DNA from: Acidobacteriota bacterium
GTDB taxonomy: Bacteria > Acidobacteriota > Thermoanaerobaculia > Multivoradales > UBA5704
DNA length: 64,000 nucleotides
NCBI GenBank assembly: GCA_040005235.1
Contig: JBDTZG010000020.1
Span: 27,256 to 91,255 of the forward strand
Reading direction: 5' to 3'
Below are positions 1-64,000 of the stretch, in pieces. The notes beneath the pieces are model-generated. The model ran no database searches, had not been told where the DNA came from, and was given only the letters and a program-made list of their open reading frames with translations. Made by a program: the position numbers and the translations under genes. Position 1 is the stretch's first letter. Every line of letters starts with the position of its first letter.

Positions 1-2
1 CC

Positions 3-1325
3 GACGGCACAGCGCTCGTCGTCTGGAGGCGATTCCTCGGATCTTTCATTTACAAGATCTTCGGACGTCGGTTCAGCGTCACCGGCGAGCCTCTCTCCGA
101 GACTATTTCCATCAGTGAGCTCGACGATTTTCGCGTGAATCTCACACCCCGCGTCGTAGCCCGTTCCGAAGGAGGCTGGGCTGTAGGCTGGGGCGCCTAT
201 GCGGCGAGCCCCCCTCCCTTGGCGGCTTCAGAGACGGGCCATGAGATCCAGTTCGTTCGCTTGGCCTCGGACGGTTCAAGGCTTGAGGCCCAGCAGTCCT
301 TGGGCGTTTCTGAGGACTCTGATTCTTTCGCTCTCGGCACCGATGCCTTGGGCAATTTGCTGGTTTTCGCGGCGGCGACCGACCGTTCGATTTCCGGTCG
401 CCTGATCGATCGCAACGGCGCCCCGGCTTCGGCCCTCATCAACCTCTCCGGGACCGGTCCCCTCTTCTTCGTCGAACCGGTCCTCGCCGGGCGGTCACCG
501 GGCGGATTTCTTGCCGCGTGGTCCGGATACTCGCTTTCGACGCAGGCCGACTCCGATCTTTTCGGCGCCATCCTCACCCCGACCTGTCTCGAAGGCCGAA
601 GCGCCATCTGCCTCGGACCGGAAGGGCGTTACGGGGTGGAGGTCGCCTGGCAAATCGGCACCCAAAGCGGCACGGCGAAACCGCTGCCGTTCGCGGGCAA
701 CGTCGCGACGTTCGGCTTACGCAATACCGCCGACCCTGACGTGACCGTGCTCCTCTCCGGCACCGGATCGCGCGATCTGGCGTTCGCAGCAACTACGGGC
801 GCGGCGCTCGAAATTCGCGTGACCGACAAGACGACCGGCATGGTCCGCACCTTCACCAAACCCGCCGGACGGTTCGCGAGCAGGCGCTTTCTGGGCGCTC
901 TGCCGAGTCTTTCGGGCGACGCCGATCCTTCGACCGCTGCTTTTGTCGTTCCCGACGAGGAGCCCCGCCCCGCGCGGGAACCGGCCGTCGGCGAAACCTG
1001 CGTCCCGACGAGCCGCGCCCTCTGCCTGCTCGGCGGCCGGTTCCGCGCCGAGCTTCTCGCGGGGCAATACCCCAACCCGGCGCTCGCGATCCTGCGCACC
1101 GACAAGAGCGGCGCCTTCGCGTTGCCCCGCGCTCCCGAAACTCCGCTGGTCACCTTGTCGATGATCGACGGCCGGGCGAGCAACGGCAAGTTCTGGGTCT
1201 ATTTGGGCGGACTGTCGTCGTCAGGTTATAGAGTGAGAATCACCGATCTGTCGACCGGTGCCTCAAAGGCGTACGCCAATCCGGTCGGCAAGCTCGACAG
1301 CCGCGCGGATCGAACGGCATTCTGA
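3..1325 (+). CDS. Secreted protein with two C-terminal Cys-containing modules, 5'-truncated by the window edge; paralogue of the next gene
   Basis: The frame of ORF 135..1325 is open back to position 3 (DGTALVVWRRF...), which aligns with DGTALAVWARF of the downstream paralogue. It ends ...DGRASNGKFWVYLGGLSS...NPVGKLDSRADRTAF. Confidence 0.8.
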   Translation, partial: DGTALVVWRRFLGSFIYKIFGRRFSVTGEPLSETISISELDDFRVNLTPRVVARSEGGWAVGWGAYAASPPPLAASETGHEIQFVRLASDGSRLEAQQSLGVSEDSDSFALGTDALGNLLVFAAATDRSISGRLIDRNGAPASALINLSGTGPLFFVEPVLAGRSPGGFLAAWSGYSLSTQADSDLFGAILTPTCLEGRSAICLGPEGRYGVEVAWQIGTQSGTAKPLPFAGNVATFGLRNTADPDVTVLLSGTGSRDLAFAATTGAALEIRVTDKTTGMVRTFTKPAGRFASRRFLGALPSLSGDADPSTAAFVVPDEEPRPAREPAVGETCVPTSRALCLLGGRFRAELLAGQYPNPALAILRTDKSGAFALPRAPETPLVTLSMIDGRASNGKFWVYLGGLSSSGYRVRITDLSTGASKAYANPVGKLDSRADRTAF

Positions 1326-1354
1326 TGACCGCACTCCAAAGAGGAACCTCCTAA

Positions 1355-3322
1355 ATGCCCATCGGCCCTTCGAGTTCGCGGGCGATCCGCGGCGCTCTCA
1401 CCGTCTTTATCGCGCTTGCCGCCTGGCCCGCTCTGGGGGTCGAGATCGACCGGATCGCCTCGTTTTCGGCCGGCGATCCGCCGCCTTGCGCCGACCGGTC
1501 TCCGGACAGCGCGGTCCAACCGGGCGGCTCGTTTCTATTGATCTGGCAGAGGAGCGGATGCCCCAGCCCTGCGACGCGAAAGGTCCGCGCCCAGCGCTTC
1601 GACGCCACCGGGCGACCGGTTGCCCCCCCCGTCGAGCTTTGGGATGGGGTGCTGGCGCATGTCGTTCCCCTACCCGACGGAGGTTTCGCGGCGGTCTCCG
1701 AATTCGAAACGCTCCTGAGGCCCCTTGGCCCTCCGGGGATCGGTCTCCATCGGCTCGACGCGTTCGGCCGGCCGGCGGGGGCGCCGATCGTTGTCGCGAT
1801 CAACCCGGACAGCCTCAACTTCAATACCCAGCCACGTCTGGCGGTTGCGCCGAACGGTTCGGTCGCCGTCGTCTGGCGCGATCCTCGCGGAATGACGCGC
1901 GGCAGGTTTTTCAACCCTGCTTTGCAGCCGTTGACCGATGCCATCCCGCTGTCCACCCTCGCCACGCCCCCCTTCGGTGAGATCGATCCGGATATCGGCA
2001 TCCAAAGCGACGGCACGGCGCTCGCGGTCTGGGCGCGCTTCGTCGATACCAACGAGTACCAGGTCGTCGGCCGCCGATTCAGCCCCTTGGGCGGGCCGCT
2101 CTCTCCGACTTTTCCGATCAGCCGGGCCGAGCGGTTTCGGATCAATGGCAGCCCAAGGGTCACACCACGGGGCACCGACGGCTGGTGGGCTGGCTGGAAT
2201 AGCCAGCAGGGCCTTCCCGGCGGTCCACCTCCCTTTTCCGAGATCCGAATCGGACGCCTGGGAGCGGACGGCATTCCGATCGGAAGCGAGCAGTCTTTCA
2301 ACGATCCTGACGCGATCGAAGCGTTCGCCCTGGGCTCGGAGGCCGCGGGAAGCCTCTTGGTACTCGTTGGCGAGAAATCCGGAACGATTTCCGGTCGCTG
2401 GTTCGATTCCGGCGGCGCGCCGGCCTCGGATCGTACCCGGATCTCCGCCGCCGGTCCGCTCACAACCAACTTCCCCACGTTGCCCGACCGTTCATCCGGA
2501 GCGATCCCAACGGCCTGGTTCAAACACTCGGGAAGTACTTTCGCCGACGCGGACCTCTCCGGGTCGCTGATATCGCCCCCCTGCATGGAGGGTCAAAGCG
2601 CAGCCTGTCTCGGTCCCGGCGGGCGCTACAGGGTGGAGATCGCCTGGGGAACGGCCGGCGAAAGCGGCACGGCGAAACCGCTGCCACTCTCAGGCAACGT
2701 CGCGACGTTCGGCCTCAAAAACATCGCCGACCAAGACGTCACGGTGCTCCTCGCCGGCCCTGGGTCCAAGAATCTGACCTTTGCCGCGACCACCGGCCTC
2801 GCCATCGAGATTCGGGTGACCGACCGGACGACCGGTATGACCCGCACATTCACCAAAGCCGCGGGAAACTTCGAGAGCCGGCGCATTGTCAACGCATTGC
2901 CGGTTGGACTGAGCGGCGATCTCGACCCTCGCCCGAAGGCCGAAGAGAACGCGGCGGACGAAGAGACTCTCGCCGTCCCGGCGGCTGGCGAACCTTGCGT
3001 TCCGACGAGCCGCACACTCTGTCTGCTGGGCGGCCGATTTCGCGCCGAGCTCATTGCGGCGCAGGATCCACGGCCGACCTCAGCCCTCTTGCGCTCCGAC
3101 AAGAGCGGCGGGTTCGCGTTTCCGAGGGCTCCCGAAACGCCCGTCGTCATCTTGTCGATGATCGACGGCCGGGCGACCAACGGCAAATTCTGGGTCTATT
3201 TGGGCGGACTCGCCTCGGCGGGCTACCAGGTCAAGATCACCGAGGTTTCGACCGGCCGGACCAAGACCTACGACAATCCGGCGGGCCGGCTGGAAAGCCG
3301 CGCGGATCGGTCGGCGTTCTGA
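1355..3322 (+). CDS. Secreted beta-rich protein (655 aa) with two C-terminal Cys-containing modules
   Basis: N-terminal signal peptide (RAIRGALTVFIALAAWPALG); recurrent 'xRFDxxGxP' beta motifs; C-terminal third closely similar to the upstream gene; GAGG SD upstream. Confidence 0.85.
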   Translation: MPIGPSSSRAIRGALTVFIALAAWPALGVEIDRIASFSAGDPPPCADRSPDSAVQPGGSFLLIWQRSGCPSPATRKVRAQRFDATGRPVAPPVELWDGVLAHVVPLPDGGFAAVSEFETLLRPLGPPGIGLHRLDAFGRPAGAPIVVAINPDSLNFNTQPRLAVAPNGSVAVVWRDPRGMTRGRFFNPALQPLTDAIPLSTLATPPFGEIDPDIGIQSDGTALAVWARFVDTNEYQVVGRRFSPLGGPLSPTFPISRAERFRINGSPRVTPRGTDGWWAGWNSQQGLPGGPPPFSEIRIGRLGADGIPIGSEQSFNDPDAIEAFALGSEAAGSLLVLVGEKSGTISGRWFDSGGAPASDRTRISAAGPLTTNFPTLPDRSSGAIPTAWFKHSGSTFADADLSGSLISPPCMEGQSAACLGPGGRYRVEIAWGTAGESGTAKPLPLSGNVATFGLKNIADQDVTVLLAGPGSKNLTFAATTGLAIEIRVTDRTTGMTRTFTKAAGNFESRRIVNALPVGLSGDLDPRPKAEENAADEETLAVPAAGEPCVPTSRTLCLLGGRFRAELIAAQDPRPTSALLRSDKSGGFAFPRAPETPVVILSMIDGRATNGKFWVYLGGLASAGYQVKITEVSTGRTKTYDNPAGRLESRADRSAF

Positions 3323-3333
3323 TTTGAGAGGAA

Positions 3334-3357
3334 GAGGGCCTCCGTCCGGAGGCCCTC
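3334..3357. terminator. Hairpin between convergent genes, probable bidirectional terminator
   Basis: GAGGGCCTCC-GTCC-GGAGGCCCTC, a perfect 10-bp stem between stops at 3322 and 3362. Confidence 0.7.
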
Positions 3358-3361
3358 GATC

Positions 3362-4225
3362 TTACCGAGAGAACGTGTCGCAGTCGTTCGGGTCGCCCGA
3401 CTGGAGGCCCCGACGAAGCCACTCGGAACGCTGAGCGGCCGTTCCGTGGGTGAAGCTCTCGGGAACGACGTACCCTTGCGTCTGCTTTTGGATCTCGTCG
3501 TCGCCGATCGCCTGGGCGGCTTTCAATCCCGATTCGAAGTCGCCCGGCTCGATCATATTGTAGTCGTGGTCGGCGTGGTACGCCCAGACCCCCGCCAGAC
3601 AATCGGCCTGCAGCTCCATCTTCACCGACAGGTCGTTCGCCTGCCCTTCGTCCCGGGCGCGCTCCTGGGCATCGCGCACGTTCTGATCGATTCCCAGGAG
3701 ATTTTGGACGTGATGGCCGATCTCGTGGGCGACGACGTACGCCTCGGCGAATTCACCCGGCGCGCCGAAGCGCTGGGAGAGCTCGGCGAAAAACGCGGTG
3801 TCCAGATAGACCTTCTGATCGGCCGGGCAGTAGAACGGACCGACCGCCGCCGAGGCCATGCCGCACTGCGAAGGGATCGAGCCCGAGAACCGCACCAGAT
3901 GCGGATCTTGGTAGGGCGTCTTGGTGTTCGCGAGCAGCTTGGTCCAGACGTCCTCGGTGCTGCCGAGAACCGCCCCGACGAACTTCCCCTCTTGATCGGG
4001 CGCAGGCGTCGTGCCGTCTCCCGAAGGAACGGTCTGCGCCGGGCCGCCGCCCTGGGTCTCCTGGATGGTCTGCAGCAGTTGGAGCGGGTTCCGGCCGGTG
4101 ACCAGGGCGAAAATGATCACCAGGACCATGCCGCCGCAACCGATGCCCAAACCCCGTCGTCCACCGCCCCCGCTGCCGCGCACGTCCTCGACGTTGGTGC
4201 TCTGTCTCCCGCCTTCCCATCTCAT
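3362..4225 (-). CDS. YpfJ-family neutral zinc metallopeptidase
   Basis: Starts MRWEGGRQSTNVED; contains GPFYCPADQKVYLD, AHEIGHHVQ (HExxH), ELQADCLAG and PESFTHG motifs. The longer ORF call (to 4945) is an upstream extension. Confidence 0.92.
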   Translation of the reverse strand: MRWEGGRQSTNVEDVRGSGGGGRRGLGIGCGGMVLVIIFALVTGRNPLQLLQTIQETQGGGPAQTVPSGDGTTPAPDQEGKFVGAVLGSTEDVWTKLLANTKTPYQDPHLVRFSGSIPSQCGMASAAVGPFYCPADQKVYLDTAFFAELSQRFGAPGEFAEAYVVAHEIGHHVQNLLGIDQNVRDAQERARDEGQANDLSVKMELQADCLAGVWAYHADHDYNMIEPGDFESGLKAAQAIGDDEIQKQTQGYVVPESFTHGTAAQRSEWLRRGLQSGDPNDCDTFSR

Positions 4226-4315
4226 GCCGCAATTGTAGCCTGAAGATGGGGAACAAATGCCATGGTTTCCCGGTCCGAAGTTAGAATCGTTCGATCTTCC
4301 GGAGAAACCTAGCTC

Positions 4316-4855
4316 ATGAGACCGAGATTCCTCCTGCTGCTCGCCCCGCTCCTGCTCGCCGCCTGCGGCGGTTCCTCCGGTTCCCCGAGCGGGGAGGCGA
4401 AGGGCACGGCGGCTGCAAAATCCGCGGTCTCTTCGATCGACGCCTGCGATCTGTTTCCGGACGACGAGGCGAACGCGATCGCCAGAGGGTACGTCTCCGG
4501 CATGAGCAGCACGTTGGAGGACGCCAAGGGGCGCGATCCGCTCTCCTGCGCCTACAACGCCGGATCGACCGAGCAGCCGAGGATCTTGAGCCTCGTCGTC
4601 CGCCTGCATGAGACCCCCGAGCGGGCGGAGCGTACCCTCCTCGCCACGCGTGGCGCGCTCGACACGCTCACCCACGGCGACCTGAAGGACGTGCCGAACC
4701 TCGGCGACGGCGCCTTCTGGGCGGGAGGGCGCTTGATGCAGCTCCACGTCCGCAAAGGGGAAAAGCAGCTCCTGATCACCTGCCAGCTGAACGACCCGGC
4801 GGCCTCGTTCGCCGGAGCGCAAAAGATCGCCAAGGCCGCGCTCGGCCGGCTCTAG
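4316..4855 (+). CDS. Lipoprotein of unknown function (DUF3558-like)
   Basis: Lipobox LLAAC followed by a Ser/Gly linker; 'DACDL' and 'VPNLGDGAFW' motifs. Confidence 0.75.
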   Translation: MRPRFLLLLAPLLLAACGGSSGSPSGEAKGTAAAKSAVSSIDACDLFPDDEANAIARGYVSGMSSTLEDAKGRDPLSCAYNAGSTEQPRILSLVVRLHETPERAERTLLATRGALDTLTHGDLKDVPNLGDGAFWAGGRLMQLHVRKGEKQLLITCQLNDPAASFAGAQKIAKAALGRL

Positions 4856-4872
4856 ACGTCCGGGCCGCCTCC

Positions 4873-6300
4873 ATGTGGTCCGACCGCCCCTCCGCACCCG
4901 TCCGCGCCCGCCGGGAAAAACGCCTTCGCGCGCTGCTTCCCGCACCGCGCGAAGGAGCGCGGGGATCGAAAACTCCCCTACGCGGCACGGCTTCCCCCGA
5001 GCAGGTGGCCGAGGCGCTGCGGCGGCTGCCGGGCTTCGCCTGGCTCGACGGCGGGGCCGAAGGTCACCGGCTGGCCGCCCAGCCGATCGCGCAGCTTGCC
5101 GTGCGCGCCGGCCGGGCGACCGTTTCGACCGCGGCCGGGCAGGCGACGTTTGCCGCCCGAGGATTCGATCTCCTGGAATCCGCCCTTTCCGTCTGGGGCG
5201 GAGCGGGGGGACTTCTGCTCGGCTATCTCGGCTACGAGCTGGGCGCGGAGATCGAAAAGCTGCCGACCCCGCCGCCGGACGACCTTTCGCTCCCCGACCT
5301 CAAGCTCTCGCTGTTCGATCGTGTGCTGCTCTGGGACGGCAAGCACTGGGCGCTCGAATCTTCCAACGCCTGGCGCGGCGGAAATCCGACCGATGAGGCG
5401 GAGGCTCTGCTCGCCCGCGCCGCCGCGCTCGACATTCCCCCGCTCGAAAGGCTCGCCACACGAACCCATGTGGCAAGCCGGCCGACCCGCGACGGATTCG
5501 AGGCGGCGGTTTCGCGCACGGTCGAGCGGATCGGCCAAGGCGAGATCTTCCAGGCGAACCTCTGCCGGCGGCTCGAAGCGCCCTGTGCCGCCCCTCAAGT
5601 CTGGCCCCTCTACCGCCGCCTGCGCGCCGCGAGCCCGGCGATCCGCGGCGCGTTCTTCGACCTCGGCGCGGGCCGCGCGCTCCTGTCGATCTCGCCCGAG
5701 ATCTTCCTGTCGGTGCGCGGGCGCGCGGTCGAGACCCGGCCGATCAAGGGAACCCGTCCCCGCGGCAGGAACCCGCACGAAGATCGGGCGCTTGCCCGCG
5801 AGCTGGTCGAAAGCGCCAAGGACAAGGCGGAGCTCGCGATGATCGTCGACGTGGCGAGAAACGATCTCGGTCGGGTGGCAGAGCCCGGCTCGATCTCGAC
5901 ACCCACACTCGGCGAGCTCTCGACCCTGCCCACCGTCCACCATCTCATGGCGGTCGTCCGCGGCACGCTCCGCCGCGACGTCGGCCCAGCCGACCTGCTG
6001 CGCGCGACGTTTCCCGCAGCCTCGATCTCCGGCGCGCCGAAGATCCGGGCGATGGCGGTGATCTCGGCCGAAGAGGAGCGGCGCCGCGGCCCGGCGATGG
6101 GCGCGTTCGGCTGGATCTCGTTGAATGGCGACCTGGAGCTGGCGGTCGCGATCCGCACCGCGGCGGTCGCAAAGGGAAAGATCGCCTACCACGCCGGTTG
6201 CGGCATCACGGCCGACTCGCTTCCCAATCTCGAACGGGAGGAGAGCGAAGCGAAGGCCGCGGCATTCCTGACCGCGATCGGCGGACTGGAATTCGATTGA
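4873..6300 (+). CDS. pabB: Aminodeoxychorismate synthase component I / anthranilate synthase component I family
   Basis: Chorismate-binding motifs SPEIFL, TRPIKGTRPRG, MIVDVARNDLGRV, SISGAPKIRAM; adjacent to a class IV aminotransferase. Confidence 0.85.
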   Translation: MWSDRPSAPVRARREKRLRALLPAPREGARGSKTPLRGTASPEQVAEALRRLPGFAWLDGGAEGHRLAAQPIAQLAVRAGRATVSTAAGQATFAARGFDLLESALSVWGGAGGLLLGYLGYELGAEIEKLPTPPPDDLSLPDLKLSLFDRVLLWDGKHWALESSNAWRGGNPTDEAEALLARAAALDIPPLERLATRTHVASRPTRDGFEAAVSRTVERIGQGEIFQANLCRRLEAPCAAPQVWPLYRRLRAASPAIRGAFFDLGAGRALLSISPEIFLSVRGRAVETRPIKGTRPRGRNPHEDRALARELVESAKDKAELAMIVDVARNDLGRVAEPGSISTPTLGELSTLPTVHHLMAVVRGTLRRDVGPADLLRATFPAASISGAPKIRAMAVISAEEERRRGPAMGAFGWISLNGDLELAVAIRTAAVAKGKIAYHAGCGITADSLPNLEREESEAKAAAFLTAIGGLEFD

Positions 6301-7043
6301 GCGCCCTCGACGCCCTCCAGGTGGCCTGGTGGAACGGCCGCCTCGTCCCGCGCGCCGAGGTGAAGATTTCCCCCAACGACGCGGGATTCCGTTTCGGAGA
6401 TGGCCTGTTCGAAACGCTCCGAGTGGACCAAGGCGCCGCAATCGACGTCGAAGCTCACCTCGACCGGCTATTCGCTTCCCTGCCACGCATCTCGCTGGAC
6501 GTGCCTGAAGATCGAGCGGCCCTCGACCAGGCGATCGCCGAGGTGGCAACCGCCGCCCCGTGGCCCTGCGCCCGCCTACGCCTCACCGTCACCCGAGGAA
6601 CGCCAGGCGACGGACCGACCCGCCTGATCGAAGCCTTCCCCTACACGCCGCCCAATCCCGACGCCGACTTGACCGTCGTTCTGCTTGCCGAATTCCGCAT
6701 CGATTCCCGTGGCCCGCTCGCGGGGCTAAAAAGCCTCTCCTATCAGGCGAACCGCCTCGTTCTCGCACGCGCCACGGTCGCAGGAGCCGACGAGGCGATC
6801 CTGCTGAACGAACGGGGCGAGCTGTGCGAAGGGTCGCGCAGCAACCTGGCGCTGCGGCTCGACGGAAAGTGGCTCACGCCGCCGATCCGCTCCGGCTGCC
6901 TGCCCGGGACGGTCCGGCGGCGGCGACTCGAACGGGGCGAGGTCGAAGAGCGGGATCTCCTGCCGGAGGATCTCGATCGCTCGGAGGGGATCGAGCTGAT
7001 GAACAGCCTTTGGGGCGTGGTGGCGGGTCGGCGGATCGGGTAA
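6297..7043 (+). CDS. Class IV aminotransferase, probable aminodeoxychorismate lyase (PabC-like)
   Basis: GDGLFETLR, HLDRL, LKSLSY (PLP Lys), EGSRSN, CLPGTVR; TTG start overlaps the pabB stop (TTGA). Confidence 0.82.
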   Translation: MSALDALQVAWWNGRLVPRAEVKISPNDAGFRFGDGLFETLRVDQGAAIDVEAHLDRLFASLPRISLDVPEDRAALDQAIAEVATAAPWPCARLRLTVTRGTPGDGPTRLIEAFPYTPPNPDADLTVVLLAEFRIDSRGPLAGLKSLSYQANRLVLARATVAGADEAILLNERGELCEGSRSNLALRLDGKWLTPPIRSGCLPGTVRRRRLERGEVEERDLLPEDLDRSEGIELMNSLWGVVAGRRIG

Positions 7044-7077
7044 TGCGCAGGGAGCCGATTCTCTGCATCAAGGTAGT

Positions 7078-7175
7078 CCGGCCCAACGGGCCGGCAGAAC
7101 CTAGCCCAGGGCTGAGGCCGAAGGCCGATGCCCTGGGTTCTAAGACCCCCACAGAAAGGCGGCCTGAAAGGCCGC
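7078..7175. repeat. Cluster of REP-like hairpins
   Basis: CCGGCCC-AAC-GGGCCGG; CCCAGGGC...GGCC-GAA-GGCC...GCCCTGGG; GCGGCC-TGAAA-GGCCGC. Confidence 0.6.
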
Positions 7176-7176
7176 G

Positions 7177-7345
7177 AGAGCTTTCTTGAGGTGGCCGATC
7201 ACGTCGCTCAGCACCTCAGTCCGTGCGAGGAGAAACAGGACGTTCAAAGGGTCGGGCCCGGTGGGGATCGGCGTCCCTTCATCGGTCTTTGGCGTCCACC
7301 CACCTGTGTTTCGTTTCCGCCCAGAGGTATTTTGAATCCGTCCAG
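7177..7345 (-). pseudogene. Degenerate fragment of an IS200/IS605-family (Y1 HUH) transposase
   Basis: Minus-strand peptide ...TGPDPLNVLFLLARTEVLSDVIGHLKK resembles the TnpA segment DHxHxLxxLxxTxxxSDxxxxLK. It abuts REP-like hairpins. Boundaries are approximate. Confidence 0.5.
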
Positions 7346-7504
7346 AAGTTCGCAGGTTCCACCCCTGAGTTGTGCACGTCGGTAAGGCGGTCTCTCGCGT
7401 TGGCAATGCGGTAAGCCGCATCCCGGGATCGGAATTCGCCGTCCGCCCGCCTGTGGCCAGATCTCGCCGGCCGGTATCGAGCGTCGGCAAAGGGACGGCT
7501 CAAC

Positions 7505-7540
7505 TATATCTTGACCAGATATACCTACCGCGAATACACT
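7505..7540 (+). promoter_or_regulatory. Sigma70-type promoter with overlapping palindromic operator upstream of padR
   Basis: TTGACC (7511-7516), 18 bp, TACACT (7535-7540), 6 bp, ATG. Inverted repeat TATATC-N7-GATATA (7505-7523) straddles the -35 box. Confidence 0.65.
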
Positions 7541-7546
7541 CGCTGC

Positions 7547-7915
7547 ATGGCAACGCACTCCGACGATCCCACCCCCGCCTCTCTGCTGCCGCTTCCGACC
7601 GCTACGTTCCACATTCTGATCGCGCTCGCCGAAGGGGATCGGCATGGCTACGCGGTGATGCAGGAGGTGGCCGAACGGACGGGAGGGCGGACGAAGCTGA
7701 ACCCCGGCACGCTCTACACGACGCTCCATCGCTTGCTGGAGCAAGGACTGATCGTCGAGCCGGACGCCCGGGAGGTCGCCGCGAATTCGGACGAACGCCG
7801 CCGGCACTATCGGTTGACGCCGTTGGGTCGGGAGGTCGCGGAGCTGGAGCTGGCCCGCCTGGGGGACCTGCTGAACCTCGGCCGGCGCGCCGGCCTTTCG
7901 TACGAGGGGCGGTGA
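7547..7915 (+). CDS. PadR-family transcriptional regulator
   Basis: ILIALAEGDRHGYAVMQEV, GTLYTTLHRLLEQGLI, RRRHYRLTPLG; directly precedes a duplicated permease. Confidence 0.93.
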   Translation: MATHSDDPTPASLLPLPTATFHILIALAEGDRHGYAVMQEVAERTGGRTKLNPGTLYTTLHRLLEQGLIVEPDAREVAANSDERRRHYRLTPLGREVAELELARLGDLLNLGRRAGLSYEGR

Positions 7916-7918
7916 ACC

Positions 7919-10564
7919 ATGCACCCTGAAACCCCAACTTCTTGGTCCGAGCGGGGGTACGCCTCTCTCCTCTGGCTTTACCCCGGTTCGTTCCGCGAGG
8001 AGTACGGCGGCGAGATGACCGCAGCGTTTTCCGCCCGCTGGGCGGAGGCGAAGAGAGATCGAGGCCCATTCGCCTCGGCTTGGGTTTGGCTCTCCGCCGC
8101 GGCGGACGCTCTGGCGACCGCCCTTTCCGAGCACCGCTCGCGGCTTGCTCAGGACTTCGGCCGCGCAGCCCGCACGCTCGCACTCCGGGGCAACCGGGCC
8201 TTTACACTGGCTTCGGTTGCGACGCTCGCCTTGGGACTCGGCGGCGCCACCACGATCTTCAGCCTGGTCCATGCGGTCTTGCTGGCCCCCCTACCGTTCA
8301 AAGAGCCCTCGCGGGTGGTCCACCTGGCCGCCGTGAATCTGTCGCACGACCTGCCGCGCTTCACCGTCTCGGTACCCGATTTCCTCACCTGGCAGGAGCG
8401 CGGTAAGAGCGTCTCAAGGCTCACCGCCATCCAAGAGGTGGGCGTGAATCTCTCGGGAGGCGGCGCGCCGGAACGGGTGACCGGCTTCGCCGTCTCGGGA
8501 AATCTGTTCGACCTCCTGGGCACGCCGTTGCTCGCGGGCCGGGAGTTCACTCTCGAGGAAGACTCACCCGGCGGACCGGCGGTCGCAATCCTCGGCGAAG
8601 GGCTCTGGCGGCGCCGCTACGGCGCGCAAACTTCGATCCTCGGACGGCCGATCCGGGTGAACGGCGAAACCCGCACGGTGGTGGGCATCGCCCCGGCGGA
8701 CGTGGGTTTCTCGACCGACGTCGGCCTTTGGCTGCCGCTTGCGCCGGAGCGATCGGGCGAGAACCGTGGCGACCGCCGGGTCGACGTGCTCGGCCGGCTG
8801 GCGCCCGGGGCGACTCTCGCCACTGCGCAGGCGGAGATCGGGGGGATCAGCGCGCAGCTCGAAAAAGATTTCCCCGACACCAACCTCGGCTGGCAGGCCG
8901 CGGTCGAATCGGTGCGCGATTGGAGGGTCGGAGGGGAGCTGCGTACCCGGCTGCTCGTCCTGCTCGCCGCGGTCGGCGTCCTGCTGCTCGTCGCCTGCGC
9001 GAACGTCGCGAACCTTCAGCTGGCCCGGGCGACGGCGCGGGTACGCGAGATCGGCATCCGCCGCGCGCTCGGCGCGAGCCCCGCCCGGGTGGTCCGGCAT
9101 CTGATGACCGAGAACCTGCTGCTAGCGAGTTTGGGCGGTGCGCTCGGGCTGGGGCTCGCCGCGGCGGCCCTGCGCGGCGCCGCGGCGATCCTACCCGCGA
9201 CACTCCCCCGGCTCTCTTCGATCGCGCTCAACGGGCCGGTGTTGATGGTCGCCTTTCTGCTCACCGCAGCCACCGCGTTCGCATTCGGCATTCTTCCTTC
9301 CGCGCTCGCCGGCCGGACGGACGTGCGGACCGCCCTCGCCCAAGGCGGTCGCTCCGCGGTCGACGCTCGCCGGGCTCCCCTTCGAGAAGGCCTGGTGGTG
9401 GCGCAGCTCGCCCTCGCGACCGCCTTGGCGATCGGCGCGGTGCTGCTCGCGCAGAGCTTCGCCCGGCTGCAACACGTGTCGCTCGGATTTCGGCCGGATC
9501 ACCTGCTCACCGCGCGCCTGACTTTGCCGGATGTCGAGGACAACGACGAGATCTACAAGACCAACCTCGCGCTTTATGCCGCCCTGCTCGAAAAGGCGCG
9601 CGCGCTCCCCGGGGTCACCTCTGCCGGGCTCACCAGTGAAATCCCGCTCGGCGAGGTGAATACGAGCATGGAGGTTTCGGCCCTCGCGCCGCCCCCCGGC
9701 ACGAGCATCGGCTCGGCAGCGAACCGCGAGGGAGCGCAAGCCTCCTGGCGCATCGTGACCGAGGGATACCTGCCGACCCTCGGCGTGCCGCTCCTTCGAG
9801 GTCGCTGGTTCGCCGAGCACCACGAGCCGCACCATTCGCTCCTGCTGAGCGAGGGCCTCGCCCGCCGTCTTTTCCCTCGCGGCGCCGACCCGATCGGCCG
9901 GACGGTCTATCTAGGAAACAATCAGGAGCGCACCGTGGTGGGCGTCGTGGGCGATGTCCGCCAGGTCGGCCTGGAACAAAACCCAACCCCCACGATGTAT
10001 ATGCCGACCACCTGGTACCTTTGGCCGACGATGACGATCGCTGTCCGCACCGCGGGCGATCCGGCGGCCCTCACCCCCGGTCTCCGCCAAGTGCTCCATC
10101 AACTCAACCCCGACCTCGCCCTGTTCGACGTCCGCACCCTTTCCACCGTGATCTCCGGAAGCGTCTCCCAACCTCGCCTCCAGACTTGGGTCGTCGCCCT
10201 CTTCGCGGGCCTGGCGCTCCTCCTCGCCGCCATCGGAGTCGCCGGTCTAGTCGCCTACAACGTCACCCGCCGCACACCCGAGCTGGCCGTCAGAGCCGCC
10301 CTGGGAGCTTCCCCCGGCCGCATTGTGGGGCAGGTCCTCGCCCGAGGATTGGCGCTGTCGCTTTCGGGTGTCACCGCCGGAGTCCTCCTCGCCGCGCTGC
10401 TCGGAAGAGGATTGAAGAGCCTCCTCTACGGCATCGACCCCCACGCCCCGGCAACCTACGCCGCGACCGCGTTGATTCTCGGCAGCCTGGGGGCGCTCGC
10501 GGCCTGGCTCCCCGCCCGGCGGGCGACGCGGATCAGCCCGGTCTTGGCGCTTAAGGGGGAGTGA
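7919..10564 (+). CDS. Duplicated MacB/FtsX-type ABC permease (acidobacterial ADOP type)
   Basis: TLALGLGGATTIFSLV, LLLVACANVANLQLARA, REIGIRRALGA, PARRATRISPVLALKGE; two FtsX halves and no adjacent ATPase. Confidence 0.92.
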   Translation: MHPETPTSWSERGYASLLWLYPGSFREEYGGEMTAAFSARWAEAKRDRGPFASAWVWLSAAADALATALSEHRSRLAQDFGRAARTLALRGNRAFTLASVATLALGLGGATTIFSLVHAVLLAPLPFKEPSRVVHLAAVNLSHDLPRFTVSVPDFLTWQERGKSVSRLTAIQEVGVNLSGGGAPERVTGFAVSGNLFDLLGTPLLAGREFTLEEDSPGGPAVAILGEGLWRRRYGAQTSILGRPIRVNGETRTVVGIAPADVGFSTDVGLWLPLAPERSGENRGDRRVDVLGRLAPGATLATAQAEIGGISAQLEKDFPDTNLGWQAAVESVRDWRVGGELRTRLLVLLAAVGVLLLVACANVANLQLARATARVREIGIRRALGASPARVVRHLMTENLLLASLGGALGLGLAAAALRGAAAILPATLPRLSSIALNGPVLMVAFLLTAATAFAFGILPSALAGRTDVRTALAQGGRSAVDARRAPLREGLVVAQLALATALAIGAVLLAQSFARLQHVSLGFRPDHLLTARLTLPDVEDNDEIYKTNLALYAALLEKARALPGVTSAGLTSEIPLGEVNTSMEVSALAPPPGTSIGSAANREGAQASWRIVTEGYLPTLGVPLLRGRWFAEHHEPHHSLLLSEGLARRLFPRGADPIGRTVYLGNNQERTVVGVVGDVRQVGLEQNPTPTMYMPTTWYLWPTMTIAVRTAGDPAALTPGLRQVLHQLNPDLALFDVRTLSTVISGSVSQPRLQTWVVALFAGLALLLAAIGVAGLVAYNVTRRTPELAVRAALGASPGRIVGQVLARGLALSLSGVTAGVLLAALLGRGLKSLLYGIDPHAPATYAATALILGSLGALAAWLPARRATRISPVLALKGE

Positions 10565-10571
10565 CGGAGCG

Positions 10572-11939
10572 CTACCCCCCCACCACCTCTTCGAACAGCA
10601 ACTCGGCTTTTCCAGTGTCCTGGTAATACGAGAGCCGCGCGGTTTTCTTCGCGTCGTCGAATTTGGCGATCACGTACCCGTGGTTGTACATGTCGTCGGT
10701 GATACCCAATTGAACTGGATTTTCGTTGTTCGGCATCAGGGGGATCTTGTCGCCCACCCGCGAGGCGTAGGGCACTTGGTCGGTGAGGACCGGGACGGCG
10801 GCGTGGCCGATGCACCGCCCTCGGGAAAGGCCGGCGTAGGGACCGTAGATCTCCAGGTTGTGCTCGTGCCCCCAAAGCCAGGCGTCGATTTCCGGGAGCA
10901 CGTCGGCGAACTGAGCCAGCAGGCGGGTGTTCATCGAGCGGTCGCCGTTGTTCGCCGGGCCGATCGGGGAAAAGGCCGAGAACAGCTGGTGGTGAGAGAG
11001 CAGGATCGTCCGACGTCCGGCGGAGTTGTTGATCTTGTCCTTGGCCCAAGCCAGCTCGGCGTCTTCGAGGTAGGTCATCGAGGTCGCCACGTCGAACAAG
11101 TCGTCGTCGTGGAGCCCCGTGTTGAGGCCCAAGATTTGCCACCCGGAGCTTTGCAAGCAGAAAAAGCTATGCGATTGGACCTGCCCTTCCGGCGCGAACG
11201 ACGGCAGGTTCAGACGGTCGAGCGTGCTGTAGTACCCGGCTCCGCCCGAGTACATGTCGTGGTTGCCGGGAAGGTTGAACACCGGCAGCGGCCGGTCCGG
11301 CCCGCGACCGAAGATCTGGTTGATCGGATCGAGGAAGTACCGCTCGTTTTCCGAGGCGGTGCCTGAGTAGTAGACGTCGCCCAGGTGAATCAGCACGTCC
11401 GGCTTGTGGGCGGCAACTTTTTCGAGCAGGGCGATCGCTTCGGCCGTCCCGGTACCCCAGTCGGCGATCAGCGCCACCGTCGCGTTTTCTGACAGAACGT
11501 GAGGCGCCGGATCGCCCAGCCCGGTCGAGGGGCGATAGGGAACGGAGCCTTTGTCGAAGTCGAAGAAATGGACGTAGGCGGCCACCGCCTCGGACCAGAG
11601 CGGATCGCAAGTGCCGAACCTGAGCTCGGATTCGAGCTCGGCGATCTCTTCCGCCGGTCGGTGCTCTATCTTCGCGGTGGCGATCCGCAGCGCCAGGTGG
11701 GCGCACTCTTGGTGGGTGGTGCACGCAGGGTCGGGCGGCGCGGCCGAAGCGAACGAGCCGCCCGCGGCCCCTGCCGCCACCGCCGAAGCGCCGGCCGCGG
11801 CGGCCGCCGAGACGACCGGGTGGTCGAGCGTCGGGCGTTGGCCCGCGGGGGCCGGCGGTTCGCTCTGCCGGTGGAGCACCTCGTCGACAATCGACTGCCA
11901 CCGCGAGACGTGCGGATCGCGAAAGGTCTTGACGCTCAA
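10572..11939 (-). CDS. Calcineurin-like metallophosphoesterase
   Basis: DWGTG, HLGDVYY, PGNHDMY, LLSHHQ, WGHEH metal-binding motifs; TTG start with GGAGG SD. Confidence 0.88.
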   Translation of the reverse strand: MSVKTFRDPHVSRWQSIVDEVLHRQSEPPAPAGQRPTLDHPVVSAAAAAGASAVAAGAAGGSFASAAPPDPACTTHQECAHLALRIATAKIEHRPAEEIAELESELRFGTCDPLWSEAVAAYVHFFDFDKGSVPYRPSTGLGDPAPHVLSENATVALIADWGTGTAEAIALLEKVAAHKPDVLIHLGDVYYSGTASENERYFLDPINQIFGRGPDRPLPVFNLPGNHDMYSGGAGYYSTLDRLNLPSFAPEGQVQSHSFFCLQSSGWQILGLNTGLHDDDLFDVATSMTYLEDAELAWAKDKINNSAGRRTILLSHHQLFSAFSPIGPANNGDRSMNTRLLAQFADVLPEIDAWLWGHEHNLEIYGPYAGLSRGRCIGHAAVPVLTDQVPYASRVGDKIPLMPNNENPVQLGITDDMYNHGYVIAKFDDAKKTARLSYYQDTGKAELLFEEVVGG

Positions 11940-11951
11940 ACGTAGCCTCCC

Positions 11952-12563
11952 TTAGATCTTCGCGTGCCTCACGTAGGTGTTCCACAGCTCGCCCAGGAAG
12001 AAGCCGCCGAACTTGGTGAACGCCGCGGACTTTTCCTCGAACGTTTCAGCTCCCGGAGCGGCCATGGTGCCGAGCAATTGAATCAGCTGCTTGACCCCCA
12101 AGGTGAGAATGCCCGCGCCGATCGTTGGTCCGCTCTTGTCGGTCCCCTCGTGGAGGGTCGAATAAAGCGTCGTCGTATCGCTCCATAGGTCAAAGCCCGG
12201 ATCGTCCCGAACGTTCTTCTGACCGGCGAAATAGTAGGCCTTGCCCCCGTCGGTGAAGCCCATTTCGTAGACCATCAGCGTGAGCCGCGGGTCGTCGGTG
12301 GGGCGAAACAGGTTAAAGACTCCGGAAGTGGAAGCCAGGCCATCGCCGAACGGGGTGAAATCGATTGTTCCCGACAGCTTGCCCGGATGCTCGGCCTCCG
12401 CGATGAAGCGGCCGAGGTCTTCGATCAGGATCGAGCCGTGGAGCGTCAGCTCGCTCCCCTCGCTTCGACCCTTCTTCTTGCCGGCCGCCGCATCGGTCTC
12501 GCCCAAGGCGAAGCCACCCGACATCACTTCCTGGAAGCTGATGCCAACGGTTTTCACGCTCAT
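11952..12563 (-). CDS. Hypothetical protein resembling the accessory domain found with cholesterol oxidase/GMC-type proteins
   Basis: ISFQEVMSG, GVFNLF, MVYEMGF, DLWSDTTTLY, FGGFFLGELW pattern; AGGAG SD before ATG at 12563. Family call from recalled pattern only. Confidence 0.6.
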   Translation of the reverse strand: MSVKTVGISFQEVMSGGFALGETDAAAGKKKGRSEGSELTLHGSILIEDLGRFIAEAEHPGKLSGTIDFTPFGDGLASTSGVFNLFRPTDDPRLTLMVYEMGFTDGGKAYYFAGQKNVRDDPGFDLWSDTTTLYSTLHEGTDKSGPTIGAGILTLGVKQLIQLLGTMAAPGAETFEEKSAAFTKFGGFFLGELWNTYVRHAKI

Positions 12564-12667
12564 CGGTTCTCCTTTCGGGGAAAGGTAGAGCTCGTCGAGA
12601 CACTCGGAAAGGTGCTGTTGTAGTAAGCGAAGGGTAGCACAAGGCAGCCTCTGCCGAGTCGCTGCGG

Positions 12668-13684
12668 CTACCTTCCGGATGCGGCTATCCCCGGCCACCA
12701 ATGGGCGGGAGGCAGGTCGCGCATGGTGATCAAACCGGAAGGAGCCGCAAGCACCCGAGGGATCGCGTTGACCACGATCGAAGCCGTCGCGAGGTCGCCC
12801 GGGATGCCTCCTTCGACCCGCGATTTGAGCGCGGGCGAGCCGGCGATCTCGATCTCGTCATAGCTCGCGGGCGCCCCCAGATAGGCCTCGAATTCGAGGC
12901 GAATGCGAACCCGATCGCCTTCCTTGCCCAATCCGAGCTGGACCACGCCGCTGCAATCTCCCGCTGCCACCTCGAGATCCGGCGAGGCGACGCGAGCGAC
13001 CGCGATCTTCGGCCAGATCTCGTCGGTGACCGAATCGAGCTTCCAGCCGAACGCGCTCGCGAGCATTCCAATCGATTCGGCGAGCCCGACATGGCGGACG
13101 CCGCCGGCCGCCACTTTCGCGTGGAACTCGGCGACCGTGAGCCCCGCGCCGATTTTCTGCTGGAACGGCAGCCGCCGCTTCGAAGCATCCTGAATGCGCC
13201 GGACGATCACCCCGTCGACCCGCTCGCAGACGGCGGTGAGCGCGAGCGGCAAAGCATCCATTGCGAAACCGGGATTGACTCCCGTGCCGAGCACCGCGCG
13301 TCCCACGGCTCGCGCCGCGTCATCGATCCGGCGCGCCAGCTCCGGCCGCTCGCGCCAGGGGAACGAAAGCTCCTCCGTGGTCGAGACGACCGCCACCCCG
13401 GCCGCTAAACATGCTTGGATCGTCCCCGTCACCTTTTCGAGCGCCGAGCTGGTCGAAACGACGGCGATTTCGGGCTTGAGCTCAGCCAGCGCCGCCGCGA
13501 GATCTCCCGAAACCGCGATTCCGAGGTCTTTCCCCAATCCACAGATCGGTCCGAGATCGCGGCCGACCTTGCCCGGATCGAGGTCGACCCCGCCCACCAG
13601 CTCGAACCCCGAGCGCGCTCCGATCTGCCGCGCGATCGACGCACCGATCGGCCCCAACCCCACCTGCAGCACGCGAATCGCCAT
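12668..13684 (-). CDS. NAD(P)-dependent amine dehydrogenase (2,4-diaminopentanoate dehydrogenase / DapB-like family)
   Basis: Rossmann motif GLGPIG; VSTTEELSFPW, GTGVNPGFAMD, RRLPFQQKIGAG, GGIPGDLATA. Confidence 0.8.
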   Translation of the reverse strand: MAIRVLQVGLGPIGASIARQIGARSGFELVGGVDLDPGKVGRDLGPICGLGKDLGIAVSGDLAAALAELKPEIAVVSTSSALEKVTGTIQACLAAGVAVVSTTEELSFPWRERPELARRIDDAARAVGRAVLGTGVNPGFAMDALPLALTAVCERVDGVIVRRIQDASKRRLPFQQKIGAGLTVAEFHAKVAAGGVRHVGLAESIGMLASAFGWKLDSVTDEIWPKIAVARVASPDLEVAAGDCSGVVQLGLGKEGDRVRIRLEFEAYLGAPASYDEIEIAGSPALKSRVEGGIPGDLATASIVVNAIPRVLAAPSGLITMRDLPPAHWWPGIAASGR

Positions 13685-13818
13685 GGCAGCCTCTCTTCGA
13701 CTTCGGGGAACCTGAGAATTGCGGCGAGAGTGTAGCGGGAGTTGGAGTCTCACAAAAGCAAGTGCGGACATCTTGGGGCGTTCAAGAGGAACCGAACGGG
13801 CGCGAGTAAGATACGCCC

Positions 13819-15219
13819 GTGCAACCCTTCACCCTCGACGAGCTGTCCCAGCTCTCTCCAGAGAAAGCGGTCGCCAATCGCTTCGACATATCGAATCTCG
13901 GCAAGGCGCGCTGGTTCCTGGTGGTCTACGCGCTGGCCACCGCGGGCGGGACGATCGCCGCCTCGATCGGCGATCACCGGCGGCTGGCGATCCTGGTGCC
14001 GAATCTCGTCTTCGCCCTGATCTTTTCCTTCGCGCTGCGCCGCTGGCATTTGAGTCGCCGGAGTGACGAAGGGGTCGATCGGGTGCTCGAACCGGTGCGT
14101 CGGCTGATCGTCGGACATCCACGTGCGGCGATCGTGACTCTTCTCGTCACGTTGCTTCAGTCGACTTTACTTGCGACGCTCGGGCTCGACGGTTTGATCC
14201 CGCTCCTGGTGATCGCCGGGTACTTCGTGCCGCCGTTCCGGATGCGGCCGGTCGAGCGGCTCCTGATCCATGGATCTCTGGTGCTCGGCCTGCTGCTTGC
14301 GGCGCTGTTGGGAGTGGCGGTAGCCGAGAAGAAGACCGACGTCACGGGGACGGTCGCCGCGGTGGTCAGCAACCAGTTCTTCGCCCTAATCGTCGGGCTC
14401 GCGGCCTCCCGGCGGAATCGACGCGACATCCTCGGCATCTTCATATCGGCGCAGGAGAGCACGAAGGATCAGCTGCGGATGCGCCAGGAGCTGGACTACG
14501 CCCGCGAGATCCAACTCGCCATGCTGCCCTCCGGCTGTCCGCCGCAAGGCTGGCTCGACATCTGTAGCGTTTCCTGGCCGGCGACCGAGGTGGGCGGCGA
14601 TTACTACGATTATTTCCCGCTCGAAGGAGGCCGCTTGGCCGTGGTGGTAGGCGACGTCGCCGGCCATGGGATGGCGAGCGGTCTGTTGCTGGCAGGGGTC
14701 CGCAGTTGCCTCACGATCCTGGCCACCGAGCTCGATCAGCCGCTCGCCGTGTTGGCCAAGCTCAATCTGATGGTGCAGCAGACGGCGCGGCGGCGAAAGC
14801 TGGTGACACTCGCGATCGTCGTCTTCGATCCGGTTCGCCGGATCGCCACGGTGGCGAACGCCGGGCATCCCCCGGTCCTTCTTTCGAACGCCAGAGGGGT
14901 CTCAGAGGTGGCGCTCCCCTCGCTGCCGCTCGGGACGCAGCTCGATCCCCACTTCGGCCTCCGCGAGCTGCCGCTCGAAGACGGCGACGTGCTGCTGCTG
15001 CATTCCGACGGCCTTTACGAAGGAGTGGACCGGTTCGGCGAACCCTACGGATTGGACCGCCTCGCGGCGTCGCTCGCCCGCGTACCGCGAGAGCTGGAGG
15101 CGACGGCGGTGCGCGATGCCCTGCTCGCCGATTTCTCCGCTTTTCAGGGAGGCGCACCCCAGCGCGACGACCTGACGTTCGTGGTGGTGAGAATCAGCGC
15201 CGACGGGCCTACCGGTTGA
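13819..15219 (+). CDS. Membrane-bound PP2C/SpoIIE-family Ser/Thr phosphatase
   Basis: N-terminal TM helices; AREIQ, EVGGDYYD, GDVAGHG, NAGHPP, SDGL, DDLT. Confidence 0.9.
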   Translation: MQPFTLDELSQLSPEKAVANRFDISNLGKARWFLVVYALATAGGTIAASIGDHRRLAILVPNLVFALIFSFALRRWHLSRRSDEGVDRVLEPVRRLIVGHPRAAIVTLLVTLLQSTLLATLGLDGLIPLLVIAGYFVPPFRMRPVERLLIHGSLVLGLLLAALLGVAVAEKKTDVTGTVAAVVSNQFFALIVGLAASRRNRRDILGIFISAQESTKDQLRMRQELDYAREIQLAMLPSGCPPQGWLDICSVSWPATEVGGDYYDYFPLEGGRLAVVVGDVAGHGMASGLLLAGVRSCLTILATELDQPLAVLAKLNLMVQQTARRRKLVTLAIVVFDPVRRIATVANAGHPPVLLSNARGVSEVALPSLPLGTQLDPHFGLRELPLEDGDVLLLHSDGLYEGVDRFGEPYGLDRLAASLARVPRELEATAVRDALLADFSAFQGGAPQRDDLTFVVVRISADGPTG

Positions 15220-15625
15220 TCCGGCCCCGGCAGCCGGGCGCGCCGCAGGTGCAGCGCTTGGAGTCGGGGTGCCAGGTCGCCTGATAGTCGAGCACGATCT
15301 CTTCGCCTGCCGAGATATCGCGTAGAGCGAAGAACAGCACGTGTCCGGCAAGAATCTTCAAGTAGCAGTTCGGCGCGCAGGAGTGGTTCATGCAATGGGT
15401 GCCGTTACCGCCCCGGCTGCCGTCGATCGCCCAATACGAATCGATCGCACAGATTCGATGTTTGCGGCTGCGGCGAACCCGCCGCGCGATCTCGGCGCGG
15501 GAGATCCTCTCTCCCGTGTACTCGGCAATCTTCTTGGCCTTCAGGAAGGTCCGGGTGGCGAAGCACCCTTTGCCATCGATCGGCGAGGGCGCGATGGCAA
15601 GCCCGGGAGCGAGGCGGTCGCCCAT
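15209..15625 (-). CDS. SET-domain protein-lysine methyltransferase with post-SET motif
   Basis: SPIDGKGCFA, EYTGE, MNHSCAPN, RDISAGEEIVLDY, CTCGAPGCRG. Confidence 0.9.
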   Translation of the reverse strand: MGDRLAPGLAIAPSPIDGKGCFATRTFLKAKKIAEYTGERISRAEIARRVRRSRKHRICAIDSYWAIDGSRGGNGTHCMNHSCAPNCYLKILAGHVLFFALRDISAGEEIVLDYQATWHPDSKRCTCGAPGCRGRINR

Positions 15626-15634
15626 CGAAAGACG

Positions 15635-16078
15635 TCAGTCGAGAAATTCGACGGCGTTCGGCAGCTCGTCCACGTCGTCGCTCCGACGCGGGAAATGGGT
15701 CGCCAGCTCGGCTGACAGCCGTTCGAGCGCAGCGACAATTCCGCCGGTGAAATCGCCGTTCCGGAAATGGCGGGAGATTTCAGCTGCGACCTCCTCCCAA
15801 AAGGCGGGATGGACCTTCTCGTGAATTCCTACATCACCCAGCACCGCGAAGCGGCGACGCGACGGAACGACAAACAGCAACACGCCGTTGCGCTCGGCCG
15901 TCGCCCGCATGCCAAGCCGGTCGAAGGCACGGTCGGCGACCTTTTGCACGTCGCCCCAGAACAGCGGCGAGACGGCCACGCGCACCTCCCCCGAGGTGAT
16001 CGATTCGGCCGCTTCGATCGCTTTCTCAACGCGATCCTTGTCGATCGCTCGGTACAAACTTCGCCGGGTGAGGATCAT
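15635..16078 (-). CDS. TPM-domain protein (short type)
   Basis: AESITSGEVRV, TAERNGVLLF, GDVGIHEKV, DELPN; AGGAG SD before ATG at 16078. Confidence 0.85.
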   Translation of the reverse strand: MILTRRSLYRAIDKDRVEKAIEAAESITSGEVRVAVSPLFWGDVQKVADRAFDRLGMRATAERNGVLLFVVPSRRRFAVLGDVGIHEKVHPAFWEEVAAEISRHFRNGDFTGGIVAALERLSAELATHFPRRSDDVDELPNAVEFLD

Positions 16079-16091
16079 CGATTCTCCTCCT

Positions 16092-16898
16092 TCACCAGGA
16101 ACCCGTGGCGCCACCGCCACCGCCCCGCCCACCACCGCCGCTCCAGCCCCCGCCACCGCCTCCGCCACCCCGCCCACCCCCGCCCGACGAACCCGAAAGG
16201 ATCTGCAGCAGCAGCCAGAACGCGAGCCCTGGGTTGGTGATGATGAAGATCAAAACACCGATCGCGATCAGCGCGTAGAGGATCTTCTGGCCCATCGACA
16301 GGGGCTGATCGGCCGGCTCCGCGGCCGGTTGCTGCCGGGCGGGCGAACCGCCCGGTACTACCGCGCCGTTTCCCGGTTCGCCCTCGATCGCCGAGATCAG
16401 TCCGGCGACTCCTTCGGTGATCGCCCCGTCCCGGTCGCCCGCGCGAATCTTCGGCAGAATCCGGTCCTGGATGATCCGGTTGGCGATGATGTCGGGGACC
16501 CGTTCCTCGAGGCCGTAGCCGACCTCCACCCGAACCTTCCGGTCGTCGGCGAAGACGAACAGAACCAGACCGTCGTCGATCCCCTTCCGGCCGACCCTCC
16601 AGGCGGTGAAGGTCTTGATCGTGAAGTCTTCGACCGCGCCATCGCCGAACGTCGGACCGATCCAGACCAGCACCTGGTGGCCGGAGCTGAGCTCATAGCT
16701 TTCGAGCTGCGAATCGAGGCGATCCTTGGTCTCGGCCGAAAGAAAACTTGCCGTATCGGTCACCCAGCGGGTGGGCGCGGGCGGGATCTCCTGCGCGACC
16801 GCGGCTCCGGAGAGCCACGCGAAGAGCCCGAGCAGGGGAAGCATAAAGGCAAGGCTTCGCAAAACGAGCGGGCGGCGAGGAAGGGAGCTTCTAAACAT
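16092..16898 (-). CDS. TPM-domain (YgcG-like) membrane protein with Gly-rich tail
   Basis: WVTDTA, GRKGIDDGLVL, RVEVGYGLE; ends GGGGRGGGGGATGSW. Start codon uncertain. Confidence 0.85.
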   Translation of the reverse strand: MFRSSLPRRPLVLRSLAFMLPLLGLFAWLSGAAVAQEIPPAPTRWVTDTASFLSAETKDRLDSQLESYELSSGHQVLVWIGPTFGDGAVEDFTIKTFTAWRVGRKGIDDGLVLFVFADDRKVRVEVGYGLEERVPDIIANRIIQDRILPKIRAGDRDGAITEGVAGLISAIEGEPGNGAVVPGGSPARQQPAAEPADQPLSMGQKILYALIAIGVLIFIITNPGLAFWLLLQILSGSSGGGGRGGGGGGGGWSGGGGRGGGGGATGSW

Positions 16899-16914
16899 GA
16901 GCCGAGGTTTGACC

Positions 16915-17685
16915 CTACATCGCGCGACGATAGCGGCCGAAGGAACCGGTGGCAAACAGGCCGCAGACGAGAGCGAAGGCCGCGAGCAGCGCGAGGCGCG
17001 TCGCCAGCTCGTGCGGCGCACCCCCTTCGAACCCGTCGCGCGCGGCGACGATCGCCCAGTTCACCGGGTTGACGTTCGCGGCCCGCTGCACCCAAACAGG
17101 CATCAGGTTGGCGGACATCAACATCGTTGAGGTGAACGTGGCCGGCAGGATCACGAAGTTCATCACCGCGATCACCGTCTCCTGCCGTCGCGCGAGCAAG
17201 GCCACGGCGTTCGAAAAAGCCGCGACCGCCGCGCCGAGCAGGGACGCCGAAAGCATGACCAGGAGGATTCCGAGCAGGCCGCCCTTCGCTTTGGCTCCCA
17301 GCAGCATGGCGACGCCGATGATCAACCCGGCCTGGAGGAACACCTGCACTCCCGAGTTGAGCAGACGGGCCGCGATGATCGAGCCGCGGGCTGCCGGTGT
17401 CGCGAGCAGGCGATCGAGCACGCCGCGCTCGATGTCGACCAGCATGCCCATGCCGGAATGGGCGGCGCCGAACAGCGCGGTCATGATCGCCACACCGGGC
17501 GCCAAAAACTGCACGTACGACGTGGCGCCGAAGCCGGGGATCTGGACCACCGAGCGGAACAGGGCGCCGAACATCGCAACCCAGAGGATCGGCTGGGCGA
17601 TCGACAGGATGATGAACACCGGCATGCGCATTGTCGCCCGGACCAGGCGGAGGAAGAGAATCCAGGTATCGCGAAGGAATTCCAT
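16915..17685 (-). CDS. ABC-2 type exporter permease (DrrB-like)
   Basis: YVQFLAPG, GVLDRLLATP, NPVNWAI; six TM segments. Confidence 0.9.
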   Translation of the reverse strand: MEFLRDTWILFLRLVRATMRMPVFIILSIAQPILWVAMFGALFRSVVQIPGFGATSYVQFLAPGVAIMTALFGAAHSGMGMLVDIERGVLDRLLATPAARGSIIAARLLNSGVQVFLQAGLIIGVAMLLGAKAKGGLLGILLVMLSASLLGAAVAAFSNAVALLARRQETVIAVMNFVILPATFTSTMLMSANLMPVWVQRAANVNPVNWAIVAARDGFEGGAPHELATRLALLAAFALVCGLFATGSFGRYRRAM

Positions 17686-17688
17686 GGG

Positions 17689-18699
17689 TCAGCTCTCCTG
17701 GTAGGCGTGGCCGGTGGCGTTCAGATAGACGTCGTCGAGCGAGGGCCGGGTGAGGGCGACCCCGGCGACCGCGATTCCGGCACGTTCGAGCACGCCGAGC
17801 ACCGTGGGCAGCTCTCGCGCTCCGTCGATCACATGGGCGTAGACCCGGTCGGCGCGCCCGGCGTCGGCCAAGACGCCCTTGACTCCGGCAAGGCCGCCGA
17901 GCAGCGTCCGAGCCTCGCCGCTCTTTGCGGATTCGACGAGCTGGAGCGAAATCCGATCGCCCGCGAGCTGAGCTTTCAGGCCATCCGGCGTCCCTTCGGC
18001 GACGACCTGCCCTTTGTCGACGATCGCCAGCCGATCGGCGAGCTGATCCGCCTCTTCAAGGTAATGGGTGGTGAGCAGTAGGGTCAGCCCGCCCGCGGCG
18101 AGGCGGCGGACTTCGCGCCAGAGCACCGCGCGGCTCTCGGGGTCGAGCCCCGTCGTCGGCTCGTCGAGGAAGAGCACCTCGGGCCGGTGAACGAGCCCCA
18201 TCGCGACGTCCAGCCGGCGTTTCATACCGCCGGAATAGGTGCGTGAGGCCCGATGCGCGGCGTCCGTGAGCGCGAACAGTTCGAGCAGCTCGTCCACCCG
18301 GGATTTGAGCTCCGGGGCCGGAATGCGGAACAGCCGCCCTTGCAGCTCCAGGTTCTCTCGTCCGGTGGCCGCGAAGTCGACCCCGGATGCCTGGGCGACG
18401 CAACCGATCCGTCGCCGGACCTCACGGGCGTCGCGGACGACGTCGAAGCCGAAGACGGTGCCGCTTCCCCCGGTCGGCTCGGAGAGCGTGGTGAGGATCT
18501 TGACCGCGGTCGACTTGCCCGCCCCGTTGGGGCCGAGAAGGCCGAACACCTCGCCCGCGCGGACCGAGAAGGAAATCCCCCGCAGCGCCTCGACGCCGCC
18601 GGAGTAGGTCTTCTTCAAATCGCGCGCTTCGATCGCCAGCACGTCGGAGGCGCGAGGGATCTCGTTCGCGCTCGGCGCGACGGAATCGGCAGATGTCAT
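17689..18699 (-). CDS. ABC exporter ATP-binding protein (DrrA-like)
   Basis: GPNGAGKS, YSGGMKRRL, LFLDEPTTGLD, TTHYLEEAD, PSLDDVYL. Confidence 0.93.
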   Translation of the reverse strand: MTSADSVAPSANEIPRASDVLAIEARDLKKTYSGGVEALRGISFSVRAGEVFGLLGPNGAGKSTAVKILTTLSEPTGGSGTVFGFDVVRDAREVRRRIGCVAQASGVDFAATGRENLELQGRLFRIPAPELKSRVDELLELFALTDAAHRASRTYSGGMKRRLDVAMGLVHRPEVLFLDEPTTGLDPESRAVLWREVRRLAAGGLTLLLTTHYLEEADQLADRLAIVDKGQVVAEGTPDGLKAQLAGDRISLQLVESAKSGEARTLLGGLAGVKGVLADAGRADRVYAHVIDGARELPTVLGVLERAGIAVAGVALTRPSLDDVYLNATGHAYQES

Positions 18700-18755
18700 G
18701 GAAGTTCCTCGAAATCGAGGCTCACCGCGAGCCGACGCAGAGTGTACGGGAAAAC

Positions 18756-19610
18756 CTAGCCTCCGTCGTCCGGCAGGAGGCTGCCCGGAATCCGCGTGAA
18801 CCGGTTGCCGGGGCGCGAGGGCGGCAAAGACCCGGGGACCGGCGTCGGGCTGGGGCTCCCGGGCGTCGGCTCGGTGCGCGGGCGGGGTTGCGGGATCGGC
18901 GCAGGCGTATAAACCAGCGGCCAGGGATAGTAGACCGGCGCCACAGGAAGAAGGACCGGCACAGAGGCCGCCCGTTCCGCGTCTTGCCGTTCCAATGTCG
19001 CGTTGAGTAGCGAAAGTTCAAGCTGGCGGGTCAGGCGGTCGCGCGACTCGGCCTCGCGGGCCGCGGTCTTTCGACTCCGTTCCTCTTCGAGCGACCGCTC
19101 GCGGTCGGCGAGCTCCTTGGCAGAGATCCATTGCCCGCCGTCGCGGACCAGGCCCTTCCGATGCATCGATTCCTCGTAGGGAATCCACCGCCCCAGATCG
19201 CCTTCCAACACGTAATCGAGACGGCGCATCAGCGGGGGAAGCCCCTGGAGGCCCGGATCGATCTTCGCCGCCTTGAGCGCCGCTTCGCGGACGCCCGTTT
19301 CGAGACCCTGGCCCTGCGCCCAGAGAGCGAGACCCAGCCAGCCTTCAGCGCTCGGCGCCTTGCCGAGCGCGCTCTTCCTCGCGAGGTACTCGCCATAGGG
19401 GGAGGTTCCCCGGTCGATCCGCAGCACCTGCGCCCGGGAAATCGCCAATTCCCCGCCGGGCATCTTCATCCGGACCTGCGCGCCGTCTTCGGTCGCGATC
19501 ACGTCGCGGAACGACTTGCCATTCTTCAAGTACACGTCGTCGGCGGAAGCGCCGAGGGGAAAGAGGGCGAGGAGAACGGCGGGACCGAAACTGAGGAGCG
19601 AGCGTCGCAT
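18756..19610 (-). CDS. Hypothetical exported protein with Pro-rich C-terminus
   Basis: Signal peptide ending ASA, then DDVYLKNG; 'RKGLVRDGGQWIS' motif. Confidence 0.7.
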   Translation of the reverse strand: MRRSLLSFGPAVLLALFPLGASADDVYLKNGKSFRDVIATEDGAQVRMKMPGGELAISRAQVLRIDRGTSPYGEYLARKSALGKAPSAEGWLGLALWAQGQGLETGVREAALKAAKIDPGLQGLPPLMRRLDYVLEGDLGRWIPYEESMHRKGLVRDGGQWISAKELADRERSLEEERSRKTAAREAESRDRLTRQLELSLLNATLERQDAERAASVPVLLPVAPVYYPWPLVYTPAPIPQPRPRTEPTPGSPSPTPVPGSLPPSRPGNRFTRIPGSLLPDDGG

Positions 19611-19690
19611 GGCGAGGTCTCCGAGCGTTACCTCGAATCGTAGCACCGTCGATCGCTTTCCGGAGCGAGTCTGCTAGCCTCTGTCTCAAT

Positions 19691-21283
19691 ATGAGTACCA
19701 GCCTCGACGATGCGCTCCTCAGGCGCCTCGCGCTCCATTACAAACTGGCCACGGAAGACCAGCTTCAGGGGGCTCGACAGCACCAGGAGGCGACCGGGAA
19801 CGACCTCGGGTCGGCGCTCATGGCGCTCGGAGTGCTCTCGCCGCAGCGTTTGGCGCAGCTCGAAGCGGCGCGCTCCGAGGTGCAGAAGCGCCAAGGTGCC
19901 CCCCCCTCCGGTCCGCCGCCCACGGCACCCGTTGCAACCCCCGCGCAAATCTCGGTTCTCACCGCGGAGAACCCCCGCTCGGCAGTTCCGGTGCCTTCTC
20001 CCGTCTCTCCCGCTTCCGCGCCCGGACATCCTGAGGCGATTCCAACGGCCCCCCCCGCGCCGCTCCCTGCGCTCGAACCGGCGGTCGCGAACACCTCCCC
20101 CGCCAAGCCGATGTCAGCCCCTGCTCCTGTTCCTGCTCCAATTCCGACCCAGACTCCGACCCCGGCGAAAACGACGCCTCCGCCCGCCGAGCCGCGATCC
20201 GTTCCTCGCCTCGAACGGATTCTCTCTTTCGGGCTGAGTCAGGGCGCAAGCGACATCCACTTCCACAGCGGCGCGCCGATCCGCTACCGCCGCCACGGCC
20301 GGATGATCGAAGCGGAGGGCCAATCGGCCGACCCGAAGATGGCCGCCGCCGCGATCGCGGAGATCCTGTCGCCGACGGAGAGCGAGATCCTGGAGCGCAC
20401 CGGCCAGGTCGACCTGGCGTACAACGCGCCCGGGCTCGGCCGTTTCCGGACCAACGTCTATCGCCAGGCTCGCGGCACCGACGCCGTGTTTCGCGTCATC
20501 CCTCCCGAACCGCCAACGCTCGAATCGCTCGGTATGCCCGCGTCGCTCGCGAAACTTGCCGACTACCACCAAGGGCTGGTGCTGGTTACCGGCCCGGCCG
20601 GGTGCGGCAAATCGGCGACCCTCGCCGCGTTGGTCCACCAGATCAACGCTTCGCGTCGCGATCACATCATTACGATCGAAGATCCGATCGAAATCATCCA
20701 TCCCTCGCTCTCCTGCGTGGTCAACCAGCGCCAGGTAGGCAATCACACGCAGTCGTTCGCGCGCGCGCTGCGCGCCGCGCTGCGCGAAGATCCGGACGTG
20801 ATCGCGATCGGCGAGCTGCGCGACCTGGAAACCATTTCGCTCGCGATCACCGCCGCCGAGACCGGCCATTTGGTGCTCGCGACACTCCACACGTCGAGCG
20901 CCATCCGGACAATCAACCGGATCTTGGGCGTCTTCCCCCCGAACCAGCAGGAACAGATTCGCACCATGCTTTCCGAATCGCTGCGCGCCGTGATCTCCCA
21001 GCGCCTGGTCGCGCGGGCCGACGGCACCGGCCGGGTACCTGCGCTCGAAATCCTGATCGCGACCAAAGCGGTGGGCAACTTAATCCGCGAGAACAAGACG
21101 TTTCAGCTCAAGTCGGTGCTCCAGACCGGCAGTACCCACGGCATGTTCCTGCTCGACTACTCGCTCGCCGAGCTGGTGAAGTCCGGTGTGATCACGAAGG
21201 AAGAGGGCCTCCGCCACGCCGAAGATCCGGCGAAATTCATGCTGCCGCCGCCTCCCGTGATGCCCGGGGAAGGACCCCGCTGA
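19691..21283 (+). CDS. PilT/PilU-family type IV pilus ATPase with N-terminal helical domain and Pro-rich linker
   Basis: ASDIHF, GRFRTNVY, GPAGCGKS, TIEDPIE, REDPDVIAIGELRD, TGHLVLATLHT, AVGNLIRE. Confidence 0.9.
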   Translation: MSTSLDDALLRRLALHYKLATEDQLQGARQHQEATGNDLGSALMALGVLSPQRLAQLEAARSEVQKRQGAPPSGPPPTAPVATPAQISVLTAENPRSAVPVPSPVSPASAPGHPEAIPTAPPAPLPALEPAVANTSPAKPMSAPAPVPAPIPTQTPTPAKTTPPPAEPRSVPRLERILSFGLSQGASDIHFHSGAPIRYRRHGRMIEAEGQSADPKMAAAAIAEILSPTESEILERTGQVDLAYNAPGLGRFRTNVYRQARGTDAVFRVIPPEPPTLESLGMPASLAKLADYHQGLVLVTGPAGCGKSATLAALVHQINASRRDHIITIEDPIEIIHPSLSCVVNQRQVGNHTQSFARALRAALREDPDVIAIGELRDLETISLAITAAETGHLVLATLHTSSAIRTINRILGVFPPNQQEQIRTMLSESLRAVISQRLVARADGTGRVPALEILIATKAVGNLIRENKTFQLKSVLQTGSTHGMFLLDYSLAELVKSGVITKEEGLRHAEDPAKFMLPPPPVMPGEGPR

Positions 21284-22347
21284 TGGCGCGCCTTCACGAA
21301 CTGTTCCACCTGTTGCGCGACAGCGGCGGTTCGGACCTCCACATGGCGGCGGGGCTCGAACCGCGACTGCGGCTTCACGGTTCGCTCCAGTCGATCGAAG
21401 GTTGGCCGGTGCTCGACCACGCCGCGCTCCTCTCCCTTCTACGCGAGATCGCGACCGAACTTCAGTGGCAGAGCTATCTCGATTGCGGCGATCTCGACTT
21501 CGCCTATGGGCTCGAAGGGATCGCCCGCTTCCGTTGTAACTTCCTAATGCAGGGCAATGGCGCCGCCGCGGTGTTCCGGATCATCCCGGAGGAAATCGTC
21601 TCGCTCGAAAAGCTGAACCTGCCTCCAGCGATCGAGGCGCTTGCCCATCTGCACCAGGGTCTCGTCCTGGTGACCGGACCGACCGGCTCGGGCAAATCGA
21701 CGACGCTCGCCGGGATCATCGACAAGATCAACTCGACGTACCCCAAGCACGTGGTGACGATCGAAGATCCAATCGAGTTCGTACACAAAAACCGCCGCTG
21801 CCTGTTCTCCCAGCGCGAGGTGGGTACCGACACCGAGAGTTTCGCCTCCGCGCTTCGCTCGGCGATCCGCCAGGATGCGGACGTGGTCCTGGTCGGCGAA
21901 ATGCGAGATCTCGAAACGATCGCTTTGGCGATTACCGCGGCCGAGATGGGCTCTCTTGTGTTCGGAACGCTTCATACCAACGGTGCCGCCAACACGATCG
22001 ACCGCCTGATCGACGCCTTCCCCGCCGACGAACAGGCGCAAGTCCGCACCACCCTCTCCGAATCCCTCGCCGCGGTCGTCTCCCAGCTGCTCTTGAAAAC
22101 CGCCGACGGCCAGGGCCGGATCGCCGTGAACGAGATCCTGCTCAAGACCCCCGGTCTGCCGAACATCATCCGCGAAGGGAACACGCCGATGATCGCAACG
22201 ATCATCCAGGGCGGAAAGTCCCAGGGCATGCAGCGGATGGACGACGCCCTCCTCGCCCTCGTGCAGCAGAAGAAGATCACCCCCCGCGACGCCTACATGA
22301 AGGCGGGGGACAAGCAGCGCTTCGAACTGATGATCGAGGACGAGTAG
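21283..22347 (+). CDS. pilT: Type IV pilus retraction ATPase PilT
   Basis: GSDLHM, GPTGSGKSTT, TIEDPIE, VGEMRD, GTLHT, GMQRMD; ATG overlaps the upstream stop (TGATG). Confidence 0.88.
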   Translation: MARLHELFHLLRDSGGSDLHMAAGLEPRLRLHGSLQSIEGWPVLDHAALLSLLREIATELQWQSYLDCGDLDFAYGLEGIARFRCNFLMQGNGAAAVFRIIPEEIVSLEKLNLPPAIEALAHLHQGLVLVTGPTGSGKSTTLAGIIDKINSTYPKHVVTIEDPIEFVHKNRRCLFSQREVGTDTESFASALRSAIRQDADVVLVGEMRDLETIALAITAAEMGSLVFGTLHTNGAANTIDRLIDAFPADEQAQVRTTLSESLAAVVSQLLLKTADGQGRIAVNEILLKTPGLPNIIREGNTPMIATIIQGGKSQGMQRMDDALLALVQQKKITPRDAYMKAGDKQRFELMIEDE

Positions 22348-22356
22348 GGGCTTTTG

Positions 22357-24135
22357 CTAGGCACCCTCACGCATGAGTCGCTCAAGCGCTCCGCGCGATG
22401 TCGGGATCTCGACCCGCTCCCCTACTCTCGGCAAAGGGAACGGCGCGTAGCCCTCTCCCTTCCAGATCAAAAAGCGAAGCGACGGATCTTCGAGTGGCCG
22501 ATCGAAGACGAACTCTGCGTAGGATGGCGCGCCGTCTAGCGTCACACCCAGGACCTGAACCGAAACACCCGGCAGATCGACCCGGTCTCCAGCCCGTAGC
22601 GGGCGCGTCTCGCTACGAAACAGGCGGCCGAGGGGACCTCGAAAGAACCCTTCAGGCGAGGAGAGTCGGAGCGTTCGGCCATCCAGGCGATCCACCGAAA
22701 GGGCCACCGGCCCGGCCGCCAGACCGCGTACGCGATGCGGCAGTGCCCGATGCTGGTATTGAAGGATCGAGGGCACGTAGCTCAAGTTCATCAAGTAGTC
22801 AGGCGGATTGAGCACGTAAACGTCCTGGAGAGCGATCTCGGGAGGCGTTGGAAAACTCTCCACCGCGGCGAGCACCAGATCACCGATCTGGCGCGGGGAC
22901 GTCGCGTAGAACGGAGCGGCCACGATTTCGAGGGGCAGGTGGAAAATCAGCAGGGTGACGAGCCCGGCGGTCGCCCATCGATTTGCGGTTCTCCGCCCGG
23001 CGAGCAGGGCAACCAGGCCGAGCGCGCCGAAGCTCACAAACAGAAGTAGGCGATTCGAGGCGGTGGTGGCCGCTGACGGGACCAGCGAGAGCAGCATTCC
23101 CAGAGCGAAGAAGCGAGCCGCCCGATCGCCCCGCAGGAGGGGCGAGAACAGAAAGCCCAGCAGGATCGCGAGAGTCACTCCGACCAGGGCAAAGAGTCGT
23201 GCTTGACCGGGGAACGCGCTGACGGCGTCGGCCGGGAACGGAGTCCAGGTACCGATCCAGAGCGCAGGCAGATGATTCCAAAGGGCGCCCAAGAAGCGCA
23301 ATGGCTCGGAACCCGGATCGACGTAGAGGCCCGATCCGCGGGCGCCGAAACCGCCGAGCTTGTAGTACACCACCCAGGCACCGAGCCCCAATAGAACAGG
23401 ACCGAGTGAAGCGAGTCTTCGGGTGAGCGGTCCTTCTTCGAGGGTGAGCGCGTAGGCCAACAGGAACGCCGCGGAACCGAGCGCAATCTCGGCCGAGAGG
23501 AGTCCGAGCACCAGGAGTACCGGCGCGAGAAGCGCTCCCGCTCGCCATCCGTCTCGACGCCATCGATCGTGGGCAACGAGAGCGAGCAGGCCAAACGTCC
23601 CGCCAATCAGAGCATTCCGATTCGCGAGCCAGGCGGCGGGCAGGGCGTGCGAATTGTCGAGCGCGAACAGGAGCGCTGCGAGGCCGCCGACCCAAACGGG
23701 TAAGCCTGGATCGCGCCCCAAGATCCGGCGATAGGCAAATCCGGCGGCGAGCACCAGTCCCGCGAGCCAGGCCAGGCTCTGGAGGTGCATCAGCATCGGC
23801 ATATCGGGCCAAAGCTGAAAGTCGAGCCAGTGAGTCGCCGCCGAGAGCGGCCGGCAAAGCGCAAACTTGAGATCTGGCGCCGACCACCAGGGGGTGAATC
23901 CGAGATCCCGGAACTTCGCGTTCGTGGCTGCCGAACCGTCCACCGAAGCGAAGGCGTTCAGCGGATGGATATTGATCTCGGTTTGCCCAAGCCAAATCAG
24001 CCGCTGCGGGAAATCGTCGAGCTGGAACCCAAGCTGGAGCGAAGGGAGCATCAGGAAAGCGGAAAACAGCGCCGCGAACCAAGGCCACCGCGGCGCGGCG
24101 AGGCCGCGGAGCAGGCGGGCGAGAAGGTTTCTCAT
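22357..24135 (-). CDS. Multi-pass membrane protein, GT-C glycosyltransferase-like
   Basis: N-terminal TM followed by 'LDDF', 'CRPLS', 'WLANRN' and many TM helices. Confidence 0.6.
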   Translation of the reverse strand: MRNLLARLLRGLAAPRWPWFAALFSAFLMLPSLQLGFQLDDFPQRLIWLGQTEINIHPLNAFASVDGSAATNAKFRDLGFTPWWSAPDLKFALCRPLSAATHWLDFQLWPDMPMLMHLQSLAWLAGLVLAAGFAYRRILGRDPGLPVWVGGLAALLFALDNSHALPAAWLANRNALIGGTFGLLALVAHDRWRRDGWRAGALLAPVLLVLGLLSAEIALGSAAFLLAYALTLEEGPLTRRLASLGPVLLGLGAWVVYYKLGGFGARGSGLYVDPGSEPLRFLGALWNHLPALWIGTWTPFPADAVSAFPGQARLFALVGVTLAILLGFLFSPLLRGDRAARFFALGMLLSLVPSAATTASNRLLLFVSFGALGLVALLAGRRTANRWATAGLVTLLIFHLPLEIVAAPFYATSPRQIGDLVLAAVESFPTPPEIALQDVYVLNPPDYLMNLSYVPSILQYQHRALPHRVRGLAAGPVALSVDRLDGRTLRLSSPEGFFRGPLGRLFRSETRPLRAGDRVDLPGVSVQVLGVTLDGAPSYAEFVFDRPLEDPSLRFLIWKGEGYAPFPLPRVGERVEIPTSRGALERLMREGA

Positions 24136-24165
24136 GCTTCGCGACTCCTGACGACCTCATCTACG

Positions 24166-24195
24166 AAAAACGGCCGGCCCTCGCGGGCCGGCCGT
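24166..24195 (-). terminator. Rho-independent terminator after rpoC
   Basis: Minus strand ACGGCCGGCCC-GCGA-GGGCCGGCCGT followed by TTTT. Confidence 0.85.
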
Positions 24196-24223
24196 CGTGT
24201 TTCTCATGAAGCGAACCGAGAGC

Positions 24224-28402
<4,179 letters not shown>

Positions 28403-28419
28403 TTGTAGACCTCCCTTCC

Positions 28420-32712
<4,293 letters not shown>

Positions 32713-33085
32713 GGCTGGTCCTTGCTAACTCCGTAGTCCGAGCTGCTGGTCCGCGGCGTAGGGTGCGGTGACTTGTCTGTGCAACGGGCTCAATGTGAGT
32801 GCTGTCGAGCGCACCGAAGAAATCCTCGGAACTCCCGGGAAAGCAGAAGACACCATGCCCTCTCCATCGAAATTCCTCGATGGTTCAGCGGGCATGGTGT
32901 AGTTCGTTTCCAACGGAGGTCTGTTCAGATCGATTCGTCGGCCCTCCCCGCGGTAAGGAAGCAAACGCCGAGGCTTAAGCTTCGGCGGGAACTGCGCTCA
33001 CCGGCGGGTCGCTAGAAACTGCCGTTGCAACGCTTGTTTGAGCGTGTGTCGCGCGCTCCAACGAAAAGAGCGCGCGGCGGACGAG

Positions 33086-33463
33086 CTACTTGACCTCGAC
33101 CTTCGCTCCAGCATCTTCGAACTTCTTCTTGATCGTCGCGCCCTCTTCCTTCGAGACCCCTTCCTTGATCGTCGAAGGAGCGGCCTCGACGAGGTCCTTG
33201 GCTTCCTTGAGACCGAGGCTCGTCACTTCGCGGACGGCCTTGATGACGTTGATCTTGTTCGCGCCGAAGTCCTTGAGGACGACGGTGAACTCGGTCTGCT
33301 CTTCAACCGGAGCCGCCGCAGCCGCCGGACCGGCCGCAGCCGCCGGAGCCGCCGCAGCCGCGGACACGCCATAGTGATCTTCGAGCGCCTTGACCAGGTT
33401 GTTCAGTTCGAGGACGGTCAGATCGTCGATCTGCTTGATGAAATCTTCGGTCGCAATGGCCAT
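33086..33463 (-). CDS. rplL: 50S ribosomal protein L7/L12
   Basis: [37 protein letters not shown]. Confidence 0.99.
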
Positions 33464-33511
33464 TTTCTTCTCCTTCCAGGACTTTTCAGTCTCTTTAAGA
33501 ACGTATCGAAT

Positions 33512-34051
33512 CTAGAGGGCAGCGCCCTGCTCTTCTTTTTTCTTCGCGACCTGATCGAGCACCACGACGAAGCTCTGCGGCACCGCGGCGAGGGTCCGGA
33601 CGAACCGGGCGATCGGCGACTGGAGCAGGAACAGAAGCTTCGAGAGCAGCGCCTCGCGGCTCGGCAGCTCGGCGATGGCTTTGATCTGGTCGGCCTGAAT
33701 CTGCTGGCCTTCGACCAGACCGGCCTTGAACTCGAGGACCGGCGCGGTCTTCGCGAAATCGGTCAGCGCCTTGGCGAGGGCGACCGGATCTTTCAAACAG
33801 TACGCCACCGCGGTCGGGCCGACGAAGTGCTGCTTGAGGTCGGCGAGCTGGCCCCCCTCGATCGCGCGCAGGGCCAGGGTGTTCTTTACCACCAGATAGT
33901 GGCCCCCGCTCTGGCGAATCTTTTCGCGGAGCTCCGTCACCTGCGGAACGCTGATGCCCTTGTAGCCCAGGAGGAAGGCATGCGGCGCGGCCGCCAAGCC
34001 CTCCGTATAGTCCTGGATCATCTCTTCTTTGACATTACGTGTGAGCGGCAT
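33512..34051 (-). CDS. rplJ: 50S ribosomal protein L10
   Basis: VVKNTLA, GPTAVA, AELPSRE; conserved gene order. Confidence 0.97.
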   Translation of the reverse strand: MPLTRNVKEEMIQDYTEGLAAAPHAFLLGYKGISVPQVTELREKIRQSGGHYLVVKNTLALRAIEGGQLADLKQHFVGPTAVAYCLKDPVALAKALTDFAKTAPVLEFKAGLVEGQQIQADQIKAIAELPSREALLSKLLFLLQSPIARFVRTLAAVPQSFVVVLDQVAKKKEEQGAAL

Positions 34052-34062
34052 CGTTCCCTCTC

Positions 34063-34767
34063 CTAGGCTTCGGCAGCACCGGTCATTCCAGTTTCGTCCA
34101 CGCGAATTCCAGGGCCCATGGTCGAGGAAAGGCTCACTGACTTCACGTACTTACCCTTGGCCGCGGCGGGCTTCGCCTTGATCACAGCGCCAATGAAGGC
34201 GTGGGCGTTGTCCGCCAGCTGCTCCTCGGAAAACGAGAGCTTGCCGAGCGGCGCGTGGATGATCCCGGTCTTTTCGACCCGGAACTCGACCTTGCCGGCC
34301 TTGATCTCTTCGACCGCCTTGGCCACGTCCATCGAGACCGTGCCGGCCTTCGGGTTGGGCATCAGGCCGCGGGGCCCAAGCACCTTACCCAGACGACCGA
34401 CGACGCGCATCATGTCCGGGGTCGCGACCACCGCGTCGAAATCGAGCCAACCGCCCTCGATCCGCTTCGCGAGATCGTCGCCACCGACGTAATCCGCGCC
34501 TGCGGCCTCGGCCTCGCGCAGCTTCTCGCCGCTCGCGAACACCAGGACTTTCGCGGTTTTGCCTAGACCGTGCGGCAGGACGACCGTGCCGCGGACCATC
34601 TGGTCGGCGTGCTTGGGATCGACGCCCAGCCGCATGGCGATCTCGAGCGTTTCGTCGAACTTGGCGAACGCGACTTCCTTGGCGATATGTACCGCTTGGT
34701 CCAGCGGATGCGCCTGCTGGTCCACCTTCTGCGACGACTGTGAGTACTTCTTTCCGTGCTTCGCCAC
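34063..34767 (-). CDS. rplA: 50S ribosomal protein L1
   Basis: [38 protein letters not shown]. Confidence 0.99.
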
Positions 34768-34798
34768 GACGCAATTCTCCCGTTTGGTCTTTAGCCGG

Positions 34799-35224
34799 CT
34801 AGCCGACGATCTCGACGCCCATCGAGCGCGCGGTTCCTTCGATGATCCGCACCGCGGCCGCCAAGGAAGCCGCGTTCAGGTCGGGCATCTTCGCCTTCGC
34901 GATTTCCTCGACCTGGGCGGCCGTCACCGAACCCTTTTTGGTGCGGTTCGGCTCGCCCGAGCCCTTGTCGATTCCCGCGGCCTTCTTGAGCAGGATCGCC
35001 GCCGGCGGCGTCTTGGTGATGAAGGTGTAGCTGCGATCCGAATAGACGGTGACCACCACCGGGATGATCAAACCGATCTGAGATTGCGTGCGGGCGTTGA
35101 AATTCTTCACGAAATCCATGATGTTGACGCCCGCCTGGCCCAACGCCGGGCCTACGGGCGGCGCAGGCGTGGCCTGACCTGCCGGAATCTGCAACTTGAC
35201 CAGCCCTGTGACTTTCTTAGCCAT
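34799..35224 (-). CDS. rplK: 50S ribosomal protein L11
   Basis: [25 protein letters not shown]. Confidence 0.99.
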
Positions 35225-35239
35225 CGCTAGCGCTCCGCG

Positions 35240-35316
35240 CGAATGTCGAGTGTCGAATCAGGAATCCAGAATGTCGAAGAAAAATTTCGAGATTCTCGAT
35301 TCGCAATTCGCCATTC
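35240..35316. repeat. Inverted pair of degenerate 7-bp tandem repeats in the nusG-rplK spacer
   Basis: CGAATGT CGAGTGT CGAATCA GGAATCC AGAATGT CGAA, then TTCGAGA TTCTCGA TTCGCAA TTCGCCA TTC. Confidence 0.75.
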
Positions 35317-35881
35317 AGATTTTCTGCACCTTCGAGAAATCCAGCTCGACCGGCGTTTGCCGGCCGAAGATTGTGACCATGACCTTCAGGCTGTTGCGGT
35401 CGAGATTGACCTCGTCCACCAAGCCGGTGAAATTGCTGAAGGGGCCTTCGGTAATCCGAACCTGCTCCCCTTTTTCGAAGAGATACTTCGGTTTCGGCTT
35501 TTCCTTCGCGGTCACCACCTGCTCGAGGATCTGATTGACCTCTTCTTCGGACAGCGGCGTCGGCTTCTTGCCCATGCCGACGAAGCCCGTAACCTTCGGC
35601 GTGTTCTTGACCACGTGCCACGCCGCGTCGGACATCGCCATCTCGACCAGGATGTACCCCGGGAAAAACTTCCGCTGCGTCTCTTTCTTCTTACCGTTCT
35701 TGTACTCGACCACCGTCTCCGTGGGGATACGGATGTCCCCGAAGGCGGGCCCCATGTCGAGCGCGTCGGCACGCTGGCGCAACGTCTCCTTGACCCGCTC
35801 CTCAAACCCGGAGTAGGTATGGACGATGTACCATTTCTTGTCGAGTGCCGTTTCAGCCATGGCTTCGATCGTTTTGTTCAC
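35315..35881 (-). CDS. nusG: Transcription termination/antitermination factor NusG
   Basis: [41 protein letters not shown] start overlaps the secE stop; an alternative ATG lies at 35860. Confidence 0.98.
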
Positions 35882-36162
35882 GAGCCCAGTGCCTTGAAGA
35901 GTCCTTCATACCCGCGAAGGATCAGGAAGTCCGCCACCCACAGATAGACGGCGAAGATGACGCTCGCGACGATGACCACGATCGTCGTGGCCACCACCTC
36001 GTCCCGCGGCGGAAACGTGACCTTCTTCATCTCCGACCGGACCTCGCCAAAAAAGACGAGGCCCTTGGCATAGTGACCCACTTTGTACAGCCACCACCCC
36101 AGCCCGGCAAGGCCGGCCACCACCACCGCTGTTACGATCCAACCGATCTTCTCAGGCGTCAT
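35878..36162 (-). CDS. secE: Preprotein translocase subunit SecE
   Basis: EVRSEMKKVTFPPRDEV followed by a TM helix; lies between tRNA-Trp and nusG. Confidence 0.95.
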   Translation of the reverse strand: MTPEKIGWIVTAVVVAGLAGLGWWLYKVGHYAKGLVFFGEVRSEMKKVTFPPRDEVVATTIVVIVASVIFAVYLWVADFLILRGYEGLFKALGS

Positions 36163-36198
36163 TGGCGTTCTTCGACTCCACCCTCGCGAGCGGGAAAA

Positions 36199-36275
36199 TG
36201 GCAGGCCAGGAGGGATTTGAACCCCCAACCCCCGGTTTTGGAGACCGGTGCTCTACCAGCTTGAGCTACTGGCCT
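36199..36275 (-). tRNA. tRNA-Trp (CCA)
   Basis: AGGCCAGTAGCTCAAGCTGGTAGAGCACCGGTCTCCAAAACCGGGGGTTGGGGGTTCAAATCCCTCCTGGCCTGCCA; anticodon CCA, encoded 3' CCA. Confidence 0.97.
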
Positions 36276-36297
36276 TCGCCCCTGACTTCTCGTAATT

Positions 36298-37503
<1,206 letters not shown>

Positions 37504-37625
37504 GGCCTCTCCTGCGCCTCCTCGGCATCCTTACCGGTCAATCTCTCGAATCCGTCTATGTGGTTCAACCCAGCCTTATTCCATCTTCACCGCGGCCGGG
37601 CTTACCGTCTTGATGAGCGTACTTT

Positions 37626-37700
37626 TGGAGCCCACGACCGGATTTGAACCGGTGACCCCTTCCTTACCAAGGAAGTGCTCTACCGCTGAGCCACGTGGGC
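37626..37700 (-). tRNA. tRNA-Thr (GGT)
   Basis: GCCCACGTGGCTCAGCGGTAGAGCACTTCCTTGGTAAGGAAGGGGTCACCGGTTCAAATCCGGTCGTGGGCTCCA. Confidence 0.97.
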
Positions 37701-37765
37701 TTGGGGACACCGATGCGCCGACCCTAGCCTGACGCCGGGGCCGCCGCCAGCGGCGAAACCCGACG

Positions 37766-37795
37766 AACTTACACCAACCGAGGACCCTCTTGCAA
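37766..37795 (-). promoter_or_regulatory. Probable sigma70 promoter for tRNA-Thr-tuf
   Basis: Minus strand TTGCAA-N18-TAAGTT, about 65 bp upstream of the tRNA. Confidence 0.5.
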
Positions 37796-37959
37796 GCCCC
37801 GAGCCTGAACGGCGGCGAGATTTTAGCGAGCTTGAAATGGGAATCCGCGGGGTCCGCCCTTACGGAACGGGGCCGACAGTCTGACAGAGGCGGAGGGTTC
37901 TTGTCCAGCACTCTTTTCTCTGACGACGCTCACCCCCGCACTTCGGGCGCCTTCGGCCT

Positions 37960-40900
37960 TCAGTTTTTCGCCACCCTCTCCCAAAACGCCCGAATCCGCC
38001 GCAGGCCCTCTTCGAAGACCAGCGTTTCCACCGAAAAAACGAACCGGCAGTGCTCGGGGATGCCCGTCCAGCGGCTATTGTTGATCATGAGATCGACCGC
38101 CCAGAACATGGCCTCAGCGATGTTTTCACTATCCAAAACGCAGGCGTATTCCCCGTGGCCGGTCGAGACCGAAAAGCTTCGGCCCAGATAGGCGGCGGGT
38201 CGGGCGACGAGGAACAACCCGCCGTGGCAGGGAAGGGGCTCCCAGCCGCACTCGGAGAGGACGGCCGAGAGACGCGCGGCCCGGGCGGCGAGTAGGCGCC
38301 GCTGTTCAATCAATTCTTCCCGGGTCCGGGGTGTCGGACGGTTCAGGCCGGAGAAGATCCGCTTGGCGGCAAAGCACGTCGTAGCATGGGGCGTGGCGGT
38401 GAGCCCCCGGGCGACCGAGCGCTCGATCGCCTCGCCGTGGCACCAGGCAAAACCGAAGCGCAGTCCCCCGCCGGCCAGCTCTTTGGACACGCCGCCGAGA
38501 AGGACCAAACTGAGGGCGTTGTCGGCAAGCACCGGTCCGAGATCCCACGACACCCCTTCGGCGTGCTCCAGGCCCGAAAAGAGCACGTCGATCACCACCC
38601 GCGCCCGGTGTTTCGCCGCCACGGCGAGCAACGAGGCGATCTCGTCGCTCTGATAGAGACTGCCGGTCGGATTGACCACCGGTCCATTCAGAAACAGCCA
38701 TGGCCGGGCGACCCCGGCGAGCGCCGTATCCAGCTCCTGAGGCGTCACCTTGAAACCGTTTGCCTTGTCGGTGGCGATCCGTAGCCACCGGCCGCCGAAC
38801 AGCTCGACCGTCGCGACGAAATAACCATAGGAACCGGCGGGAAAGACGAACGTGCCCCCCTCGGCGGCGCACGATTCGGCGAGGCTTGAAAAGAGCGGCG
38901 CCACCCCGAGCCCGAAAGCGAAACGCGGCGCGAGCCGGCCGGTTCCGACAACTCCCACATCGATACCAAAGCGTCGCCTCAAGAACTGCGCCACCTCCGC
39001 GGTCGGATCAGCCTCCGCCGCCGGCAGCTCGCGGCGGGCGAACGCCTCGAACAGGCTCGCCGCCACCAAAGTCGGCGAGGGGAGGGCGTTTTCGCCGTAG
39101 TCCAAGCGAACCGTGTTGGCCGTTCGCGGCAGATGCTCGGCGACGATCGCGGGATGCTCGAACGCCTTCCTGCATCGTTCCGCGAGCGCCACGGTGGAAG
39201 AGAACGCTCTGCCAGGTCCAGTCCCCGGTACCGTTCCAGCCGACCGGGCGACCGCGGGGCTCAAGGGATCGAGCCGGAAGCTCAGAAGCTCCGCAAGGAT
39301 CGTGTCGTAGTACTCCTGGGTGAAGAGCGGCACCCGGCTGTAGGTCATCTCGGCGGCGTTTTCGAGCGCCGTCACCAGGCCGTCGTCCTCGGAGAGCAGA
39401 AAACAGACTTCGAGGTCGCGATAGACCCGGTTCCGCACCAATCCGCAGAGGATCGCCACGTGGGCGGGCAGCGGCGCCTCGGAGAGCGCTTGAAGGACGC
39501 CGTTGCTCCGGGGCGTGCTGTCCAGCTCGAAGAACGACGAGATGTCGACCACCAGGCGCGCCCCGGCCCGTCCCGAGGTTTCGACTAGGCGCAGGAACGA
39601 ATCGGGCGAGCGGACGTCCCCGGCGTCGAGCGTCGTCACCACCAGCTGGGGCGCAAGCGCCGCAATCAGCTTGCAGGCCAGGTCGGCCCGGAGGGGGCAT
39701 TCGAGCACGTCCCCTGAGAAAGCCAGTTGGATCGCCTGGCCCTGGGAGCTCGTCTGGAGAGAGGGGTGAATCAGCGACAGCGTCGGGGCGTACAGCGTGA
39801 ACAGGTTGCGCAGCGCCGAGGCACGGTTCGGCAGGGCCACCAGGTTAACCGCCCCGAGCGGAATCGCGAAGTAGCGCTCCAGGTATTCGGCGAACCGCTG
39901 CCGAAAGGGCAGAGCGCCAAGCGTCTCGCCGTAGGGAAAAGCGCGCCGTTCCGGCAGCAGCCGGGCCAGGCGGGCGAGGAACGCGGATTTTTCTTCGACC
40001 AGCGCGTCGTCTTCATAGTCCAGATCGAGCGCATTGCGCACCGGACGCCACTCTTCGCCGTGGAGGGCGGCGAACACCGGGTTCATCGCCTCGGGGAAGC
40101 GCAGCCGCCCTTCGAACACCGTGAGCGAATGAAAGATCGCCCCTCCTGCTCTGGCATAGGCCTGCGCGGTCCGGGCCGAGACCGGCTCGTCGCTATGGAC
40201 CCCGAGGAAGAACTCGAACCGGTGCCGGCCGCTCCGCTCGATCTCCGCAAGCGGGCTGATGTCGGTGTCGTCCGCCTGGGCGATCCGGGTGGACCAGATC
40301 TCGCGCATCGCCAAGCCTCGGCGGCAGAACATCTGGCGCAGGATCTCCCGGCCGGGCCGGCCGCCCAGGTTCAGCACCACCCAGCCGCCGGGCCGCATCA
40401 CCTCGATCGCCTCTTCAAGGGCGCGCGCCACGAGCCCGAGCCCGAACAGGTCCTCCAGATAGCCCTGATGGCCGGTGTAATTGGAGAGCGAGACGAGAAA
40501 CTCGTCGCTCAGCTCCTTGCCGGTGCCATCCAGCTCGCCCAGGTTCGGATCGAGCACCTGCGGGATGCAGCCGATCACCCGATCGAGATTCAAGCCCCCC
40601 TCTCTCACCCAGGCCAGTAGGTCCGATTCGTGAAACTCCACCCGGTCGAGCAGGCTCTTGCCGTCGGCGTCCAGAATCGGTTCGCCGTCCGAGGTCAAGG
40701 CGTTCAGGTAGAGATTGATCCTCGCGCAGGTGATCGCCCGCGGGTTGATGTCCAGGCCGTAGAGCTTCTCCGGCGCCGCGTGGTGGGCGAGCGCGAGGGT
40801 CACCCAACCGTTGCCGCAACCCAGCTCGGCCAAGGTCCGGCCGGCGAAGTCGTGCGGCGAGTAACGGGCGAGCCCTTCGAAGAAGGTCCGCGACCACTCC

Positions 40901-41184
40901 TCGGGGGCAAAGACGCTGGGGAACTGGAGCAGGACGAGGGCGCCCTCGGAGCGTCCGATCGAGAGCGTGCCAAGCTGGAAATGAAACGCCCCCGGCTGCT
41001 CCCCAGCTTCGACCGCCCGGTCGAACGCCAAGGCGATCCGCGCCAAGAACCGCCGCGCCTCCCCGCGAGTCGCGAGATCTTCGAGCGCGGAAAGGATCTC
41101 CTCGAACCGCCGGTACGCCGTTGCACTGGCGCTTCGGCAGGCGGCGAGGAACTCCTCGGCGTCGAGGGGATCGATGGGCCTCAC
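37960..41184 (-). CDS. Plant-type methionine S-methyltransferase (SAM-methyltransferase domain fused to a PLP aminotransferase-like region), ~1074 aa
   Basis: PSVFAPEEWSRTFFEGL, ELGCGNGW, YGLDINPRA, NLYLNAL, LLDRVEFHESDLL, GCIPQVLDPN, SLSNY, FGLGLVARALEE, QADDTDISPLAEIE, HRFEFF match the motif order recalled for plant MMT. C-terminal NPTG and SKELAGGGLRFG. GTG start overlaps the udk stop (GTGA). Confidence 0.85.
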   Translation of the reverse strand: MRPIDPLDAEEFLAACRSASATAYRRFEEILSALEDLATRGEARRFLARIALAFDRAVEAGEQPGAFHFQLGTLSIGRSEGALVLLQFPSVFAPEEWSRTFFEGLARYSPHDFAGRTLAELGCGNGWVTLALAHHAAPEKLYGLDINPRAITCARINLYLNALTSDGEPILDADGKSLLDRVEFHESDLLAWVREGGLNLDRVIGCIPQVLDPNLGELDGTGKELSDEFLVSLSNYTGHQGYLEDLFGLGLVARALEEAIEVMRPGGWVVLNLGGRPGREILRQMFCRRGLAMREIWSTRIAQADDTDISPLAEIERSGRHRFEFFLGVHSDEPVSARTAQAYARAGGAIFHSLTVFEGRLRFPEAMNPVFAALHGEEWRPVRNALDLDYEDDALVEEKSAFLARLARLLPERRAFPYGETLGALPFRQRFAEYLERYFAIPLGAVNLVALPNRASALRNLFTLYAPTLSLIHPSLQTSSQGQAIQLAFSGDVLECPLRADLACKLIAALAPQLVVTTLDAGDVRSPDSFLRLVETSGRAGARLVVDISSFFELDSTPRSNGVLQALSEAPLPAHVAILCGLVRNRVYRDLEVCFLLSEDDGLVTALENAAEMTYSRVPLFTQEYYDTILAELLSFRLDPLSPAVARSAGTVPGTGPGRAFSSTVALAERCRKAFEHPAIVAEHLPRTANTVRLDYGENALPSPTLVAASLFEAFARRELPAAEADPTAEVAQFLRRRFGIDVGVVGTGRLAPRFAFGLGVAPLFSSLAESCAAEGGTFVFPAGSYGYFVATVELFGGRWLRIATDKANGFKVTPQELDTALAGVARPWLFLNGPVVNPTGSLYQSDEIASLLAVAAKHRARVVIDVLFSGLEHAEGVSWDLGPVLADNALSLVLLGGVSKELAGGGLRFGFAWCHGEAIERSVARGLTATPHATTCFAAKRIFSGLNRPTPRTREELIEQRRLLAARAARLSAVLSECGWEPLPCHGGLFLVARPAAYLGRSFSVSTGHGEYACVLDSENIAEAMFWAVDLMINNSRWTGIPEHCRFVFSVETLVFEEGLRRIRAFWERVAKN

Positions 41185-41822
41185 GGTTGGCCGAGCAGCT
41201 GTTCGACCCGGGCGACGACCATCTCCAGGGCGACCCGGTTCTCCCCCCCCTCGGGGATGATGATGTCGGCCCAGCGCTTCGACGGCTCGACGAATTCGAG
41301 GTGCATCGGCCGGACCGTCTCCTGGTACTGGCGCAGGACGTCCTCGACCGTCCTCCCCCGCTCGTCCAGGTCGCGGGTGAGCCGGCGGATCAGTCGAATG
41401 TCGGCGTCGGTATCGACATAGACCTTGAAGTCCTGGATCGCCCGCAAAGAGGGCTCGACGAAGATCAGGATCCCTTCGAGCAGCACGACCGGCCGCGGCT
41501 CGACGACGCGGGTCCGGTCGGTCCTGCGGTGGCGCACGAAATCGTAGATCGGCACCTCGACCGCGCGGCCGGCGCGGAGCTCGCGGACGTGCTCGACCAG
41601 CAGCTCGTTGTCGATCGCCGCCGGATGGTCGAAATTGTGGTGAAGCAACGAGGAGTCGGTCGTCCAATCGACGTCGCGGTAATAGTTGTCCTGCTCGATC
41701 AGGGCGATCCGGTCGCGGCCGACGGCGTCGAGAATCGAGCGCACGACGGTCGTCTTGCCCGAACCGGTCCCTCCCGCGACGCCCAGAACGCGGGGCTGTG
41801 AAGAGGCGATGGCTGAAAGCAT
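41181..41822 (-). CDS. udk: Uridine kinase
   Basis: GGTGSGKTT, QDNYY, NFDHP, EGIL, RGRTV, VRPMHLEFVEPSKRWADIIIP. Confidence 0.96.
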   Translation of the reverse strand: MLSAIASSQPRVLGVAGGTGSGKTTVVRSILDAVGRDRIALIEQDNYYRDVDWTTDSSLLHHNFDHPAAIDNELLVEHVRELRAGRAVEVPIYDFVRHRRTDRTRVVEPRPVVLLEGILIFVEPSLRAIQDFKVYVDTDADIRLIRRLTRDLDERGRTVEDVLRQYQETVRPMHLEFVEPSKRWADIIIPEGGENRVALEMVVARVEQLLGQP

Positions 41823-41856
41823 CCCGGGATTGTATCCGGCCGCGATCGTCTGGGCT

Positions 41857-41948
41857 CAGCGCCGCGGAACTTTCCTGCGGGCGGGCCCTCGTAACTCGCT
41901 TCGCTCAGACAGACTCGGGCTCCGTCCTCGGAAAGTTCCGCGGCGCTG
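41857..41948. repeat. Palindromic intergenic element (REP/MITE-like) with 19-bp perfect terminal inverted repeats
   Basis: CAGCGCCGCGGAACTTTCC (41857-41875) and GGAAAGTTCCGCGGCGCTG (41930-41948) enclose ...AACTCGCTTCGCTCAGACAG... Confidence 0.7.
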
Positions 41949-41955
41949 GGAACCG

Positions 41956-42780
41956 TTATCGTTGGCAGCCCGGGCAGAAGTAGGTGCTCCGGTTGCCGAG
42001 GACGGTCCGGCGAATGGTCTTGCCACACCGTTTGCACTCTTCGCCTTCCCGGTCGTAGACCGAGAGGGAAACCTGGAAGTACCCGCTCCGCCCTTCGCCG
42101 TCGGCGAAATCGTTGAGCGTCGTTCCGCCTTCCGCCACCGCCTGGGAGAGCACCTCGACGAGAAGCTCCGCGAGCCGATCCCAGCGCTTCGCCGAGATCC
42201 GCGCGACCGACCGCAAAGGGTGGATGCCGGCGCGGAAGAGCGTTTCCGCCGCATAGATGTTCCCCGCGCCGACCACCACGGTGCCGTCCATCAAGAAGCC
42301 TTTGACCGGACCACGCCGCCCTTCCGCCGCAGCCTTGAGGGTGCGGCCGGAGAAGCCCGGCTCCAGCGGCTCCACCCCGAGATGAGAAAAATGCGGATCG
42401 TCGTTCCGCTCGGCGGTCTTGTAGGTGAAGACGAGCCCGAACCGCCGCGGGTCGCGCAAGCGGAGCTTTCTCCCCGAGGCGAGGAAGAACGCGACGTGCT
42501 CGTGCGGTTCGAGCGGCTCGTCTTCCGGAACCAGGGTGAACCGACCGCTCATGCCGAGGTGAACCCCGAGGCTCCATCCCCCTTCGAGATCGAGCAGCAG
42601 GTACTTGCCCCGCCGGTCGAGCCGGTCGATCCGCCGGCCGGAGACACGCCGGGCCAGCTCGCGGGTCTGGATCGGCTCGCGCAGGCGGGCATCGCGAACC
42701 TCCACCCGCTCGATGCGGTCGCCCAGCACGAACGGCTCCAGGCTGCGACGGAGAACTTCGATTTCGGGAAGCTCGGGCAT
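41956..42780 (-). CDS. mutM: Formamidopyrimidine-DNA glycosylase
   Basis: MPELPE, RRGKYL, HLGMSG, DPRRFG, GNIYA, C-terminal CxxC...CPGCQ finger. Confidence 0.98.
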   Translation of the reverse strand: MPELPEIEVLRRSLEPFVLGDRIERVEVRDARLREPIQTRELARRVSGRRIDRLDRRGKYLLLDLEGGWSLGVHLGMSGRFTLVPEDEPLEPHEHVAFFLASGRKLRLRDPRRFGLVFTYKTAERNDDPHFSHLGVEPLEPGFSGRTLKAAAEGRRGPVKGFLMDGTVVVGAGNIYAAETLFRAGIHPLRSVARISAKRWDRLAELLVEVLSQAVAEGGTTLNDFADGEGRSGYFQVSLSVYDREGEECKRCGKTIRRTVLGNRSTYFCPGCQR

Positions 42781-42800
42781 GGCGGTTCCCTGACCTCCCC

Positions 42801-46004
<3,204 letters not shown>

Positions 46005-46035
46005 GGTCGGCGGCGGAGTTTATCCCAGGGGGGCG

Positions 46036-47682
46036 TCACTCACCTCCCGTGCCGAGCAACACGTCAACGACTTCGGCGGCGAAGGTCATCGTTCGGCCAT
46101 CGATGAGAACCGTTCGGTTCGGCGCCGAAGGGTCGGGATCGCTCGTCGGCCGGGCACCCGGCATTCCATGCGCGAGAAGCGCCGCCGCGCAACCGGGCCA
46201 ATCTCCATCGACGCGCGGCTCGTTGAGCGAGGCCCACGAGAGGGTACCGATCACGTCGCTGCCGTAGCCGTGCGATTCGCGAAAACTGGCGCCATGTTCC
46301 AGCAAGAACTCCGCGAGCGCCGGATTGCCGCGGAAGACCGCCCAGTTGAGCGCCGAGCCGTCGATGTCGCCGCCGCGCACGGCGATCGGCCACCCCAACT
46401 CGACCATCAGCCTCACCGCGTCGTCGCTGCCGCCCATTGCCAGGTTGGGCAACTGCCTCAATTGCCCCGCCGAAAGAGAGGCGAACAGATCGGGCTTCGC
46501 GGCGAGCAACTCCCGTGCTTCCGCCTTGTCCACGCGAGCGCAGGCCGCCACGAATTTTTCTTCGAGGGAAAGCGGTTCGCCGTTGCCCCCCTCTTCGAGC
46601 AGCCGGACCACCTCGGGCAGCCCGAAGCTCCCGGCGCGCCGGTGGGCGCTCTGCCCATCGGAATGGAGCGTCCGTGGATCCGCCCCGGCGTCCAGCAAGG
46701 CTCGCACGTGCGCAGCGGACCTTCCGCGGTAGATCGCCCAGTGAAGGATGCGGCCCAAGTCCGGGTCGCCCTGCTCCGTGTGCGCCAGGAGCATCTTCAG
46801 ACCGGCGAGGTTGTCGAAATCCAGCACCTTCGCCAGGGCATTCGTACCGGGGACCCTCGCGCCCCCTTCCAACAAAAGCCGCGTGCAGGGCAGCTCGCGC
46901 CGCGGGTCTTCCAGCGAATGGTAGAGCGACTCTCCATCGTTGGGGTCGGCACCGGCGGCGAGCAGCATTTCGGTCATCGTCACGTCGTGCAGTTTGCCGG
47001 CCGCGCCGTAGATCGCGGTCAGCCTTTCATCGCCGGGTTTTTCGAGCGAGTGCGGCGGCCACCGGTTGCCGAACGACGCGTTGGGATCGGCCTGCGCGTC
47101 GAGCAGCAGGCGAACCGAGCGATAGAGCGCCTCGCGGTAGGGATCGAGGCCCGCGAGCCCCGAGTGCGTGATGGCGATCAACGGCGGGATGTTCAAGAGC
47201 CCCCCGCTGCGATTCACCCACCCGGCATCACGATCGATCGCGCGACGAATCGCTCCCTCGTCACCGATCGCGCAGGCGAGGTAAGGGTCGTCCCCCGCCA
47301 GCTCCGGAGTCTCGGCAAGCAAACGCGCCGCAAGCGCGGGCCGGGGCCGTCCGGTGCCGCCTGCGACATCCGCCCCGTAGACAAGCCGCAGCCAATGAAG
47401 GCGCCGGCTCTCAAAGCTCTCCCTCAGAACGCCCTCCAGCTCCACGTAGTCTTTAAGCTCCACCCAGCTCGAAAAGCCGTACTCGCGGGCAATGCACGAC
47501 TGCATGTCGTGTAGCCGAAGTTGCAGCGCGATCAGGGCGGGGTTGCTCTTGTTCCGGGCGGAGGGGAGGGACTGCCGAAGCCGTTCGAATGCGGCGGCAT
47601 CCTCAAGGCGGTACTGGCGCAGCAGATCCTTCGCCTGCTTGCGCAAATGTTCGACGCTGGAACGCTCGGGGAGTGTGCTCAC
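46036..47682 (-). CDS. Ankyrin-repeat protein with N-terminal 'LPxxxxxEHLRKQAKDLL...IAREYGFxSW' helical domain
   Basis: Repeated LLxAGADPN-type ankyrin motifs. GGAGG SD lies 8 nt before GTG at 47682, preferred over ATG 47697. Confidence 0.85.
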   Translation of the reverse strand: MSTLPERSSVEHLRKQAKDLLRQYRLEDAAAFERLRQSLPSARNKSNPALIALQLRLHDMQSCIAREYGFSSWVELKDYVELEGVLRESFESRRLHWLRLVYGADVAGGTGRPRPALAARLLAETPELAGDDPYLACAIGDEGAIRRAIDRDAGWVNRSGGLLNIPPLIAITHSGLAGLDPYREALYRSVRLLLDAQADPNASFGNRWPPHSLEKPGDERLTAIYGAAGKLHDVTMTEMLLAAGADPNDGESLYHSLEDPRRELPCTRLLLEGGARVPGTNALAKVLDFDNLAGLKMLLAHTEQGDPDLGRILHWAIYRGRSAAHVRALLDAGADPRTLHSDGQSAHRRAGSFGLPEVVRLLEEGGNGEPLSLEEKFVAACARVDKAEARELLAAKPDLFASLSAGQLRQLPNLAMGGSDDAVRLMVELGWPIAVRGGDIDGSALNWAVFRGNPALAEFLLEHGASFRESHGYGSDVIGTLSWASLNEPRVDGDWPGCAAALLAHGMPGARPTSDPDPSAPNRTVLIDGRTMTFAAEVVDVLLGTGGE

Positions 47683-47702
47683 GGACAAAACCTCCATGCA
47701 TT

Positions 47703-47818
47703 TGACGCCGGAAAGGTCCGCAGCACCGGCTGCATAAAGGTTCGCTGGTCGACAGCGCCTACTACAAGTGGGTTCAACCCTGCCCGCGGACCCGGGTGCG
47801 GCTTGCTCCGCCGCGTCA
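47703..47818 (-). ncRNA. Candidate structured 5' leader RNA of the ankyrin gene
   Basis: Nested pairings TGACGC/GCGTCA, CGGA/TCCG and GGTCCGC/GCGGACC, with internal hairpins GGGT-TGA-ACCC and CGCTG-TCGAC-CAGCG, ending a few nt before the SD. Confidence 0.5.
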
Positions 47819-48348
47819 TCATAGCCGACGGATGCCTTTCGGGGTTCGCTTCGGAAAGGCTGGAAGCAAAGTTATACGCACGATCGATCGACCTTGCGAA
47901 TAACGAGCTAGAATCGGTCCGTCATGCTCACCCACCTCCTCCCCGACTCGGTGCGCACGCTCTACGCCGAGCTGCTCGACCTCGCAACGGACCTGATCGG
48001 CTGCGTGAGCGGCGGGCCGCCCGATCTTTCCGAGCAGACGGGGAAGAAATTTCGCCAAATCCTCGGACGGCCCGTACCTGATCCTCATTGATGCCGGCAC
48101 ATTGGTCGCGCTCATCGAGCTGACGGCCGCCACGCGAAGCGTGGTAGACGAACGGCCGGAGAATTTGCGGGCGGGCGGGGCCGTTGTGCAAACGGTGGCG
48201 GCGGCGGGCTTGGCGTAAGGGTTGAAATTGCTCGTCGCGAGCGAACCGCGCTTACCAGGCGCTTCTAAGCCTCGTCCCCGCGCGAAAGCGGCCATCGCGG
48301 GCGCAATACGACTAGCGTACCGCGGAAGCGGCTATCGCCGACCGCTAG

Positions 48349-48522
48349 TCCTATCCGGAGACCCATGTTCCTATTTGGGGACGACAACTCCTGTTTCAGG
48401 ACGACTGCCCCCGTTCGGGGACGTACGCTCCGATTCGGAGACCTGCTCTCCCATTCGGAGACAAATGCTCCCATTGAGGGACCGCGCGTCCCATCCGGAG
48501 CCTGCTATTCCGATTTGGAGAC
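48349..48522. repeat. Phased tandem array: nine 14-bp quasi-palindromic cores separated by 6-bp variable spacers (period exactly 20 bp)
   Basis: Cores start at 48349, 48369 ... 48509; consensus TCCNATTCGGRGAC. Confidence 0.85.
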
Positions 48523-48945
48523 CGCTTTTCGCTTTCGACCGCCCACGGCGGCTTTAGAGCGTCCAAGATCGGATTCATCCGAGCGTTTCGCCAGTTCTTC
48601 CCGGATCACCTCGCGGATGCGCGCCTCTTGCTCGGGAGCGAACGCCAGCGCCTTGCGGCGAGATTTCGGCGGCTGCGGCTCGCCAATCCACTCTTCGAGC
48701 TGTCGGGGCGCGGCGATCTCGTCCTCCGGATAGCCCAACCGGAGAAAATCGGACGGCCGAACCTTCAACAACCGCGCGAGATCGACCAGGTGGCGAACGC
48801 GCAGCTCGGGATGTCCCTGGAACATCTCTTCCAACCGGCCGTGCCCGACCCCCATCGCCGCTTCCAGATCGCGCTTGTTGCCTGGCCATGCGTTGCAGGC
48901 GTCGTGAACCAGGCCCAACAACAGCCGCCTCAGATCTTTGTCCAT
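48505..48945 (-). CDS. XRE/Cro-like helix-turn-helix protein
   Basis: KRDLEAAMGVGHGRLEEMFQGHPELRVRHLVDLARLLKVRPSDFL fits the XRE five-helix pattern; basic C-terminal tail. Confidence 0.65.
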   Translation of the reverse strand: MDKDLRRLLLGLVHDACNAWPGNKRDLEAAMGVGHGRLEEMFQGHPELRVRHLVDLARLLKVRPSDFLRLGYPEDEIAAPRQLEEWIGEPQPPKSRRKALAFAPEQEARIREVIREELAKRSDESDLGRSKAAVGGRKRKAVSKSE

Positions 48946-49022
48946 GAGGTGAGTAGTCCTCCGGCCTTTCTATCGTAGCGGACGCTGCCAACTGGCGGCA
49001 GCGCGAATGGCGCCGCACCCCA

Positions 49023-49069
49023 CGAGCGGTTGAAACCGCTCGCTACGTTACAACGTCCCTGCGGGACGT
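49023..49069. repeat. REP-like double hairpin
   Basis: CGAGCGGT-TGAA-ACCGCTCG followed by ACGTCCC-TGC-GGGACGT. Confidence 0.6.
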
Positions 49070-49084
49070 ATTTTGAACCATCGC

Positions 49085-49297
49085 CTACTCCTCCCCCCGC
49101 ACAAACCCCGAACACCCCCGAACCGGCAAAGGCGGGTACCTCAAAAACCGCGCATCCTCCTCCGCCAGCCCACACCTCACAAACGCGCTCCTGGCCGAAA
49201 CCGCCAGCCACAAATGCACGCACTCGGCACATAACCCCGGCGGTGCCGACAGCAGGTTCAAATGCCGGCGCGCCTCCGCCCCTTTTTCCAAGCTCAT
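49085..49297 (-). CDS. Small Cys-rich protein (70 aa), possible metal-binding
   Basis: GLCAECVH...FVRC...RYPPLPVRGCSGF (4 Cys); ATG overlaps the stop of the ClC gene (ATGA). Confidence 0.7.
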   Translation of the reverse strand: MSLEKGAEARRHLNLLSAPPGLCAECVHLWLAVSARSAFVRCGLAEEDARFLRYPPLPVRGCSGFVRGEE

Positions 49298-51417
49298 GGC
49301 GCGGCCACCGCGGTGATTTCCGGGGGCACTGCGGACTCCCCTCCCCGAATCAGCCGATCCAGGCGTTCGGCGGGACCGACGAGGACGAGGAGGTCTCCGG
49401 CTTCGAGGGTGGTGTCCCCTCCCGGGATCATGTGCTCTTCCTCTCCGAAGGCTTTGCGGCGGCGGATTTCGATCACTCGGGCGCCCCAGGTTTGGGGGAG
49501 TTTGGCTTCGGCGAGGGTCTTGCCGATCAGGTCGGGCGGCACGGGGACCATTTCGAGAGCGAAATCGGGGGGGAGCTCAACGTAGTCGCGGCTGGGTTGG
49601 TCGTCGCGGCTGGAGATGAATTTCGCCAGCACGGCGGGCCGGCCGAGCACTTCTTGGGCGTAGATGGCGAGGAGGTCGCGCTTGGAGAGGACTCCGATCA
49701 GGCGGTTTTCCTCGTCGATGACCGGCAGGCGCTCGAAGGCGCTGGCGGCGAACATCTCCGTCGCGCGGTGAAGGCGCTCGCTCTTCTTGACCACGTTTTC
49801 GACCGGGGCCATCAGATCGTGAGCGACCACGGCGGGTAGGTTGTGGGGATCTTCCAGGGCGTGTTTGATGTCGTGGAGCGAAATCGCCCCGAGCAGGCGC
49901 TTTTCCGCGGTCACCACGAACAGGCGCTGGCGATGGGCGGCGAGGAACTTCTCGACCACGGTCGGATAGTCGTCGCCGGGGGCCAGGGTGTCCGGGTCGG
50001 GACGCGCCAGATCCTCGGCCTTGAGCGCGGCGAGCGCCGCCTCCTCCATCCGCATCGAGACGTCTACCCCGCGGCGTTCGAGGGACTCGGTGTAGATCGA
50101 TGGGGCATAGAGCTTCCGGGCGAGCACGGTCGCGGTGATCGCGGCGAGCATCATCGGCAGGATCAGGCCGTAATTGCCGGTGAATTCGAAAGCGATCAGG
50201 ATCGCGCTGATCGGCGCGTGGCTGGTGCCCGCGGCGATCGCCGCCATGCCGACCGCGGCGTAGGCTCCCGAGGTGGCGGTCGCCGCCGGCCAGAGGTCGT
50301 GGATCGCCGTGCCGTAGGCTCCTCCTACCAGGGCTCCCACCAGAAGCGACGGCGTAAACATTCCCCCCGCGCAGCCGCTGCCGCTGGTCAAAGCGGTCGC
50401 CACGAGCTTCGCCGCCGGGAGAGCGAGCAGAAGCAGCAAGGGGAGCTTGCCGTGGAGCGCGAGCGTGATCGTCTCGAAGCCGTTGCCGTAGACGTACGGC
50501 ACGTAGAGGCCGAGCGCCCCCACGCCGAGCATGCCGATCGCCGGTCGGAGCGGCCGGGGAACGAACCGGAGCGCCCGAAACAGCGCTCCGGACCCTCTCG
50601 CGACCTGGATGAACAGGGCGGAGGCGAGGCCGCCGACGATGCCCAATCCCACGTAGGCGAACAGCTCGCGGCCGGAGACCAGGGCGAAATCCGGCACGGC
50701 GTAGATCGGCGCGGTGCCTTTCACGGTGCGGACGACGATTGTCGAGAGGACCGAGGAGACGACGATCGGTCCGAAGATCTCGAACGCAAAGTTGCCGAGG
50801 ATCACCTCCATCGCGAACAACGCGCCGCCGATCGGCGTGTTGTAGAGCGAGGCGACGCCGGCCGCGGCGCCGCAGCCGAGGAGGATCTTCACCCGCTGCG
50901 GCGACAGACCGAAACGCGAGCCGAGCCAGGTGGAGAGCATCGAGCCGAGGGAGACCATCGGCCCTTCACGGCCGAGCGAGCCGCCGCTTCCTACTGTCGC
51001 GATGCCCGCGATGGCGGCAAGCAGGACGGGTTTCGGTTCGACCCGGCCGCCGTGGAGCGCCACCGCCTCGATCAAGCCGGAGGTGCCGTGACCGGAAACT
51101 CTGGCCTTTCCCCACCAGAGGATCAGGCCGACGAGCAGCCCGCCGACGACCGGCGCTCCGACCCGCACCCACGGGGGCGCCGTCTGCGCCGCGGCGAGCA
51201 GACTTGGGCCGTCGCCCCAGAGCGCGTGCTCCAGCAGATCGGTGAGCCAGCCCACCGCGAGCCCGAGGAAACCGACCCCCAAACCGGTCGCGGCGACCAG
51301 AAAATAGAAGATCCGCTCTTCGCGGCTGGATAGCCCGAACCGGCGGGCGAGGGTGAAGTCCCAGGTGCGGACGGACTCCTGAACCTTTCGCCACAAGGCT
51401 TTGGCGCGTTCGGACAT
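49294..51417 (-). CDS. ClC-family chloride channel/transporter with CBS pair and TrkA-C domain
   Basis: GGSLGREGP, GCGAAAG, NTPIGGALFAMEV, GGMFTPSL, APISAILIAFEFTGNY; then CBS domains and a 'LIGKTL...GDLLVLVG' TrkA-C tail. Confidence 0.92.
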   Translation of the reverse strand: MSERAKALWRKVQESVRTWDFTLARRFGLSSREERIFYFLVAATGLGVGFLGLAVGWLTDLLEHALWGDGPSLLAAAQTAPPWVRVGAPVVGGLLVGLILWWGKARVSGHGTSGLIEAVALHGGRVEPKPVLLAAIAGIATVGSGGSLGREGPMVSLGSMLSTWLGSRFGLSPQRVKILLGCGAAAGVASLYNTPIGGALFAMEVILGNFAFEIFGPIVVSSVLSTIVVRTVKGTAPIYAVPDFALVSGRELFAYVGLGIVGGLASALFIQVARGSGALFRALRFVPRPLRPAIGMLGVGALGLYVPYVYGNGFETITLALHGKLPLLLLLALPAAKLVATALTSGSGCAGGMFTPSLLVGALVGGAYGTAIHDLWPAATATSGAYAAVGMAAIAAGTSHAPISAILIAFEFTGNYGLILPMMLAAITATVLARKLYAPSIYTESLERRGVDVSMRMEEAALAALKAEDLARPDPDTLAPGDDYPTVVEKFLAAHRQRLFVVTAEKRLLGAISLHDIKHALEDPHNLPAVVAHDLMAPVENVVKKSERLHRATEMFAASAFERLPVIDEENRLIGVLSKRDLLAIYAQEVLGRPAVLAKFISSRDDQPSRDYVELPPDFALEMVPVPPDLIGKTLAEAKLPQTWGARVIEIRRRKAFGEEEHMIPGGDTTLEAGDLLVLVGPAERLDRLIRGGESAVPPEITAVAAP

Positions 51418-51527
51418 GGTCGGGAGGAATGTATCACCGCACCGAAACCCAGCTTGATCGCGACGGCTCGGTGACGATTTCCCGAAAGGCTCCAAATAGC
51501 TATAGACACATCGACCCGTTTTATGCG

Positions 51528-51533
51528 TATAAT
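51528..51533 (+). promoter_or_regulatory. Consensus -10 box upstream of a candidate sRNA
   Basis: Perfect TATAAT in an AT-rich patch, with TAGACA at 51503-51508. Confidence 0.55.
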
Positions 51534-51539
51534 TCGATA

Positions 51540-51712
51540 GACCAAGCCTCCCGGGGAGCCACCGGCGGCGTCCGTCGTCGGACCGGAATCCCCACCGGCG
51601 GAAGGGTTAAAACCTTCCGTCCCTCTTCGGCCCACCCTAGCAGCGGCTCTACGGAGCCGCCCCCGCGCAGGTTGGCGAGGGGGTCGACCCTACCGGGTCG
51701 GCCCCCCACCCT
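51540..51712 (+). ncRNA. Candidate ~170-nt structured small RNA of unknown family
   Basis: Closing stem CCAAGCCT..CGGGG / CCCCG..AGGTTGG; three internal hairpins; final hairpin GGGGGTCGACCC-TACC-GGGTCGGCCCCC; no credible ORF. Confidence 0.6.
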
Positions 51713-51713
51713 C

Positions 51714-53042
51714 TCACTCGTAACGCAGCGCCGCCGAAGGATCGAGCCGTCCGGCCCGCGTGGCGGGAATCCATGCGGCGAGCAGCGTGACGAGCAGGGC
51801 GAAGCCGACGATCTCCAGAAGATCTCCGGGCGCCACTCGAAACGGCACGTAGTCGATGAAGTAGATCGCCGCGATCTCGGGCTCGAAACGGATCAGCCGA
51901 AAGGTGGTCAAGATCCAGCAGGCGCCCGTGCCGATCGCCACGCCGATCGACGTTCCGACCAAGCCCAGCACCCCGGCGAAGAGCAGAAACGTCCGCTCCA
52001 ACTGGCTCGGCGGCAAGCCGAGCGCGGCGAGCGTCCCCAGGTCACGCATCCGTTCGCGCACCAGAACCACCAGCGTCGAGGCGACGTTGAAGGTCGACAC
52101 CAAGACGATCAGCCCGAGGATTCCGAACAGCGCGATCTGCTGCAAGCGGAGCGCCGCGAACAGCTCCTTGTTCAGCTCCTGCCAGGAGGAGACCAGGAAT
52201 CCCGAACCGAGCTTCTTTTCGACCTGGTGGGCAACTTCTCGCGCGCGGGCCGGATCGTCGAGGGTCAGCTCGAGAAGGTCGGTGCCCGCGCCGCTCCCCA
52301 TCAGCTCCTCCACCACCGGCCGGCCGAGCAGCACCCAGCTCTGGTCGAACTCGGCAAAGCCGGTGGCGAACGTGTCGCTCACCCGCAGGCTGCGGTAGCG
52401 GAAGCGGGGGCGGCCGTCGGCGAGGCCGAGCGAGACCAGACGGATCACATCGCCCGGCCTGGCGCCCAGGCGTGTCGCGAGGTCTTTGCCGAGCACCACG
52501 CCGGCGAGCCCGTCCTTGCCGATTGAGATTTGCTCGGCGCGCGCCGCGAGCTGGCCGCCGCCGGGATCGACCCCGCGCAGGATCACTTCGACGTCGCCCG
52601 CGCCCACCGAACGGGCCGCGCTCGCGCCAGCTGCCGCCCCCGGGGCCGCGGCGCGGGCGCCGTCGAACGACAGCGAGCCCTGGCCGTAGACCACCCGGCC
52701 GACCCGCCGCACTCCCGGCACTCCGAGCAGGCGCTTCGCGGTGTCGGCCCCCACGCGGCTGGTCGCTTCCCCGCCCAGCGGGTAGATGACGACCGCGGCG
52801 TTGCCGCGCACCAATTTGCGTTGCAGGTCTTCGCGATAGCCGGTCATCAGCGCCATCGCCACGACCATCGCGGTCACTCCGAGTGCCGTGGCGAGCAGCG
52901 CCGAGCGCGCCGTGCCGTCGAGCAGGCGGCTGCGATGGCTATGATCCCCCCGCAGGAAACGCCAGGCGAGGAGCGCCGGAAGCGGCCCGGCGAGCGGCGG
53001 CTTGGGAGTCGCTCCCGAAGCCGCCTCGATATCAGGCGCCAT
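51714..53042 (-). CDS. LolC/LolE-type lipoprotein-releasing ABC permease
   Basis: [63 protein letters not shown]. Confidence 0.88.
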
Positions 53043-54123
53043 GCGCGACGTCTGCAACGAAGCGATCGAACAGCTCCGCGGCGTCGTGCGGCCCGGGGGC
53101 GGCTTCCGGGTGGTATTGGACCGAAAGGATCGGCTTGCCGGCGACGCTAAGCCCTTCGACCGTGCCGTCGTTCAGGTTCACCTTGCTCACCTGGCAGCCG
53201 GCGGGCAGGGTGTCGGGATCGACCGCGAAGCCGTGGTTCTGGCTGGTGATCTCGACCTTACCGGTCGCCACATCGCGCACCGGCTGGTTGCCGCCGTGGT
53301 GGCCGAACTTGAGCTTGAACGTCCGCGCGCCGAGCGCGAGCCCCAGCAGCTGGTGGCCCAGGCAGATGCCGAGCACCGGTTTTTGCACCGCCAGGATCTC
53401 GCGCACCGCCTCGATGATTCCGGTGAGCGGCTCGGGATCGCCGGGGCCGTTCGATAACACGACGCCGTCCACCCCCAGCCCCAGCGCTAAGCTGCCGGGG
53501 GTCGAAGCGGGCAGCACGGTCAACCGGGCACCCAGCAAGGTGAGCGAACGGAGGATGTTCTGCTTGGTGCCAAAATCGTAGACCGCGAGGTGGCAGCGTT
53601 CGGTGCCTTCGGCGGCCATTTCGTAGGCCGCGTTGCAGGTGACCTCTTCGACCAGCGCCCGGCCGGTCATGGGGGGGAAATCGCGCACCTCGGCGAGCAG
53701 GCCCTCGATATCGCTCCGTTCCGAGGTGACCACCCCGCGCAGCGCGCCGCGCTCCCGCAGTCGGCGAACGATCGCGCGGGTGTCGACCCCGTGGAGCGAC
53801 GGCACCTCCGCCCGGTCGAGGTACGGGAGCAGCCCCTCTCCCCCTTCGCTGCCGGACGGCTCGCGGGTGAACTGGCGGGCAATGAAGCCCTCGACCCAGG
53901 GCCGCCGCGATTCGGCGACCTCGCGGTTGGTGCCGTAGTTGCCGATGTGCGGCTGGGTCATGACCACGATCTGGCCGCGGTAGGAGGGATCGGTCAGCAC
54001 CTCCTGGTAGCCGGTCATCGAGGTGTTGAAGACCACCTCGCCGAAGCGGGTGCCGATGGTCGTCGCTTCGCCCTCGAACACCGAGCCGTCTTCGAGAACC
54101 AGAAGTCCGGAAACTGGCTGCAT
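53032..54123 (-). CDS. carA: Carbamoyl-phosphate synthase small subunit
   Basis: [45 protein letters not shown]. Confidence 0.98.
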
Positions 54124-54156
54124 GGTCGGCCGTAGCTCCTTTACGCCTGTACGCTT

Positions 54157-55215
54157 TTACGCCGTAACGCCCGCGGTCGAGGCGGCCGTCGAAGAAACCG
54201 CCGGCATCTGGCGGCCGACGGCGGGGGCTAGAGTTCGCAGATCGGCCATCAGGCGATCGAGCTCGTCCGGCAGCAGCGCCTGCTCGGCATCCGAGAACGA
54301 CTCCTCGGGCCGGTCGTGGACCTCGACGATCAGGCCGTCGGCGCCCGCCGCGACACCCGCGCGGGCGAGCGCCAGGACCATGTCTCGGCGTCCGGCGGCG
54401 TGGCTCGGATCGACCAGGATCGGCAGATGGCTGATCTTTTGAACCGCCGGGATCGCCGCGATGTCGAGCGTGTTCCGGGTGTGGTCGGTGAACGTGCGGA
54501 TACCGCGCTCGCACAGGATCACTTTTTCGTTTCCCTGATCGAGGATGTACTCGGCGGCGAGCAGTAGCTCGGTCACCGTAGCGGTCATGCCGCGCTTCAG
54601 GAGCACCGGCTTGCCGCAGCGCCCCGCCTTCTTGAGCAGGGTGTAGTTCTGCATGTTGCGGGCGCCGATCTGGACCACGTCGGCGTATTCGGCGACCGGA
54701 TCGAGCACGTCGATGTCGAGCGCCTCGGTGACGATCGCCAACCCGGTCTCCTCGCGCACCCGGGCGAGGATCTTCAACCCCTCCACCCCCAGCCCCTGGA
54801 AGCTATAGGGAGACGTCCGCGGCTTATACGCTCCGCCGCGCAGCAGCTGGATCCCGGCGGCCTTCACCCGCTCTGCGATGCGCATCATCTGCTCGTAGCT
54901 TTCGACCGAGCAGGGTCCGGCGATCACCGCAAGGTCGGGGCCGCCGATCGACACGCCGCCGACTTCGATGATCGTGTTGGCCGGGCGGAACTCGCGCGAG
55001 ACCAGCTTGAACGGGTGGCTTACCCGGATGACTTCGAGCACCCCGGCCGCCGATTCGAACGTGCCGCGCTCGACTGCGCCCAGGTTGCCGGTGATGCCGA
55101 TCGCCGTCCGCTGCGCCCCCGGGATCGGGTGGGCGCGCAAACCCTTCTTTTCAACTTTTTCGACCACGGCACGGATCTCGTCCGGGGTCGCATCCATCTT
55201 CATTACGATCAGCAT
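54157..55215 (-). CDS. aroF: DAHP synthase, type I-beta, with N-terminal regulatory domain
   Basis: [48 protein letters not shown]. Confidence 0.95.
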
Positions 55216-55311
55216 GTCCGTTATCGCCGTCTCGTCATTCGTCCATTTGGGACGGTATCATAGCGAGAGCGCCGCCTTTTACGGCGCTTGCTCTACCCGA
55301 GGAGCCCGCTC

Positions 55312-56127
55312 ATGGTCCGCCGATCGCTCGTCGCCCTCTTACTCCTTCTGCTGGCCGTTCCGAGCTACGCCTATACCGTGATCCTCAAAGACGGCTCGAA
55401 GGTCCAGGCGAAGAAGAAGTACCGGATCTCCGGCAAGAACGCCGTCATCACCCTGGTGAACGGCTCGGAGAGCTTCCTGCCGCTGACCGAGATCGATGTT
55501 GCGAGGACGGATCGGGAAAACCAGAACGACTACGGCGGCACCGCCGTGGTGCTCGACTCGGGCAAGCCGGACCCCGGAACGGCCGCCGCCCCCACGACCG
55601 CCCCGCGCGGCAGCCTGGCCGACCTGATCAAGAGCCGCGACGTCTCGACCCGCCTGCCGGAGCCCTCGGTCCGTCCGAAGGGCTCCGGCATGACCAGCGG
55701 CGGCGGGACGCCGAGCGCGAGCACCCCTTCGCACCCTTCGGCCACCTCGCCGTCGGCGAAGTACGAGGCTCCGGCGGCCAAAACCGCCCACCGCCCGTAC
55801 CCGAACACCGCCGTGGCCGACGCGCTCGCCGCCTATCTGCGCGGGCAGGGGATCGAGGAGTACCGGCTCTACGCGGGATCGAAGGGCGGCCGGGTGCTGG
55901 TCGAGGTGACCACGGCGTCCGAAGCCTCGGCGTTCAAGGCGCTCACGGTGACGGCCAACGCCCTGCTCGAGCTCAAAGACAAGGAGATCGCCGCTCTGGA
56001 GCTGGCCATGGAGACCCCCTCGGGCGAGCGAGCCGGCACGTTCCTGATCACCCCGGAGCAGGCCACCGAGCTGGCGGCGAATAAGATCGAGGTTTCCGCG
56101 TTCTACGTCCAGAACGTGCAGTTCTAG
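55312..56127 (+). CDS. Hypothetical exported protein
   Basis: Signal peptide, then YTVILKDG; Ser/Pro/Thr linker; AGGAG SD. Confidence 0.7.
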   Translation: MVRRSLVALLLLLLAVPSYAYTVILKDGSKVQAKKKYRISGKNAVITLVNGSESFLPLTEIDVARTDRENQNDYGGTAVVLDSGKPDPGTAAAPTTAPRGSLADLIKSRDVSTRLPEPSVRPKGSGMTSGGGTPSASTPSHPSATSPSAKYEAPAAKTAHRPYPNTAVADALAAYLRGQGIEEYRLYAGSKGGRVLVEVTTASEASAFKALTVTANALLELKDKEIAALELAMETPSGERAGTFLITPEQATELAANKIEVSAFYVQNVQF

Positions 56128-56148
56128 CCCCAGGCGACGACCCCACAG

Positions 56149-56185
56149 AGGGGGCGCAGCACGCTGAGCATGCTGCGCCCCCTAC
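56149..56185. repeat. GTAG-type REP hairpin
   Basis: AGGGGGCGCAGCA-N9-TGCTGCGCCCCCT followed by AC (reads GTAG on the minus strand). Confidence 0.65.
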
Positions 56186-56212
56186 CTGCCCTCACCCCTT
56201 AGGAGATTCCCC

Positions 56213-56683
56213 ATGTCCGATTGGATCGAAGAAGGCGCCGATGCGCCCGACTTTTCCCTCGCTGCCGACGATGGCCGCGAAGTTCGGCTTTCCGCGCTGC
56301 GCGGCAAGCCGGTCGTCCTCTATTTCTACCCGAAGGACGACACCCCCGGCTGCACCAAGGAAGCCTGCGCGTTCCGCGACCGCCGCTCGGAGGTCGAAGA
56401 GCGCGGCGCGGTCGTCCTCGGCGTCTCGCCCGACACCGTCGCGAGCCATGGCAAATTCCGCGATAAATACAGCCTGAACTTCCCGCTGCTCGCCGATCCC
56501 GACCACGCGGTCGCCGACTCCTACGGAGCTTGGCGCGAGAAGAACATGTACGGCAAGGTATCGATGGGCATTCAGCGCTCGACCTTCCTGATCGATGCCA
56601 AAGGCATCGTGCGCAAGGTCTGGAAGAAGGTCTCGGTCGACGGCCACGACGAGCAGGTGCTCGCCGCCCTGGCCGGGCTGTAA
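56213..56683 (+). CDS. bcp: Thioredoxin-dependent thiol peroxidase
   Basis: LYFYPKDDTPGCTKEACAFRD, GVSPD, RSTFLID. Confidence 0.97.
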   Translation: MSDWIEEGADAPDFSLAADDGREVRLSALRGKPVVLYFYPKDDTPGCTKEACAFRDRRSEVEERGAVVLGVSPDTVASHGKFRDKYSLNFPLLADPDHAVADSYGAWREKNMYGKVSMGIQRSTFLIDAKGIVRKVWKKVSVDGHDEQVLAALAGL

Positions 56684-56692
56684 CTGCCGCGC

Positions 56693-57574
56693 GTGCCCAA
56701 CATCCGCCTTCGGGCGCGCGCCGCGCTCCTATTCTCGGCCCTGATCTGGGGCACGACGTTCGTGATCGTCCAGCGGGCGATCGCGGATCTGCCCGTGTTC
56801 CACCTGATGGCGGCCCGGTTTCTGCTCGCGCTGGTGCTGCTCCTGCCGTTTGCCCGCGGGGTCGTCTGGCGGAGAGAGACGTTCCGGCATGGGGCGATCC
56901 TCGGCCTGCTGCTGTTTGCGGGCTTTGCGCTCCAAAACTACGGCCTGCTGGGGACGACCCCTTCCCGTTCGGCGTTTCTGACCGGGCTGTCGGTGGTGAT
57001 CGTGCCGTTCCTCGGCAAGATTCTCGGACGAACGATCAAGCCTGGACCGGCGATCGGCTCGATGGTCGCCGCGGCGGGCCTCTGGGTACTGTTCCGGCCG
57101 GCGGCGGGAGAGGCGGGCCGCGCGTTCACCTGGGGAGATGGGATTACGCTGATCTCGGCGTTCGTCTTCGCGGTCTATGTCCTGGCGGTCGAGACCGCCG
57201 TGGCCCGCGAGCCGATCCGCGGCCTGGTGATCGTCCAATTCGGCTTGATCGCCCTGCTCGCCGCGCCGTCCCTGCTGATCGTGCCGCCCACCCGGGCGGA
57301 ATTCACGCCCTATGCCCTGTTCGCGATCCTGCTCACGGGGGTCCTCGCGACCGCCGCCGCTTTCCTCTGCCAGCTGTACGCCCAGCAACACCTCTCGGCG
57401 GTCGAGACGGGCGTCATTTTCACTCTGGAACCGGTTTTCGCCACGGCGTTTTCGGTCGCTGTCGGGGTCGAAGCCTGGACCCACCAACTCGCCCTCGGCG
57501 GCGCGCTCGTGATGGCGGCCATGCTGGTCACCGAGCTGTGGGGCGGCGCTGAAGGGGCGGCGCCTCCGACCTGA
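56693..57574 (+). CDS. DMT/EamA-family transporter
   Basis: IWGTTF, ARF, GFALQNYGL, SAFLTGL, LEPVFA; ten TM segments. Confidence 0.92.
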   Translation: MPNIRLRARAALLFSALIWGTTFVIVQRAIADLPVFHLMAARFLLALVLLLPFARGVVWRRETFRHGAILGLLLFAGFALQNYGLLGTTPSRSAFLTGLSVVIVPFLGKILGRTIKPGPAIGSMVAAAGLWVLFRPAAGEAGRAFTWGDGITLISAFVFAVYVLAVETAVAREPIRGLVIVQFGLIALLAAPSLLIVPPTRAEFTPYALFAILLTGVLATAAAFLCQLYAQQHLSAVETGVIFTLEPVFATAFSVAVGVEAWTHQLALGGALVMAAMLVTELWGGAEGAAPPT

Positions 57575-57670
57575 GGCTCCCCGCCCGCCGGTTTGTCCCA
57601 CTTCAGGGCCACCGGATACACTGTTCCCTTCGGCTCGAACAAATTCTTCTACTTCAGGCAAGGAGCGGTC

Positions 57671-58762
57671 ATGGGTCTCTTCCAAGATATGGCGGCGATG
57701 GGGCACGAACGGGTGGTGTTCTGCTCGAACCCGGACGTGGGCCTGGAGGCCATCATCGCCGTCCACTCGACGGTTCTCGGTCCGGGCTTGGGCGGCGTGC
57801 GGATGTGGCCCTATGCCAATACCGACGAGGCTCTGCACGACGTGCTCCGCCTGTCACGCGGCATGACCTATAAAGCCGCGGCGGCGGGCCTGACGCTCGG
57901 GGGGGCCAAGGCGGTCATTCTGGGCGACGCGAAAAAGGACAAGACGGAGGCGCTGCTGCGCTGCTTCGGCCAGTACGTCGAATCGCTCGGCGGCGACTAC
58001 ATCACCGCTGAGGACGTCGGCACGAGCGTCCGCGACATGGAAACGATTCTCGCCGAGACCCGTTGGGTGACGGGGGTCTCCGACGCCATGGGCGGCAGCG
58101 GCGATCCCTCGCCGGTGACCGCGTTCGGGGTCCTCCAGGGGATGAAGGCCGCCGCGGAGGTGGCCTACGGCAATTCGGCGCTCGGCGGGAAAAGCGTGGC
58201 GATTCAAGGGCTGGGCAACGTCGGCTTCCACCTCGCGGGCTATCTCCAAGAGGAGGGCGCCAAGGTGATCGGCGCCGATGTCTACCCTCAGGCCCAGGAG
58301 CGGGCGCGCGCCGCCGGGGTCGAAATCGTCTCGACGGACGAGATTTTGGGAGTCGCTTGCGACATCGTCGCCCCCTGCGCACTTGGCGCCACGATCAACC
58401 CCGAGACGATCCCGAGCTTGAAGTGCCGGATCGTCGCCGGAGCCGCGAACAATCAGCTCGCCGAAGAGGAGCGCGACGGCGCCGACCTCCACGCCCGGGG
58501 CATTCTCTACGCCCCCGATTTCGTCGGCAACGCGGGCGGGCTGATCAACGTCTACAACGAGCTGATGCCGAGCTACAACCGCGAGCGGGCGAAAAGGATG
58601 GCCACGGGGATCTTCGACAACATGATGCGAGTCTTCGAGATCTCGCGCATCGAGTCGATCCCAACCCAAATCGCCGCCGAGCGTCTTGCCGAAGAGCGCA
58701 TCAGCAAGATGAAAGGCCTCCGCCCCAAGCACTGGGGACGGCTGATCCACGGGGCGCGGTAG
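57671..58762 (+). CDS. Leu/Phe/Val dehydrogenase
   Basis: GPGLGGVRM, LSRGMTYK, GGAKAVI, YITAEDVG, GDPSPVTA, QGLGNVG, GAANNQL; AAGGAG SD. Confidence 0.93.
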   Translation: MGLFQDMAAMGHERVVFCSNPDVGLEAIIAVHSTVLGPGLGGVRMWPYANTDEALHDVLRLSRGMTYKAAAAGLTLGGAKAVILGDAKKDKTEALLRCFGQYVESLGGDYITAEDVGTSVRDMETILAETRWVTGVSDAMGGSGDPSPVTAFGVLQGMKAAAEVAYGNSALGGKSVAIQGLGNVGFHLAGYLQEEGAKVIGADVYPQAQERARAAGVEIVSTDEILGVACDIVAPCALGATINPETIPSLKCRIVAGAANNQLAEEERDGADLHARGILYAPDFVGNAGGLINVYNELMPSYNRERAKRMATGIFDNMMRVFEISRIESIPTQIAAERLAEERISKMKGLRPKHWGRLIHGAR

Positions 58763-58794
58763 GGCGGGGCATTCGAGGTGCCCTGAGCCACCCA

Positions 58795-59889
58795 ATGGGC
58801 ATAATAAAGACGACCCACAGCGAGCGCGATGCTCAGGCCAAACCGGCAGCCCTGCAGGCTTCGTCGGCAAAATTAATCTTGGCCGAGGTTCGAGCGCTGA
58901 TTCTGGAAGCGCGACAACGGGCGGCGCAAGCGGTGAACGCCGAACTGACGCTGCTTTACTGGAACATCGGTACCCGTATTCGCAAGGACATCCTCAAGGG
59001 AAAACGCGCCGAATACGGACAAGAGATTGTCTCCGCTCTGGGGAGACAATTAGAGCGGGAATTTGGGCGAGGTTTTTCGGCAAAATCACTGCACCATACC
59101 GTCCGCTTTGCCGAGGCATTTCCCGATCTTAAAATTGTCTCCGCACTGCAGAGACAATTGTCGTGGACTCACTTTAAATCGATCATCTACCTCGACGATC
59201 CACTAAAGCGTGACTTCTATGCCGCGATGTGCCGAATTGAAAACTGGAATACACGGACCCTGGCAAGGAAAATCCAGTCGATGCTGTTCGAGCGAACGGC
59301 GCTGTCGAAAAAACCTGACCAGCTCATTAGGCAGGAGCTTAAAACGCTGCAGACGGAAGATCGGTTGACACCCGATCTGGTTTTTCGCGATCCGTATGTG
59401 CTCGATTTTCTGGGACTCCAGGACACCTACGCCGAGAAAGATCTGCAAGCGGCGATTCTCCGCGAGATGGAGGCTTTCTTGCTGGAGCTGGGCGTCGGCT
59501 TCTGCTTTGTCGCCCGGCAGAAGCGGATGCAGATCGACCATGAGGACTACTACCTCGATCTGCTGTTTTATCATCGCAAGCTGTATCGGTTGGTGGCTAT
59601 CGAGCTTAAGATCGGCGATTTCCAAGCGGCCGACAAAGGACAGATGGAGTTGTATCTCGCCTGGTTACGCCGATACGAATGCGAACCCGACGACGAACCG
59701 CCGATCGGACTGATCCTCTGCGCCGGAAAAAAGCAGCAGCATGTCGAGCTTCTCGAACCCGGCAAGAGCGGTATTCACGTAGCAACCTATTGGACGAAAG
59801 CTCTGCCAAAGGCCGAGCTGGAGAAGAAGCTACGAGAAGCCATGCGCTTGGCTCGCGCCCAGTTGGCGGATCGCACGGAGCAGCCCTGA
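58795..59889 (+). CDS. YhcG/DUF1016-family PD-(D/E)xK nuclease-domain protein
   Basis: LYWNIG, YGQEIV, LSWTHF, RDPYVLDFLGL, FLLELGVGF, DLLFYHR, IELK, GQMELY, PIGLILC; visibly lower GC than its neighbours. Confidence 0.93.
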   Translation: MGIIKTTHSERDAQAKPAALQASSAKLILAEVRALILEARQRAAQAVNAELTLLYWNIGTRIRKDILKGKRAEYGQEIVSALGRQLEREFGRGFSAKSLHHTVRFAEAFPDLKIVSALQRQLSWTHFKSIIYLDDPLKRDFYAAMCRIENWNTRTLARKIQSMLFERTALSKKPDQLIRQELKTLQTEDRLTPDLVFRDPYVLDFLGLQDTYAEKDLQAAILREMEAFLLELGVGFCFVARQKRMQIDHEDYYLDLLFYHRKLYRLVAIELKIGDFQAADKGQMELYLAWLRRYECEPDDEPPIGLILCAGKKQQHVELLEPGKSGIHVATYWTKALPKAELEKKLREAMRLARAQLADRTEQP

Positions 59890-59965
59890 CAGAGCAATCT
59901 GTCCGATTGGACGAGGTCCATCGTCTATTCCGTGATCGCATCGATCTTCTTCGGAATCTCGGCGT

Positions 59966-60385
59966 TCATGCCGGCTCCTTTCCGACCGTCGCGAGCCCCG
60001 CGATCCGGCCGACCAGCGCATTCAGAACCAAGGGGATCACACCGCAGATCACGACCATCGCGAGCGAAAAGTTCCGTATGCCGAGGATCGCCTCGATTGC
60101 GTTGCCCGGACAGGGCAAAGAAGTCCCCAGACCATATCCGGCCAGTTCGAGGGGGATCATCGACAGCGTCCCCCAGACGAGTTGGTCCACGGTCGAGCGA
60201 CGGCGCAGCAGCAGGGCAATCGGCACGACATAACCCCAATAGCAGGTCGCCACCTGCCACCAGTACCGGAAGTACGCCAGGCACAGCAGGTGGCCGAGTG
60301 AATTCATGGTCAAACCGAGCGCCAAGGCGACGGGGAGGTAGAACCGGAGGTCCAGGAGGAGGGAGCGCAGACGGGGAGAGGTCAT
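59966..60385 (-). CDS. Hypothetical membrane protein
   Basis: Four hydrophobic segments; TAGAAT-N7-ATG suggests the start at 60385. Confidence 0.6.
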   Translation of the reverse strand: MTSPRLRSLLLDLRFYLPVALALGLTMNSLGHLLCLAYFRYWWQVATCYWGYVVPIALLLRRRSTVDQLVWGTLSMIPLELAGYGLGTSLPCPGNAIEAILGIRNFSLAMVVICGVIPLVLNALVGRIAGLATVGKEPA

Positions 60386-60459
60386 CGGGTTCATTCTACG
60401 GCGACGGTGCACTTCCCCGGCAGGAGGGACACGCCAAGACGGTAGACTCTCCCGCCGCG

Positions 60460-61365
60460 ATGCCCCTGCTCTCGATCGTCATCCCCAACCTCGATTCGCC
60501 GTGGATCGCCCGGACCCTTTTGGGAATCCGCTCGCAGTGGAATCTCCAGCCGCCGCACGAAGTGATCGTCGTCGGCAGCGACCGGCCGGGCCTGGTGCCG
60601 CGGGATGGCTCGGTGCGATGGATCGAGACCGAGAGTCGAGTGAACCCCGCCGCGGCGCGGAACCTGGGGGTCGCCGAAGCTCGATCCGAGAATATTCTGT
60701 TCATCGACGCCGACTGCCGGCCGTTTCCCGGCTGGGCCGAGCGCCTCGCGGGCATCCTCGACCGGTCGCCCATCGCGGGAGGCGCCGTGACCTTTCCGCG
60801 AAATCCCGACGAGACCAGCGTCTGGGCGCTGGCGGACAACATCGCCTCGTTCCACGAGCTGCTCGCCGACCGGCCGGCCGAAGAGAACACCCGCGGCGCG
60901 ATCGGCAGCCTGAACCTCGCCGTCCGGCGCGACGCCTGGGACTCGATCGGCGGCTTCGACGAGGCGCTCACCACCAGCGAGGATTTCGATTGGATCCTCC
61001 GCGCCCGGGCCGCGGGATTTGCCACCGCGTTCGTCCCCGACGCGATCGTCGAGCACGCGGCGGTCCGGGCGGATCGCGCCGCGCTCGAAGCGCACGCCAC
61101 CTGGTACGGCTCGAACTTCCATCTCTTTAGAGCCCGTCACCCGGAAGCCTTCGGCACCGGCCCGACCTGGAGATCGCCAAAGCTGCTCGCGGCGACCGCC
61201 CCGCTCAAAGCCTGGACCGGAGCGCTCGCGATCTTTGCCAAACACCCGGAGCTGCGCGGGTCGATGCGGGCGCTGCCGGGGGTCGCCGCCTTCCGGCGCG
61301 CCTGGTATCGATCGGTGATCGCGGGCTGGCCGAAGCTCTCGGCGCCCAAAGGGAGAAATGTTTGA
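60460..61365 (+). CDS. Family 2 glycosyltransferase
   Basis: LSIVIP, EVIVV, AAARNLG, FIDADC, GGFDE, SEDFDW. Confidence 0.92.
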   Translation: MPLLSIVIPNLDSPWIARTLLGIRSQWNLQPPHEVIVVGSDRPGLVPRDGSVRWIETESRVNPAAARNLGVAEARSENILFIDADCRPFPGWAERLAGILDRSPIAGGAVTFPRNPDETSVWALADNIASFHELLADRPAEENTRGAIGSLNLAVRRDAWDSIGGFDEALTTSEDFDWILRARAAGFATAFVPDAIVEHAAVRADRAALEAHATWYGSNFHLFRARHPEAFGTGPTWRSPKLLAATAPLKAWTGALAIFAKHPELRGSMRALPGVAAFRRAWYRSVIAGWPKLSAPKGRNV

Positions 61366-62177
61366 GTCCCGACGACTCGTTCCTCGTACCCGCTCCCGCC
61401 GACTTTGCCGAGGGCCATCGAGAGCTTGAACGGCTGGCGCCCCGTCTCCGCGTTCTTCTCACGGACGGGTCGAGCGTACTGGAAGGTTCTCTGTTCGAGG
61501 GAATCGAGCTCCCCGAGCTGACGAAACTAAGCCTCATGCCGAGCTGCCGGCTGGAGGATGCGGGCAAGGTATTCGAGAAGTTCGCCCACCTCCAGCAACT
61601 GTCTTTTTGGGCCTCGACCCCGGAGCAGTGTGAAACCGGATTCCCCCTGCTCGCCGCCGCCCCGTATTGGGATCGCCTCACCCATCTCGACCTGATGTTT
61701 CTCCTCCGAGCTGAGTCTCTCGACCTGAGCCAGGCCGTTGCCTGGACCGACCTTTGGGTCGACCGGAATCTCTCGCTGGAGATGATGAAGGTTTCAGGGC
61801 TGACGTTTCCTGCCGTTGAAATCCTCCTCAGAGCGCACTTCCCCCGGCTCCGCTACCTGAGCCTGGCCGCAGCACTTCCCGAGTCCCTCCTTTCCACCGT
61901 CGCGAGCGCCGACCTGCCGGCCCTGGAGATCCTGGACGTACGCTTCAACATGATTTCGGGCGAAGGCCTGAAGGCATTCGCCCAGACCGCCCGACAGCAC
62001 CTCCCAAGCCTGCGGGAAGTGGGCATCGAGATGTACACCGGGGAGCGGGTCGACTACAACGACTGGAACGGAGCCCTCGTCGGCGGGTACGACGTGCAGT
62101 ACACGCCGGAGGAACTGGAACGGATGTACCTCGAAGGCACGGGGCTCTCGGTGATGCGGGAGCCGCCGGGCTGCTGA
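61362..62177 (+). CDS. Hypothetical leucine-rich-repeat-like protein
   Basis: LxxLxL repeats (LPELTKLSL, LTHLDL, FPRLRYLSL, LPALEILDVRFN); TTG start overlaps the upstream stop. Confidence 0.6.
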   Translation: MSPDDSFLVPAPADFAEGHRELERLAPRLRVLLTDGSSVLEGSLFEGIELPELTKLSLMPSCRLEDAGKVFEKFAHLQQLSFWASTPEQCETGFPLLAAAPYWDRLTHLDLMFLLRAESLDLSQAVAWTDLWVDRNLSLEMMKVSGLTFPAVEILLRAHFPRLRYLSLAAALPESLLSTVASADLPALEILDVRFNMISGEGLKAFAQTARQHLPSLREVGIEMYTGERVDYNDWNGALVGGYDVQYTPEELERMYLEGTGLSVMREPPGC

Positions 62178-62300
62178 GGTGAAGGCGCGAGCGCACCCTC
62201 TGCCCAAAGTCATACGAAGACCGCTCAAGTCACATGCGCTCGGGCGAAGTCACAGTGACGTCGCGCTCAAGTCGCGCGAAAAAGGGGTGGTTCGGGCGAG

Positions 62301-62619
62301 AAACCCGCAGAAGCCACCCAAAACACCCCGGAAACCACCCAGAACACCCGTGAAATCCCCTGGACCACCCCTGAAATCACCCAGGCCACCACTGAAGTCG
62401 CGCAGGACACTCCTGAGATCGCCGAGAAAACCTCTGAAATTCCTCAGCTCACCCCTGAGGCCACGCAGAACACTGCTGAGATCACCGAGGAAACCTCTGA
62501 GATCCCTCGGCCCACCCCTGAAATCCCACAACACACCCCTGAGATCACCTAGAACACCTGTGGCGTCACCTGGGAAAGGACTGAGATCACCCAGAACACC
62601 CCTTCGCTGGGTGATCTCA
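62301..62619. repeat. Phased 21-bp degenerate tandem array (14 units) ending in an inverted copy
   Basis: Consensus AACACCCCTGARATCACCCAG, with no indels from 62301 to 62594. TGAGATCACCCAG (62582-62594) pairs with CTGGGTGATCTCA (62607-62619). Confidence 0.85.
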
Positions 62620-62763
62620 CCGCATTTCTAGGCGATCCGGAAGCTGTTCTCCGCGCGCTGCGCCCTGTTCTCGGCGCGTTCGATCCTTTACTGAGTGCGC
62701 ACGATCCTGATCCCGATCGTGCGAACCCCCGGCTCGATGCGTCGCACGCTCCATCCTTCCGGG

Positions 62764-63279
62764 TTACTCCTCCGCGGCGTGCGCTACGGCCTTAAGCCTG
62801 CGATAACGGAGCCGGGACCGTTCATTCTCCCGCTGAACGGGAGCGAGCACGCCGTCATCGATCAGAAGTTGGAGGTTCCGCCGCGCTGCGCCCCGATCCA
62901 GCTCATAGCCGAGCGCCCGGCAGAGATCGTAATGATCGAAGACCTCGGGCAGCACCTCCAGCGCCTTCACGATCTCGCCGACCAACTCCCAAGCCTTGCG
63001 CCGTCCGGGCGGAGCCGAAGGTTCGGGAGGAGCGGCGGGAACCGGACCTGAAGCGCCACCCTCCGACTCCGACGGAGCCGCCAACAGCCGAGCCGCCTCC
63101 CCAAACGCCGGCAGTTCGAGCTGAGGCAGCAACGGCACTCCCCCGGCCCCCGAAGCCAGCCAAACCAGATCCAGAGCCCGAAGCTGCGCCACCCGCCCCG
63201 CCTCGATCAGCTCGATCGTCGCCCGGTGCTGCGCCTCAATGAAGCGCTTGCGGTCCTCGTACTCTTCGCGGGTGATCAT
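62764..63279 (-). CDS. Hypothetical protein: N-terminal coiled coil, Pro-rich linker, C-terminal winged-helix-like region
   Basis: MITREEYEDRKRFIEAQHRATIELIEAG...; LPEVFDHYDLCRALGYELDRGAARRNLQLLIDDGVL...RLRYRR. Confidence 0.65.
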   Translation of the reverse strand: MITREEYEDRKRFIEAQHRATIELIEAGRVAQLRALDLVWLASGAGGVPLLPQLELPAFGEAARLLAAPSESEGGASGPVPAAPPEPSAPPGRRKAWELVGEIVKALEVLPEVFDHYDLCRALGYELDRGAARRNLQLLIDDGVLAPVQRENERSRLRYRRLKAVAHAAEE

Positions 63280-63319
63280 CGGATGAGGATTGCAGCACAG
63301 CGGGGGGGCGGGGGGCAAG

Positions 63320-63580
63320 CTAACTTTGGGTCAGGTGGCAAGCCTCGATCTCTTCGTGGATTCGCCGTTTCAACCTAGAAAAATCCATCTGGGTGGCGGG
63401 CGTTTTGGAGGCGTTCCTCAATGTTCGCCTTGAACGCCATCGCGCGGGTATCCAGATCCTGGTCGCGTTCGTCGAGGGCCTGCAGGCCTCGCTGATCACT
63501 TCATCGGCTGACCGATAGAGTCCGCCCTCGACTTTTTTCAAAACGAGGCGTTCGAGGTCACCCGAGAGATGCACGTCCAT
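63320..63580 (-). pseudogene. ParD-type (ribbon-helix-helix) antitoxin with internal compensating frameshifts; no toxin partner visible
   Basis: MDVHLSGDLERLVLKKVEGGLYRSADEVISEA; the expected continuation LQALDERDQ... lies in a shifted frame. AAGGAG SD upstream. Confidence 0.65.
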
Positions 63581-64000
63581 TTACGATCTCCTTGGTCTTT
63601 GGATCGTGGAAGGTAACTGCAGCAGGTTCTGTCGCCTGGGCGGTTCCGAAGGCTCAATGGCCGCCACGCTCGGGACGCGGCGCTCCCCTCCCTCGCCACA
63701 GCTAGCCCCCGGGGCCGGGTCCCCTCCCCAAGCGCCAGCGGCTCAACCTGCGGCAAGAGCGGAGCTTGCCCCCCCACCCCAGCCGCGAGGGCAAGGATGG
63801 GGGTGGAATGACCAGTTTCCGTCCTGAAGCCTATCGCCTATCCCCGGACTGGCCGGTCCTGTTAGCAGTTCCGTCGATTTGGGGAGCAGATCGTCTTACC
63901 GTTCGCGCGCAGCAGGAGATTCGCGGGCAGAGGTAACCAAATGCTGATAACTAGGAATTATCATGGGAGAGAAGGATAATGAAACTTATGGCAAGGGTCG

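Follow-up and report, generated by a model that had tools for sequence, protein, structure and literature searches.

The window, i.e. the whole stretch of 64,000 nucleotides analysed here, belongs to a Thermoanaerobaculia-like (Acidobacteriota) genome and carries a gene that, by its sequence, is a genuine bacterial plant-type ('Group III') methionine S-methyltransferase (MMT), one more example of an enzyme type already described in bacteria. We consider it likely that this enzyme makes S-methylmethionine (SMM) and is encoded as cargo of a variable chromosomal slot, probably with a second, PLP-dependent reaction. The comparison of the bacterial copies with those of plants was more useful than the gene itself: a complete PLP site is strictly conserved in all the bacterial copies and has been coordinately lost in land plants.

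The MMT gene lies at 37960..41184 on the minus strand, starts with GTG, ends with TGA and encodes 1074 aa, as established from the stop-free translation, the full-length homologues and an AF2 model (mean pLDDT 87.1, pTM 0.85). A sequence-only reading of this DNA had described an ORF of ~1074 aa with eight methyltransferase motifs in a fixed order. The translation bears this out: the frame is intact, with zero internal stops, and the motifs follow one another as described (EEFLAAC, residues 10–16; PSVFAPEEWS, 89–98; ELGCGNGW, 120–127; LDINPRA, 144–150; ESDLL, 186–190; GCIPQVL, 205–211; FGLGL, 247–251; DTDI, 306–309). The GTG start is backed by homologues aligning from residue 1–4; a longer, TTG-started frame (37960–41667) would overlap the udk gene. 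The GC content of the region (0.667–0.672) falls within the range of the window (0.598–0.705) and is host-like, as had been noted.

A homologue search gave 184 matches; most of the best 120 of these are ~1040–1130 aa long with 97–100% coverage, and several homologue rows bear the name methionine S-methyltransferase. Plant MMTs are 38–41% identical to the window protein across 98–99% of the query (Amborella 41% and Marchantia 39%, both at 99% query coverage), and the protein is colinear with land-plant MMT (EC 2.1.1.12) along 99% of its length. The best matches are full-length MMTs colinear with those of plants and not PrmC-like proteins, in agreement with the identity proposed earlier.

The N-terminal SAM-dependent methyltransferase domain (residues 1–365; 40090..41184, minus strand) is MmtN-like, with its GxGxG motif at G122–G126. 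Pfam methyltransferase families match residues 99–271, and PDB entry 7vvv, the MmtN structure of Roseovarius indicus (PMC9135737, data availability), aligns to residues 79–363 (E 1e-7). The domain shares with MmtN (Group I) the fold, the GxGxG motif and the SAM contacts Asp69 and Cys121, which correspond to D145 and C206, unchanged in all 40 aligned sequences. The Met-binding residues of MmtN find no clean counterparts in a pairwise alignment (Glu127 to D212, Arg132 to E217 in a low-confidence loop, Glu250 to H321). Unlike MmtN, a single-domain protein of 305 aa, the window protein has 1074 aa and three domains, and the phosphate-pocket residues of the MmtN trimer are replaced (Pro169 to L243, Arg183 to E257). 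Identity to plant N-domains is 48–54% (48–51% for the land plants Marchantia, Amborella and Ziziphus), the family-invariant positions are identical in Marchantia (55 of 55), and 71 of the 76 columns conserved among bacteria are retained in all 14 land plants. From this near-complete conservation with the assayed plant enzymes and the solved MmtN, we infer that the domain would move the methyl group of SAM onto the sulfur of methionine, and that the window protein probably makes SMM.

Plant-type MMTs in bacteria are already in print (Peng 2022, PMC9135737), which lowers the novelty that the sequence-only reading had assumed. According to the passages of that paper used here, Group III MMTs are found in some Deltaproteobacteria and Oligoflexia, e.g. 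Pseudobacteriovorax antillogorgiicola (citing Williams 2019), which agrees with the earlier remark that few bacterial groups are known to have long forms; their genes are without linkage to DMSP genes, and the purpose of plant-like MMT in bacteria is called difficult to predict. The window protein has the same length and domain order as these enzymes and falls in one tree with the copies of Pseudobacteriovorax, Silvanigrellaceae and Bacteriovoracaceae, and its gene is also unlinked to DMSP, NRPS or Met-cycling genes. Unlike the reported hosts, the host of the window is a member of the Thermoanaerobaculia (Acidobacteriota) from soil and root material. The gene extends a described yet unexplained plant-like bacterial family to soil/root Acidobacteriota. 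The same passages of Peng 2022 do not mention a PLP site.

The part of the protein behind the methyltransferase had been described as aminotransferase-like. This likeness holds, but the region is not a single unit: a degenerate middle domain (~366–640) precedes a complete class-I aminotransferase (~663–1074). By profile searches, the middle domain (residues 366–640; 39265..40089, minus strand) resembles the large domain of aminotransferases in degenerate form and is specific to MMTs. Its profile gives weak aminotransferase matches in PDB (2zc0, 4.6e-4; 2gb3, 2.9e-3) and matches 221 of 1.84 billion representatives, the full-length ones being ~1000–1100 aa long with the domain at ~360–650. Middle-domain matches of 700–800 aa were considered as methyltransferase-less MMT forms, but the four of them alignable as MMT (P0122, P0126, P0151 and P0166) and the partial P0103 start inside the N-domain, at residues 281–345 of the window protein, and were rejected as truncated calls.

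The C-terminal domain (residues 663–1074; 37963..39198, minus strand) is a complete class-I (fold-type I) aminotransferase domain by Pfam, PDB profile and Foldseek. Aminotran_1_2 matches residues 769–999 (E 5.6e-22), the profile search against PDB finds 4my5 at 1.4e-31 as well as AspAT, and Foldseek gives TM values, normalised to the target, of ~0.74–0.84 (~0.8 to Thermus AspAT). ACC synthase ranks sixth in the profile search (9.5e-25), after five aminotransferases; an affinity specific to ACC synthase was not seen in this ranking, which places the domain no closer to it than to AspAT.

Alignment with S. meliloti AspAT identifies the canonical Asn, Asp, Lys, Arg and Arg as N838, D866, K901, R909 and R1047. 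K901 (codon 38482..38484, minus strand; motif GGVSKELAGGGLR) aligns to the SK lysine and is the predicted PLP Schiff-base lysine; the codon of R909, located by translation, is at 38458–38460 on the same strand. All 73 bacterial rows have both K901 and R909, whereas none of the 14 land plants has either; N838, D866 and R1047 are each found in at least 97% of the bacterial rows. The streptophyte-alga copy retains K901 and R909 and is in this respect intermediate, and cultured bacterial carriers of MMT include Aliikangiella, Fluviispira and Xenococcus. Conservation of at least 95% over these 73 rows, which span at least seven named phyla, extends to 40 C-domain columns, all five PLP-site residues included. 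A divergent bacterial trio with 27–32% C-domain identity still keeps 36–38 of the 40. All 14 land plants retain 13 of these 40 columns and 15 of the 19 bacterial-conserved columns of the middle domain. Unlike the window protein, land-plant MMT lacks K901, R909, Y786 and the loop G697-E698-N699 (GEN), together with Y615 and R617 of the middle domain. A literature search at the level of titles and abstract starts gave no relevant prior mention of the PLP lysine of MMT.

The C-domain resembles AspAT/prephenate aminotransferase-type class-I enzymes and ACC synthase in its whole fold and its Asn-Asp-Lys-Arg-Arg set. It differs from class-I aminotransferases in forming the end of a fusion protein, after a methyltransferase and a half-aminotransferase domain, and in the absence of an equivalent of the canonical Tyr225, a residue important for catalysis in AspAT: F869 aligns to this Tyr, and Phe occupies the position in 99% of the bacterial rows. 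The GEN loop may correspond to the AEN of ACC synthase (context of the sulfonium-binding Glu47), whose N-terminal loop lies outside the aligned stretch.

Structure prediction suggests how the two aminotransferase-like parts might cooperate. The middle and C domains scored 0.92 as a complex, the best of three controls scoring 0.00. Of 80 solved complexes, 58 attain the mark for this score, as do 2 of 110 mismatched pairs. Since both partners belong to the same chain and many dimers of this fold have been solved, the score may stem from resemblance to these structures, or from the model's memory of them, and not from the packing of this protein. At least 90% of the contacts recur between runs, and the partner pLDDT is at least 88. 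In the model, the middle domain sits on the active-site face of the C-domain, and among the residues at the predicted interface are the GEN and G760 loops, S900 and R909, with Y418, Y615 and R617 from the middle domain. Three of the four middle-domain columns lost in plants are located at this predicted interface. The C-domain lacks the motif of the cross-subunit Tyr, Y-x4-G-x4-R, which occurs in the middle domain as Y418-G423-R428. The two domains are predicted to pair inside a single chain in the manner of an aminotransferase dimer, and together they carry one complete PLP active site.

Because, at the sequence level, the PLP site is strictly kept by bacteria and has degenerated in land plants, bacterial MMTs are probably bifunctional. 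The bacterial enzyme would run a second, PLP-dependent reaction on an α-amino acid, most plausibly on the freshly made SMM. ACC synthase acts on SAM, itself a sulfonium compound. Candidate reactions on SMM are a γ-elimination or ACC-synthase-like chemistry releasing dimethylsulfide, and transamination or decarboxylation toward DMSP-type products. Titles and abstract starts gave nothing relevant on SMM with ACC-synthase-like bacterial enzymes, and a family search of the own genome found no ACC deaminase (TIGR01274). The idea that the PLP module makes Met from the salvage-pathway intermediate KMTB gains no backing from the genome, where acireductone dioxygenase (PF03079) was not found, though MtnA is present. 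The fullest form of the proposal, in which bacterial MMTs are bifunctional with an in-chain pseudo-dimer and one live PLP site acting on SMM, streptophytes got the gene from bacteria and the PLP site then decayed in land plants, leaving the 'aminotransferase' region at the C-terminus of plant MMT, long without an explanation, as a relic, is plausible, although we stop just short of calling it probable.

The strongest competing explanation is a monofunctional MMT as in plants, in which catalysis is confined to the N-domain and the other two domains act in assembly or regulation, PLP perhaps being a structural cofactor. All 14 land plants keep both domains without the catalytic lysine, which points to a non-catalytic use there; F869 stands in place of the canonical Tyr, and no partner gene suggests a second product. 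However, a purely structural role in plants has tolerated the loss of 27 of the 40 C-domain columns, whereas the bacterial rows conserve all of them at 95% or more, the five PLP-site residues among them, and these columns persist even at 27–32% C-domain identity. We regard the monofunctional enzyme as rather unlikely on this evidence. The conserved PLP site could instead serve cofactor-dependent folding or regulation and not turnover.

The comparison of the PLP sites gives a concrete and testable proposal for the presence of the long form of MMT in these bacteria, and suggests what the puzzling C-terminal half of the plant enzyme used to do. If the PLP module releases dimethylsulfide or makes a new sulfonium metabolite, terrestrial organosulfur cycling would gain a further route.

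The gene had also been proposed to bear on the origin of the plant enzyme. In our trees, the plants form one clade nested among the bacterial sequences under two rootings, which bears this proposal out in part; but the clade of the window is not sister to the plants and branches outside the set that holds them and most other bacteria. The nesting of one streptophyte clade in bacterial diversity supports a bacterial origin of the enzyme with which the plant SMM cycle begins. Titles and abstract starts yielded no relevant prior mention of an HGT origin of MMT.

As to physiological role, the enzyme might perform the first step of DMSP synthesis by the methylation pathway, with genes elsewhere supplying the enzymes that turn SMM into the osmolyte DMSP. 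MmtN-type enzymes begin DMSP synthesis, and the Group III strain Pseudobacteriovorax antillogorgiicola made DMSP; however, it was the only one of four tested Group III strains to do so, and the Group III gene is unlinked to DMSP genes, according to the passages used of PMC9135737. Gene calls and Pfam show no DMSP-pathway partner genes in the window, as stated before, and the cupin DMSP lyase PF16867 was not found in the 100%-complete genome. In addition, near-identical DNA is listed in soil and root metagenome runs, not marine ones, all from one study, of which run X1 may be the source sample. We therefore consider a DMSP role improbable. No RNA run is among the datasets listed with near-identical DNA.

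A plant-like SMM cycle, in which MMT and homocysteine S-methyltransferase (HMT) buffer the Met and SAM pools, is what MMT is accepted to serve in plants, and has been proposed for Group II MmtN organisms (PMC9135737, in the passages used). For the present host we find it very unlikely: PF02574 occurs once in its genome, within a 1188-aa MetH-like frame, and in the five other MMT-bearing genomes it lies in frames of 1176–1251 aa, a second match being present solely in Fluviispira (a 647-aa open frame). A stand-alone HMT (PF02574) was not found in five of the six MMT-bearing genomes searched, including the own, 100%-complete genome, unlike in land plants, where the HMT partner is known from the literature. 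A different main substrate of the methyltransferase domain, e.g. selenomethionine or another thioether, has equally little chance: substrate choice is unreadable from sequence and the equivalents of MmtN Arg132 and Glu250 differ, but the residues replacing them are common to the plant enzymes, which are Met S-methyltransferases, and all 14 land plants have the same residue in 71 of the 76 conserved N-domain columns.

Finally, we analysed the locus. The core-gene context described earlier is correct: carB (carbamoyl-phosphate synthase large chain; 42801..46004, Pfam), mutM (formamidopyrimidine-DNA glycosylase; 41956..42780, Pfam), udk (uridine kinase; 41181..41822, NCBIfam and sequence), MMT, tRNA-Thr (GGT; 37626..37700, ARAGORN and Rfam), tuf (EF-Tu; 36298..37503, Pfam), tRNA-Trp, nusG and rplK are all on the minus strand. 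This differs from MmtN, which is clustered with DMSP genes (PMC9135737, in the passages used). No neighbour gene in the window or at the other loci examined hints at a substrate or product; the neighbours at four other loci (L027, L028, L036 and L047) show no relation to one another and none to sulfur metabolism. Rfam found no riboswitch between 33000 and 43000, only two tRNAs, and a scan of 37400–43000 gave zero promoter-like sites and an uninformative five terminator-like sites against 4.0 expected.

The assignment of udk exceeds the NCBIfam cut-offs (TIGR00235, 257.4 bits vs 220.3; NF004018, 275.7 vs 180). Translational coupling to udk had been suggested, and the overlap is real, the MMT GTG (41184–41182) lying over the udk TGA (41183–41181) as GTGA; MMT is probably co-transcribed with udk, as this overlap would imply. 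The linkage itself, however, appears positional. MMT is patchy, being carried by 4 of 41 related genomes, and mutM-udk is kept in four of the five MMT-less relatives checked (G002, G004, G009 and G018), udk alone being matched in the fifth (G014). MMT is single cargo in a variable slot that extends from udk to tRNA-Thr/tuf, the tRNA standing 259 nt downstream of the MMT stop at the other slot edge, and udk remains where MMT is absent. In G002 the same slot is filled by other genes. The synteny of the slot is kept in the relatives G001 and G003, and in G001 MMT begins at an ATG 15 nt past the udk stop.

The MMT gene (37960-41184, minus strand) runs for 1074 codons from a GTG start without an internal stop, and all eight motifs that the sequence-only reading had listed for methionine S-methyltransferases (MMT) were found in its translation, in the stated order. 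The GTG overlaps the TGA stop of the upstream ORF (udk, 41181-41822, minus strand) as GTGA, and this ORF exceeded the cut-offs of two NCBIfam uridine kinase models. On the same strand, carB, mutM and udk lie upstream and tRNA-Thr, tuf, tRNA-Trp, nusG and rplK downstream. The GC content of the gene (0.667-0.672) is inside the range across the window. The core-gene setting and the host-like composition claimed earlier were both confirmed. The Rfam scan of 33000-43000 returned nothing except two tRNAs. Directly upstream of carB, we also observed a 553-aa ankyrin-repeat protein (46036-47697, minus strand).

A homologue search of 5.8 billion proteins gave 184 matches. Among the best 120 of these 184, most were ~1040-1130 aa with 97-100% coverage, the others being shorter or partial; the nearest were metagenomic or labelled Thermoanaerobaculia/Acidobacteriota (92-56% identity), and several were named "methionine S-methyltransferase". 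Land-plant matches cover 98-99% of the window MMT (Amborella 41%, Marchantia 39%, many angiosperms 38-40% identity), and this colinearity supports its interpretation as a plant-type MMT. PrmC-like best hits lacking colinearity, which had been named as the refutation of that interpretation, did not occur. PrmC-type models scored just 26-32 bits, far under their cut-offs. The sole solved relative of the N-domain (residues 1-365) was 7vvv, aligned over residues 79-363, which is MmtN of Roseovarius indicus (Peng et al. 2022, PMC9135737). The SAM contacts Asp69 and Cys121 of MmtN correspond to D145 and C206, both invariant in a 40-sequence alignment.

In some Deltaproteobacteria and Oligoflexia, the same paper describes an MMT that resembles the plant enzyme and shares its dual-domain structure; it places plant and bacterial MMT together in "Group III", reports DMSP production by only one of four Group III strains tested and no linkage of the Group III gene to genes for DMSP, NRPS or Met cycling, and calls the role of S-methylmethionine (SMM) in these bacteria "difficult to predict" (PMC9135737). 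The window gene thus belongs to a described kind; what our analysis adds is evidence for a second, seemingly functional active site in the bacterial MMTs.

Aligned pairwise with S. meliloti AspAT, the window MMT has GGVSKELAGGGLRFG opposite NGVSKAYAMTGWRIG, which puts K901 at the Schiff-base lysine and R909 at the phosphate arginine position. N838, D866 and R1047 match the Asn, Asp and carboxylate Arg that are canonical for the site, and where AspAT has the canonical Tyr, the window MMT has F869. Lys occupies position 901 in 173 of 201 alignment rows (duplicates included), and the remaining 28 comprise 24 land-plant rows, one plant-like row, one with Arg and two partial rows. For a further comparison between 73 bacterial rows taken from the loci and 14 land plants, we used the columns conserved in at least 95% of the bacteria and counted a column as kept only if it was kept in every one of the 14 plants. 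By this measure, 71 of 76 columns were kept in the N-domain and 15 of 19 in the middle domain (366-640), but only 13 of 40 in the C-domain (663-1074). K901, R909 and Y786 (Asn in land plants) were each kept in none of the 14; other C-domain columns lost in plants are R693, G697, E698 and N699 of the substrate loop, G760, L990 and F991. A trio of very divergent bacterial copies, labelled Holophagaceae, Solibacteraceae and Planctomycetota, has only 27-32% identity in the C-domain yet retains 36-38 of the 40 C-domain columns, and a streptophyte alga row retains 33, K901 and R909 among them.

The AlphaFold2 model (40 sequences; mean pLDDT 87.1, pTM 0.85; disordered loops 211-224, 233-243 and 641-662) gives the C-domain a complete class-I aminotransferase fold. 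Foldseek matched this domain to Thermus AspAT and prephenate aminotransferases (target-normalised TM ~0.8), and its profile (26 sequences) matched 4my5 at 1.4e-31 and ACC synthase, rank 6, at 9.5e-25. The middle domain gave weak profile matches to aminotransferase parts (2zc0, 4.6e-4; CqsA, 2e-3; 2gb3, 2.9e-3) and may be read as a degenerate aminotransferase large domain. Folded as two chains, the middle and C-domains scored 0.92 (runs 0.91, 0.92 and 0.92; best control 0.00), passing a mark that 58 of 80 solved complexes reach, as do 2 of 110 mismatched pairs; this pass indicates likeness to aminotransferase dimers (abundantly solved; here two parts of one chain), not proof. Contacts agreed by at least 90% between runs, with a partner pLDDT of 88-89. 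The predicted interface involves the GEN loop, the G760 loop, S900 and 904-909 on the C-domain side, and 413-419 (with Y418) and 612-622 (with Y615, S616 and R617) on the other. Four middle-domain columns are conserved across the bacteria and lost in plants (Y418, A611, Y615, R617); three of them fall in this interface. In aminotransferases, a Y-x4-G-x4-R motif provides the tyrosine that one subunit contributes to the active site of its partner; this motif is absent from the C-domain and present in the middle domain as Y418-G423-R428. From the alignments and models together, we infer that the middle and C-domains would build one active site that is intact in the bacterial enzymes and has decayed in those of land plants.

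The retained carboxylate Arg suggests an alpha-amino acid substrate. SMM would be the obvious candidate for the predicted PLP site, and its turnover might proceed by DMS-releasing elimination, transamination or decarboxylation. The genome search for homocysteine S-methyltransferase proposed with the sequence-only reading came out negative: in the organism's own 100%-complete genome, PF02574 occurs solely within a 1188-aa MetH-like frame, and a stand-alone PF02574 protein was likewise not found in four of the five other MMT carriers checked. A plant-style SMM cycle is therefore unlikely. Cupin DMSP lyase, ACC deaminase and acireductone dioxygenase were not found in the organism's own genome, and the MMT neighbourhoods examined held no partner gene.

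Two trees bear on the origin of the plant enzyme. In the full-length tree (84 rows, LG+G4, quick search, midpoint root on the divergent bacterial trio), all 11 streptophyte rows group as a single clade (starred support 100), which lies in a set (starred, 98) that also holds 61 bacterial rows and a row labelled Thermoanaerobaculia. Outside this set stand the window's Acidobacteriota clade (support 92), one Myxococcales row and one Planctomycetota row. In the N-domain tree (quick search, rooted on two short MmtN-like proteins), plants (starred, 99) are nested in a 73-row set (starred, 95) that excludes the window's clade. The root is tentative, given the very long outgroup branch in the N-domain tree and the quick searches used for both. 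The suggested bearing on plant-enzyme origin stands insofar as plants nest among bacterial rows in both trees; the window's clade, on this tentative root, appears early-branching and not the sister of plants. An intact PLP site in all bacteria and the alga, absent in land plants, fits bacteria as the older holders of MMT.

The family is rare yet widely scattered. A pattern scan (one genome per GTDB species, two peptide patterns required, hence a lower bound) gave at least 94 relatives among 211 pattern matches, of which 80 were kept. Their labels are Thermoanaerobaculia and other Acidobacteriota; Silvanigrellaceae, Pseudobacteriovorax and Bacteriovoracaceae (Bdellovibrionota); Aliikangiella, Pleionea, Kangiellaceae, Alteromonadaceae and Alcanivoracaceae (Gammaproteobacteria); and Burkholderiaceae, Cyanobacteria (Xenococcus, Waterburya), Sericytochromatia, Bacteroidota, Myxococcales and Planctomycetota. 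The middle-domain profile found only 221 representatives among 1.84 billion (E up to 0.001). Loci L097, L098 and L100 (partial: L099, L101), labelled Holophagaceae, Solibacteraceae and Planctomycetota, hold a divergent MMT-like subfamily (32-35% identity, match beginning at query residue 74) that keeps the methyltransferase invariants along with 36-38 of the 40 conserved C-domain columns. Near-identical DNA to the window's was seen in two runs of one study with soil and root metagenome labels, one possibly the source sample.

Within the lineage, a full-length MMT match was present in 4 of 41 genomes (own plus 40 relatives): three of the eight in the genus (own and two congeners), one of another genus of the family, and none of 16 from the order's other families. 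The search's 18 further matches were ordinary aminotransferases or methyltransferases. Both congeners keep the carB-mutM-udk-MMT-tRNA-Thr-tuf order, one with the identical GTGA overlap and the other with the MMT ATG 15 nt past the udk stop; the copy of the other genus has unrelated surroundings. In G002, a genome of the same genus without MMT, mutM-udk and tRNA-Thr-tuf are in place with about 5.8 kb of other DNA between them (L022:5736-11330), including an IS200-like transposase (L022:7171-7623) and an 874-aa PPDK_N/PEP-utilising enzyme (L022:8521-11145). The slot between udk and tRNA-Thr is a variable spot of the genus. As udk stays while the slot holds other DNA, the overlap reflects compact insertion; the translational coupling claimed earlier is borne out as an overlap, but this makes a poor case for a functional link to uridine kinase. 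In G001, the congener with the ATG start, additional short matches to udk (60 aa), carB (36 aa) and mutM (two pieces) were seen at L015:6151-7270, flanked by the full-length mutM and udk genes; they reflect local duplication, rearrangement or an assembly artefact.

A second conserved order was seen in L032:2400-14175 and 13-15 further loci of a Silvanigrellaceae-type clade (L031, L034, L038-L042, L044, L048, L072, L080, L090, L093, L096): rplL-rplJ-rplA-rplK, an ORF without known function, then, divergently, MMT, an archaeal-type (d)CMP kinase, a second such ORF, an OsmC-CinA fusion, uridine kinase and a B12-binding protein. The two patterns, which come from two distant phyla, place MMT between uridine kinase and rplKAJL, adjacent to a gene for a pyrimidine kinase; the same flanks also occur without MMT in the window's genus. 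The ORF next to rplK (L032:4767-6038, minus strand, 423 aa; cluster in 18 loci, median 375 aa) had no Pfam or NCBIfam match and lies directly upstream of rplK, in the place normally nusG's. Seven MAGs (L031, L032, L039, L041, L042, L080, L093) show this synteny despite Pseudomonadota, Proteobacteria or Betaproteobacteria labels, which may be outdated or wrong; six of them group with Silvanigrellaceae copies in the tree, and L093 branches apart.
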